Source: Squalus acanthias (lineage: Eukaryota). Taken from it: 64,000 bases of DNA. Below are positions 1-64,000 of this stretch, piece after piece. The notes under the pieces were generated by a model that was not told the origin of the DNA, made no database searches, and saw nothing but the letters and a program-made list of their open reading frames with translations. Within the stretch, counting starts at the first letter, position 1, and every line of letters begins with the position of its first letter. Where the stretch lies: the NCBI GenBank assembly GCA_030390025.1, contig CM059432.1, positions 39,062,001 to 39,126,000 of the forward strand, read 5' to 3'. The position numbers and the translations under genes are program-made.

Positions 1-783
1 CCTGGAGGTGATTGCAGCGCTAAATCAGGCGCTTCACACCTGTCTTAAGGCTCAAAGGCCGAGGAGCGAGGCGCTACCTCAGAGCGCTGGCGAAGCTCAT
101 GTAATGTCAGTCAGCAATGGAACACACACACAATGGCACGGGCCAGTTCTTAAAGGGAATGGTTAATCTTGCTTTCCATCCACATCCTGCTCATTGCAGC
201 CTTGAATCTCTGCCTGGAGAGACCTGCACATCAAATGTGCTGGAAAGAACAATGGAGAGTACCAGGCAAAGAGCTCAGAGTGCAGCCCCCACAGTCTCTG
301 CTAAATCGATACAAGGAATGGCAAATCAAAATGAACCTGCAAAGTGCTGCTCAGTACCCAAAACTCCTTCACACAACGTTGAATCTCTCCAGAAGTCTCT
401 CCCTCTCTCTCTCAGAATGCGTAGTTCAAAAATGGCACCAACAATAAAAGGCAGGAAGCGGTCACCTTTAAATAGCGCTCCCCCTTTCCCTTCATGACTG
501 CAGAACGCTCCCCTCAACCTGTCGTTGCTAGCGTCAGGCGGTAAGGCAGGGGGCGCCACTCAATATCCGCTCCGGGGCGATACCGGGGCGTTGCGCACTC
601 GAGTGACGTCATGATCTGCCGGCTCAGGAGATCGTGGCGGTAGTGTTTAGCGCCGCCGCAAAATGTCTAGTTAATTTCGCGAGCAGCGCAAACTTTGCCG
701 CGCCTGGGCGCTAGATGCTTTGCACCCCATTAGCGCCCTCTTAAGGCGCTAACGGGAGGCGCAACCAACTGAATTTTTCCCCC
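1..783. mobile_element. Non-autonomous Harbinger, internal-deletion derivative of the 15112-19206 family (left end outside window)
   Basis: 1-279 resembles ~15220-15500 (including Myb start ATG GAG AG) and 279-783 resembles ~18688-19206. Ends in the same TIR ACTGAATTTTTCCCCC. Confidence 0.85.
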
Positions 784-2511
784 TATGACTCTATGTTGAG
801 GATACCGACATCTTGTATTCTTTCAGCCACATCGCTGGCCAAGTATGGCCAGCACCGTCTCCTCCATGGGGGTGAGGTGATGCAGGTGAGCCTGTCCCCC
901 TCCGGTTATGTTCTGCTGGCGCTTGTTATGCGCCACCTTGGCCTGCAAGAGAAGCGGAAGTGTGTCAGTGAGTGTGATGTAATGTGTTTGGGTGATGTGG
1001 CTTCCATGGTTGATTAGCTGACAGTGTGTTCAAGCTGTGAGATGTGGGTTTGAGTGGTAAGTGTGTGCGGGTGAGATGAAGCTATGAATGTAAAGGTGTG
1101 AGTCGTTTTTGGTAGCGATTGTTGGTAGGTGAGTGATGGGGGTGTGCTGCAATGAGCATTGTGTGAAGCTAGTGGTGCAGATGGAGGGACAGGGCATTTG
1201 AAGATGAATTCACTGATCTTGACCACTCGTGTGAGGTCATTAAACTTTTTCCTGCACTGTTCAGGTCCTCGGGGCTACGCTGCTGGCATTTACCACAGTG
1301 GCTATCTGCTCCCACTGCACTCTTGTCTGTTGCCTGGAGGGCCTCTTGGCCTCCTGTGGAAAGAGGACCTCTCTCCTGGAACTGACCTCCTGGACAAAGG
1401 CCTCCGGTGCAGCATCAGAAAACCTTGGTGCACGCTCTCTCCCCTGTTGTGCCATCATTGGCCCAAAAATTAGTGCCGCTACGCGAGAGTACGCAGTGCG
1501 TACTCTCGCGTATTCTGTCTCCAATTGCCGGTTTTCTGCTTGCACTGCGCATGCGCTGAAAACCGGCACTTGGTGAATGGAAAAGGGGGCGGGTCCTAGG
1601 TGAACCGCGTGCGCGCTACAGGCTGTGCGCACGCTGTGCACTTAGTGGTTTCAACGCGCAGGTAAGTACGGAAGATTCTACACATAAAAAAAGGAGGAGT
1701 AAGACCCACTTTTAACAAGGTAAGTAGTGAATTAAGTATTATTTTGAATTTTTTTTAACAGGTGTATCTTTTTTAGAGACTTTAAAGACAGGTAAGTTTA
1801 TTTTTATAACTTTTTAAAAGATTTTTAATTTTTTCAAAAATTTAATTTTTTATTTAAAATGGTTAATTTATTTAACTATACTTATTTTATTAATGTGATG
1901 GTTTTTAAAAAAAATTTAATTGAGGTTTAGCGGTTCTTTTGGGGGGCTATAGTATTCATAACTTTCACAGCACTTATGTGAAAGTTATGAATGGAAGATG
2001 GTGTGCTGCCATTGGCTCTAACTGAGTCACGTGATCCCACAGCTCGCACGAATTAACTACGCCGGTGGGATACGCAAGCCCAGCACAGCAGCTGTCCAGA
2101 ACATCAAGTTCGTGCGAGCTGGAACTGAAAAAGCCAACGCGGAGTGAGAGATCGCGGGGAGGCGTTACCCTCGCACGAAGGCTTCCTCACGAATTTTTGG
2201 GCCAATATCACTTTATTGTCCACTGTCTTCCCTTCCACTTCAATCACCTGTTGCAGGCAGAAGGCACCTCCCCTTTGCCTTTAAGTAGTGCAGGCTAGCT
2301 TTAATTGGAGCTAGCCTCGCAAGAACTTGGGCCCCCTGATGAGCATTCAGTCAGTCAGCAGCGTGTTCAACGTTGGGCTGAATGCTACAACCATGCAAAT
2401 TAGCAGGCAGCATGAATTTTGTGCGTTGCCTGCATTCCTCTGAACGGGCGCGGATTGATCGTGCATCGTGATCCTTGCGCCTGTTTTCGGGCCTTATCCA
2501 ATTTCTAGGCC
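784..2511 (-). mobile_element. Harbinger remnant carrying decayed Myb/SANT gene exons 1-2; hosts two nested insertions
   Basis: Minus strand reads MAQQGRERAPRFSDAA...QEV from 1455. Exon-2-like segment ~870-945. Similar to 12600-13388 and 49660-50145. Ends in TIR-like CAATTTCTAGGCC at 2511. Confidence 0.8.
1460..2203. mobile_element. Harbinger-type MITE inserted just upstream of the host element's Myb start codon
   Basis: TIRs GGCCCAAAAATT / AATTTTTGGGCC, flanks ATT/AAT, GC-rich ends and AT-rich centre, no ORF. Confidence 0.8.
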
Positions 2512-3209
2512 TTTATTTCCAATACTAAGTTTCACTGCTTAGTAAGAAACCAAGATGACAGCCGAAAGGATTTTATTCATTCCCTTTTCTTTTTTTATTG
2601 CTAACTTTTGCTGACAGCTTATTGTTATTCATAGTATTTGTTCCTACTTACTACATTTTGATTGCACCTGTTGTGAGTTGTCAAACAATATTTGAGCCAA
2701 TCAGGTTCAAGTGCAATATATGCTTTGACATGTGATGCATCACATTATTGTCAAATGCAATGCCTGGGGTGTGACTTTCATATATTTGAATAAACTGCAA
2801 ACATAGACTATACTAAGTAAGAGTTTACCACAAGCAACATCGTACTTTGCAGTTATTTACTTAGAAACTATGCAAGTAACAAAGCTGCAAAGAAGACATT
2901 TAAAAAAAAATCTAAATGACCATTATATTTTCAACACACAAGTTGTTAATCAAAAGCTGGTCATGCACCAGTTCAACAATAGTTTTTGCAGCAGTTCTGA
3001 AGACAACAAGGTACTAGACTAGTTTCACACTAAAACAGTGGCGTACCTACTCTTCATACTCACATTCACAGGCAGTTCAATGAAAGAAAAATACAGATGT
3101 AAAGCATTGGCCCGGATTTTAAGGGGCCTGTGATGGCATACGCACAGCGTACGTCATCATAAGTGCCGCCAATGGCCCCGCAAGTTCCAGGTTTCCACAT
3201 GCAATGCAC

Positions 3210-3419
3210 ATTGGGAGCAGCAGCGAGAGTGGACCGACCTGTGTGGGAACAGGCGAAGGAGGAGCGAGGAAATAAAGCCCGAGGCTCGAGGCCCAGACCG
3301 AGCTATTGGGAGCAGCAGCAAGAGTGGACCGACCTGTGTGGGAACAGGCGAAGGAGGAGCGAGGAAATAAAGCCCGAGGCTCGAGGCCCAGACCGAGCTA
3401 TTGGGAGCAGCAGCGAGAG
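3210..3419 (+). repeat. 95-bp tandem repeat (~2.2 copies) at the CR1 5' end
   Basis: ATTGGGAGCAGCAGC recurs at 3210, 3305 and 3400. Units are near identical. Confidence 0.95.
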
Positions 3420-3653
3420 CGGAGCTCAATAGGCAACATTCGAAAGTGACATCAGAGATGTAAAGTGACGTCAGCACAAGGGAAGCAGCTGATTGGTGAG
3501 TAGGACCTGGTGAGTATTTCTATAGTCCCGTCCTTAAAGTAAAAGTAAGGTCTTTAGTTTAGAGTAAGTAGTGTTTAAAGTGAAGTAAGGTCCCTAGTGT
3601 ATTTAATATTCATTAATTTAAAGGAAGTAAAGGGAATAAATTAAGGGTAGGAC

Positions 3654-4604
3654 ATGGCGGGGCAGCTCGGCAGCGTGAAGTGCTCCTCCTGTGCTATGTG
3701 GGAAGTCAGGGACATTTTCGGTGTCCAGGGCGAACATGTGTGCAGGAAGTGTCTCCAGCTGCAGCTACTCGAAATCCGCGTTTCAGAGCTGGAGCTGAGG
3801 CTGGCATCACTGTGGAGCATCCATGAAGCTGAGATCTTCGTGGATAGCACGTTTAATGAGGTGGTCAAACCGCAGGTAAAGAGTGCACAGGCATACAGGG
3901 AATGGGTGACCGCCAGACAGAGTAAAAGAACTAGGAAGGTAGTGCAGGAATCCCCTGGGTCCATCTCCCTCTCCAACAGATTTTCCGTTTTGGATACTGC
4001 TGGGGGAGATGGTTTCTCAGGGGAATGCAGCAAGAGCCAAGTCCGTGGCACTACGAGTGGCTCAGCTGCACAGGAGGGGAGGAAAAAGTGTGGGAGAGCA
4101 ATAGTGATAGGGGATTCTATCGTAAGGGGAACAGATAGATGTTTCTGTGGCCGCAGACGTGACTCCAGGATGGTATGTTGCCTCCCTGGTGCCAGGGTCA
4201 AGGATGTCACTGAGCGGCTGCAGGGCATTCTGAAGGGGGAGGGTGAACAGCCAGAGGTCGTGGTCCATATCGGTACCAACAACATAGGTAGAAAGAGGGA
4301 TGACGTCCTGCAATCAGAATATAGGGAGCTAGGAAATAAATTAAAAAGCAGGACCTCAAAGATAGTAATCTCAGGATTACTCCCAGTGCCACGTGCTAGC
4401 GAGAGCAGAAGTAGGAGAATAGACCAGATGAATGCGTGGCTGGAGAGATGGTGTAGGAGGGAGGGATTTAAATTCCTGAGGCATTGGGACTGATTCTGGG
4501 GAAGGTGGGACCTGTACAAGCTGGACGGGTTACACCTCGGCAGAAACGGGACCAACTTCCTTGCAGGGGGGTTTGCTAGTGCTGTTGGGAAGGATTTAAA
4601 CTAG
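3654..4604 (+). pseudogene. CR1 ORF1 (Zn finger/leucine zipper + SGNH/GDSL esterase) with one premature stop
   Basis: CSSC...CRKC, GDSIV and HIGTN motifs. After TGA at 4491-4493 the frame continues FWGRWDLYKLDGLHL to TAG 4602-4604. Confidence 0.92.
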
Positions 4605-5356
4605 TTTGTCAGGGGGCTGGGAACCTAAGTGTGGGCCCAGAATGGAGAGAAACAAAGCTGGAAGTGCAAGTTAGAAAAGTAGTAAGCAAAACTAGTAGGG
4701 AGCAGAAACAAAGGCCAACAGTAAAGAGGGTCAAAGTGCAGAAAAATATTAAACAGGCAAAGTTGAAGGCACTTTATCTAAATGCACGTGGCATTCGCAC
4801 CAAGGTGGATGAATTAATGGCACTAATAGAAGTAAATGGGTATGATGCAATTGCCATTACAGAGACATGGTTGCAGGGTAACCAAAGCTGGGAACTGAAT
4901 GTTCCAGGGTACTCAACATTTAGGAAGGACAGACAAAAAGGAAAAGGAGGTAGCGTAGCGCTGTTAATAAGGGATGAGATCGGTATGGTAGAGATAAAAG
5001 ATCTTGGCTTGGCAGATCGTGATGTAGAACTGGAATCAGTTTGGGTGGAGCTAAGAAACAGCAAAGGGCGGAAAACATTGGTGGGAGTTGTGTATAGGCC
5101 ACCAAACAGTAGTGGTAATGTAGGGCACAGTATCAATCAAGAGATTAGAAGTGCATGTAACAAGGGCAATATGGTAATCATGGGGGACTTTAATCTACAT
5201 ATTGACTGGGCAAATCAAATTACCACTAATGGTGTGGAGGACAAATTCTTGGAATGCATGCGAGATGGTTTCCTGGATCAGTATGTGGAGGAACCAACCA
5301 GGGAATAGGCTATTCTGGATCTGGTACTGTGTAATGAGAAAGGGCTAATCAATAAT

Positions 5357-5809
5357 AGAAACATAGAAACATAGAAACTAGGAGCAGGAGTAGGCCATTC
5401 GGCCCATCGAGCCTGCTCCACCATTCAATACGATCATGGCTGATCATCCAAATCCAGTACCCTGTCCCTGCTTTCCCACACAGAATCCCCATCGAGCCTG
5501 CACCGACACATATCCCACCTTATACCCGTAACCCCACGTATTTAATTCCCCCTAACATATCCCATCCTATCCCCGTAACCCCACATATTTAATCCCCCCC
5601 TAACACTAAGGGTCAATTTATCATAGCCAAATCAACCTAACCTGCACATTTTTGGACTGTGGGAGGAAACCGGAGCACCCGGAGGAAACCCACGCAGACA
5701 CGGGGAGAATGTGCAAACTCCACACAGACAGTCACCCGAGGCCGGATTCGAACCCGCGTCCCTGGCGCTGTGAGGCACCAGTGCTAACCACTATGCCACC
5801 GTGCCGCCC
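5357..5809 (-). mobile_element. tRNA-derived SINE (HE1/V-SINE-like) with CR1-type tail, inserted in CR1 ORF2
   Basis: Minus strand begins GGGCGGCACGGTGGCATAGTGG (box A) with GGTTCGAATCC (box B). V-domain-like TGTGGAGTTTGCACATTCTCCCCGTGTCTGCGTGGGTTTCCTCCGG. (TTTCTATG)n tail, AAT flanks. Confidence 0.9.
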
Positions 5810-6295
5810 AATCTTGTGGTAATGGGGTCTTTAGGGACAAGTGACCATAATATGATTGAATTTTACATTAAGTTTGAGAGTGATGTAGTCCAATCTGAAA
5901 CTAAGGTCTTCAATCTAAACAGAGGAAACTACAAGGGTATGAGGGACAAGTTGGCCATGGTAGATTGGGAGACTACACTAAAAGGTATGAAGGTGGACAT
6001 ACAATGGCTAACATTCAAGGAAATAATGCATAATTTGCAACAAACATATATTCCTCTAGGGCATAAAAACCCAAAAGGAAAAGTGATCCAACCATGGCTA
6101 ACAAAAGAAATTAAAACTAGTACTAAGTCAAAGGAGGAAGCTTATCAAGTTGCCAGAAAAAAGCAGTCAGCCTGAGGATTGGGATCTTTTTAGGAATCAG
6201 CAAAAGGGGACCAAGAAATTGATAAAGAAAGGGAAAATGGAATATGAGCACAAACTAGCGAAAAATATAAAAACGGATTGTAAAAGCTTCTATAG

Positions 6296-8413
6296 AACAT
6301 AGAACAGTACAGCACAGTACAGGCCCTTCGGCCCTCGATGTTGTGCCGAGCATTGTCCGAAACCAAGATCAAGCTGTCCCACTCCCTATCATTCTGGTGT
6401 GCTCCATGTGCTTATCCAATAACCGCTTGAAAGTTCCTAAAGTGTCCGACTCCACTATCACAGCAGGCAGTCCATTCCACACCCCAACCACTCTCTGAGT
6501 AAAGAATCTACCTCGGACATCCCTTCTATATCTCCCCCCATGCACCTTATAGTTATGCCCCCTTGTAACAGCTACATCCACCCGAGGAAATAGTCTCTGA
6601 ACATCCACTCTATCTATCCCCTTCATCATCTTATAAACCTCTATTAAGTCGCCTCTCATCCTCCTCCGCTCTAAAGAGAAAAGCCCTAGCTCCCTCAATC
6701 TTTCCTCATAAGACCTCCCCCACAAACCAGGCAGCATCCTGGTAAATCTCCTTTGCACTCTTTCCAATGCTTCCACGTCCTTCCTATAGTGAGGTGACCA
6801 GAACTGCACACAATATTCCAAATGTGGTCTCACCAAGGTCCTGTACAGTTGCAGCATAACCTCACGGTTCTTAAACTCAAACCCCTTGTTAATAAACGCT
6901 AACACACTATAGGCCTTCTTTACTGCTCTATCCACTTGAGTGGCAACCTTCAGAGATCTGTGGATATGAACCCCCAGATCCCTCTGTTCCTCCACGTTCC
7001 TCAGAACCCTGCCGTTGACCCTGTAATCCTTATTCAAATTTGCCCTACCAAAATGAATCACCTCGCACTTATCAGGGTTAAATTCCATCTGCCATTTTTC
7101 GGCCCAGCTCTGCATCCTATCAATGTCTCTTTGCAGCCTACAACAGCCCTCCACCTCATCCACTACTCCACCAATCTTGGTGTCATCAGCAAATTTACTG
7201 ATCCACCCTTCAGTCCCCTCCTCCAAGTCATTGATAAAAATCACAAACAGCAGAGGACCCAGCACCGACCCCTGTGGCACACCGCTGGTAACTGGTCTCC
7301 AGTCCGAAAATTTTCCATCCACCACCACCCCTCTGCCTTCTATGAGATAGCCAGTTACTTATCCAATCGGCCAAATTTCCCTCTATCCCACAACTCCTTA
7401 CTTTCTTCATGAGCCGACCATGGGGAACCTTATCAAACGCCTTACTAAAATCCATGTATACGACATCAACTGCTCTACCTTCATCAACACACTTAGTTAC
7501 CTCCTCAAAGAATTCAATCAAATTTGTTAGGCAAGACTTACCCTTCATGAATCCGTGTTGACTATCCCAGATTAAGTTGCATCTTTCCAAATGGTCATAA
7601 ATCCTATCCCTCAGGACCTTTTCCATTATCTTAGCAACCACCGAAGTAAGACTAACCAGCCTATAATTACCAGGGTCATTCCTATTTCCTTTCTTGAAGA
7701 GAGGAACAACATTCGCCACTCTCCAGTCCTCTGGCACCATCCCCGTGGACAGTGAGGACCCAAAGATCAAAGCCAAAGGCTCTGCAATCTCCTCCCTTGC
7801 CTCCCAAAGAATCCTAGGATATATCCCATCTGGCCCAGGGGACTTATCGACCCTCAGGTTCTTCAAAATTGCTAAAACATCTTCCCTCAGAACATCTACC
7901 TCCTCCAGCCTATCCACCTTTATCACACTCTCATCCTCAAAAACATGGCCCCTCTCCTCGGTGAACACTGACGAAAAGTATTCATTCATCACCTCTCCTA
8001 TCTCTTCTGACTCCATGCACAAGTTCCCACTACTGTCCTTGACCGGCCGTACCCTCACCCTGGTCATTCTTTTATTTCTCACATAAGAGTAAAAAGCCTT
8101 GGGGTTTTCCTTGATCCGACCCGCCAAGAACTTCTCATGCCCCCTCCTAGCTCTCCTAAGCTCTTTTTTTTAGCTCATTCCTTGCTACCTTGTACCCCTC
8201 AATCGACCCAACTGAACCTTGTTTTCTCATCCTTACATACGCTTCCTTTTTCCTCTTGACTAGACATTCAACCTCTTTTGTGAACCATGGTTCTCTCACT
8301 CGGCCATTTCCTCCCTGCCTGACAGGGACATACCTATCAAGGACATGCAGTAATTGCTCCATGAAAAAGCTCCACTTTTCGTTTGTGCCTTTCCCTGATA
8401 GTTTCTGTTCCCA
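6296..8413 (-). mobile_element. 5'-truncated CR1 LINE (RT region) nested antisense in the other CR1
   Basis: RT ORFs 7228-8127 and 6369-7328 joined by a frameshift. 7-bp TSD TCTATAG at 6289-6295 and 8414-8420. Confidence 0.95.
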
Positions 8414-11243
8414 TCTATAGGTATGTGGAAAGGAAAAGACTGGCGAAGGTAAAAATAGGTCCTTTACAGTCAGAGATGGGAGAATTTATAATGGGGAATG
8501 AGGAAATGGAAGAGAAATTAAATAAATACCTTGTTTCTGTCTTCACGGAGGAAGACACAAAAAACCTCCCAGAAATACGAGAAAACCAAGGGTGTGACGA
8601 GAAATTATTATTAGTAAAAAAACAGTACTAGAAAATTTAATGGGGCTAAAAGTCAATAAATCCCAAGGACCGGATGACCTACATCCTCGGGTTTTGAAAG
8701 AGATGGCCATTGCAATAGCGGACGCATTGGTTGTCATCTTCCAAAATTCTATAGATTCTGGAACGGTTCTTGCAGATTGGAGGATAGCAAATGTAACCCT
8801 GCTATTTAAGAAAGGAGGGAGAGAGAAAACGGGGAACTACAGACCTGTTAGCCTCATATCAGTAGTTGGGAAAATGCTGGAATCTATTATAAAGGATGCA
8901 ATAACTGGGCACTTAGAAACTAATAGTAAGATTGGGCAGAGTCAACATGGATTTATGAAAGGGAAATCCTGTTTGACAAACCTATTGGAGTTCTTTGAGG
9001 ATGTAACTAGTGGAGTAGACAAAGGGGAACCGGTAGATGTGTATCTGGATTTTCAGAAGGCCTTCGATAAGGTCCCACACAAGAGGTTGGTGAACAAAAT
9101 TAGGGCACATGGAATTGGGGGTAATATACTAGCATGGATTGAGAATTGGTTAACAGACAGAAAACAAAGAGTAGGGATAAATGAGTCTTTTTCAGGATGG
9201 CAGGCTGTGACTAGTGGGGTACCGCAAGGATCGGTGCATGGGTCCCAGCTATTCACAATCTATATCAATGATTTGGATGAGGGAACTAAATGTAACATTT
9301 TCAAATTTGCTGATGATACAAAGCTAGGTGGCAGTGTCAGTTGCGAAGAGAATGTGAAGAGGCTTCAAGGGGATCTCGACAGGCTCAGTGAGTGGGCGAG
9401 AACATGGAAGATGGAATATAATGTGGATAAATGTGAAGTTATCCACTTTGGTAGAAAAAGCAGAAAGGCAGAGTATTTCCTAAATGGTGAAAGATTGGGG
9501 AATGCAGATGCTCAAAGGGACCTGGGTGTCCTTGTACATGAGTCACTGAAAGTGAATGTGCAGGTGCAGCAAGCCATTAGGAAGGCAAATGGTATGCTGG
9601 CCTTCATTACAAGAGGATTTGAGTACAGGAGTAAAGAAGTCTTACTCCAATTATATAGGGCCTTGGTGAGACCACACCTGGAGTACTGTGTACAATTTTG
9701 GTCTCCTTACCTAAGGAAGGATATACTTGCCAACGAAGGTTCACGAGACTGATTCCTGGGATGGCGGGACTGTCGTATGAGAAGAGATTGAGTAAACTAG
9801 GCCTGTATTCTCTTGAATTCAGAAGAATGAGGGGGATCTCATTGAAGCATACAAAATTAATACAGGGCTTGATAGGATGGATACTGGGAGAATGTTTCCC
9901 TTGGCTGGGGAGTCTAGAACCAGGGACCACAGCCTCAAGATAAAGTGTAGGCCAGTCAGGACTGAGATGAGAAGAAATTTCTTCACACAGAGGGTGGTAA
10001 ATCTTTGGAATTCTCTACCCCAGAGGGCTGTGGCGGCTCAGTCATTGGGTATATTCAAAACAGAAGTCAATAAATTTCTGACTAGTAAGGGCATCAAGGG
10101 ATATGGCGATAGGGCCGGTGAATGGAGTTGAGGCAGAAGATCAGCCATGATCTCATTGAATGGCGGAGCAGGCTTGAAGGGACGAATGGCCTACTCCTGC
10201 TCCTAGTTCTTATGTTCTTATGTTCTTGCGATCTGTCAAGTTTCTCCTTGACAGATCCGCCGCATCCACTGTAAATTCACTTTTGCTGGCGCAGTGTTGG
10301 GCTATTTGTCTAACTACTGCCCACCGAGTACCCACCAAACCCTTACGCCTGGTAAAAGCAGGCATAAGGCCTGATTTTACCAGCGTAAGGGTTAAAATGA
10401 ATGTTAAAATACATTTTTTTTAAATGATTTAAACTTTCACTTACATTTAAAATTAGATTATGTCAATTTTGTCCCAGTTAAAAATGTTTAAATTTATTTT
10501 TCAAAAATTAAATTTTTATTTTAAATATTTAATTAAAGGATATTTTAATTAATTTTGAACCTGTGATCATTTATTTTTATTTAAGTAGTGTGAAATTTTA
10601 TTTATGAGGTGATTTATGTTATGCTGATAGGGATTCCGTACGTAAATGGAATCCCCATAAGTATAATAGGAATCCCCCTTTGTCATTGGTTGGCCTGACC
10701 CACGTGATCCCAGGGACGCTTGCGAACCGCACGTGCCCCTGGGATCCGTGGGCCTTTGCGCAGGCCTGCAGGCCCAGGACCGCAAGAGTCCGAAGCTCCG
10801 GGGACACCAGGTAAGTTCATAGTTTTCTTGCAGTTCGGAGGCGTACGCAGGCGGCAAGCCTCTGACTGCAATTTCCAGGCCATGGCATTAAGCAGTCCTT
10901 TGTGGCACATAAATCCCTAGTTGGGAACAGATGATGTGATCATTACTATTAGTTCGGTTGTACACTTTGACAGAGTCAAAAATTAGTCAAGCTAAACGTG
11001 TTAAATACATCATACCCAAACTTATTCATTAATACCGAAGAACTTTGATTAAAAAGAGTTAAACTCACTTGTTATACAATTAGTTTTAACAAGTAATATT
11101 CTGTTAGAATGGATTATTTGCAATGTACAGTGTTTTGGAACCAAGGACAGATCCTGAACTTTGGACAGAGCAGAAAAAAGTCCCCCAGCAATTCAGCTAC
11201 CTCTAAATAGTAATTCAGTGTAGTAAAATGTTCAAAACATATT

Positions 11244-13388
11244 GGCCATGAAACTGGAGCCTTTAGCGACGGCTGTTAAGGCTGCCTTGGAAGAAAAAAT
11301 AGCGGCTGTCTCGCTTCCGCCCGCTTCCGGCACCAAACATGGTGGCCACCACTTTGGGCATATTTAAATGGTCCAGCTTGTGACGTCAATCAGTGTGCAA
11401 TGCCTGAATTGATGCACGGTCTGTGATTTTAGATTTTGCCGCTTTTAATAACGCCCTCTCCAACCTTGCATGGAAGAACGTGTGTGCAGCAGTACAACAG
11501 TGCCGCTGCCAGCGCTTCTTAAAGGGACACACACAACTTTCAGGTAAGGTTAGGTTTCTTTACATTTTATTGGAGTAGTGGCCTTGGTGCAATACATTTA
11601 AAAAGTTGTTAAAGTGTGCAGGGAGTGCTGCTGGACGCTTGCAAGGCTTTGGCTCTTAAAGGAAGGCTTCTGCGAACACCACTTGCTTCCAGTCCTGCGG
11701 GCTCTAGTTGCAGTCCCCCTTGGGCTGCAGCATCACATGGAGATGGAGCAGAGGCAGCAAAGGGGACAAGCTGCTCACAGAGGAAGGAGGAAGCAGAAGA
11801 GGAAGAAGTCGCAGAGGAGGAAGCTGAAGAGGAGGAAGCTGAAGAGGAGGAAACGGAAGAGGAGGAAGCGGAAGGAAGGAGGCAACCGAGACAGCCCCTT
11901 TCTGGCAGGAATATCCATGATTGAATCATTTGCCTGCAGTACCACTGAACGCAACCCCAATTCCCCTTTCAACATTAGTCCCACACATTACCTTCCCTCT
12001 GTTACTGATCATCACAGCGTAATCTTGGCCACAATGCTGAAATAAAAGCCACCACAAACCAAACTTTCCAATCCAACTTTATCCATATATGCATCCAATA
12101 TTACATCAAAAAATCGACTCATCACCCTTGTGCATTGCCTTAGTGAGTGTCTTGTGTGTGCCTTTGCATATACTAGTGCTGTTACGCAGTGCCACCCCAG
12201 TGACTGCAACATGGCTGGTGGAAGGCTGCTAACTTTCAGTGGGGGACACTGCAGATGGCCTTGCAGGATGACCTCGAGGCACTGGTAGCTGAGAGAGTGA
12301 AATCGAGTGACAGTGTTTCTTCTTCTTCTTCACTCAGCTCTCCCTCGTCTTGGTCAATCTCTGGCTGGCAAGGCTGAACTTCTTGGGTGTCTGAAATAAG
12401 GAAGGCACAAGGGTAGGGTTGTCGTGAGGGGCGGGGGGAAAGCAAGAGGTGCACGCTTACACCATGTGCAGCTTGTAAATCCGAAGAGATTGTGGGATGA
12501 GAGGGAAGTGGGATGTGATAAGGGGGATAACATATGGGGATACCAGCATCTTGTATCCTTTCATCCCCGCCGCTGGCCAAGGGCTCAGCCATACCCCTGC
12601 CAAGAATGACCAGCACCATCTCCTTCATGGGGATGAGGTGAAGCTAGGAATGTGAGGTGTGCCTCGTGTTTGGTAGAGATTGTTGGTAGGTGAGTGTGGG
12701 GTGTGGAGGTCGTGCATTGAGCAGTGTTTGAGGCTAGTGATGCAGTTGGTAGTAGACGGCTTTTGAAGATGCATTCACTGACCTTGACCACTCGTCTGAT
12801 GTCATGAAACTTTTTTGGGCACTGGACCCAAGTCCTGGGTTAGACACTGCTGACAGTGACCACCTCTGGTCCCACATCCTTCTTTTTGGAGGACTTCCTG
12901 GCCCCCTGTGGGCAGAGGACCTTTCTTCCAGTTTGACCCCCTGCACAAAGCTCGAGTGCTGCGTCTGAGACCCTGGGTGCCCTTTCCATGGCCTGTTGAG
13001 CCATTTGTGTTGGTGCTGAAACCCTTTTAGCATTTTTGATCAGCAGAAGGCAGCTCACCTTTAAGAGGTGCAGACTGCCGAGCGCTGAAGGAATTTTAAA
13101 TGTTTTTATCTGCAGAAGGCAGCTTAGCTGTATGAGCTGCAGACTGCCTTGAAGAGGAGCAAGCTAGCTTTAAGTAAAGCTAGCCTCGCTCCAGCGACGC
13201 AAACTTCTGCTCCCTGCTGAGCGTGTAGCCTGTCAGCAGCGCATTCCGCGCTAGGCTGTGCGTTACAATCATGGTAATTAGCAGGCAGCATGAAATTGAT
13301 GTGCTGCCTGTGCTTTTAAAATGGGTGCGGGCATATCTTGCATTGCGGTGCCCGCACCCGTGCTCCATCATTATCGAATTTCACCCCC
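11244..13388. mobile_element. Harbinger deletion derivative (transposase N-terminus fused to its acidic C-terminus on +, decayed Myb exons on -)
   Basis: Imperfect TIRs GGCCATGAAACTG / GAATTTCACCCCC with TSD ATT both sides. ALVAVPLGLQH and MAQQAMERAPRVSDAALE remnants. Collinear with 45808-50145. Confidence 0.85.
11780..11880 (+). repeat. (GAR)n-rich low-complexity tract with 15-bp periodicity encoding the acidic transposase tail
   Basis: GAAGAGGAGGAAGCT-like units. A comparable tract lies at 48138-48236. Confidence 0.85.
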
Positions 13389-13641
13389 ATTTTGTTTATT
13401 TCTTTTTTTTTTACCTCGCTTTATGGATGAGTGTGCTATTAAACTGATCATTTTGACTACTGATCATTTAAGTCAGTGTGATTTGCAATTTTCGTTCCTT
13501 GAAAATAATATAGTGTATGTTTAGAGGAAACAAACGTTATTTAGGCTAAGACTTGCAGATACTGCCCTCTCGTGCTGCTATTGTTTTCCATGAGAGAGCA
13601 CAAAGCACTTAGGGATATGCTAAAGCAGGAATTACCTGTTG

Positions 13642-14072
13642 AAAAGAAAGACTTACATTTATATAGCACCGGACGTCTCAAAGTGCTTTACAGCCAATGA
13701 AGTACTTTTGGAGTGTAGTCACTGTTGTAATGTGGGAAACGCGGCAGCCAATTTGCGCACAGCAAGCTCCCACAAACAGCAATGTGATAATGATCAGATA
13801 ATCTGTTGATCGAGGGATAAATATTGGCCAGGACACTGGGGATAACTCCCCTACTCTTCTTCAAAATAGTGCCATGGGATCTTGTACGTCCACCTGAGAG
13901 AGTAGACGGGGCCCTCAGTTTAATGTCTCATCTGAAAGACGGCACCTCTGACAGTGCAGCACTCCGTCAGCACTGCACTGGAGTGTCAGCCTAGATTTTT
14001 GTGCTCAAGTCCTGGAGTGGGACTTGAACCCACAACCTTCTGACTCAGAGGTGAGAGTGCTACCCACTGACA
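13642..14072 (-). mobile_element. tRNA-derived Deu-domain SINE (SacSINE1-like)
   Basis: Minus strand has CAGTGGGTAGCACTC...GGTTCAAGTCC, body TGACACTCCAGTGCAGTGCTGA, and L2-type tail GCTATATAAATGTAAGTCTTTCTTT. Homologous copy at 31125-31590. Confidence 0.8.
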
Positions 14073-14396
14073 CGTGGTGGTGTAAAATATCATGACCATT
14101 TGAATGAACATTCTTTTTATGAAAATGTAATGCAATCAGAAATCATTTAAAATGCTTCACAATTTTTAGCATTGTACATTTTCTTTGTCTGCACTGCCAT
14201 TAAAGTTAATTAAGCAAATGTGTAGTACATCCAGGAATGTAATATCTTATATAGGCCAAGGACTTCCTGAAAACTTGTAATGATGCTGGAATTTAACAGT
14301 GGTTTAGGTAGTGGTTGACATTCAGATTCACTAACAAGGTATTTTCAAATCTTCATTAGATCAAGATGAGATCAATATCAAGCACTGTAATATTCA

Positions 14397-14741
14397 GGCT
14401 GGGACACACAATGGACGTATTTTTGCTAACTTTTTTTGCATGGCTATTTCTGCCCCATATTAGCATTAGCATAAATTATCTAATCTGAGCAAGCTCCTGC
14501 CTGTTGATGGGAGGAGTGCTCATACAGCAGACAGCAATTTAATTGGCTGCTGCAGGCATTTAAATGGCTGATTCCTCACCTGTGGACCAAGGGAAGGAGT
14601 TTCTGTTGCTACATTCCCGGAGACTGGAGGGTTCTCGGCCAGGCACACACAGATTCACAGATGCCGTGCTTGAAGTCAAGCTGCAGGAAGCAAGGTAAAG
14701 GAGGGCTGCCCTTTTTGGCTCTCAGTTGCAATCTCCCCAGA
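14397..14741 (+). repeat. Degraded Harbinger end/Myb N-terminus fragment, duplicated at 30646-30990
   Basis: Near-identical ~345-bp direct copies. Reads RFTDAVLEV like Myb exon 1. Confidence 0.75.
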
Positions 14742-15476
14742 TATTCATTGGCCACTTATATGCCCATTGTGCATGTTTAATAACATCTTCTTGTATTTTG
14801 TTGCAGTCTTTCTCTGTCTTAACTATACACCCCAATTTGGTGTCATCTGCAAATTTTGAAGTTGTACTTTTGATTCTCGAGTCCAAATCATTTATGTAAA
14901 TGAACTACAGTGGTACAAGCAACGGTCCCTGTGGAAAACCACTTCCCACCTTCTGCCAGTCTGAGTAACTACATTTAACCTCTCCTCTCTATTTTCTGTT
15001 TTGTAGCCAGTTTGCTATCCATTCTGCTACTTGCACCCTGACTCCACATTCTCTGACTTTAGTCATGAGTCTACTATGCGGTACCTTATTGAAGGCCTTT
15101 CAAAAATCCAAGGGGGAAAAATTCAGTATCGCCCCGTTTGGGGCGCGATTATCGGTCGTGCGCAAAGTTTAGCGCCTGGCGCTAATTATCGCCTTCAACT
15201 GCAAACTTGGCTTTTATCGCCCCCGGAGTTGATTGGAGCGCTAAATCAGGCGCTACACATCTCTCTTAAGGCGCAAAGGCCGTGGTGCGAAACGCTAACT
15301 CAGGTGCAGCGCGGGTGCAGCACAGGTGCTGTCGGTTAGCGATGGAACACAGACACACTGGCGCCGGCCAGTTCTTGAAGGGGAGGGTCGATCTTGCTCT
15401 CCAGCCACACCCTGCTCATTGGAGCCTTGAATCTCGGCCTGGAGAGACCTGTGCCTAAATCTTGCAGCCAAGGACT

Positions 15477-17199
15477 ATGGAGAGGGCCAGGGAGCGAGCA
15501 CAGCGCTTCAGCGAGCGGGCCTTGGAAGCTCTGGTTGATGCGGTGGAGCGCAGAAGATCAATACTGTACCCAGAGAGTGGCAGGAGGCCTTTGCCGTGCG
15601 ATTATAGAAGAGTGTGGAGGGAGGTGGCACAGAGCGTCTCCTCCAGAAGCATGGTGCCCAGGACCCATATACAATGTAGAAAGAAGTTCAACGACCTCAC
15701 TCGGGTCGTCAGGGTGAGTGGCTTTTTTTCAATACCTCTCCATCCCTCCATCTCAACCTCACTCTATGGCCAGAGGGTCTTAAAACCCCAATGCCCAACA
15801 CTCATCAACACCTATGGCCCTCTCATGAAACACACACGCACATTCCACACTTTGCATACAGTAAGGGCTATTCATCTATGGGAGGCACATCAGGCAAGAC
15901 CATGGCTGTATATTTATTCAGACGCCGTCCTTTTTCTTGCAGGCCAAGCTATCTCATAATAGGAGACAGCAGCAATGGACGGGTGGAGGGCGGCCTCAGC
16001 TGCAACCCCTCAGCGATCTTGAGGAGCGCGTCCAGAGGATTGTGGCAAGCCGGGTGATCGGTCCCGTTGCCACTGGAGAGGCTGACCCCGTTCTGGACAG
16101 CAATGGTAAGGTCATCACCTTTTTGTCCTCTCTCCTTCCACTTGTCCCTCACAACACCAGCCTTTGACACTTTCAATCCAACTTACTAAATCGCTGCACT
16201 CATTCCTCCCTTACTGCCACCCTGTCCTCACGCTAAAGCCACTCTTGTACCTCCCTGCTTTCAGATGGTAATTCACCAGCTGAGGAGACGGGCCCTCAAG
16301 CTGCCAGTGGGAGTGAAGCTGCAGGCGAAGAGGAAGATGAAGCTGGAGCATCAGCACCACCCTCTCCCAAGGATACCCATGCCCACACTGGGAACACGCC
16401 TTCCCTGGAAGGGAGCAGGGGGGAAGGGTCTGATGAGGGTGAAGCTCCAGGTACCAGCGGGCTGCAGCAACGCGTTGGGGGTAGGGAAGCTCGGGGGCCT
16501 TCTCCCCGGAGGGAGAGTATGCCAGTGAGTCCTACTGCACTGGACGCAGAGGAGGAGCGGCTGATCGCTGAAATGAACACCCAGGCGGTGGACATGCACA
16601 CTGAGCTCATGGGTGCAGTGGGAAGGGTGCCCGAATGCATTGAATCACTGGCAAGGAGTGTGGAGCACTTCGCTGTAGCACAGGCGGATGCCACGCAAAT
16701 GTTTAGTACTGTAATTCATTCACTGGCTGCCATGACCCCATCTCTGACTGCTCTCATGCAGACTCAGATTGAGGCCACGCGAGCACTGACTGCTGCCATC
16801 CTCGCTGGTTCAGACACATTTCCCCGGGGCTCTCACCGCGCCACAGCAGGCCAGCAATCTGTGCTCCAGCAGATTGCTCCGGATGCTGAAGTGCTGCTCC
16901 GTGGGAGTGCCAGTGTGTCGGTCGAGCAGGGAGTTGCTGTCCTCTCTCAAGATGACAGCATTCCTGCTGCCACCACTGTCACTTCTCCACTGCACTTGCC
17001 ACTGCCTGTAGGACAGACTGCTGCCGCCCATGCAGAGTTGGTGCAGTCTGCAGCCGGGCCCTCCAGGCCCAGAGCTGGTCGAGGCCGTCCTTCAAGGGCA
17101 TCTGCAGTCTCAGGTTCTGACAATCAGCAGCCTTCCAGCAGCCTTGCTGCAGCCACTGGGGTCCCATTATGGAGGAGCAGTAGGGTGGGAAGGGGGTAA
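15477..17199 (+). CDS. Harbinger Myb/SANT-like DNA-binding protein, 3 exons join(15477-15713,15943-16105,16265-17199), 444 aa
   Basis: RAQRFSERALEALV...W...QCRKKFNDL trihelix motif. Donors AGG|GTGAGT and ATG|GTAAGG, acceptors TTTTTCTTGCAG| and CTTTCAG|. Phases 0 and 1 give a stop-free 1335-nt frame that runs into ORF 16519-17199. Confidence 0.85.
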
Positions 17200-17268
17200 G
17201 TGCGCAAGGGAAGGAGATCACCCTCGAAGGGCAAAAAGTAGGAGGTGTGACAAAATGTTGGTCATTTT

Positions 17269-17277
17269 TTTATTAAA
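17269..17277. terminator. Overlapping bidirectional polyadenylation signal between the convergent genes
   Basis: TTTATTAAA reads AATAAA on minus and ATTAAA on plus. A further AATAAA on plus at 17419-17424. Confidence 0.45.
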
Positions 17278-17552
17278 GGCCGAGGTTCGTGGTCAAACTT
17301 TTGTTTAGTGTTTTGGACATTATCTCCAGGTTGTGAGAACCAGTTAGGTTAATGACTGTTTTTTTGTGTTTCTTTCTATTAGTTTGTCAGGAGGAAATGA
17401 CACACACAGAGTTTGTAAAATAAATAAGTTTTTGTATTCAAAATGTACATGTTTGGTCTTTGGAATCATTGCTGCCTTGGCCGGCTTAGGGGTTGTGGGT
17501 TGGTTTCATTCATGTTGTTCTCAATGGCAGAAGCCATTTCCTCAGCAGGGGC

Positions 17553-18701
17553 CTAGAAGCGGCTTGCTATCAGCCGTTGACGGACGGCCCTTCCAGTTTC
17601 TACATTGTGGGCCTCCCTCCCACCTTGGTGCTGCTGATGATCATCCTCCTCCTCTTCCTCCTCCTCCTCTGGTGGTGCTCCAAGGCCTGGTGGCATTGGC
17701 TGGGTCCTGAGGATTGCCAGGTTATGCAGCATGCAGCACACAACAACGAAGAGGGAGACTCGCTCAGGCGAGTACTGCAGGGCTCCTCCAGAATGGTCCA
17801 GACAGCGGAACCGTTGCTTGAGCATGCCGATTGTGTGCTCAACGATGTTCCTGGTAGCTAGATGGCTCTCGTTGTACCACAGCTCAGCAGGGGTGTTGGG
17901 CATACGGAGCGGTGTCATCAGCCAGGTGCACAGTGGATATCCCTTGTCCCCGAGAAGCCAACCACCTGGGTGATGCGGTGCCTGGAAAAGTTCTGCCACA
18001 GTAGTCTGGCGCAGAATGTATGCATTGTGGCTGCTGCCATGATAGCAGGCATTGACAGCGAGTATCATCTGTCTGTGGTCACAGACCAACTGCACATTTA
18101 AGGAATGGAACCCCTTTCGGTTGCGGAAATCCTCTGCATTCTCATGTGGAGCACGCAAAGCCACATGCGTGCAGTCAATGGCGCCCTGCACCATGGAGAA
18201 GCCCGCTATCCTCGCAAAGCCCATAGGGCGTTCATGCTGCTTGGCCGGGGTCATGGAGAAAGAGATGTACTCTCGTCTCCTTTTATAGAAGGCATTTGTG
18301 ACCTGACGGATGCAGCAATGGACCGCGAACTGGGAGATATTGGCAATGTCTCCAGTAGCTGATTGAAATGAGCCCGTGGCATAAAAGTTGAGAGCCACTG
18401 TTATCTTCACTGCCACCGACAGAGACGTCCTGGACCTCAGTTGAGGCTGCAGATCTGGCTGCAGCAGGTGGCAGAGCTCAGTGACCACCTCCTTGCTGAA
18501 GCGCAGCCTTCGCAAACACTGCTCCTCAGACATATTAATGTATGAGAATTGTTGGCGAAATACCCTGGGAGGGTAAGGTCTCCTGTACAGAGGCCTGTTG
18601 GCCCTCCTCCGTCTGGCCATGATTGCCACTCTCTCTCTGCGTCTCTGTGGCCTCTGATTCTGCTGGTGCAGGACGACGCCCCCAATTAGTGCAGCCCCCA
18701 T
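17553..18701 (-). CDS. Harbinger DDE transposase (HARBI1-like nuclease), ~382 aa from the likely ATG at 18701
   Basis: Open frame with ALNFYATG, GAIDCTH, NRKGFHSLNVQLVCD, LLGDKGY, RNIVEHTIGMLKQRFR, LHN and an acidic tail. The start matches MGAL of the copy at 46313. Confidence 0.93.
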   Translation of the reverse strand: MGAALIGGVVLHQQNQRPQRRRERVAIMARRRRANRPLYRRPYPPRVFRQQFSYINMSEEQCLRRLRFSKEVVTELCHLLQPDLQPQLRSRTSLSVAVKITVALNFYATGSFQSATGDIANISQFAVHCCIRQVTNAFYKRRREYISFSMTPAKQHERPMGFARIAGFSMVQGAIDCTHVALRAPHENAEDFRNRKGFHSLNVQLVCDHRQMILAVNACYHGSSHNAYILRQTTVAELFQAPHHPGGWLLGDKGYPLCTWLMTPLRMPNTPAELWYNESHLATRNIVEHTIGMLKQRFRCLDHSGGALQYSPERVSLFVVVCCMLHNLAILRTQPMPPGLGAPPEEEEEEEEDDHQQHQGGREAHNVETGRAVRQRLIASRF

Positions 18702-19501
18702 ACTCTCTTGGCAATCAAAGTAATGAAGGTCAAAAACCAAAGTACCTGCAAATTTATGCTCAGTAGCCAAAACTACTTCACACAGCGTTGACTCAATGCA
18801 GAAGTCTCTCTTTCTCTCTCTCCAAATCTCTCTCTCTCTCTCTCTCAGAACGAGTGGTGCAAAAATGTCTACCACAGAAAAAGCCAGGAAGGGGCCCCCT
18901 TTAAATAGCGCACCCCCCACCCCACAGCGACTGGGAAGCGTTCCAGTCTACCTGTCGTTGGTTGCGCCAGGCAGAAAGGATGGGGGCGCCACTCAATTTC
19001 CATTCTGGGGCGCCCCAAGGGTGTTGCATGCTTGAATGAAGTCAAGATCTGCGTGCACAGGAGATCGGGGCAGTATTGTTTAGCGCCGCCGCAAAATGTC
19101 CGGTCAATTTCGCGAGAGGCGCAGATATTGCTGCGTCCGGGCGCTAGTTGCTTGGCGCCCTCTTAAGGCGCTAACGGGAGGCGCAAACCAACTGAATTTT
19201 TCCCCCAAGTATATTCATCTACTACATTACCTTTATCTGCTCTTTCTGTTACTACTTCAAAGTAGTCAATAAGCATTACCCTTCCTTTTGAAATCCATGT
19301 TGACTATTTATAATATTTTTGGTTTCTAGATGTTTTTCTATTACATCTTCAGGAGAGCAAGGGAGAACATTGGAAAAAAACTATGCTGAAAGGTTTTGCA
19401 ATGCAACATACACACCCCAAAGTAAATAAAATAGTCTAATTGAAGAACTAACAAGAATGAGTAATTTGTTATATTTGTGAAAACAAGCTACAAGTATTAG
19501 G

Positions 19502-21606
19502 AACATAGGAATAGGAGTAGGCCATTCAGCCGCTTGAGTCTGCGCAGCCATTCAATTAGATCATGGCTGATCCATACATTAGCTCCATTTACCTGCATTT
19601 GATCCATATCCCTTGATACCTAACAAAAGTCCATCGATCTCAGTCTTGAAAATTTCAATTAACCCAGCATCTACAGCCACTTAGGGGAGCAAGTTCCAGA
19701 TTTCCACTACAGTTTGTGAGAAAAAGTGCTTCCTGATTTCAGTCCTAAATTGCTTAGCTCTAATTTCAAGATGATGCCCTCTTGTTCTGGATTCCCCCAC
19801 CAGAGGAAATAACTTCTCTGGCCAGAATTTTCCGGGGGGTCAGCGGATGGGATTGGTGGCGGGTCGATTGGGAAATTTGAAATTTTTGACAGCAGGTCGG
19901 GACCCCGCCTTGAACCCACCGCCACGCGCCTTTCCCAATGTCAGGTCTGTCAGCGCTGAGCAGATCTGACATGTAGCGGCGGGGGACCCAATTCAGGTAA
20001 TTATTGGATTGTTTCAAGCCACTTAAAAATCATTTTCAGCTCACCTTTTGCATTTGACAGCTCAACCACGGGGTCCACGCTGGTCGTGGACCACGTCTGT
20101 CAAGCTGAGGCGGGAGTTCAGTGGCCATTGAATCAGCTGTTGAGTTGACAACTTCAAATGTAAAGTAAAAGCTCCCACCTTACAGAGATATCTTCCCTCA
20201 GCCACAAGCTGTTCTTCACAGCATTTCCACAACAGATTCACCATGCTGCAAGTCTTTACACAAGTCTCCATCCAATCTGACCTCATTACCTCCCTCACCG
20301 TTGACAGATCGCTTCTGTCATCTCTACTTCACCTGCCATCTATTCCATTAGCATGAGTGCCCTTTATACTCACTCACCTTGGTCCTCAGAATTGGACCAC
20401 GATGAGCCCCAACACCAGCAGCACCAGGCACACCAGCAGCACCAACAACAACCTTCTCTGCAATCAACTGATACTGCACAGGACAGAGGGCATCAGCACC
20501 CGACCACATTGCTGCCCGGGACGCCAGGGGTGGCCTCATCATGGCCAGATTTACTTCACTTGATGCTGTACACCCTGGCTGCCACATGATGTGCCAGGTT
20601 GACACCACCCCACACCAACACCATAAAGCCTCCCTACAATGCCCAAGCCATTCCTTTCACACTCATCACCATTGCGGGGGGTGCTGTTATGTCTCTCCAT
20701 TCACTGCAACTCACTAAGCCACTTCCAAAGGTGCACACAAATCTGTCTAAGAATGCAAAGTGTTGAAAATAAAGGTTTCAATGTTTGACACCACATTAAC
20801 AGAAACTGTACATGAACACTGGATAAAACACCCAAGTGGCTACCCTTGTGTGTTGTTAGTTGGTATGATTGCACTGGGATGAGGGTGAGTGTGAGGAGTG
20901 GCTAGTGAGATGGGGATGTGATAATATAGATAGAGAGGGATGGATGGAGGTGTAAGGTAAGTTGGTGTGAGTAAGGATGTGTAGGAGTAGGGTAGGGAAG
21001 GCAAAGTGATGGGGATGTGATGAGAGGCACCGCAGGATGAGGTTGAGTGTGGCTTTGTACTAACGTTTCGTGATCTACTGAGATCATTGAAACATTTGCA
21101 GCACTGCACCCAGGTCCTCCTGACCACATCCCTGCTTGTGCCCTCCTCTGCAATGTGCAACCAGGCTGTGTTGATCTCCTGGGGAGGTCTCTTCCACCCA
21201 TGGGAAGGGAAGAGGACCTCCCTGCATGCATATGGAGGGAGTCATGGGAGAGCCTGGGTGCAGCCCTGTGCCTTTGTGCAGTCATTGTCAGTGTTTGCAG
21301 CACCTCAATGCTGTGGAACACTGACAGCACAAACGTCAAAATAAAGTTGGCCATGGTCCCTTTAAGGAATCCGACTGCTGACGCGTTATCAAATGACGTC
21401 ACCAGACCCACTTCCTCTGATTGGCCGGGAAACGCGCTAAGCGTGCTTAACAAGCCCCATCAAGGGAAAATCACTTCACAGAGCGGGATAGAGCCAGCAG
21501 CGGAGTAGGGATCCGCCACCGACATAGCCCGCCTGGACCCGCCGAGGTAAGCAAAATCAAGGCCTCTGTATTTACCCTATCAAATCCCTTTATTATTTTA
21601 AATACA
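19502..21606 (-). mobile_element. CR1 3' fragment split by a Harbinger derivative (19502-19819 and 21568-21606)
   Basis: CR1 3'UTR AGGAGTAGGCCATTCAGCC and ORF2 C-terminal sequence continuing across the insertion. Confidence 0.8.
19820..21564. mobile_element. Non-autonomous Harbinger derivative with Myb exon-1 remnant on minus
   Basis: TIRs GGCCAGAATTTT / AAAATCAAGGCC, TSD TCT/TCT. AAPRLSHDSL and TWVQCCKCFNDL remnants at ~21060-21290. Confidence 0.85.
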
Positions 21607-22527
21607 AAAAATGCAACAAAACCTTATTGGGATATTTGACAAGGTCCTGTTGAGATGGTATTTATACAATAAATGGATCCCACAATTTTAACTCATGACA
21701 CAAGGTATGCCTAGAAATTCCACAAAGTGAGTTGCACTGCTTTTATGTAAATAGGAAATCAGTTGTGGCTGCAAATGAATGAGAAATGTATTTGCACCAG
21801 AATTTCGTGGGCCAACTCATTTTGCATATTCATTGGAATAGTGATTGATGTAAAACCTTTGTAAAATGGGAGCAATGTGCTGGGATGCATGGAAACCTAT
21901 AATGCAGCCTTTAAAAAAAAATGGCAGTGCAGCAGCAGGCTGGGGAACCTGGAGGTAAGTAAGGAACAGTCTTCGGCTCAGAGAGTTAATTGTTAACTTG
22001 ACTGGATGTCTTGTGACTGTTTTTGTGCCACTTTACAAGAATGTCTAACACAGGACAACCTAGTAGAGGCAGCTAAAGAAGCAACAAGGACACAAAACAA
22101 AGTCAGAGAAGAAGATGCCACAATTTCATCTTGTTTGACCGGCAATCATTGGTGAACCTTAGAACACAGGAGAGTGCTGGGTGTCCAAGGCAGCACACCT
22201 GCCAAAAAGGGGTCTCCTGTCATGTAGGGGAGGTGGCAGTGCAACTGAGTGCCAATCTCGTTTGCCCCAGGACTGCAGATCAATGCTAAAAAATGTCCAA
22301 TGATCTGATCAGGGAAGTTATGGTAACACATTGGCCACTTTTCCTTTTCTTCCTTGGACACCGTCTAAAAATAATAGCTGTACAATTAGATAGCATTAAT
22401 GATTTCACTAGAAATAGTGCACAGGGAAAATCCTCACCCTGCATTTATGATATCACTGTACGTAGTGACCACAGAAAGTCTTATCCTGTGAAATCATCCC
22501 TTTCTCACAAAAAGGTCATTTTTACAT

Positions 22528-23060
22528 GTACATAAGAACATAAGAATTAGGAGCAGGAGTAGGCCATATGGCCCCTCGAGTCTGATCCACTATTCAATAA
22601 GATCATGGCTGATCTTTGACCTCAACTCCACTTTCCTGCCCTATCCCCATATCCCTTGATTCCTCTGGAGTCCAAAAATCTATCTATCTCAGCCTTGAAT
22701 ATACTCAACGACTGAGCACCCACAGCACTTTGGGGCAGAGAATTCCCCAAAGATTCATAACCCTCTGAGTGAAGAAATTCCTCTTCATCACTGTCTTAAA
22801 AGGCTGGCCCCTTATCCTGAGACTATGCTCCCTAATTCTAGACTCTCCAGCCAGGAGAAACATCCTTTCAATCCCCCTCAGAATCTAATATGTTTCAATG
22901 AGATCACCTCTCAATCTTCTAAACTCCAGAGAGTATAGGCCCAATCTACTAAATCTCTCCTCATAGGACAACACTCTCATCCCAGGAATTAATCTAGTGA
23001 ACATTTGTTGCACCGCTTCTAAGGCAAGTAAATCCTTCCTCAGAAAAGGAGTTCAAAATT
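22528..23060 (-). mobile_element. CR1 3' fragment
   Basis: ACATAAGAACATAAGA tail and ORF2 C-terminal homology. Confidence 0.85.
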
Positions 23061-23248
23061 ATGCGCCGTTTATTCCAACTCTTTGCTCCCTGTCTGCCAA
23101 CCAGTTTTCTATCCAAGTCAGTACCTTACCCCCAATCCCAAGTGCTATCATAGAAACATAGAAACATAGAAGATAGGAGCAGGAGTAGGCCATTCAGCCC
23201 CTCGAGCCTGTTCCACCATTTAATGAGATAATGGCTGATCATCCAAAT

Positions 23249-26198
23249 TCAGTACTCTGTCCCTGCTTTCTCCCCATATCCCTTGATCCCTTTAGCCTTA
23301 AGAAATATATCTAACTCCTTCTTGAATATATTTAATGAATTGGTCTCAACTGCCTTCTGTGGTAGAGAATTCCACAGGCTCACCACTCTCTGGGTGAAGA
23401 AATGCCTCCTCATCTCAGTCCTAAATGGCTTACCCCTTATCCTTAGACTTTGACCCCTGGTTCTGGACTCCCCAGCCATCGGGAACATCCTTCCTGCATC
23501 TAGTCTGTCTAGTCCTGTTAGAATTTTATAAGTTTCAATGAGATCCCCTCTCATTCTTCTAAACTCTAGCAAATATAAGCCTAATCGATCCAATCTCTCT
23601 TCATTCCTGTCATCCCAGGTATCAGTCTGGTGAATCTTCGCTGCACTCCCTCCATGGCAAGAACATCCTTCCTCAGATAAGGTGACCAAAACTGCACACA
23701 ATACTCAAGGTGTGGTCTCACCAAGGCCCTGTACAACTGCAGCAAGACATCCTTGCTCCTGTACTCGAATCCTCTCGCTATGAAGGCCAACATACCATTT
23801 GCCTTCTTAACCACCTGCTGCACCTGCATGCTTACCTTCAGGGACTGGTGCACAAGGACACCCAGGTCTCGTTGCACTTCCCCTTTTCCCAATCTATTGT
23901 CGTTCAGATAATAATCTGTCTTCCTGTTTTTGCTACCAAAGTGGATAACCTCGCATTTATCCACATTATACTGCATCTGCCATGCATCTGCCCAATCACC
24001 CAACCTGTCCAAATCATACTGGAGTTTCTCTGCATCCTCCTCACAGCACACACGCCCACCCAACTTTGTGTCATCTGCAAACTTGGAGATATTACATCTA
24101 GTTCCCTCATCTAGATCATTAATATATATTGTGAATAGCTGGGGTCCTAGCACCAATCCCTGCGGTACCCCACTAGTCACTGCCTGCCACTCGGAAAAAG
24201 ACCCATTTATTCCAACTCTTTGCGTCCTGTCTGCCAACCAGTTTTCTATCCAAGTCAGTACCTTACCCCCAATCCCATGTGCTTTAAGTTTGCACGCTAA
24301 TCTCTTATGCGGGACCTTATCGAAAGCCTTCTGAAAGTCCAAATACACCACATCCACTGGTTCTCCCTTATCTATTCTACCAGTTACATCCTCAAAAAAT
24401 TCCAGTAGATTAGTCAAGCATGATTTAACTTTTGTAAATCCATGTTGACTTTGTCCGATCCTGTCACTGTTTTCCAAGTGCTCTGCTATTTCATCTTATA
24501 TAATGCACTCTAGCATTTTCCCCACTACCGATGTCCGGCTATAATTCCCAGTTTTCTCTCTCCCACCTTTTTTAAATAGTGGGGTTACATTAGCTACCCT
24601 CCAATCCATGGGAACTGTTCCAGATTCTATAGAATTTTGGAAGATGACCAGCAATGCATCTACTATTTCTAGGGCCACTTCCTTAAGTACCCTAGGATGT
24701 AGATTATCAGGCCCTGGGGATTTATCGGCCTTCAATCCCATCAATTTCCCTAACACCATTTCCCTACAAATACTGATTTCATTCAATTCCTCCCTCTCAT
24801 TAGACCCTATGTTCCCCGACATCTCTGGGAGGTCATTTGTGTCCTCCTTTGTGAAGACAGAACAAAAGTATGTATTTAATTGGTCTGCCATTTCTTTGTT
24901 CCCCATTATAAATTCCACTGATTCTGACTGCAAGGGACCTATGCTTGACTTCACATATCTATAGAAGCTTTTACAGTCAGTTTTTATGTTCCCTGAAAGC
25001 TTACTCTCATATTCTATTTTCCCCCTCTTAATTAATCCCTTTGTCCTCCTTTGCTGAATCCTAAACTGCTCCCAATCCTCAAGTTTGCTGCTTTTTCTGG
25101 CTAATTTATATGTCCTCTCCTTGGATCTTATGCTATCCCTACTTTCCCTTGTTAGCCACGGTTGAGTCACCTTTTTTGTTTTATTTGTATGCCAAACAGG
25201 GATGAACAAATTCTGTAGTTCATCCATGCGATCTTTAAATGTTTGCCATTGCCTATCCACCGTCAACCCTTTAAGTAACGTTCCCCAATCCATCCTAGCC
25301 AAATCGCACCTCATACCATCGTAGTTTCCTTTATTTAAATTCAGGACCCTAGTCTCTGAGTCAACTACTTCACTCTCCATCTTAATGAAGAATTCTACCA
25401 TATTATGATCGCTCCTTCCCAAGGGGCCTCGCACAACAAGATTGCTAATTAATCCTTTCTCATTGCATAATACCCAGTCTAAGATGGCCTGATCTCTAGT
25501 TGGTTCCTCGACATATTGGTCCAGGAAAGCATCCCGTATACACTCTAGGAATTCCTCCTCCACAGTATTGTTACTAATTTGGTTAGCCCAATCTATATGT
25601 AGATTAAAGTCACCCATGATAACTGCTGTGCCCTTATTGCACGCATCTCTAATTTCCCGTTTAATGCCATCCCCAACCTCAGCATTACTGTTTGGGGGTC
25701 TGTATACAACTCCCACTAACGTTTTCTGCCCCTTGGTATTTCTCAGCTCTACCCATACAGATTCCACATCATCAGAGCTAATATCCTTCCTTACTATTGT
25801 GTTAATCTCCTCTTTAACCAGCAATGCTACCCCACCTCCTTTTCCTTTTTGCCTGTCCTTCCTGAATATTGAATACCCCTGGATGTTGAATTCCCAGCCT
25901 TGGTCACCCTGGAGCCATGTCTCCGTAATCCCAATTATATCATATCCGTTTACATCTATTTGTGCAGCTAATTCATCCACCTTATTAAGAATGCTCCTCG
26001 CATTAAGGCACAAAGCCTTCAGGCTTGTTTTTTTAAACACTCTTAGTCCTTTTAGAATGATTATTTACTGTAGCCCTATTTGATTTACACCCTTGATTTC
26101 TCTGCCTTCCACTTTTGCTTTTCTCCTTCCGGTCTTTTGTTTCTATCCTTGATTCCCTTTCCTCTGTCTCCCTGCACAGGTTCCCAACCCCCTGCCAT
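23249..26198 (-). pseudogene. CR1 ORF2 (APE + RT) broken by frameshifts/small deletions
   Basis: ORFs 24496-26040, 23581-24477 and 23249-23701 carry consecutive APE, RT and C-terminal motifs. Confidence 0.93.
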
Positions 26199-26199
26199 T

Positions 26200-27151
26200 T
26201 TAGTTTAAACCCTCCCCAACATCACTAGCAAACACTCCCCTTAGGACATCGGTCCCGGTCCCACCCAGGTGCAAACCGTCCAGTTTGTACTGGTCCCACC
26301 TCCTCCAGAACCGGTTCCAATGTCCCAGGAATTTGAATCCCTCCCCCTTGCACCATTCCTCTAGCCACGTATTCATCTGAAATATCCTTTTATTTCTACT
26401 CTGACTAGCATGTGGCACTGGTAGCAATCCTGAGATTACTACCTTTGAGGTCCTATTTTTTAATTTACCTCCTAACTCCCTATATTCAGCTTTTAGGACC
26501 TCATCCCATTTTTTTACCTATATCGTTGGTACCTATATGCACCACGACAACTGGCTGTTCACCCTCCCCCTCCAGAATGCCCTGCAGCCACCCCAAGAAA
26601 TCCTTGACCCTTGCACCAGGGAGGCAACATACCATCCTGGAGTCTCGTTTGCGGCCGCAGAAACGCTTATCTATTCCCCTTACAATTGAGTCCCCTATCA
26701 CTATAGCTCTCCTGCTCTTTTTCCTCCCGTCCTGTGCAGCAGAACCACCTATGGTGCCAGGAAGTTGGCTGCTGCTGCCTTCCCCCGATAAGCCATCTCC
26801 CTCAACAATATCCAAAGTGGTATATCTGTTTGAGAGGGGGATGGCCACAGGGGACCCCTGCACTACCTGCCTGTGCCTGCTACTCTGCCTGGCGGTCACC
26901 CATTCCCTTCCTGCCTGTGCAGCCTTTACCTGCGGTGTGACCAACTCATTCAACGTGCTATCCACGATGTCCTCAGCATCGCGAATGCTCCAGTATGTAT
27001 CCATTCGCAGCTCCAGCACTGCAATGCGGTCTGCCAGTAGCTGCAGCTGGATACACTTCCCGCACACATGGTCGTCAGGGACACATGAAGTGTCCCTGAT
27101 TTCCCACATAGTGCAGGACGAGAATGCCACGGGGCCGAGCTGTGCTACCAT
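26200..27151 (-). pseudogene. CR1 ORF1 (SGNH esterase), frameshifted near 26505
   Basis: GDSIV and HIGTND in 26501-27151; KLDGLHL in 26200-26427. Homologous to 3654-4604. Confidence 0.92.
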
Positions 27152-27464
27152 GACTTACCCTTTAATTAATTTAAATTAAATTAAATCAAATCAATATCAC
27201 TAATTACACTACAATTAAATGATATACTCAAGGGCCCTTGTTTACTAGCACTCCCCGCTACACAACAGGGATCTTAGAAACTATAACCATAAAAATTAAG
27301 ACCTTCTAAACTTTATAAACTATTAACCTTAACTGTCAAAATATAGAGTAGTATAAATACTCACCTGGCTGTACTCACCCAATCAGCTGCTTCCTCTTGC
27401 CTGCGTCACTTTTTGAATCATGACGTGGCTCTGGAACGCCGCCGCCGGTCTGTGAGTTTGGTAA

Positions 27465-27608
27465 GCCTCTGTAAAAAAGCCTGCAAAAGTGAGCTTAAAT
27501 ACTCACTGTTCTCTCCTGTTGCTCCCGACACCGGCCTCTGTAAAAAAGCCCGCAAAAGTGAGTTTAAATATTCACTGTTCTCTCCTGTTGCTCCTGACAC
27601 CAGCCTCT
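27465..27608 (-). repeat. 69-bp tandem repeat (2 copies + 6 bp) at the CR1 5' end
   Basis: GCCTCT recurs at 27465, 27534 and 27603. Confidence 0.9.
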
Positions 27609-28203
27609 TCCCTTGGAGCGCTAACAGCTGGCAGGAGGGGCGGTAGTGGTGCAGCACTGCCCAATGTCGAGGGCAGCGCTGTTGGGAACGTAGGCTTCTT
27701 CCCTCCCTTAAAGGGAAGGGCCATTGCTGCAGGCTCTGCAATGAAAAGAGGTACCTCGTCGCTGACGGCAGCCGTGAACCGCCACGATCAGCCCCAAGCA
27801 CTGTAGCAGAGTGCAGGGCTGATCGATCGCAGCCCAAGAAAATCATTGAAAGTTAGTGTTAAGCCTCACGAAAACATTTTTCCCCCCGCAGCCATCATCC
27901 CCTTTAAACAGCGCTCCCAAAGCACCTGGCCTCCCAAACAATGCCGCCTGCAGCTGTCGGTGTTTTCGGCCAGTGATGCTGTAGGGGGCAGAACCAAAGT
28001 TCGGGTCCGGGGTGCTACCGGGGCAATGCGCAGGACGATGATGTCATGATCTCCGGGCGCTAAGGGTTACTGCCGCCGCAAACCTCCAGGTGAATTTAAC
28101 GGGAGTTGTTTCTTCACCACGCCCGGGCGGTAAGTCGTTAGCGCCCCATTATCGCCCCCCCGAATGCGCTAACAGGAGGCGCTAACATACCGAATTTCTC
28201 CCC
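27609..28203. mobile_element. Harbinger-type MITE, left end missing; same family as 62776-63526 and 40286-40897
   Basis: Shared blocks CCTCCCTTAAAGGGAAG, GATGATGTCATGATCTC and GGAGGCGCTAA. Right TIR GAATTTCTCCCC. Confidence 0.8.
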
Positions 28204-30345
28204 TATGCCTCTATTTATGAAACCCAGGATCCCGTAAGCTTTTTTAACTGCTTTATCAATCTGCCCTGCCACCTTCAACGATTCGTGCACATATACCCCC
28301 AGGTCTCTCTGTTCCTGCACCCCCTTTAGGATTGTACCCTTTAGTTTAGTTTATATCACCTCTCCTCGTTCTTCCTACCAAAATGTATCACTTTGCACTT
28401 TTCTGCGTTAAATTTCATCTGCCGTGTGTCCGCCCATTCCACCAGCCTATCTATGTCCTCTTGAAGTTTATCACTTTCCTCCACACTGTTCACTATACTT
28501 CCAAGTTTTGTGTCATCTGCAAATTTTGAGATTCTGCCTTGTAGACCCAAGTCTAAGTCATTAATATATATCAAGAAAAGCAGTGGTCCTAGTACAGACC
28601 CCTGGGGAACACCGCTGTGTACCTTCCTCCAGTCCGATAAACAACCATTCACCACTACTCTCTGTTTCCTGTCACTTAGCCAATTTTGTGTCCATGCTAC
28701 CACTGTCCCTTTTATTCCATGGGGTTTCAACTTTGCTGGCAAGCCTATTATGTGGCACTTTATCAAACACCCTTTTGAAGTCCAAGTACACCACATCAAC
28801 CACATTGCCCTCATCAACTCTCTCAGTTACCTCATCAAAAAACTCGATCAAGTTAGTTAAGCACAATTTGCCTTTAACAAATCCGTGCTGGCTTTCCTTA
28901 ATTAATCCACACTTGTACAAGTGACTGTTAATTTTGTCCCGGATTATCGTTTCTAAAAGCTTCCCCACTACCGAGGTTAAACTGATTGGCCTGTAGTTGC
29001 TGGGTTTATCCTTACACCCCTTTTTGAACAAGGGTGTAACATTTGCAATTCTTCAGTCCTCTGGCACCACCCTCGCATTCAAGGAGGATTGGAAGATTAT
29101 GGCCAGTACGTCAGCAATTTCCACCTTTACTTACCTCAGCATTCTAGGATGCCTCTCATCCGGTCCTGGTGACTTATCTACTTTAAGTCCAGCCAGCTTT
29201 TCTAGTACTTCCTCTTTATCAATTTTTATCCCATCCAGTATCTCCACTACCTCCTCTCTCACTATGACTTTGGCAGCATCTTCTTCCTTGGTAAAGACAG
29301 ATGCAAAGTGCTCATTTAATACCTTAGCCATGCCCTCTGCCTCCATGCATAGGTCTCCATTTTGGTCCCTAATCGGCCCCACCCCTCCTCTTACTACCCG
29401 TTTACTATTTATATGTCTATAGAAGACTTTTGGACTCCCTTTAATGTTAGCTATCAATCTATTCTCATACTCTCTCTTTGCCCCTCTTATTTCCTTTTTC
29501 ACTTCCCCTCTGAACTTTCTATATTCAGCCTGGTTCTCACTTATATTCTCAACCTTACATCTATCATATGCCCCCTTTTTCTACTTCATCTTACCCTCTA
29601 TCTCTTTCTTCAGCCATGAAGCTTTGGCTTTGATTGCCTTACCTTTCCCCCTCGTGGGAATGTACCTCGACTGTACCTCTCCTCTTTAAAGGCAGCCCAT
29701 TGTTCGATTACAGTTTTGTCTGCCAATCTTTGATTCCAATTTACACGGACCAGATCCATTCTCAACCCACTGAAATTGGCCTTCCTCCAATTAGGTATTT
29801 TTACTCTAGATTGCTCCATGTCCTTTTCCATAGCTAATCTAAACCTTATGATACTGTGATCACTATTCCCTAAATGTTCCCCTACTGACACTTGCTCTTC
29901 TTGACCCACCTCATACCCCACAACCAGATCCAGCAGTGCTTTCTTCCTCGTTGGGCCGGAAACGTACTGATCAAAAAAGTTCTGCTGAACACACTTCAGA
30001 AATTCTTCCCCTTCTCTGCCCTTAACACTATTGCTATCCCAGTCTATATTAGGATAGTTGAAGTCCCCCATTATCACTACTCTATAGTTCTTGCACCTCT
30101 GCAAATTTGCTCCTCTGTATCCTTTCCACTAGTTGGTGACGTATAGAGTACACCTAGTAGTGTAATGGCACCTCTATTGTTTCTCAACTCTAACCAAATA
30201 GATTCTGTCCTTGACCCCTCCAGGACATCCTCCCTCTCCAGCACTGTAATATTCTCCTTAATCAATACTGCCACCCCACCTCCTTTCTTTCCTTCCCTAT
30301 CTTTCCTGAACATCTTACATCCAGAAATATTTAGTACCCAATCCT
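28204..30345 (-). mobile_element. CR1 ORF2 fragment (APE + RT), decayed
   Basis: KKGGGVAVL, GDFNYP, SDHS, QHGF, GVPQGS and KFADD motifs in successive ORFs. Confidence 0.92.
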
Positions 30346-30614
30346 CTTCTTGTATCTTCTTGTATCTTCTTGTAAAATTGCAGCACAAACTTGTTCTTTC
30401 TGCAGGACACATTCACTCTGTCCACATCTGCCATGTTTTTCCATGCAATGCGTTTCTGTTTTATCTGTTAAGTGGTTTGGTTATTGATCTAATTTGTTTC
30501 ATCACTAATGTTTTTAAGTTAAAAAAATGTAACATCCAAGCTCTGACCTCACTATTTTTTGTTCCAATATATCTGAATTTTATCCTTTTTCACCTCAGGA
30601 GTTATCAGAATGTT

Positions 30615-31095
30615 TGGGTAGAAATTCATGCTGAGATGCAATTTTGGCTGGGAAACACAATGGAAGTTGTTTTGCTGACTTTTTTTGCATGGCTATTTCT
30701 GCCCCATATTAGCATTAGCATAAGTTATCTAATCTGAGCAAGCTCCTGCCTGTTGATGGAAGGAGTGCTCATACAGCAGACAGCAATTTAATGGGCTGCT
30801 GCAGGCATTTAAATGGCTGAATTCTCACCTGTGGACCAAGGGAAGGAGTTTCTTTTGCCAAATTCCCGTAGACTGGAGGGTTCTTGGCCAGGTACACTCA
30901 GATTCACAGATGCTGTGCTTGAAGTCAAGCTTCAGGAAGAAAGGTAAAGGAGGGCTTCCCTTTTTAGCTCTCAATGGCACCCTCCCCAGAAAAAGAGTGA
31001 TCCAAAATTCTTGACAAGAGATAGATGGCAGGGTGAGTGCTGTCAGCAGTGGAGGTTCTGGCTCTGAATAAGGAAGAAGCTGCCATGGTAAGGAT
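30615..31095 (+). mobile_element. Old Harbinger end with decayed Myb exon 1
   Basis: TIR-like GGGTAGAAATTC and RFTDAVLEV remnant. Duplicate of 14397-14741. Confidence 0.6.
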
Positions 31096-31124
31096 ATCTA
31101 ACAGTTTCTTGTCCCATAGGTGTT

Positions 31125-31590
31125 AACCGTGGCACAGTGGTCGCACTCGTGCCTCTGCCAAAAGGTTGTGGATTCAAGTTCCACTCTCGACACTTGAGCA
31201 CAAAATCTAGGCTGACACTTCAGTGCAGTACTGAGGGAGTGCGGCACTGTTGGAGGTACCATCTTTTGGATGAAATATTAAACCAAGGTCCATCTGACCT
31301 CTCAAGTGTATGTAAAAGATTCCACGGCACTTTTTGAAGAAGAGCAGGGAAGTCTCCCTGGTGTCCTGGACAATATTTATCCTTCAACCTATATCACTGA
31401 AACAGATCATCTGGTCATTATCACATTGCTGTTGGTGGGCTTTGGGCTTTCCGCTTTGCGCAAATTGGCTGCCGCGTTTCCTACATTACCACAGGGACTA
31501 CACTTCAAAAGTACTTAATTGGCTGTAAAGTGCTTTGGGATGACCTGAGGTTATGAAAGGAGCTATATAAATGCAAGTCTTTCTTTTTCA
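31125..31590 (+). mobile_element. tRNA-derived Deu-domain SINE (SacSINE1-like)
   Basis: TGGCACAGTGG box A, GGATTCAAGTTC box B, tail GCTATATAAATGCAAGTCTTTC. Reverse-complement homolog of 13642-14072. Confidence 0.8.
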
Positions 31591-32480
31591 AGTTCCAGCC
31601 TTAAGTATGCATGAAGTGTTTCTTCTTAGTCTATTACTCTTATACTTTTGCCTCATTCTAAGCATTCAGAGAACATAACAGCTTTTTGCATGCTTACCCT
31701 GGATGGCTAGGTTGCAGTAGGGCATAAATACTAACTACAACTCAAACTGCTGTCACTCTGAAATCTGAAACAGGCTTCATACAGCACATCCTTTCAACAC
31801 AATGGCCTGCGTGATGCTGATTTCCCTGTTATAGCACCACAATCCCAGACAAAACAGGTACAAGGGTGGCGGTACTGACTGCAGCAGCAGCGGGAAGACT
31901 ATTGGTGGCTCTGTTGCAGGGAGGGACTGGCAGTGGCCACCTTACCCTCTATTCTGCCCCCATAACAATTGAAATTGGGTTTGTCTCATTTGAAGAGTTT
32001 AATAACAATTCCACTGATATATTTCGGGCTCTTTTGCCCCTTTAATAATGGCTCCTTTTTCTTTTGGCACTGCGGCACCTGTCCTACTCCAGGGTTGCCC
32101 AATTTTTCTGCCTGATAGTGGCGGAGCGGAGATGCCACCGGGAGCCCGCTTCACATTTTTAATGAGGCCTGACCCAGGGTTTATGGGGATCACAGGGGGA
32201 CTGGAGCAGCGGAAGTCTGACCACAGCCATGTCTGGTGGCAAGACCGATCTAGAGGGAAATCCAGCCCTATGTGGACCTGAAAGTGGGCAGGGCCCACTT
32301 CTTATGTCAACAGCAGACATGACTGAATCAGTTGCAGAGCCATCTCGACAGAGGCCCACCTGAATCCCAAGTGACTCCACTGAAACCCAGCAATCAGCAG
32401 GATACTTAAGTTACAGGTTAGAGTTAGAAGTTGCACACAATATAGCAGCATTAAGGAAAAGCACTATAGGAAAAGACAAT

Positions 32481-33106
32481 GGCCCATCATTTGCGGTCAG
32501 TGGTGAAGCAAAGGTGCTTGCCGCTGACCTCGAAGAAAGCTGTCCATAGAGATCTCACGATCACATTGAAGAATTCTCAGACAGCAAACCAGGAAATAAA
32601 AAGCAGCTTATATCCCCACTTTTTAAAAACAGAGAGCAAAATTAAGATTGGGACTTTCACATGGGGATAAGGTAGAAGCTGAAATATCATGAACAAAATG
32701 TAAATTTTTATTATAATGGAGAAATTTGACATTCCACAAATATAAAAATCATTTTTTCAGGGCCAGAACGGTTGTTTAGCAGTCAATACACTGTTAAAAC
32801 CGCAGTTACAGCTATTCTAACAAGGCTTAACATTTAATGGGGTATTTAACAGTGATATTGTGCACGGAAAAGCTCAAGTTTTCATCAGTTCCACTGATTT
32901 CATTGATTGCCGGCAATGATGGCGGGGTGGGGGGGGTGTAGTCCACAGTGCAGCCTGTGCCGAAGCAGTGAATTACTGACAAAAACTTCAGGATTTTTGC
33001 GTTTAAATGCGCGTGTTCTAAAACCTGAATTTGCGGTCAATTTCAGAGGGGTAATGACGGCGAACGCTGACAGTTCTCCGTCATTACCCACCGCAAAATC
33101 CGGCCC
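32481..33106. mobile_element. Probable Harbinger-type MITE
   Basis: Imperfect TIRs GGCCCATCATTTGCGG / CCGCAAAATCCGGCCC and subterminal hairpin GGGTAATGACGG...CCGTCATTACCC. TSD not clean. Confidence 0.5.
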
Positions 33107-33210
33107 ATAATAACTGGCACCAACTTGGTGAATAATTTGGGGGAGGTGGTACTGCATGAGGTGGTTGTGAGGAGGGTTGTCTATGTGTCATTCCATGGCA
33201 CTGTCCCCAT

Positions 33211-33585
33211 AAGGGATGCCAACTCAGGTTGGACGTATTTCTGGCGGTTTCATCACATGACCTCCTGTCTCTCACTCTCCCGCTTCCTCCATTGGTCTAC
33301 CAACCTGCCCATCCTCACAAGGTACCGCCTTCTCAAGCCAATTGAGAAGCGAACAGACTCTTCATTACTTGCTTGGATGATTCTCAACTTCAGTCAAACA
33401 GCCCTTTTTCCAATCTCTAATGTTTTTAATAACTAATAAGTGAAAATGTTCGAAGAAAATAAAAAAAAACACAATTTATTTAATGTCCTGATGATTTTTC
33501 TCCAGGATTGCTTGCAGCAGTGTCCTGGAGATACATCTTCAATTCCTGGAGACTCCAAAACAACTCTGTAGGGTTGGCATCTCTA
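33211..33585. mobile_element. hAT-type MITE
   Basis: TIRs AGGGATGCCAAC / GTTGGCATCTCT. Perfect 8-bp TSD GTCCCCAT (33203-33210, 33586-33593). Confidence 0.85.
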
Positions 33586-36467
33586 GTCCCCATAAGTCTG
33601 AATTGCAACATGCCTACAACGAGGTGGAGGCAGCTTTGATGCTGCAGCTAACTCTTTCTGTCACTGGTTACGTCAGTCCTATGGTGCATGTTACCAGCAG
33701 CAGTCCTTACAACAGATGTCACAACTCTACATCTGGTTTTCTGCAGACCAGGCCCTCTGAAGACAGTTTCCCACAGTTATTGCCAGGACAGTGTGACAAT
33801 GTCTGTAAATATGTAGCCATCTTGCTAGGTGTGGGGAATTGGGCCTCGCTGACTGATGATCATCCTAGCATGTCTTCCTTAATGCAATACCATGTAAGGC
33901 ATGACATCCTTGATCTGGGGATGCTTCTGAAGAACCATCCAACATAATGGTTTGTTATGTCTTTAAGAGTTGGAGCTTTGGCATGTAGTAATTGTTTGCC
34001 AAAGTGACGCATACCCACCACAATTTGCAGATGCGGGTGTATAGCTATCGGCTGGTGGGCACAGACCACCTCTCACAATACCAGTGATGGTGCTAGAAGG
34101 AAATAACAATTGGCACAAAGGCTCATGAGAACCTTAATATCAGCAGAGAAAAACGGAAAGAAAAATTCCTCCTGATTGTCCACTCCAGCCCACCGGCCAG
34201 CCTCCATATCATTCCCGTCAGCTTCGTGTGGGAGTCAACATCGGGAAATGCTAATGAGGCCTGAGAGTTAACATTTCCTAGGCCACACGCTCCGGGAGGG
34301 CTGGACGGATCGCTGCCCGGCTTTGGGCACTAGACACCCTTGACCCCCCGCCCTGAGTAAACATTGGCCACCACCGCCCCCCCCCCCGGAGTTACAGATT
34401 GACACCCTTTGTTCCATGCTGCTTCGCCCCGTGAACTGGCACACATGGGATGTTCACATGAAATAGTTAAGCTTTATTATATCAACAGGATATTGCCATA
34501 GATGACTTCACAATCCATCTCTATTCTTTCACCCTTCATTGATCTGTTGGCTTATCTTTGCACTTTCACTTGACTTCATCGAGGAACCTGGTCTTGATGG
34601 TGTTAACATCTGCAAACTGAAAAGAGCAGGGATGATTTTCCTTTGGAATTTATGCCTGTTTTCTGGCATATCTCCAGTGAACAGATGCGGAAAATCAGGT
34701 GGGGTACCACTTCATGATTTTATGCTAAAAGTAGTGGTGGGTATTGGATATATCCATCTAAATATAGGCGGGTGAATTCAAATGATGTTTTAATGACAAG
34801 CCAACATCATATTCCTGTCATTAATGGCATAGCAATGTTGGATACTCGGACTGGTGTCTAGACTGGTGCAGGGAGCTTTGAAATTTAAATTCCTGTCCCC
34901 CAAGGGATTGTAATCAATCCCCGGATGATTGATTATACTCTTTCTGCTCAGTAATTTTGCAACGTAACAACCAATTCTTCAGCTGCCCCAAAGGCAGGCC
35001 ACACTCGGCTGCTGCAAGTGCCTGAGTCCTAAGGCAATCACTTCTGTCTCTCCCTCAAGGCAAGCTTCCTGATGCAGGCAGCAAATGTATTGGGAGTATG
35101 CCGAAATTATGTAATTGAGGCTGACGCTGGGAAATTGGCCAGAAAATGGTATAACCATGGGGTGGGTAAAAATCCATCCCCCTCCCGGGAGGGAGTTCTG
35201 CCCGGCAAAGTTGCAGTGAAATTTCTGTTGAGGAAAATCTTACCCACTCTCTTCTCCATAACCACATATATTTTGATTGCTATGATTAGTTAACTCCATT
35301 ATCACTGTATCATCTGACTACCAGGATTTTTTATTATTCGTTGCGGGATGTGGGCGTTGCTGGCAAGGACAGCATTTATTGCCCATCCCTAATTGCCCTT
35401 GAGAAGGTGGTGGTGAGCCGCCTTCTTGAACCGCTGCAGTCCTTGTGGTGAAAGTGCTCCCACAGTGCTGTTAGGGAGGGAGTTCCAAGATTTTGACCCA
35501 GCGATGATGAAGGAATGGCAATATATTTCCAACTCAGGATGGTGTGTAACTTGATGGGGAAGTTGCAGGTGGTGGTGTTCCCATGCGCCTGCTGCCCTTG
35601 TCCTTCTAGGTGGAAGAGGTCGCGGATTTGGGAGGTGTTGTCAAAGAAGCCTTGGTGAGTTGCTGCAGTGCATCTTGTAGATGGTACACACTGCAGCCAC
35701 GGTACGCCGGTGGTGGAGGGAGTGAATGTTTAAGGTGATGGATGGGGTGCCAATCAAGCGGGCTGCTTTGTCCTGGATGGTGTTGAGCTTCTTGAGTGTT
35801 GTTGGAGCTGCACTCATCCAGGCAAGTGGAGAGTATTCCTGACTTGTGTCTTGTAGATGGTGGAAAGACTTTAGGGAGTCAGGAGGTGAGACACTCGCCA
35901 TGAAGAATACCCAGCTTCTGACCTGCTCTTGTGGCCACAGTATTTATGTAGCTGGTCCAGTTAAATTTCTGGTCAATGGTGACCCCCAGGATGTTGATGT
36001 GGGGGATTTGGCGATGGTAATGTCGTTGAATGTCAAGGGGCGGTGGTTAGACTCTCGCTTGTTGGAGATAGTCATTGCTTCCATGAATGTTACTTGTCAC
36101 TTATCAGCCCAAGCCTGAATGTCGTCCAGGTCTTGCTGCATAAGGGCCTGGACAGCTTCATTTTCTGAGGAGTTGCGAATGGAACTGAACACTGTGCAAT
36201 CATCAGCGAACATTCCCACTTCTAACCTTATGATGGAGGGAAGGTAATTGATGAAGCAGTTGAAGATGTTTGGGCCTAGGACACTGCCCTGAGGAACTCC
36301 TGCAGTGATGTCCTGGAGCTGAGATGATTGGCCTCCAACAACCACAACCATCTTCCTTTGTGCTAGGTATGACTCCAGCCAGTGGAGAGTTTTCCCCCTG
36401 ATTCCCATTGACTTCAATTTTACTATGGCTCCTTGATGCCACACTCGGTCAAATGCTGCCTTGATGT

Positions 36468-37046
36468 ATAAAATACTAGTTAGGCCTCAGCTAGAGTACT
36501 GCGTGCAGTTCTGGTCACCACATTACAGGAAAGATGTGATTGCACTAGAGAGGGTACAAAGGAGATTTACAAGGATGTTGCCGGGAGTAGAGAATCTTAG
36601 CTCTGAGGAAAGACTGGATAGGCTGGGTCTGTTTTCCTTGGAACAGAGGAGGCTGAGGGGCGATCTTATTGAGGTGTATAAAATTATGAGGGGCATAGAT
36701 AAAGTGGATAGAAAGGACCTATTTCCCTTAGCAGAGGGGTCAAAAACCAGGGGGCACAGATTTAAAATAATTGGTGGAAGGTTTAGAGGGGATTTGAGGG
36801 GAAATTTCTTCACCCAGAGGGTTGTGGGGGTCTGGAACTCACTGCCTGAAAGGGTGGTAGAGGCAGGAACCCTAACCGCATTTAAAAAGCACTTGGATGT
36901 GCACTTGGGATGCTTTAACCTGCAGGGCTACGGACCAAGAGCTGGGAAGTGGGATTAGGCTGGATAGCTCTTTGTTGGCTGGCGCGGACACGATGGGCCA
37001 AAATGGCCTCCTTCCGTGCTGTAACTTTCTATGATTCAATGATTCT
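36468..37046 (+). mobile_element. 5'-truncated CR1 nested in the tRNA-headed LINE
   Basis: LEYCVQFWSPHYRKD...RRLRGDLIEVYK, (ATTCTATG)-type tail, ATGT flanks. The host RT rejoins as GCCTTGATGTCAAGGGC (ALDIKAA). Confidence 0.92.
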
Positions 37047-38804
37047 ATGTCAAGGGCAGTTGCTCTCACCTGGAATTTAGTTCTTTTGTCCATGTTTGGA
37101 CGAAAGCTATAATGAGTTCTGGAGCCAAGTGGTCCTGGCGGAACCCAAACTGAGCATCGGTGAACAGGTTATTAATGAGAAAGTGCCACTTGATAGCATT
37201 GTCGACAACACCTTCCATCACTTTGCTGATGATTGAGAGTAGACTGGTGGGGCGGTAATTGGCTGGATTGGATTTGTCCTGCTTTTTGTGGGCACGACAT
37301 ACCTGGGCTATTTTCCACATTGTCGGGTAGATGCCAGTGTTGTAGCTGTACTGGAACAGCTTGGCTAGAGGCATGGCTAGTTCTGGAGCACAAGTCTTCA
37401 ACACGACAGCTGGGATGTTGTTGGGGCCCATAGCCTTTGCTATATCCAGTGCGCTCAGCCGTTCCTTGATATCATGTGGAGTGAATCGAATTGGATAAAG
37501 AATGGCTTCTGTGATGGTGGGGACCTCAGGGGGAGGCCGATATGGATCATCCACTCGGCACTTCTGGCTGAAGATGGTTGCAAACGCTTCAGCCTTGTCT
37601 TTTGCTCTCATGTGCTGGGCTCCACTATCATTGAGGATGGGGATATTCATGGAGCGTCCACCTCCCGTTAGTTGTTTAATTGTCCACCACCATGCACGAC
37701 TGGATGTGGCAGGACTGCAGAGCTTTGATCTGATCCGTTGATTGCTTAGCTCTGTCTATAGCATGCTGTTTCCGTTATTTAGCATGCATATAGTTCTGTG
37801 TTGCAACTTCCCCAGGTTGGCACCCCATTTTTAGGTATGCCTGGTGCTGCTCCTGGCATGCTCTTCTGCACTTCTCATTGTACCAGGGTTGGACCCCTGG
37901 CTTGATGGTAATGGTAGTGTGAAGGATATACTGGGCCATGAGCTTAAGGATTATGGTGGAATACAATTCTGCTGCTGCTGATGGCCCACAGTGCCGCATG
38001 GATTCCCAGTTTTGAGCTGATAGATCTGTTATGAATCTATCCCATTTAGCATGGTGGTAGTGACACACAACACGATGGAAGGTGTCCTCAGTGTGAAGAT
38101 GGGATTTCGTCTCCACAAGGACTGTGCGGTGGTCACTGCTACCAATGTTGTCATGGACAGATGCATCTGCACCAGGTAGATTGGTGAGGACGAGGTCAAG
38201 TAGGTTTTTCCCTCGTGTTGGTTCTCTCACCACCTGCTGCAGGCCCAGTCTGGCAGCTATGTCCTTCAGGACTCGGCCAGCTCGGTCAGTAGTGGTGCTA
38301 CTGAGCTACTCTTGGTGATGAACTTTGAAGCCCCCCACCTAGAGTACATTCTGTGCCCTTGCTACTCTCAGTGCTTCTTCCAAATGGAGGAGTACTGATT
38401 CATCAGCTGCGGGAGGGCGGTAGGTGGTAATCAGCAGGAGGTTTCCTTGCCCATGCTTGACCTGAAGCCATGAAACCTCATGGGGTCTGGAGTCAATGTT
38501 GAGGACTCCCAAGGTCACTCCCTCCCGACTGTATACCACAGGGACATACCCAGGGATGGTAATGGAGGAATCTGGGATATTGGCTGAAAGATATGATTCT
38601 GTGAGTATGACTATGTCAGGCTGTTGCATGACTGGTCTGTGGGACAGCTCTCCCAATTTTGGCACAAGTCCCCAGATGTTATTGAGAAGGACTTTGCAGG
38701 GTCGACTGGGCTGGGTGTGCCGTTGTCGTGTCCAACGCCAGTGCCTAGGTAGATGCCGGGTAGTCCGTCCGGTTTTATTCTTTCTCGTAACGGTTTGTTA
38801 CAAC

Positions 38805-39085
38805 TGAGTGGCTTGCTCGGCCATTTCAGAGGGCAGTTAAAAATCAACCACATTGCTGTGGGTCTGGAGTCACATATAGGCCAGACCAGGACGGCAGATT
38901 TCTTTCCCTAAAGGACATTAGTGAACCAGATGGGTTTTTACGACAATCCGATAGTTTCATGATACTAGCTTTTTATTCCAGATGTATTTAATTAACTGAA
39001 TTTAAATTCCCCAGCTGCCGTGGTGGGATTTGAACTCATGTCTCTGGATTATTAGTCCAGGCCTCTGGATTACCACTATGCTACC
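38805..39085 (-). promoter_or_regulatory. tRNA-like internal Pol III promoter plus MER131/Meta-domain-like body forming the LINE 5'UTR
   Basis: Box A TAGCATAGTGG (39073-39083), box B GAGTTCAAATCCC (39025-39037). Body GGATTGTCGTAAAAACCCATCTGGTTCACTAATGTCCTTTAGGGAA recalled as MER131-like. Confidence 0.7.
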
Positions 39086-40285
39086 AGGATGGTAGAAGGC
39101 AAACTAGATCGACCTCGGTCCTTTTTCGTCAAGCATTTCGTATATTCCTGTTTTGGATGAACAATAAATGCTGGTCTTGCCAGCGACGCCCACATCCCAT
39201 AAACGAATAAAAATATATCTAAGTTTGGAAAGGGATCCGCACTTGACACAAAAGTTGCCGAATTGCGCTCTCTGCAGCTGACTTAACATTGCTAGATGTT
39301 ACCTCTGCTACTTCAGAAATGTGAAACCAGCATTACCAGAGGCCAGTTGAGATTTCCAGTGTGAACACTAACATCAAAATGGTGAAAGCCTGCTATCAGT
39401 AGAAAGCATGGGATTTCACATGGAAGAATGTTAGCATTAATAAGCCAAAAAATAAGACTATTAATACCGCAAGAACAAAAAGCAAAACCATTTATACAGC
39501 TACACTATACAAAGGGAATGTAATAAACTGTACAAACTGTAATGTCTGTACAAGAAAATTGAAGTGATAATGGTCAAATTTGGGCACTCTTATCAGTTGT
39601 GTAATAAATGTGTCCAACTAAAGTGATTATCCTTAAATTTGAGCTGTCTATGATACCATACAAATCTCATAAACGCGTTACAGCCTTGTAATACATTCAA
39701 ACACACCTGTTATTCTCTATATAGCAGATTGTCATAAATTTGGCTCTGCCGTAGATACCTTCTCAGGTTCCATGGTGTCAGTCACTCCCTTAAGCAGTCT
39801 GAGCTTCTTACTTTTATGGGAGTTCACGCACAAGGCCCTGTATCTACTTGTACAATAGCATCATCTGGGGATGTAACTTGTGATTGGGGCTGGATACTCA
39901 TATTTTTCACGTGTATTTCTTCAGACTCTTTCAAGGCTGGCTGAGCAAACATTTGGTGTGACAAGATTTGATATGAATTGTTAAGCAGCTTTATTTTCTA
40001 TTGGGTGAATATACAGAGCAGTAGTATCGATCAGATTTTCTTGTCTTTAGTGATTATCCCTCTGTGAAGTGCTTTGGGGTATTTTTCTATGTTAACGCTG
40101 CTATATAAATGCAAGTTGTTATTGTTGTCTTTGCGTAATAATATAAAAATAATGAACATGCTATGATACTGCATTCAGTTGGTCTGCTTGCTTACTTCAA
40201 ATTAATTTTCTAACTCCTCTCTCCTGTATTTTATCCTTCTCACAAACCTTTGTGCCTGACTGTCCCTAAATTTTTGCAGTTCTCT

Positions 40286-40897
40286 GGGCTAGAAATTCGG
40301 TGCATTTGCACCCCCGTTAGTGCCTCCGGGGGTGCTAACGGGGCGCAAACGACTTTTTGCCCAGGCGCGGCACCGCTACTGACTCCCACTAAATTCAGCG
40401 GGAGTTTAGTGGCGGCGGTAACCAGTAGCGCCCCGCTCTGCCACGCAGGCGATGACGACGTCATCACCGTGTGCAGCGCCCTGTTTTTGCCCCGCCTGCA
40501 AAATTGGCCCCCGCCCCTGAATCTGCGCCGGGCAATGACAGCGACCGATTCAGGGGGTGGGAACAGAGTGGCAGGAGGCTCGTGGGGCAGTAAGTAAAGG
40601 GGAGGTGGCGGGCAGGGGGGAAAAAATCGGCCAACTTACTTGTCGCGGCCCGTCGCATCTTTCAACGCGGAGTCCGTGCCGCAATCTGGCAGCCCGCTCC
40701 TTGGTGGTTCAGGTAGGGCCCTGCAGAGTTGTGGGCTTGGGCCCTCCCCTTTAATGAGGGGAGGAGCTCTTCCATGCGGCAGCGCTACGTGGCCCAGTGT
40801 GTAGCGCTGCAGTGCGATATTCGGGGTTAGCGCTCCAAGAAGGAAGTGGAGCGCTTGAATTAGTGACCCAAAATGGTCGCTAATGAATTTTACCCCC
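40286..40897. mobile_element. Harbinger-type MITE (reverse orientation relative to 62776-63526)
   Basis: TIRs GGGCTAGAAATTC / GAATTTTACCCCC, TSD TCT/TCT. Confidence 0.85.
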
Positions 40898-41355
40898 TCT
40901 GTTTTCTAAAAATGCATGACTCTAGTGTCAAATTTTAATCAAACTTACTACCTCTCCCTCCAAGAGTTGAACACACCAGCCTAACTTGACAATGATCCCT
41001 GCTGAGTTGAAAGGAATAAAGTTGTCGCAGAAAGAGTGTGAACAATCAATGGAATGTCAAAGTATCTTTCATTGTCTGCAGCACGCTGTTTCAGACATCC
41101 CTGCTGAAAACTCATTTATACCTGCAACTCCGATGATCTGTGAATTTTACCCTTTCAGAGCTGTATAGCTCAATAGTAGCATTTTAACATAAATTTTATC
41201 AAGGTCCCCTCATGGTGGCATTGTCTGAAATCCTGAATTGCCAAAAAGATATTTAAAATAAGATATTATCCAAGCTTTTCATTGGTTGAACCACACTGCA
41301 AGTGACCATTATGTCTCTGAAATTATCATAATTTAAATATCAGTTAATTAGTTAA

Positions 41356-41462
41356 ATCATAGAATCATAGAATGATACAGCAAAGAAGGAGGCCATTCTT
41401 CCCACTGTGCCTGTGCCTGCTCTTTAGTAGAGCTATCTAATTAGTCCCACTCCCTGCTCTTA
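41356..41462 (-). mobile_element. Short CR1 3' tail
   Basis: ATCATAGAATCATAGAAT octamer tail and GGAGGCCATT. Confidence 0.7.
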
Positions 41463-42169
41463 ATATTCTTATTTTTTACATATATATGAAAGGATTATTA
41501 CTGGTCCTAGCCCTTTTTGGGCTACCCCGGATTAGGCGTATTCCCCAGACGTTCACCTTCAACTAAAGTTAGAGGTAGCCAGATCCTAAAGATGCTTAAT
41601 TGGGTCTAAAGGTCAACACTATCTCTCTCTAAAGGAAAGGAACGACCTGAAGATGTTACTGTCCTCCAGATAGCACTTTTAATAAGTTTAGCTAGACTGT
41701 AACCTTCTGGATATTATGAGGGTCCGGCAAACTCCCCCAGAGTGTACAGAGATTGAGTTCGCGAGTTTGATACAGAAGTACTATGTGAGACAATATATAG
41801 ATTTATTAACGAACCGACATGTAGTTTACAGTAGGTGTTTCAATTGCGACATTAACAGTTCAAAATACAAAAGCTTACAATTCTTTTATCAGAGATCCTT
41901 ATTCTCAAATCTTAACTTCGTTACATTTTTACATTTCTTACTTAGTCTTATTCCAGGATATCCACCAAAATCAATTACCTTGATCCTCAAGACTCAAAGA
42001 GTTGAAAACTTACAGAGATTGCCTCTCAAGCTGAGAATCGCTTTGCCCCTTCCAGCGAATTCTGTCTTCCCATTTGAAAGTTCTATATTTATACTCTTTC
42101 TCAGTGGTATATCCTTTGAAGTTTTCTGCTGATGTAAGCTAATTATCTCTAGTCATTTTTCTGTTGACC

Positions 42170-42361
42170 CCGTGGGGTTACGGGGATAGGGTGGGATATG
42201 TGTCGGTGCAGGCTCGATGGGGATTCTGTGTAAGAAAGCAGGGACAGGGTACTGGATTTGGATGATCAGCCATGATCGTATTGAATGGTGGAGCAGGCTC
42301 AACGGGCCGAATGGCCTACTCCTGCTCCTAGTTTCTATGTTTCTATGTTTCTATGTTTCTA
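42170..42361 (+). mobile_element. 5'-truncated copy of the 5357-5809 SINE subfamily
   Basis: Reverse complement of ~5357-5541 with a (TTTCTATG)3 tail. Confidence 0.88.
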
Positions 42362-42804
42362 TTCTTACAGTTAGTTCAGCTTGTAGCTTTCAGACTTGTG
42401 TCTCTCCTTTAGGTGTTTCAAGTTCATCATAAAAAATGGTTGTAACAGATGTATCTATTTGATGTCATTCTCACGAAGGTCTGCTATTCAATTCTTAAGT
42501 CACCTTAGCTGGTTGCAACACAGACTTCATGTCTCCAAGGTGTTCCAAGTTCAACACAAAAACAATGTGATGGGTGGTGCCTCTCCCACTTAATGCCATT
42601 CTTACAAAGGTCTTCTGTTTGTATCGTTTGCATTTAGAACACTTCAACTGGATGCACCATTGTCTTCTTAGCTACCTCAACTGGTTACATTACAGACTCG
42701 TGTCTCCGTGTTTCATTTGATGTCATATTTACGAAGGCATATGTTTCTTTAATTTATGTGATTCATTTCGAAGTGTTGGTTTAAGACACTTTAACAGGGT
42801 TATA

Positions 42805-42863
42805 CACGGTGGCATAGTGGTTAGCACTGTTGCCTCACAGCACCAGGGACCTGGGTTCGAATC
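42805..42863 (+). mobile_element. Isolated tRNA-like head of the HE1-like SINE
   Basis: CACGGTGGCATAGTGGTTAGCACTG...GGGTTCGAATC, matching the head at ~5746-5803. Confidence 0.8.
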
Positions 42864-43189
42864 ATTGTGTTCTTTCCAAGCTGCAGGCTTTTAGGAACCT
42901 CCAACCTTCTGTTTCAATGAGGCTATTGTTTCAGTGTCAACAACTTATCTTACCTCAAAAGCTTGTATGCTGTTTACAGCTTTAGATTGTTGAGGCTTTC
43001 AGATTTCCAAGCCCAGTTTGTCATGTTTAATAAAGTCATAATTCGTTCATAGGATGATGTATTTTTCCGAATATGGCTATTCCTTCACATATACATATAC
43101 ACACACATTCAGTGATTCCAGTTTGGCTGCATATGTACGGTGGTTAAGTTGGTTGCAATTTTACATTGGGATTAGTTCACCATTAACTC

Positions 43190-43715
43190 CAACGACTTGC
43201 ATTTATATAGACCTTTAATGTAGAAAATATCCCAGGGCAAGGCGTGGACAGAAATAGACGCCAAGCCAAAGAGAGAGAGATTACAAGGGGTGACTGAAGG
43301 CTTGGTAAGGAGATGGTTTTAAGGAGGGTCTTAAAGGAGGAGAGGAAGGTGGAGGGATTTGGAGAAAAAATTCCAGATAGTGAGACCTAGGCAGTTAAAG
43401 GCATGTTGGGCCAAGGGAGTAACAGATGCACAATAGGTCAGGATCAGAGTAATAAGGAGGTCCAGACTGATTGTACGGCTGGAGGAAGTTATAGAAGTAG
43501 GGAGGGGATTTAAAGACGAGGAAAAGATTTTAAAATTTGAGGCGTTGGTCGATCAAAAACCAATGTAGGTCAGTGAGGAGGGGGTTTTGGGCAATCAGGA
43601 CTCGGTGCAATTTAGGATACAGGCATCAGAGATTTGTACATGTTGTAGGTTGTGGAGGGACAATCGGAGCATGGCAAGGAGAGTGTTGGAGTAGTTGAGT
43701 CTGGAGGTGACCAAT
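43190..43715 (-). mobile_element. L2 LINE 3' fragment, old
   Basis: Minus strand LVTSRLNYSNTLLA (L2-type SRLDYCNALL motif) and tail CTATATAAATGCAAGT. Confidence 0.7.
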
Positions 43716-44589
43716 GGAAGGAAAATCAGGCAGGGTGTATAATGGTGCATAACGATCTGCTTCCACCAGCTTTCTGCCAATGCTGAAAGTGAAAATCTAC
43801 CCCTGAATGCCTGCAAACTTAATCTGAAATATCATAAGGTGCCTGGGCCACCCATGAAAGGCCCCAGTGAAAATGCCAGCACTGGATCAGTAGAGGTAAA
43901 TTCAGCACAGCAATTTAAAGAGTACTACTGCCCGATAATGGAGGCAAAAATCGCCCCTCTCTGTGTCCCATTGCAAACTGACCTCGAAACACAAAAATTA
44001 AACGAACAGCAGACATGCCTTGGAACAATGCACATCATATCATAAAGTGGTTTTACTCTGCATATATATATTTAGAGCAGATTTTTCTTTCTATCACCAT
44101 GTTTACCCCTGGTGCCTCTGTGCTGTTCTTAAACCTATCCTGGTGCAGCGCCGAGGTGATAACTGAGGGCTAGGGATGCTAGTGGTGCTTGGCTGCTTTG
44201 TGGTGTCATGAGCCTCTTTGGGTCGAGGTGGCCCTTGTCTCAGGGCTTCAGAAGGATTCTTCTGCAGTCTGTGCTGTCATTGCAGGAACGTGGCAGCATG
44301 ATCCTGTGTCATGCCACTAACATGTGCAGCTATCTGAGGGGGCTGGCTGGAAAACTCACATTTTCTGGCACTGAGGATGGCAATGAACTGTGCCATGACC
44401 CTTGCCATCTGTCTCAGGGCCTCTGTGATGGCCCTCAGTGCCTCCAAGTGAGTATGATGTTCATCTAGCAACCTTTTTAGAGCAAGACCACAGGGAACTG
44501 AGTCCTCAGGCTCAGGAAAACTCCGCTCCCCACTGTCAGATCCCATTGACTCTTCTGACACCTGTAGAGTGTTGTATCTTACTCAGCGA

Positions 44590-44997
44590 AAAATCCTCAT
44601 TGGACCTATCTATATTCCCCTCCCCCTATCCTGAGTAGATTGAAGAGTTGAGGTACAGATCATCTATGATCTAACTGAATGGTGGAACTAAAAGTTAGTA
44701 CACAGGTACAGAAAGTAATCAAAAAGCCTAATGGAGTGTTGACCTTCATCAACAGATTGGAATACAAAAGTGAAGAAGTGATGATTTAGTTAGACCGAGC
44801 CTTGGTCAGATCTCTTTTCTCTTTAGAGTAGAGAAGGTTAAGGGAAGATTTAATATAGGTGTTCAAAATTATGAGGAGTTTTGATAGTGTAGATAGGCAC
44901 GATGAGCTGAATGGCGGCCTCCTGTGCTGTATAATTCTTTGATTCTATGATCAGGCTTGAGGGCCTGACTGGCCTACTCCTGTTTCTATGTTCCTAA
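44590..44997 (+). mobile_element. Cluster of short CR1 3' fragments
   Basis: GATCATCTATGATCTAACTGAATGG and AGAAGGTTAAGGGAAGATTTAATA, two tail motifs. Confidence 0.65.
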
Positions 44998-46312
44998 GAG
45001 AAGAGGGCACGAAGAAAGTAAACTTCGACAGTGTTTCACCTAATCGTCCACTAACTTCTGTAGAAGAGCCATGGAAACTTCAGAAAAATGGCACAATGGA
45101 AGATCGAAGTAATGCCCTAGACCAGCATGATGGTAATATGCAGAGAAGGGTCAGTGCAGGTATCTTACCTTGACTGCTCTGGTGAGGTAGTGAAACCTCT
45201 GGCACTGCAAAGGTGTCCGTTGGTCAAAGAGGTGCAAACCACTGCCATAACCACCTCTCTCCATATCCTGCATACCAAGTTTTTGGCAGGTCTCTGGCCT
45301 CTGACTCCAAATGGCCCATCCCTGCTGTTCCGTATTTCCATAAGGAGGACATCCAGGTCTAATGCCTTGAAGTTTGTCGCTCATTTCTTCAACATGCTGT
45401 AATCCTTCTTGCACACATTGCCTGCTTCCTCCAGTGCTGCCATTTCCCCTTTCTACCCTGTTGTTGCATATAGTCTCCACATATCACAGCTCTCAATCTC
45501 TGCCTCCCCTTTGTCAATCATTCAGGTCCCATTTGGGCTTTAATTACAATGGCAGTAGTTTTCCAACCTCTACCCTCTTTCTCTCAGCACATCTGTGGTA
45601 TTGCAGGCTGTATTTAAACAACCTACATGCCACTCCATATGTTAATCCCTTGACTGCACAATTTATTAGAGTCAGGACTGAGACATCAAGGTAGGTATTA
45701 GTCTCACCTCGTCGCTCTTCTGGCGACACAATGGCGCCGTCAGAAGTTCGGGGCTTGGATGTTATTAAGCGATCTGACAGAACAGAGACAATGGAGGGAA
45801 AAATAATGGGCTAAAAATTCGATTACATAGCGCCCGTGGGCGCCACGGGTGCCATTTTGGGTTGGAAATGGTGTCCGAGCCGTGCGCACACACTTCTGGT
45901 GCGAGCCGCGCCAGACGCCATCTTGGTGAGGGCTTTAGTGTCGGCACTGGGAACATGCGCCATAAATATGTAGAGTAGGCAGATCGTGACGTCAAATAGC
46001 GTGCAACGCTGATTTGATGCCAGCGCTGCCATTTTTGTCCTCAACGCTGGAACTAACTCCGTGTTAACCTCGCACAGCTGAGCATGCATTCAGCAACTGC
46101 AAGGACCCCCTACCAGTGATATTTTAAGGGATCATCAACCACTCTCAGGTGAGTCGCTGATTAATTTCTACTGGCTCTGTGTAAGCTTGTGGAAGTGGTT
46201 GGAGCTTTCCAGAGTTGTTTAAAGTTGGTGAGGTGACTGGGAGTGGTGCTGCATGTGGAGAAAGCCTTGGTTCTGACTTCAAGAGTTCTGGTCAGATCAC
46301 TTGCTCCCAGTC

Positions 46313-48290
46313 ATGGGTGCTCTAGTTTTCATCCCCCTTGGCCTGCAGCATGACAGGGAGATGGAGCAGAGGCAGCAAAGAAGAGGATAAGCTGCTCGCA
46401 GAGAGAGGAGGAGGAGGGGGAGAAGGGCTCTTAGCAGGAGGCCTTATCCACCTCGGGTCTTTCGAGAGCAATTCTCTTACATCAACCTGAGTCAGGAGCT
46501 GTGTGTGAGACGTCTATGCTTTACGAAGGAGGTGTTCACAGAACTCTGCCACCTCTCAGCAGAAAGTCAATAACCAGGGGGCATAGATTTAATGTAATTG
46601 GTAGAAGGATTAGAGGGGTGTTGAGGAGAACTTCTTTCACCCAGGGGGTGGTGGGGGTCTGGAACTCACTGCCCGAAAGGATGGTAGAGGCAGAAAATCT
46701 CATCGCATTTAAAAGTGCTTGGATATGCACTTGAAGTGCCGTAACCTACAGGGCTACAGACCAAGAGCTGGAAAGTGGGATTATGCTGGATAGCTCTTTT
46801 ACGGCCGGCACAGACATGATGGGCCAAATGGCCTCCTTCTGTGCTGTAAATTTCTATGATTCTATAATTCTATGATTCTTGCAACCAGACCTCACACCAG
46901 GGCAAGGACAGCACTGCCAGTGGCTGTGAAGGTGACCGTGGCCCTGAATTTCTTCATGTCGAGATCCTTCCATGCTGGAGCAGGCAACATATGTAACATC
47001 TCCCAATGCGCCATCCACTCTTGCATAATAGAGGTGACAGATGCTCTTTATGCCAGAGAGGGTTCTTCATTGTCTTCTCTCTGACCAGAGAGAAGCAGGC
47101 GGAGCGTGCATGTGGCTTTGCCAGGATCCCTGGTGGCAAGGGCTGTGCCCTCATGACGACGAAGTTGTGGAGCATGCAGCAGACCACCACGAATCTTGAG
47201 ACGCGTTCTGGTGAGTACTGCAGGGCTCCTCCAGAGTGGTCCAGGCAGCGAAAGCATTGTTTAAGGACGCCAATGGTCTGCTCTATCAGATTCCATGTGG
47301 CAGGGCGCCATCGACTGCACACACAAGGCTTTGCAGGTGCCACATCTAAATTCTGAGATGTACCGTAATCGCAAAGGTAATCACTCGCTAACTGTGCAGC
47401 TGGTGTGCGATCATGCTCAGCACATCATGATGGTGAATGCCCAGTATCCTGGTAGCAGTCATGATGCTTTTATTCTGCGGCAGTCTGCTGTTCCCTCAGT
47501 CTTTGAGCCACCACGACAAACCAGAGGGTGGCTTCTGGGTGACATGGGCTATCCACTGATCACCTAGCTCATGACTCCGCTCCGCAACCCAACCACACGT
47601 GGGCACCATGAAAGTCATGCTGCCACATGGAATCTGATAGAGCAGACCATTGGTGTCCTTAAACAATGCTTCCGCTCCCTGGACCGCTCTGGAGGAGCCC
47701 TGCAGTACTCACCAGAATGCCACATGCACACTCCGCCTGCTTCTCTCTGGTCAGAGAGAAGACAATGAAGAACCCTCTCCTGGCATAAAGAGCATCTGTC
47801 ACCTCTGTTATGCAAGAGTGGATGGCGCATTGGGAGATGTTGCATATGTTGCCTGCTCCAGCATGGAAGGATCTCAACATGAAGAAATTCAGGGCCACGG
47901 TCACCTTCACAGCCACTGGCAGTGCTGTCCTTGCCCTGGTGTGAGGCCTGGTTGCAAGAATCATAGAATTATAGAATCATAGAAATTTACAGCACAGAAG
48001 GAGGCCATTTGGCCCATCATGTCTGTGCCGGCCGTAAAAGAGCTATCCCGCATAATTTTCGTGGTGGTCTGCTGCATGCTCCACAACCTCGGCATCATGA
48101 GGGCACAGCCCTTGCCACCAGGGATACGGCGACCAACTGAAGAGGAGGAGGAGGAAGAAGAAGAGGAAAAGGAGTAGGAGGAGGAAGTGGAAGAGAAGGA
48201 GGAGAAAGATGAGGAGGAGGAAGCGAAAGGGAGGAGGCAACCCAGACAGCCCTTTTTTGCCTGGGCTGTTCGTGATCGACTCACATGACT
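46313..48290 (+). pseudogene. Harbinger transposase pseudogene
   Basis: MGALV...RRPYPPRVFREQF, GAIDCTH, YPGSSHDA, LLGDMGY, acidic tail. Contains stops, a CR1 insertion and two inverted duplications. Confidence 0.9.
46557..46879 (+). mobile_element. CR1 3' fragment inserted in the transposase
   Basis: TRGHRF...FTQGVVGVWNSLP and (ATTCTATG)n tail. The host frame LCHL|LQPDL rejoins. Confidence 0.9.
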
Positions 48291-48544
48291 GCAGTACGAG
48301 TGAACACATCCCCAATTACCCATTCACCAATAGTCTCACACCTTACCTTCCCTCTGTCACTGACCATCACAGCATCCTCTTGGCCACAATGCTCAAATAA
48401 AAGCCCCACAAAAGAAACATTCCAATCAACTTTATCCATCAATCCATCCAATATTACATAACAAAGTGAACTGAACACTCTTGTGCATTCCCTTAGTGCC
48501 TGCCTTCAGAGTGCTTTTGCCTGTCCTAGTGCTCCTACGAAGTG

Positions 48545-49781
48545 CTACCCCAGTGGCTGCAGCATGGCTGATGGAAGGCTGCTGACTTCCTGTGGAGGAC
48601 ACTGCAGATGGCCTTGCAGGACGACCTCAAGCACCTCTGGGACTAGAAGGTCCAGCTGCGAACTGCACCACTTCGGCAAGGGCAGCAGCAGTCTGGGCTG
48701 GCTGGCTGACAGGCAACAGCAAGGGCACTGGTGGAGTTGTAGTGCTGGGAGAATGAATGCTGTCATCCTGAGAGAGGACAGCAGGTTCTTGCTCCACAGA
48801 GCCACTGTCACTCCCCAGAGGCGGCGCCTCAGCATTCCTAGCCATTGTTGGAGGACAGATCGCTGGACTGCTGTGACACCCTGCAAGCCCCTTTCCACAC
48901 TGGTAAACTCAGCCAGGATGACAGCAGTCTGAGCTTGCATGGCAGCAAGCTGAGCCTGCATGAGAACACTCAGATGTTGGGTGGCTTCTGCTTGTGTTGC
49001 AATGAAAGCCATCAGACGCTGCATCATGGTTGGGTCCACAAGTGCGCTGATGGATCTGCCCACCCCTTCCATGCTGGAAATCATGAGCTCCAAGCTCTGC
49101 GCAAAGCCCTGTGCAAGGTTAGTGCCGGACTCCTCCATGCTCCTTGACACTGCACTCAGGCTTTCTGGCAGGCCTGCCAGTGTACCAAGCATTTTGTTAT
49201 GCATACCCACCAGCGTTCTTCTGTAGGCTGCCCCATCGAAGTCCTCACCTGAGTCCTGTGCAGCAGAACTCATGTGCGACCTTGCCCTCTGGGGAGCTGG
49301 CACCTACGCTACCCTTTCTCCCTGCCCTGGCTGTAGACCACTTGTGCCCGATGTCTCACCATGTGCAGATCCCGCCTCTAAGCTACCCTCTAAACTCTGC
49401 ACAGTGTCTGAGCTGGTGGCTGCGAGTGTCAGATCAAGTGACGGTGTTTCTTCTTCATCATCACTCTCCTCTCCCTCTTCTTGAACCACTGGCTGGGCAG
49501 GTTAAATTTCTTGGGTCTCTGAAATGAGAAAGGCACAAGGGTAGGGCTGTGGTGAGGGAGGGTGGGGAAGCAAGAGATGTATGCTTACATCACGTGGAGC
49601 TTGTAAATCAGAAGAGATTGTGGGATGAGGGGGAAGTGGGATGTGAGAAGGAGGATAATGTATGAGGATACCAGCATCTTGTATTGTGTCAGCCCCGCCC
49701 AAGAATGGGGGTGAGGTGATGCAGGCGAGCCTGTCCCCTGCCGGCTAGGTTCTGCTGGCGCCAGTTATGCACCTCCTTTTC
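48545..49781 (-). pseudogene. Harbinger Myb-partner gene, exons 2-3 only (exon 1 deleted), frameshifted
   Basis: Similar to exon 3 of 15477-17199 (PAVLSQDDSI, AAGPS, GTSGLQ). Acceptor CTCTTGCAG at ~49782. Confidence 0.8.
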
Positions 49782-51379
49782 CTGCAAGAGAAAGGGAAAT
49801 GTGTCAGTGAGTGTGGTGCAATGTGTTTGGGTGATGTGCCTGTCATGATTGAATAGCTGACATTGTGTGCAAGCTGTGAGATGTGGGTATGAGGCTTGCA
49901 GCAGTGGTAAGTGTGTGAGGCTGAGGTGAAGCTATGAATGTGAGGTATGAGTTGTGTTTGGTAGCGATTGATGGTTGCTGGGCCCCCTGCTGAGCGTTCG
50001 GCTACTCAGTAGCGCGTTCAGCACTGGGCTGAACGCCGCAATCATGAAAATGAGCAGCCCGCGTGAAGTTTGTGTGCTGCCTGCAGTCCTCGAAACGGGA
50101 GTGGGTTGATCGTGCATTGTGATCCCTGCACCTGTTTTCTAGGCCAATGTCATTTTGCAACTCAAAATTCAATTCTTCAAACTGGCAACATTATGATAAC
50201 ATATGTTAGCATTGTAAATATTCAAAGAAAACATGCAAAATGAAACACAAGGAAATCAAACACCTCAGACCTTCGGTCCCAATTACAGAAAAGGAATTGT
50301 ACTATTAATGAGAGATACGGCTGGCAGTACAGCAGTTAATATAGTGGGACTAACTGAATAGCTCTTTCAAAGAACTGGCACATGCATGATGGGCCGAGTG
50401 TACTGTATGATTCTATGAGTAGATGATAAAGAAACTAAAATAACAATGGCGCAAAGTGCAAACTATTGGGAAACGCAATTTCCATGACTTCAGACTTTAT
50501 GCAGTGATTCATAGTGGGGGTCTTTCCTGTTAAGGAGACCAACTTTAATTTAACTTGCTGGCCAAAAATAAATGAATAGGAATCTATAGAAATGAATTTG
50601 TGGAATAGTCTCTGCTTCATATTATATCATTAGAGCTAACTATATTACTTATTGTAATTATTTGACTCTAGCAATTGTATTAATAAAAAACATCTATACA
50701 AAGCATGTAATAGCTATATAAACCTTTTCAAAATGCCATTCCTTTTCTCACTGTGACAGGAGCAATGATGTTAATTGATTAAACCAGCTGGCAAATGGAG
50801 CTATGTCCAAAATCCACAGGGTGTTTTAATAATTAAATAGTCTGGTTGGTCATACCATGTTGGAGTGGTCAATAACGCTTTGATATTTGATGCCAGGTAC
50901 ATAAGAACATAAGAACATAAGAATTAGGAGCAGGAGTAGGCCATACGGCCCCTCAGCCTGCTCCGCCATTCAATAGGATCACGGCTGATCTTCGATCTCA
51001 ATTACACTTCCTTGCCCGATCCCCATATCCCTTGATTCCACTAGAGTCCAAAAATCTATCTCTCAGCCTTGAATATACTCAACGATTCAGCATCCACAGC
51101 CCTTTGGGGTAGAGGATTCCAAAGATGCACAACCCTTTGAGTGAAGAAATTGCTCCTCATCTCAGTCTTAAATGGCTACCACTTATCCTGAGACTATGCC
51201 CCCTAGTTCTAGACTCTCCAGCCAGGGAAACAACCTCTCAGCATCTACCCTGTCAATCCCCCTCAGAATGTTATATGTTTCAATGAGATCACCTCTCATT
51301 CTTCTAAACTCCAGAGAGTATAGGCCGAATCTACTCAATCTCTCCTCATAGGAGAACCCTCTCAGCTCAGGAATCAATC

Positions 51380-51977
51380 AGAGGCTAGGTATTCTGCGGC
51401 GAGTGTCTCACCTCCTGACTCCCCAAAGCCTTTCCACCATCTACAAGGCATAAGTAAGGAGAGTGATAGAATACTCTCCACTTGCCTGGATGAGTGCAGC
51501 TCCAACAACACTCAAGAAGCTCGACACCATCCAGGACAAAGCAGCCCGCTTGACTGGCACCTCATCCACCACCTTAAACATTCACTCCCTCCACCACCGG
51601 CGTACCGTGGCCGCAGTGTGTACCATCTACAAGATGCACTGCAACAACTCGCCAAGGCTTCTTTGGCAGCACCTCCCAAACCCGCGACCTCTTCCACCTA
51701 GGACAAGGGCAGCAGGCGCGTGGGAACACCACCACCTCCAAGTTCCCCTGCAAGTCACACACCATCCTGACTTAGAAGTATATCGCCAATCCTTCATCGT
51801 CGCTGGGTCAAAATCCTGGAACTCCCTCCCTAACAGCACTGTGGGAGTACCTTCACCACACAGACTGCAGCGGTTCAAGAAGGCGGCTCACCACCACCTT
51901 CTCAAGGGCAATTAAGGATGGGCAATAAATGCTGGCCTTGCCAGCGACGCCCACATCCCATGAACAAATTTTAAAAA
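51380..51977 (+). mobile_element. 5'-truncated copy of the tRNA-headed LINE family
   Basis: EYSPLAWMSAAPTTLKKL, homologous to 35328-35900. A-tail and TSD AATC. Confidence 0.9.
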
Positions 51978-52195
51978 AATCTAGTGAAAGTTTGTTGCAC
52001 CGCCTCCAAGGCAAGTATATCATTCCTCAGATAAGGAGACCAAAACTGTGCACAGTACTCCAGGTGTGGTCTTACCAAAGCCCTGTACAATTATTGCAAG
52101 ACTTCTTTACTCTTGTACTCCAACCCCTTTTGCAATAAAGACCAACATGCCATTTGCCTTCCTAATTGCTTGCTGTATCTGCATGCTAACTCTCT

Positions 52196-52956
52196 GGTCA
52201 GGATTTTCCCCTAAAACAAAATGGGTGGGTTTGGAGCATGGGGGTAATTAAATGGGATTTCTGACCTGATCCCGCATCAAACCCACCCACTCCCGGTTTT
52301 ATCAGAGGCGGGACGGGGGCAGGTGTCCAACCCACTCCCAGGGGGTGGTACCTTAATTTAAATATTGTAGTGAGGCTTGAAGCCTCTTTTTTCCCGTCCA
52401 TTTTGTGTTTAACTGCCTGCGGATGGGTTTCACACAATTCGTGAAACCCGGCAGTTAAACCAAGGCAGGGACTGCTGCATCCCGGAGCTAAGTGGCTTTA
52501 TACCTACCTCCTGGATCCAGGGTCCCTGCCTAATTCGCCCCCCGCGATTGGAGACCCTCTCATGAGGCCTCCGATCGCCGTCCCAGGCCTCCCCCCCCCT
52601 CCCTCCCCCCCAAACGATGATGAGGCCGGCCACGATCCTCTAGTGGCTGGCCCCAATCCGCTCTCACCCTCCCCCCCCGATCGCTGGCCGACTCCCCCCG
52701 TGATCCCCGGCTGACCCCCCCCTGCAATCCCCGACCCCTGCCGATTGCCGATCCCCGTCCCGATCCCCGACCCCCACCGAATGTTGATCCTCCCTACCGC
52801 GATCCCTTGCTTCTGAGGCTTACCCACCTGGAGCCAGCCAGCTTCTCAAGCTGGGTGGCTGCAGGCGGGAGTCCGACTCCTCACATCAAATCCCATTTCC
52901 CGCCCGCCTCGGAGGCCCCTTGCCCCCAACCCGCCTACCTGGGGAAAATTCCGCCC
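52196..52956. mobile_element. Harbinger-type MITE with C-rich CCCCGATC-like internal repeats
   Basis: TIRs GGTCAGGATTTTCCCC / GGGGAAAATTCCGCCC, flanks TCT/TTT, CR1 continuous on both sides. Confidence 0.8.
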
Positions 52957-54807
52957 TTTGTGTTTCCTGTACAAGGACACCTAAATCTCTCTGACCACCA
53001 ACATGTAATAGTTTCTCACCATTTAAAAAATATTCAGCATTTCCAGTCTTCCTACCATAGTGATTAGCCTCACATCGATCTGTGCTGTGAAGAATAGTGG
53101 TGACTTCAATCAGGTTGGATTTATGTAAATTCGGGGGTGCAGAGGGAAAACCAGAGCATGTGGTTACGTTAAATTGACAGAAGAAGTCGAAAAAGCAGTG
53201 GAGAGAGAGAGAAAGAGAATGTGGGAGAGATCAGTGCTCAAATCTCAACTACTCCTGAAGTGCTACTACAAACATGGCTCATTTCATTTATCTTATGATG
53301 TAAATAATCGAACCAAAATAAAACTTTTCTGCAATAAAGGCAGTGCAATCACATTCAGTATCTGTATTGTTGTAATGCAATATTTCCATGGGTCTGTGCA
53401 AGAGAATGTCATTCTTTTATTTTTATTTTCACAAAACTTTTTTCTGCCATCCAAGCTTGTAGATTTTCCCTCTAATTTACTCCCATGCTATACTGAAGGC
53501 CCTGGCTCATGATAGAAATTCCTTCAGTACCTTTGGTACTATGCTCAAATAGCCATTCTCAATGTGAACGTCAGTAGGCCATTTGACAGGGAAGACGGTG
53601 GGTGGAATCAGATCAAGCCCATTCCAGGCTTTGCCTGATATCATAATTACACATTTCCCAATGGCTGATATTTTTCGTCTTAGCCCAAGAATACTGTGGC
53701 CAATTATGGTCCCTATACTACCACCTTCTCTGAGATCAGCTAAGTCAAGACAGATCAGGGATCCAACCTTGGATCTTCCTGGCCTATATGGCTTAGCTTC
53801 ACTTTAGGTGATACATTTATCAATTGGCCATTACGGAGAGCACAATTGTGCATATTTGATATGTAAAGGTAAATAGTATGTTGATGATCTTGGACGATGT
53901 TATAGTTAACAATGCCCATTCTACTTGAGTAATTGTAAATTGTGGGTAGGAATAGGCAAATAATCATTGTCTAGTTATCTCATTTTTTAAAGTAAAACTC
54001 AAGGTCGCAACAAAATGATGCAGTAAAATATTATACAATGTGAAAAAAATGAGGACACAAAAATGCAGCATAGAAGTAGGCAACGCAGTTATAATCTACA
54101 TGTGTAGACAGTAAGGAGAATATTGAGCCCACAATTATGTCATATAGCTCAAATTACATTCTGGCATTAGTCCATCTTTTGAGGTCTTCATTGAAAGTTA
54201 AGAAACTTACATAAACATATAAAAGCTGCTTAACATAATCATATTTAATATACTCCAGACTTCTAAACAATTCTGCTTGTTGCTTGAAAATCCAGTTAGA
54301 ATTGATACCTCGGAGAATCTTTTATGAACCAGTAAACCAAGATATTTGTCTCTCTGTCATCATCATCTACTTTGATCACATTTTAACAGAAATACATTCA
54401 AAATAAATTGGGAGACTTTCATTTGATAAAGGGACTAGCATTTTCCTTACATCTGGTGAAGACCTTTGATAAATGATATTGCAAATTGATAACAGATTTA
54501 AAAAAACACATTGGACAAGTTGTTGCCCACACACTACAAATTATTTACTCACTGTTTGGCCGGGAGCCTGCATATTATGATTAGTGACTACAAGCCAGAA
54601 AGGTGCGGGAGAGCTTCTCTATAATGGCTGTGATGTCAGGTAGCTTCAGAAATCTCTCACTACATAGCATAATAATTAATATTCCAGTGATTTTTTCCCC
54701 CCCACAATTTTTGGTGCTTATTTTAGCCATATTTTCAGTTGCATGAAATTTGTCTGTTTTCTATTTTTCTTTTGTTTAAAAAAAGACAAAATTGCGTGCA
54801 AAAAACT

Positions 54808-54970
54808 GGGATTAATTTTCACCTCCCCCAATTGGGTTGTAAACTGGTGGAGCAAATCGCACGCCCTCCATAGAACTTGTCTGATTTCATTCCATTGATT
54901 TCAATAGAGAGGAAAATCAATGGGCCCAATCCGTTCCGCCAGTTTATTGCCAAAGGTGAAAGTTGCCCCC
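54808..54970. mobile_element. 163-bp palindromic Harbinger-type MITE
   Basis: GGGATTAATTTTCACCT / AGGTGAAAGTTGCCCCC, inner AAACTGG/CCAGTTT symmetry, TSD ACT/ACT. Confidence 0.75.
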
Positions 54971-55044
54971 ACTATGTACAGGAGTGTATATAATAGAAAA
55001 GTATTTTTATTTTAAAGAAAGTATTATTAACACTATGTTACAAG

Positions 55045-55187
55045 CAATGTTCTCTTTAAGCTGTGCTCCAGGGGTCCCGTGCAGCCGGCTTGTAACTAGA
55101 AAAACTGCGCATGGGCGGTATTTTGAATGGGCCGCACAGCCCGTTAAAGGGGCCGCGCAGCCCACCAAAAAATTACAGGGAACATTG
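55045..55187. mobile_element. 143-bp hAT-type MITE
   Basis: TIRs CAATGTTCTCTTTAA / TTACAGGGAACATTG, 8-bp TSD GTTACAAG/GTCACAAG. Confidence 0.82.
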
Positions 55188-55643
55188 GTCACAAGAACAA
55201 CTTGCTTTTCCAAAGCTCTCCTCTCTTGCAGAGACGTCACAGTGGGGCTTTACAGGAAAAAGTAAATACCGCGGAGGAAGGAGAAAGACAAAGGAAGGTT
55301 TGGGGTGGTGGGATCGGAGAGAATGATTATGAGGAGGCTTTTGAAGGCAGGAAGAGAAGGCACTCAGGGTGAGAGTTCTAGAGGACTGGATAGTGCTTTA
55401 AGGAATGACTACTGATGATGGAGTAGAAGGCGGGGGAATAAGGAGTCGGGCGCTGTTGGAAGACAAGATGGTGCATGCAGGTACTGACAGAATGATGGAG
55501 ACCGATGAGTTAGGATGGGGTGAGGCCATGGATGGATTTGAAGGTAATTAACATACAACATATAGATAAATAAGTAAATATGTATGTGAGGTTTTAACCT
55601 TTGTTAAGTTATGTTCCATGTTCTTATTGGCATTGAAATGAAT

Positions 55644-58410
55644 GGGATAAAAATTCGGGGCTGAACGCCACCCGTTACTGGCAAAAAAGGGCGAAAGAGC
55701 AGCGGCTGCCGCTGGTGGGGGACACTGCAAATGGCCTTGCTGGTCGACCATGAGGAGCTGGTGGCTGGGAGTGTCAAACCAATCTTCTTCTGTTTCTTCT
55801 TCACTCCCCAGGCTGCATTTCTTGGGTGTGTGAAATGAGGAAGGCACAAGGGTGGAGTTGTGGTGAGGGGAGGGCGGGAAAGCATGAGGTGCATGCCAGA
55901 AGAAGGATAACGTACGAGGATACCCGCATCTTTTATCCTTTCAGCCCCAGAGGTGAGGCTGGGAATGGAAGGTGTGCTTCATGATTGTTACAGATTGTCG
56001 GTAGGTGAGTGATTGGGGTGGCGGGGGAGGTGAGGGTAGGAGCCGTGCATTGAGAAGTGTGTGAGGCTAGTTGATGCAGATGGTATGAGATGGCTTTTGA
56101 AGATGCATTCACTGACCTTGACCAGTGGTCTGAGGTCATGAAGCTTCTTTGGGCACTGGAGCCAGGTGGCAGTGACGGCCTCGGTGATGTGGTCCCACAT
56201 CGTTCTTTCTGGAGGGCCTCCTGGCCCCTGTGGGTAGAGGACCTCTCTTGCAGTGTTGACTCCCTGCACAAAGCTGGAGTGTTGCATGCGAGACCCTGGG
56301 TGCCCTTTCCCTGGCTTGCTGAGCCATTTCTCTTCTCTCTCTCTTAGACAGTCCCTCGGAACCGAGGATGACTTGCTTCCACGCTAAAAATTAGTTCTCA
56401 GGTGACTGATGAGTCCAATGTGGGACCTACAGTCTCTGTCACAGGTGGGGCAGACGGTGGTTGAAGGGGTGGGTGGGTGGGGTGCTTGGGTTGACATGTG
56501 CTCCTTCCGCTGTTTGCGCTTGGCTTCCGCGCCTTCCCGGATGCTTCTCCTCCACTTTGAGCGGTCTTGGGCCAGGGATTCCCAGGTGTCGGAGGGGATT
56601 TTGCACTTTTTCAAGGAGGCTTTGAGGGTGTCCTTGAATCGTTTCCTCTGCCCACCTGGGGCTCTCCTGCCGTGTCGGAGCTCCAAGTAGAGCGCTTGTT
56701 TTGGGAGTCTCGTATCGGGCATGCGGACGATGTGGCCCATCCATCGGAGCTGATCGAACGTGGTCAAAGCTTCGATGCTGGGGATGTTGACCTGAGCGAG
56801 AACACTGACGTTGGTGCATCTATCCTGCCAATGGATTTGTAGGATCTTGCGGAGGCAGCGTTGGTGGTACCTCTCCAGTGCTTTGAGGTGCCTGCTGTAC
56901 ATGGTCCATGTCTCTGAAGCGTACAGGATGGCGGGAATCACAACTGCTCTGTAGACCATGAGCTTGGTGCTGGGTTTGAGGTCCTGGTCTTCAAACACTC
57001 TCTTCCTCAGGCGACTGAAGGCTGCACTGGCACACTGAAGGTGGTGTTGGAGTTCATCATCGACGTCTGCCCTTGTTGACAGTAGGCTCCCCAGGTATGG
57101 AAAGTGGTCCACGTTGTCCAAGGCCTCGTCGTGGATTTTGATAATCGGGGGGGCAGTACTATGTGGCGGGGGCAGGTTGGTAGAGCACGTTTGTCTTACG
57201 GATGTTTAGCGTAAGGCCCATGCTCTTGTACGCTTTGGTGAAGGTGTTGACGATGGTTTGGAGTTCGACTTCCGAGTGTGCGCAGACGCAAGCGTCATCT
57301 GCATACTGTAATTCGATGACAGAGGATGGGATGACCTTGGATCTGGACTGGAGGCGACAGAGGTTGAACAGTTTCCTGTTTGTTCTGTAGATTAGCTCCA
57401 CTCCAGTGGGGAGCTTACTGAGGATGAGATGGAGCATTGCAGCAAGGAAGATCGAGAAGAGCGTTGGTGTGATGACACAGCTTTGCGTGAATTGGGTCTG
57501 TGGTGGATCCGTTGGTCAGGATCATGGCTTGCATGTCGTTGTGAAGCAGACAGAGGATGGTGACAAACTTTAGAGGGCAGCTGAATTTGAGGAGAACACT
57601 CCATAATCCCTCATGGTTGATAGTGTCGAAGGCCTTTGTGAGGTCAAAGAAGGCCATGTAATGTGGTTGGTGCTGTTTCCTGCATTTCTCTTGTATTTGA
57701 TGCGCGGTGAAGATCATGTCCATTGTGCCCCTTAGTGGGCAGAATCCGCATTGCGATTCTGGGAGGAGCTCTTCAGCCACTGGGTGAAGGTGATTGAGGA
57801 GGATTCTTGCGATGACTTTCCCTGTGGCAGACAGCAGGGAAACAGCTCTGTAATTACCGCAATTGGACTTGTCACCTTTCTTGAAGATGGTCATGATTAC
57901 GGCGTCTCTGAGATCCCCTGGCATGCTCTCCTCCTTCCAAATAAGAGAAATAAGAGAAATTTCTGAGCCATTTGTGTTAGTGCTGAAGCACTTTTCCCAT
58001 TTTTTGAGGTTCGGAAGGGAATTCAGCTTTAAGTGCTGAAGACTCCCATTTGGGACTTCTTTTTAATAGTACATTTTTTAGTGAAAGGCAGTAAGGGCTG
58101 AAAGCTGCATTTTTTCACTGCATTGTAATTTTTATTATCTGAATGCATTGCCCCTTTAATTAATAGCCCCTTTAATTGCCACAATGCTGTACAAACTCGA
58201 CAGCCTCGCTTCCACAGAAGCTGCAACGGCGACTGTAGATGGGAACTTCGGGTCGGAGGCCTCCATTAACGCCACCAGGACGGCGTTGCACGGTAAGTTA
58301 GCGCTGCGCTTCACATTGCCAACCCCCAGCGCAAGTTTTTGCCCGCTAGCGCTGCGGCCATTTTCAGCGTAAGATATGTTCTCTGCCCAGCGTACACAAA
58401 TTTCCCCCCC
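55644..58410. mobile_element. Harbinger deletion derivative (Myb remnants on -) hosting an RTE LINE
   Basis: TIRs GGGATAAAAATT / AAATTTCCCCCCC, TSD AAT/AAT. MAQQARERAPRVS and WLQCPKKLHDL remnants. Confidence 0.85.
56330..57962 (-). mobile_element. 5'-truncated RTE-clade LINE
   Basis: LPESQCGF, FDLTKAFD, LQYADD, YLGS, LRWMGHIVRM and C-terminal CxxC...H motifs. AG-rich tail. 11-bp TSD CTGAGCCATTT (56319-56329, 57963-57973). Confidence 0.93.
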
Positions 58411-60329
58411 AATATTTTTAAACATAATCCCTGTGTGGTTCCAAAATGATTGAAAATAAATGTAACATTAAGTGAAAAGGGAACAATGGTAGGTTGATAA
58501 ATGCAAGAACAAGAGCAAATCAGTACAGACAGAGGGAGACCTGAAGTGAAAGGAGAAAGAACTGAAGACTGGAAACAGGAGTGAAAACTAATCAGAAATT
58601 GGATAAACTTTGAAATAATCTGAAAGGAAAAATGAATAATGTAAAATTGGGACAGTGGCGAGAAACCAGTGAAGAAGAATATGGAAGGAAGAAATAGACA
58701 AAGCGATTCAAAAAACACAGGTGGTTGTAGCTATGAGATTTGAACTGGATCAGAGGGCAAAGCAGGAGAGGCAGAGATAGAGTATGAAACAATGGCAAGA
58801 AATGGGAACAGTGGGAGAGAGCAACAAATTAGCAGTGGTAAATAGAGGCTTAGTCACAATCAAGCGAGTGTAGACTCTGATTATGTTGTATTCTATACTG
58901 TCAATAATCCCCTGTAAATTTTGAGTTTAGCTCATGCACCCACGCATGCCTGATGTTTAAAATGTCCGTATATCATTTAAATGATGATATCTTATGTTAA
59001 ATCAGTGTGTGTTAAAAACAAGTGATGGTTGATGAAGAGTTTATTCCAATGATAAAAATCAAAATGTTTGTATTCCACACGTAGTGTGCATGCTTGAATA
59101 GCCCTAACAAACTGCAAATACTTTAGTCATAAAGGCATTTTGTTTAATGAATTGGTGCAAAGTGCAAAACCTTATCGTGTAGTTCCTAATCATCATTTAT
59201 TAAGTAAAGTCTTTGTGTGACCGCAAAAGGGATTCTGGCCTGTAACAATAAGGGAAATAAATAGCTTTTTATAGCAACATGTAAGATAAGATCAGTTATA
59301 AACAGAAATGCATTTGCTAAAAAAACACTGAGCCTGACCTTTACCACATGGGGGCAGTCTTTTAAATTATTGTAAAGCTGTTTCTTATTGCAGATATGAA
59401 AAAGGAGATATTTAATTGGATCCAGTATTCTGAAGTTGATGTGACAAACAAATTTCTACGCATGTATAGAAAAGAGTACTAAATATAATTAGGCTGTATT
59501 TTAATTGTACCAAATGATAATACTTTCACTGTCAATTATGCTAAACTTAAAATTATAATTTATGTTTATAAATATAGTAATGTTTAGTATTATTGTAGTC
59601 ATGACAGTATATGAAAATATCCATTGCATTATTTAAACTACAATAGAATGAATTTTCACTAATCTTACACTTAGTGAAAATTGAAGCCACAGTATGAGAA
59701 GTAGAATTAAGAGGTGCATGAAGGTATACATAATGGGCCCAAAATCCCTGGCTCCCTGTTCAACTGCAGGAAGTGAAGTGGAGCAAGACTCCTGTCTACT
59801 TGCTGCAGTGGATATTGATTCCATCCCGAATCCCAAGGGCATGATTATTTTAATAATTGGGGCAGGTGGTCCATACCTGTAGTTGCACTACTAGCTAGAG
59901 GCCATAATGGACTGAAGATTTAAATTTTAAAACAGTTCCCTCCCCACAGGTGCACAATGTTTGAGCACTATGAGGTAGTCGATACTCTCTGAGATTGATT
60001 ATCTTTCCTTCCTCTGCTGGGGCATTGGAAAGCAGTTAAGTATTAGAATTAAATGGTCTCAAAATCAAATAATTATTTCTCAAAATGTAAGAGTCGTCCA
60101 ATGAAAGTGGAAGCATTCAAATTACAAAGTGTTTTATTTCATTTTCAGTTCTGTTTAGGTTGCCAAGTTTGTACTAGATTTATCCTCCACCATTTTTCAA
60201 TATAATGAGTAAGTTATGATGTAATTTCAAAGTCCATGCTGTCTCCCATTTGAAACACTAAAAGATGTGGCAAAAATTAAGCATTTTTGTCTATAAAGTA
60301 TCAAGGTATTGATTTGTGTCACAATATAT

Positions 60330-61520
60330 AATTGACAATGTTAATGAGTGGCAGGCAACATGGTTTAAAAGCAACAAGCCAACTTTCATAAACAACTAGG
60401 AACATTTTCAGATCCAAACGGATTGGTATAAGAAGAACGAGTTACACCTAAACCAAGTAGGAACAAGAAGACTATAAAGAATATTGCGGTAACAATTCCA
60501 AATCACGTAAATTGGATAGGTGGGGGTAGGGCAGAAAGGACAGAATCCACAATGAGACAGATTATGGGGGAACAATATAGTCAACAGGTGGGTATGGATA
60601 CAGAAACTCAGAGAGGCAGCAATAAGCATACACTGGGAGATTTGAAAGGTGGGAGATCTATATTTAGATGCATAACCATGAATGCTGGAAGCATTAGGAA
60701 TAAGATGCCAGAATTGGAAGACTGTTGTGGCAGTAGGGGACTATGATGCAGAAACATGGCTAAATAATGAGGATGGAAGTGAAAATAACAATCATGGGTA
60801 TAGAGTATTTAGAAAAGACAGAACGGACAAAAAAGGTGGTGTAGCCCTATATGTCAGGGATATGTGGGATGTAAATAAAGTCAATCATGTGAAGGGGGAA
60901 ATCTACAGAATGAATGACTCTGGGTATATACCTCTAATGCAAAAAAAATTCAAGCTAACACTACAGACCTCCAGGCCAGCAAACAAAGGAGGACAAATTG
61001 CTCTATGATGACATGGGAAAGGTTTTTGAGAATAGGAAAGTTATTTTAATAGGAGATTTCAATCAAACAAATATAAACTGGGAAAACCCAAGTGCTTTAG
61101 AATCAGAATTGGCAAATGTAATGCACCACTGTTATATGTGTCGAGGAAGTAACAAGAGGTGGTGCTCATCTTAATCCAGAATTTGCAAAGATTGCAGACA
61201 GTGTACAGGAAATGAAAGGCATAGCAACCCTGGAGGACGGTTACCATAGTATAATTATGTTTGACATGATCTGGGTGTCAGATATACTGAAGACCAGGAG
61301 CCTGGAAAAGGCCTAATTTCAATGAAATAAGGGAACAACTAAAGCAAATAGATTGGCAGATGTTGTTCAACAACATTTCAGTAAGACAAGTGGAATTCCT
61401 TTAAAGGTATAATGCTGAAGATGTAGAATAAATGCATACCAAAACAAATTAGATCAGACCAAACAAATGTGACTCAAAAATAGATGAACAGACACACTTA
61501 AACTGATATAAAGAGGAAAA
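60330..61520 (+). mobile_element. Ancient CR1 (ORF1 end + APE), heavily decayed
   Basis: MNAGSIRNK, AETWL, FRKDRTDKKGGVALYV and IGDFN motifs. Confidence 0.75.
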
Positions 61521-61658
61521 ATGACCTCCACACACCCTGTAGAGAAAAAGTGCTCAGTCACTCTGCCCCGGATGACAGATTCCAATAATTTCCCCACAAC
61601 TGATGTTAGATTGACAGGTCTGTAGTTATTTGGTTTTCTCTCCCTCCCTTCTTAAATA

Positions 61659-61722
61659 AGGTCAGGCAGCATCTGTGGAGAGAGAAACAGAGTTAACATT
61701 TCAGGTCGATGACCTTTCATCA
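61659..61722. mobile_element. Penelope-like terminal repeat fragment with truncated hammerhead core on minus
   Basis: GGCAGCATCTGTGGAGAGAGAAACAGAGTTAAC. Minus strand reads TGATGAA-AGGTC-ATC-GACCT-GAAA. Confidence 0.6.
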
Positions 61723-62125
61723 CCCAATCTCGGGAATGGCTGGCACAGAAATAGGTTTTCTTGGTGGGCTGGGAGGAAGCACTCCTGCTCCTCCTGGCCC
61801 ACACACAGTGCTGTAAAGGCACTTACCTCTTCTACGAAGCAGTCCTCACCTCCCTTTAGCTGCCAGGTTTCCTGAGGCCAGGGAAACCCGACTGGCCAGC
61901 CAGGGTTAAACCTGGAAGATAGGTTAAATCTGAGCCACGCAACCTCATTATAATATTTAAATGACCAATCCGTCTCCTAGGAGCGGGTTGGTTGCTCGCC
62001 CCCCTGTCCCGCCTCCATTAAAAGGGAAGAGAGAGAGTTGGGGTCGGGGTCGGGTTTGAGATTTTTAAAATTTTCACATCTCACCCAACCCAAACCGACC
62101 CATTTATGGGGGTTAAAATTACCCC
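61723..62125. mobile_element. Harbinger-type MITE fragment related to 52196-52956 (reverse orientation)
   Basis: Shared CCCCTGTCCCGCCTC and AATATTTAAAT blocks. End AAAATTACCCC. Confidence 0.6.
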
Positions 62126-63980
62126 TATTGTTCCAGAAACTGTCTCAAATACACTCTAGAAATTTGCTGCATTCACTATTTGAGCTGTTCTGCTTCTCCC
62201 AGTCAATGTAAACATTAAAATCTCCCATTATAACTGCATTGGTTTTACTACATGCTTTCCCGATCTCCATATTTATACATCCCATCAGTACTATCAGGAG
62301 GTCTGTAGACAACTCACACCAGGGTCTTGCATCCTTTACTGTTCATTAACATCTACCTATGCTGTTTCCATTGCCTGCTCACCCTTACTGAAATCCATTC
62401 TTTTTACTTCTGTTATTATGTCGTTTATCAATATTGCTACTCCTCCTCCTTTCCCAGTCCTTTCAAAAGACCTTATAGCCTGAAATATTTAGCTCCCAGT
62501 CATGCCAGCTTGTAGCCAAGAATGTAGGAACAGGAGAAGGTCATTCAACACCTCAAGCCTGTTCCACCATTCAATTAGATCATGGCTGACCATACCCTTC
62601 TAGCTCGCTTATTTTGTTCCTTATGCTATGTGCATTTGTGCACAGAACTCTTATTTGGGTAACTGCCCCTACCTGCCCATATGTCCTGCTGGACTTTTTC
62701 TCACACTTTTTGATGTCATAATTTTTGTGGCTGATCCTCTGTACATTGTTATACAGGCAATTTAATATATTCTAAGGGGGTGAAATTGGGTTTGGGACAA
62801 TAATTTTTAAAAGTTTGGAAAATTAGCGCCAGGTGCTATGTTTTTCAAACTTTAAAAAAATGTGATTTTCTCGCTGCAAGAGGGAAGTGGAGCACTAAAT
62901 CAAGCGCTCCACTTCCCTCTTGGAGCGCGATCGGCATCAGGCGGGGTGGTGAGTTCTGCAGCACTGCACATTGGGCCGTGCAGTGCTGCCGCTTTGGAAG
63001 GCTCCTTCCCTCCCTTAAAGGGAAGGACCATCGCTGCAGGCTCTGCAAAAGAAAGGGCACCTACCTGGACCACCAAGGGAGCGGTGAACATGCGCGATCA
63101 GCCCGGCACCCACTTAGAGTGCTGGGCTGATCGATCGCGGGCAGGAACCCGCGAAAAAAAACGGATCAAAAAAGGTAAGTTTTTTTTTACTTACCTCGGC
63201 CACCTTGCCTTTAAGCATCACCCCCAAAGTGGCTGGTCATCTGATGCATGTTTCCTGAAGCTGCCGTTGTTTTTGCCCGGCGATGCTTCAGGGGGTGGAA
63301 ATGAATATCAGGTCCGGGGCGCTACCGGGGCGATGTGTGGCTGGATGATGTCATGATCTCTGGCCGCAGGCCGGCGTGGCGATAGGGGTTACTGCCACCA
63401 CAAACCGGCAGGTCAATTTCACGGGTGGTGGTAACATCACCACGCCCAGGCAGTAAGACCTTAGCGCCTTGTTATTGCCCCCCAGAGGTGATAATGGGAG
63501 GCGCTAAGGCACTGAATTTCTAGCCCTTATTTTTCACACCTGCTTTATTTTTAACAGGTATTTTATTATTACTTCCTATAACCTTTTCTGTACCCAAAGT
63601 ATTTATATTATCTTTATGACTTTTTGTACTCTTACCTTTGCTTTCATCCCTTTAAGTTACTATCATTTCTAATATTATTTGTACCCGAAACCTCCACCCC
63701 CTCTATTGGTTTAAAGGCCTTTTTAAAGCCCTATTTATCCTTTTTGTTAGGACCTTGACCCCAACCCAGTTCAGCTAGAGCCTAGAGATTACCACCATTG
63801 AGGTCCTGCCTTTTAATTTAGCACCTAGCTCCTGATACTCCCTTAGCAGGACCTCTTCCTATGTTATTGGTTCCGACATGGATCACGACAACTGGTTCTT
63901 CCACCTGCCTTTCCAAAATTCTTTCCAGCCACTTTGAGATATCCCTTAGCCTGGCACCAGGTAGGTAACACACCACTTTT
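62126..63980 (-). mobile_element. Old CR1 remnants (ORF1 esterase and APE pieces) split by a MITE
   Basis: Minus strand CYLPGARLRD and VVVIHVGTNN near 63860-63970. GDFN and CLQTS/YRPP-like pieces near 62220-62320. Confidence 0.65.
62776..63526. mobile_element. Complete Harbinger-type MITE (~750 bp)
   Basis: TIRs GGGGGTGAAATT / AATTTCTAGCCC, flanks TAA/TTA. Confidence 0.85.
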
Positions 63981-64000
63981 GCTTCCCCACTCAGGCCCCG

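Follow-up and report, generated by a model that had tools for sequence, protein, structure and literature searches.

A decayed shark Zenon LINE with a native tRNA-like head and a selected APE-RT frame, a likely Pol III-transcribed coding element

Results

A full-length Zenon copy with a tRNA-like head

The window, a 64-kb stretch of Squalus acanthias DNA analyzed as a whole, contains on its minus strand at 35318..39090 a decayed full-length copy of an elasmobranch Zenon LINE. The copy is broken by stops, frameshifts, and small deletions as well as by an inserted CR1 3' piece. The element and its surroundings comprise the following features.

39081..39090, no strand: 5' copy of a 10-nt direct repeat, likely a target-site duplication that overlaps the head by its last 5 nt, a microhomology
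39016..39085, minus: tRNA-like head, 5'-shortened, with one of two anticodon-arm-like hairpins deleted
39083-39073 and 39037-39025, minus: box A and box B
38801..39015, minus: non-coding body, common to the short SINE derivatives, with length variants free of frame constraint
38786..38788, minus: putative non-AUG start codon ACG, four codons past the in-frame TAA at 38800-38798
38681..38788, minus: Arg-rich N-terminal leader, in the APE frame
35389..38788, minus: single APE-RT frame, broken here; 972 codons between stops across 30 copies, column by column
38680, 36210, and 35391-35389, minus: start of the APE motif NIWG, RT motif FADD, and stop codon
36468..37046, plus: 579-nt 3' piece of a CR1 LINE, a later insertion in the RT region in opposite orientation, with a 4-nt duplication
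35328..35388, minus: ~45-nt 3' UTR and A-rich tail, with a predicted stem-loop and AATAAA in the loop; common to the SINE derivatives
35318..35327, no strand: 3' copy of the 10-nt direct repeat
39155..39219, plus: lone tail piece of the family, oriented head-to-head with the element
51378..51980, plus: 5'-truncated family copy, the last ~600 nt

The first-pass annotation had recognized most of this layout. Boxes A and B were located on the minus strand as it proposed, and the A-rich tail was found to end at ~35328, with AATAAA ~45 nt ahead of the tail. The two further 3' pieces of the family that it listed at 51380-51977 and ~39162-39212 are both present with the slightly different limits given above. 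The tRNA likeness of the head is of the degenerate kind seen in SINEs: ARAGORN found no tRNA in the window, and the Rfam tRNA model, with a cut-off of 29 bits, scored the window head at 19.5 bits (E 0.28) and an intact head at 16.8 bits (E 0.91). Other copies have ~6 nt more at the start of the head and two duplicated hairpins, of which the window head keeps one. Within the 64-kb window, CTACCAGGAT has exactly two occurrences, at 35318 and 39081, and the head-side 5 nt of this 10-mer belong to the family sequence, as had been suspected. Among 11 testable full-length copies, only one has a direct repeat of at least 7 nt. Direct repeats are thus no family trait, and the 10-nt repeat of the window copy is atypical.

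The head is the native 5' end of the family

The family is very abundant in shark and ~3.27 kb long. Like other Zenon elements of the CR1 group, it has a single APE-RT ORF, no ORF1, and a poly-A tail, and its best full-length protein matches (33%) are single-ORF elements. The absence of ORF1, at first taken as an anomaly for a CR1-group LINE, is the published norm for Zenon, as is the poly-A tail (PMC13343379). The same source, from 2026, gives the elasmobranch consensuses SquAca_Zenon-1/2/3 and CarCar, RhiTyp, ScyCan, and HypSab Zenon-1, and the first ~400 nt of SquAca_Zenon-1 match our copies by eye. The family is therefore already catalogued as sequence, in SquAca_Zenon-1 and four other elasmobranch consensuses, but its head went unremarked there: the words "tRNA" and "Pol III" do not occur in the main text of PMC13343379, nor "tRNA" in the part of the supplement examined.

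The tRNA-like head is the native 5' end of this family. When copies were chosen on the APE start alone, 46 of 59 reached the tRNA region, made up of 25 of the 29 best-scoring and 21 of the 30 position-sampled APE-start copies, and the flanks of the remaining 13 of 59 shared no alternative 5' end. A hidden ORF1-bearing form was sought in the flanks of these 13 truncated copies and rejected, as none of four pair hits was anchored at both junctions. The junction by which the head runs straight into the APE-RT frame is a stable family feature, and its recurrence among copies rules out a chance SINE lying next to a LINE. By eye, the head and its boxes are also present in the first 400 nt of the CarCar, RhiTyp, ScyCan, SquAca, and HypSab consensuses, with boxes A and B kept in all five species and the sequence between them diverged; no head was seen in the first 400 nt of the hagfish or coelacanth Zenon consensuses. 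The full-length elasmobranch Zenon consensuses in the accessible part of the published set all begin with the head.

A resemblance to Meta-domain SINEs, suggested earlier, was not borne out, as the body is unlike the 66-bp Meta domain when compared by eye with the consensus in the PMC7245038 supplement; MER131, named in the same connection, is an unclassified SINE with a poly-A tail (PMC5753468). Nor is the full-length element short and non-coding as SINEs are, given its 3.27 kb and selected frame. Contig sets from four organisms cover all 30 bins of the element, which speaks to presence only, and a metagenome scan returned one distant locus (29%, 11 T4 runs in 3.07 kb) that need not be Zenon.

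The APE-RT frame is selected and lacks a usable AUG

Across 30 head-bearing copies, one frame of 972 codons is open. Non-CpG variants present in at least 5 copies are 31 synonymous and 18 non-synonymous (pN/pS 0.18), compared with 351 synonymous and 1004 non-synonymous or stop among private variants (pN/pS 0.89), while pN/pS is 1.45 and 3.12 in the two remaining frames. The frame is under purifying selection in head-bearing lineages, as in an autonomous LINE whose transposing lineage keeps its frame. Among the stretches fetched, no unbroken natural copy was present. By the supplement of PMC13343379, ORF2 is intact in 3 of 612 cases in stingray and in 1 of 1419 in whale shark.

No AUG upstream of the endonuclease is usable for this frame. 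The earlier remark that no ATG is obvious holds for the family, which shares none in frame near the APE start. The window copy has an in-frame ATG at 38629, but among the 18 rows shown it is the only one to have it. Not until ~285 codons in, beyond the APE domain, do the copies share an in-frame ATG. A nearby ATG is out of frame and reads ATA in a 13-copy clade that is itself under selection; its frame has 3 synonymous and 11 non-synonymous variants, against 11 and 3 in the APE-RT frame. In the leader upstream of NIWG, shared variants are 8 synonymous and 3 non-synonymous, and the linker after GCT-ACG is in frame in 70 of 79 copies. The AAT repeats in this linker slip by 3 without selection, which counts against frame-keeping as evidence. 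The codon at the ACG position reads ACG in 46 copies, ACA in 18, and ATG in 10; by eye, the accessible consensuses have AAA in stingray and ACA in three others, and CpG decay may explain ACA. Overall, selection on the frame points to ACG as the putative start.

Several out-of-frame ATGs in the body lie ahead for a scanning ribosome. A 48-codon ATG uORF was considered as a mini-ORF1 or start and rejected, since it lies outside the selected frame and is lost in one clade. Folding of the head plus body (z -1.56) and of the 3' end (z -1.10) was not significant and so lends no structural support to an IRES, and the leader showed no 2A-like NPGP motif.

The sense strand is depleted of Pol III stop signals

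TTTT is the stop signal of Pol III. In keeping with a type-2 Pol III unit, boxes A and B lie at the 5' end with a fixed start just upstream of box A, weak as the Rfam match is, and the element is nearly free of T4+ on the sense strand, the non-template strand of such a unit: individual copies carry 0-2 T runs on the sense strand and 11-24 on the antisense strand, and 15 of 16 sense sites are private. The density is 0.18/kb, against 3.16/kb in the main CR1 cluster at the same loci. With amino acids held fixed, family frames have 2 T4 where 50.6 are expected, whereas 53 control LINE frames have 110 where 150 are expected. TTT encodes Phe in 53 of 244 cases in the family, compared with 275 of 481 in the controls. 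T4 density climbs with copy divergence from 0.14 to 1.04/kb, and two older ORF pieces, 69-70% identical, have no T4. The depletion is specific to T and to the sense strand and includes the non-coding head.

A single element would be without T4 with probability 0.013 under composition or third-position nulls, 0.105-0.375 under family-trained Markov nulls, and 0.12 with its own codon usage. The copies derive from few masters, so the depletion of T runs amounts to little more than a single evolutionary observation. The controls were CR1, L2-like, and other LINE frames, with head-less Zenon outside the set; a small L2-like control (1.7 kb) was itself partly depleted (TTTT observed/expected 0.32), and one 459-nt control piece had no TTTT. 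A protein search for ORF1-less Rex1 controls listed 20 loci, all of the elasmobranch Zenon family. The corresponding search by family gave no matches, and its control was also blank.

At the 3' end, 1-10 T precede the A tail. This variable run was not taken as a Pol III termination scar, as the genome background behaves much alike (61% versus 43% with at least 2 T, P 0.03) and the lengths of the T and A runs are anticorrelated. The tRNA-like promoter and the missing Pol III stops over 3.3 kb together suggest a coding element that is likely transcribed by Pol III. An mRNA made by Pol III was reportedly described in a 1995 paper.

Short SINEs are head-plus-tail deletion forms of the LINE

SINEs of ~390-460 nt in this genome are head-plus-tail deletions with many junctions. 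Exact matches to the junction pattern numbered 225, with none in the control, and among 30 position-sampled bodies 17 were head-plus-tail, their tails joining at 15 different positions. These derivatives have amplified with only this head. The recurrent junction and the short elements bear out the initial proposal of a stable SINE-LINE fusion from which SINEs arise, and a single deletion of the head-bearing LINE would suffice for SINE birth here.

Discussion

We consider it probable that the element is a decayed Zenon copy with a native tRNA-like head and a selected APE-RT frame that was likely transcribed by Pol III end to end and likely started at ACG. Under this model, built from sequence patterns, the Zenon of an elasmobranch ancestor would have gained its 5' end, the head and body of a tRNA-derived SINE, by what was probably template switching. 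Boxes A and B would drive Pol III, TTTT having been purged by selection to let transcription run through to the 3' end, and the uncapped RNA would recruit ribosomes by a cap-independent route, starting at or beside ACG. The protein would bind the 3' stem-loop and A tail, and target-primed reverse transcription would insert copies that in most cases are 5'-truncated and in most cases lack a target-site duplication. Template jumps from tail to body would give the ~390-460-nt elements as ready-made SINEs. Against a Pol III reading stands the published view that its processivity is too weak to support autonomous elements.

Alternatively, the captured head could function as a Pol II promoter or 5' UTR of the usual kind, or a host promoter could read through, with a capped and scanned RNA whose poverty in U runs stems from RT behavior, RNA stability, splice-acceptor avoidance, or a Zenon-wide codon habit. 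The partly T-poor L2-like control, AATAAA ahead of the tail, the non-significant nulls with the family's own codon usage, and the fact that some type 3 Pol III promoters also drive long Pol II transcripts (part of PMC9820447) are compatible with this account. However, the boxes persist in five species around diverged sequence, the depletion is specific to T and the sense strand and reaches the non-coding head, a scanning ribosome would first meet the out-of-frame ATGs, and the SINE derivatives spread with nothing beyond this head; we thus regard a Pol II origin as unlikely.

Two transcripts could also divide the work, with Pol III making the full-length template RNA, hence no TTTT, and capped Pol II read-through of some copies yielding the protein. 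Cap-independent translation would then not be needed, 5'-truncated copies are often fused in frame to their flanks, and family pieces are present in shark gene models. Selection on the frame and leader in head-bearing lineages, however, implies that RNA of its own lineage was the protein's main substrate, which makes such a division quite improbable. Least credible is a non-autonomous SINE-LINE chimera moved by a head-less or ORF1-bearing master, or joined by chance adjacency. Every fetched copy is broken, and the matches scored cover part of the genome's copies, but the pN/pS in head-bearing lineages, the lack of a second 5' end among the 59 APE-start copies, and the head-first consensuses largely refute it.

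Extending the Pol III model, it is an evenly balanced proposition that an autonomous "protein-coding SINE" of 3.3 kb has long been resident in sharks and rays, with a Pol III-transcribed, terminator-avoiding coding sequence and a cap-independent non-AUG start for which the SINE body would serve as ribosome entry element, and that it sheds SINEs by internal deletion. If true, a long-lived and very abundant family breaks the division between LINE/Pol II and SINE/Pol III and provides a natural 3.3-kb Pol III-made mRNA, uncapped AUG-less translation and SINE birth could both be tested in one short construct, and shark genome repeat annotation mixes this LINE with its SINEs. Frame selection, TTTT loss, the proposed non-AUG start, and the deletion SINEs are new here, whereas the consensus sequences and the absence of ORF1 were known before. 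No shark LINE described as having a tRNA head or as transcribed by Pol III came up in the open literature, although Repbase, Dfam, SINEBase, subscription papers, and some supplements lay outside the search and may contain one. Nor did the search bring to light anything on loss of T runs, the start codon, or SINEs derived from elasmobranch Zenon.

Comparison with known systems

According to reviews, LINEs are transcribed by Pol II and SINEs by Pol III, the latter unable to encode protein, with Pol III processivity too weak for autonomous elements. The elasmobranch Zenon LINEs of PMC13343379 are the same family, 3.24-3.31 kb long with one APE-RT ORF, a poly-A tail, and no ORF1. In Lepidoptera, an ORF1-less Zenon likewise yields 5'-plus-3' internal-deletion derivatives, Persaeus; however, Persaeus, as described in part of PMC6740152, is without tRNA homology or a Pol III promoter, whereas in shark the head sits on the LINE itself, which makes the deletion derivatives formally tRNA SINEs. 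A possible precedent for a tRNA-bearing LINE is RTE-1_DAn with its relatives in Repbase, LINEs with tRNA-like sequence, although they belong to another clade and host; the mention in PMC5786205 assigns that sequence neither position nor function, and hits there were removed as a nuisance. Similarly, tRNA-derived SINEs, including the polyadenylated T+ SINEs (B2, Dip, Ves) and MetaSINEs, share the box A/B head, a body, a LINE-type tail, and AATAAA near the 3' end, but they are shorter than ~700 nt and non-coding, whereas the shark element is 3.3 kb and coding. It further differs from T+ SINEs in having no fixed terminator ahead of the tail and, by eye, from MetaSINEs in its body. TRIMp3 elements (Cassandra, Helenus, Ajax; PMC10886601) are also retrotransposons with a small-RNA-derived Pol III promoter; however, they are LTR-type, short, and non-autonomous, and their autonomous partners must, by the author's argument, use Pol II (PMC10886601).

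The copy in the window

The copy at 35318..39090 on the minus strand is a decayed member of the elasmobranch Zenon family of LINEs (the family). The first-pass annotation had correctly placed its tRNA-like boxes, motifs of the endonuclease (APE) and of the reverse transcriptase (RT), stop codon, A-rich tail and flanking 10-mer, and all were recovered.

Features of the copy and its surroundings
39083-39073, minus: box A of the head (the tRNA-like 5' end)
39037-39025, minus: box B of the head
38788-38786, minus: ACG, likely start codon
38680, minus: APE motif NIWG
36210, minus: RT motif FADD
35391-35389, minus: stop codon, then A-rich tail
36468-37046, plus: CR1 3' piece in the RT region, in opposite orientation, with a 4-nt duplication
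39155-39219, plus: family tail piece of 65 nt, placed head-to-head with the element, 65 nt upstream of it
4766-5335, 6402-8341, 8637-9185, 24205-26019, 28747-30080, 57607-57921: other LINE fragments (CR1-like where translated)

The 10-mer direct repeat occurs in the 64-kb window at 35318 and 39081 only. Its likeliest reading is a duplication in which the final 5 nt paired with the head, and it is unusual because target-site duplications were found in only 1 of 11 testable copies. Much of the window is occupied by the other LINE fragments. The CR1 piece indicates a CR1 lineage active later than the insertion of this copy, and the tail piece is possibly a severely truncated insertion of its own.

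The head is the native 5' end of the family

The head-to-APE junction is not unique to the window: with 40 scored of 6,901 candidates, at least 39 other genomic matches were found (86-90% identity), and in 31 of these 39 the retrieved 5.9 kb also contained the family tail, mostly at 3.1-3.45 kb. When copies were chosen by their APE start alone, without using the head, the tRNA region was reached by 25 of the 29 best-scoring copies (one pair being a duplicate) and by 21 of the 30 that come first in order of position, most of them beginning at the same GGGAAC start. The 13 remaining copies end in the body (the non-coding part after the head) or in the leader (the Arg-rich N terminus before NIWG), with no common upstream sequence in their flanks. 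The head thus belongs to the family as its 5' end. Exact matching of 22-mers across the 3.7-Gb genome found at least 10,142 (body), 6,090 (APE start) and 48,306 (ORF end), with 0 for controls.

The head is tRNA-like in the SINE sense only. ARAGORN called no tRNA in the window, and the Rfam tRNA match was weak for both the window head (E 0.28) and an intact family head (E 0.91). Two tandem hairpins in the family head (e.g., L047:574-663, a retrieved stretch) look like anticodon arms; the first has the loop CTAGTAA with a Thr-like AGT at the anticodon position, and the second shows, by eye in published consensuses, compensating stem changes across species.

Coding frame and translation start

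Column-by-column reading of 30 head-bearing copies (31 less one with a large insert) revealed one frame open across 972 codons, while the other two hold 42 and 49 stops. Pfam placed both APE and RT in a natural 679-aa frame. Non-CpG variants present in at least five copies comprised 31 synonymous and 18 non-synonymous changes (pN/pS 0.18), against pN/pS of 0.37 for variants in 3-4 copies, 0.89 for private variants, and 1.45 and 3.12 in the shifted frames (Fisher P 8e-8). The head-bearing masters therefore required their protein. Copies lie 3-7% from the column majority, and none of those retrieved was unbroken. Full-length copies (L031-L069 alignment) carry ~4.8 internal deletions of 6-59 nt per copy, and internal gaps of at least 60 nt occur in 5 of 30, suggesting that the reverse transcriptase is prone to jumps or that repair is prone to deletions.

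As first annotated, there is no obvious ATG: the earliest in-frame one common to the copies is ~285 codons in, beyond the APE domain. A further ATG, ~100 nt ahead of NIWG, begins a frame of 48 codons that is offset by one. In 13 of 30 copies this codon is ATA; these copies form an older clade, and read in the APE frame its diagnostic changes are for the most part synonymous. In the overlap, the shared variants of 109 copies split 11 synonymous to 3 non-synonymous in the APE frame vs 3 to 11 in the ATG frame, which rules out the latter as the selected frame. Upstream of NIWG, the APE frame holds 8 synonymous and 3 non-synonymous shared variants in these copies, so the Arg-rich leader is coding in that frame.

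Further upstream, the linker differs in length by 3, 6 or 9 nt and stays in frame as far back as GCT-ACG in 70 of 79 copies, whereas a linker in the body does not stay in frame. An in-frame TAA stands four codons ahead of the ACG, and the codon itself reads ACG in 46 copies, ACA in 18 and ATG in 10, a pattern of CpG decay from ACG. By eye, four other species' Zenon consensuses, in the published portion consulted, keep the same frame, although the stingray reads AAA at the ACG position. IRES-type initiation at a neighbouring codon could also account for the start, and available text of PMC3894237 speculates that LINEs might use a mechanism of this kind; a structure found no support in folding. 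The ACG remains the likely start codon.

Depletion of T runs and probable Pol III transcription

Pol III terminates at runs of four or more T (PMC9820447, in part), and such runs are nearly absent from the sense strand, with 0-2 per copy vs 11-24 on the antisense strand. Of 16 sense sites, 15 are private and one is in three copies, and no majority column of the alignment holds a run. Density is 0.18 runs/kb in the family ORF and 0.22 in the head, against 3.16 in the main cluster of other LINEs at the same loci (49 pieces, 36 kb); most of the smaller clusters lie at 1.7-6.3. When the amino acids are held constant, family frames hold 2 runs vs 50.6 expected and control frames 110 vs 150; ten further family frames, some reaching into flanks, hold 7 vs 28. 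Phe is encoded by TTT in 53 of 244 family codons vs 275 of 481 in controls, and Phe content is ~2%, compared with 4.3% for the controls and a range of 2.5-5.9% across 16 homologues. Strong depletion is confined to T runs. Density rises with divergence from a reference copy (0.14, 0.22, 0.49 and 1.04 per kb), which is what copies decaying from a master free of runs should show.

The Pol III argument is weakened because the copies are not independent, because the probability of zero runs in a single element, 0.013 under two nulls, becomes 0.105-0.375 under family-trained nulls (0.12 with its own codon usage), and because a 1.7-kb L2-like control (L034:593-1728, L126:700-1284) is partly depleted (TTTT o/e 0.32). 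All controls are other LINE families, with no head-less Zenon among them. Shark L2 may avoid T runs too. Moreover, according to the parts of Kojima 2024 consulted (PMC10886601), non-LTR elements use Pol II, and Pol III limits length. At the sequence level the family nevertheless shows signatures of transcription by Pol III and of translation from a non-AUG codon.

Family identity and age

The family is already known. The absence of ORF1, as first annotated, was borne out but is ordinary for Zenon: the available part of a 2026 survey (PMC13343379) describes elasmobranch Zenon as always ORF1-less and poly-A-tailed. By eye, its SquAca_Zenon-1 matches the window family at the start (first 400 nt). 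By the same visual comparison, the CarCar, RhiTyp, ScyCan and stingray HypSab consensuses open with this head too, retaining boxes A and B but differing in the intervening hairpin, while hagfish and coelacanth rows lack it in their first 400 nt. "tRNA" occurs 0 times in the accessible text and supplement. The proposed Meta-domain likeness was not borne out, the body not resembling, by eye, the Meta-domain consensus in the portion of the PMC7245038 supplement consulted; PMC5753468 lists MER131 as an unclassified SINE that bears a poly-A tail.

A LINE arranged in this way is not described in the available parts of PMC4824008, PMC5499810, PMC11481361, PMC10572872 and bioRxiv 443036, and bioRxiv 788562 contained none of the terms searched for. 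Across the literature searched, with Repbase and Dfam outside its scope, no shark LINE with a tRNA head is reported. The family is a real, abundant, catalogued LINE whose SINE head has gone unremarked there. Since shark and stingray consensuses have the head in common, it predates the shark-ray split. This split occurred roughly 270-300 million years ago.

Protein matches place family pieces inside gene models of several sharks (P0001, P0012, P0017, P0020, P0032), e.g., an aldo-keto reductase model, probably as annotation artefacts or exonisation; the best full-length relatives share 33%. Two ORF pieces that resemble Zenon (L230:3518-4088 and ~660 nt in L177) are 69-70% identical to the main family and have no sense-strand T4 run; they would represent an older subfamily.

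Short derivatives

Short elements of ~390 nt, comprising head, body and the last ~75 nt common to the LINE, are present, with 225 exact genomic matches to the head-end-to-tail pattern. Of the 30 bodies that come first in order of position, 11 run on into APE, 17 are joined to the tail, with 15 distinct points of joining, and one does neither; an 18th tail join was seen by eye. Some short elements keep the leader's first codons or the ORF's last codons. The heads of these elements belong to the type found in this genome, lie nearest to the older ATA clade and are more diverged (7.6% vs 5.5% and 3.6%). The simplest explanation for the elements is that the LINE underwent internal deletion repeatedly, and the head itself probably first arose by capture of an older SINE, the direction being putative. 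Persaeus, derived from a lepidopteran Zenon, is likewise described in the available part of PMC6740152 as an internal-deletion product, but one without a Pol III promoter.
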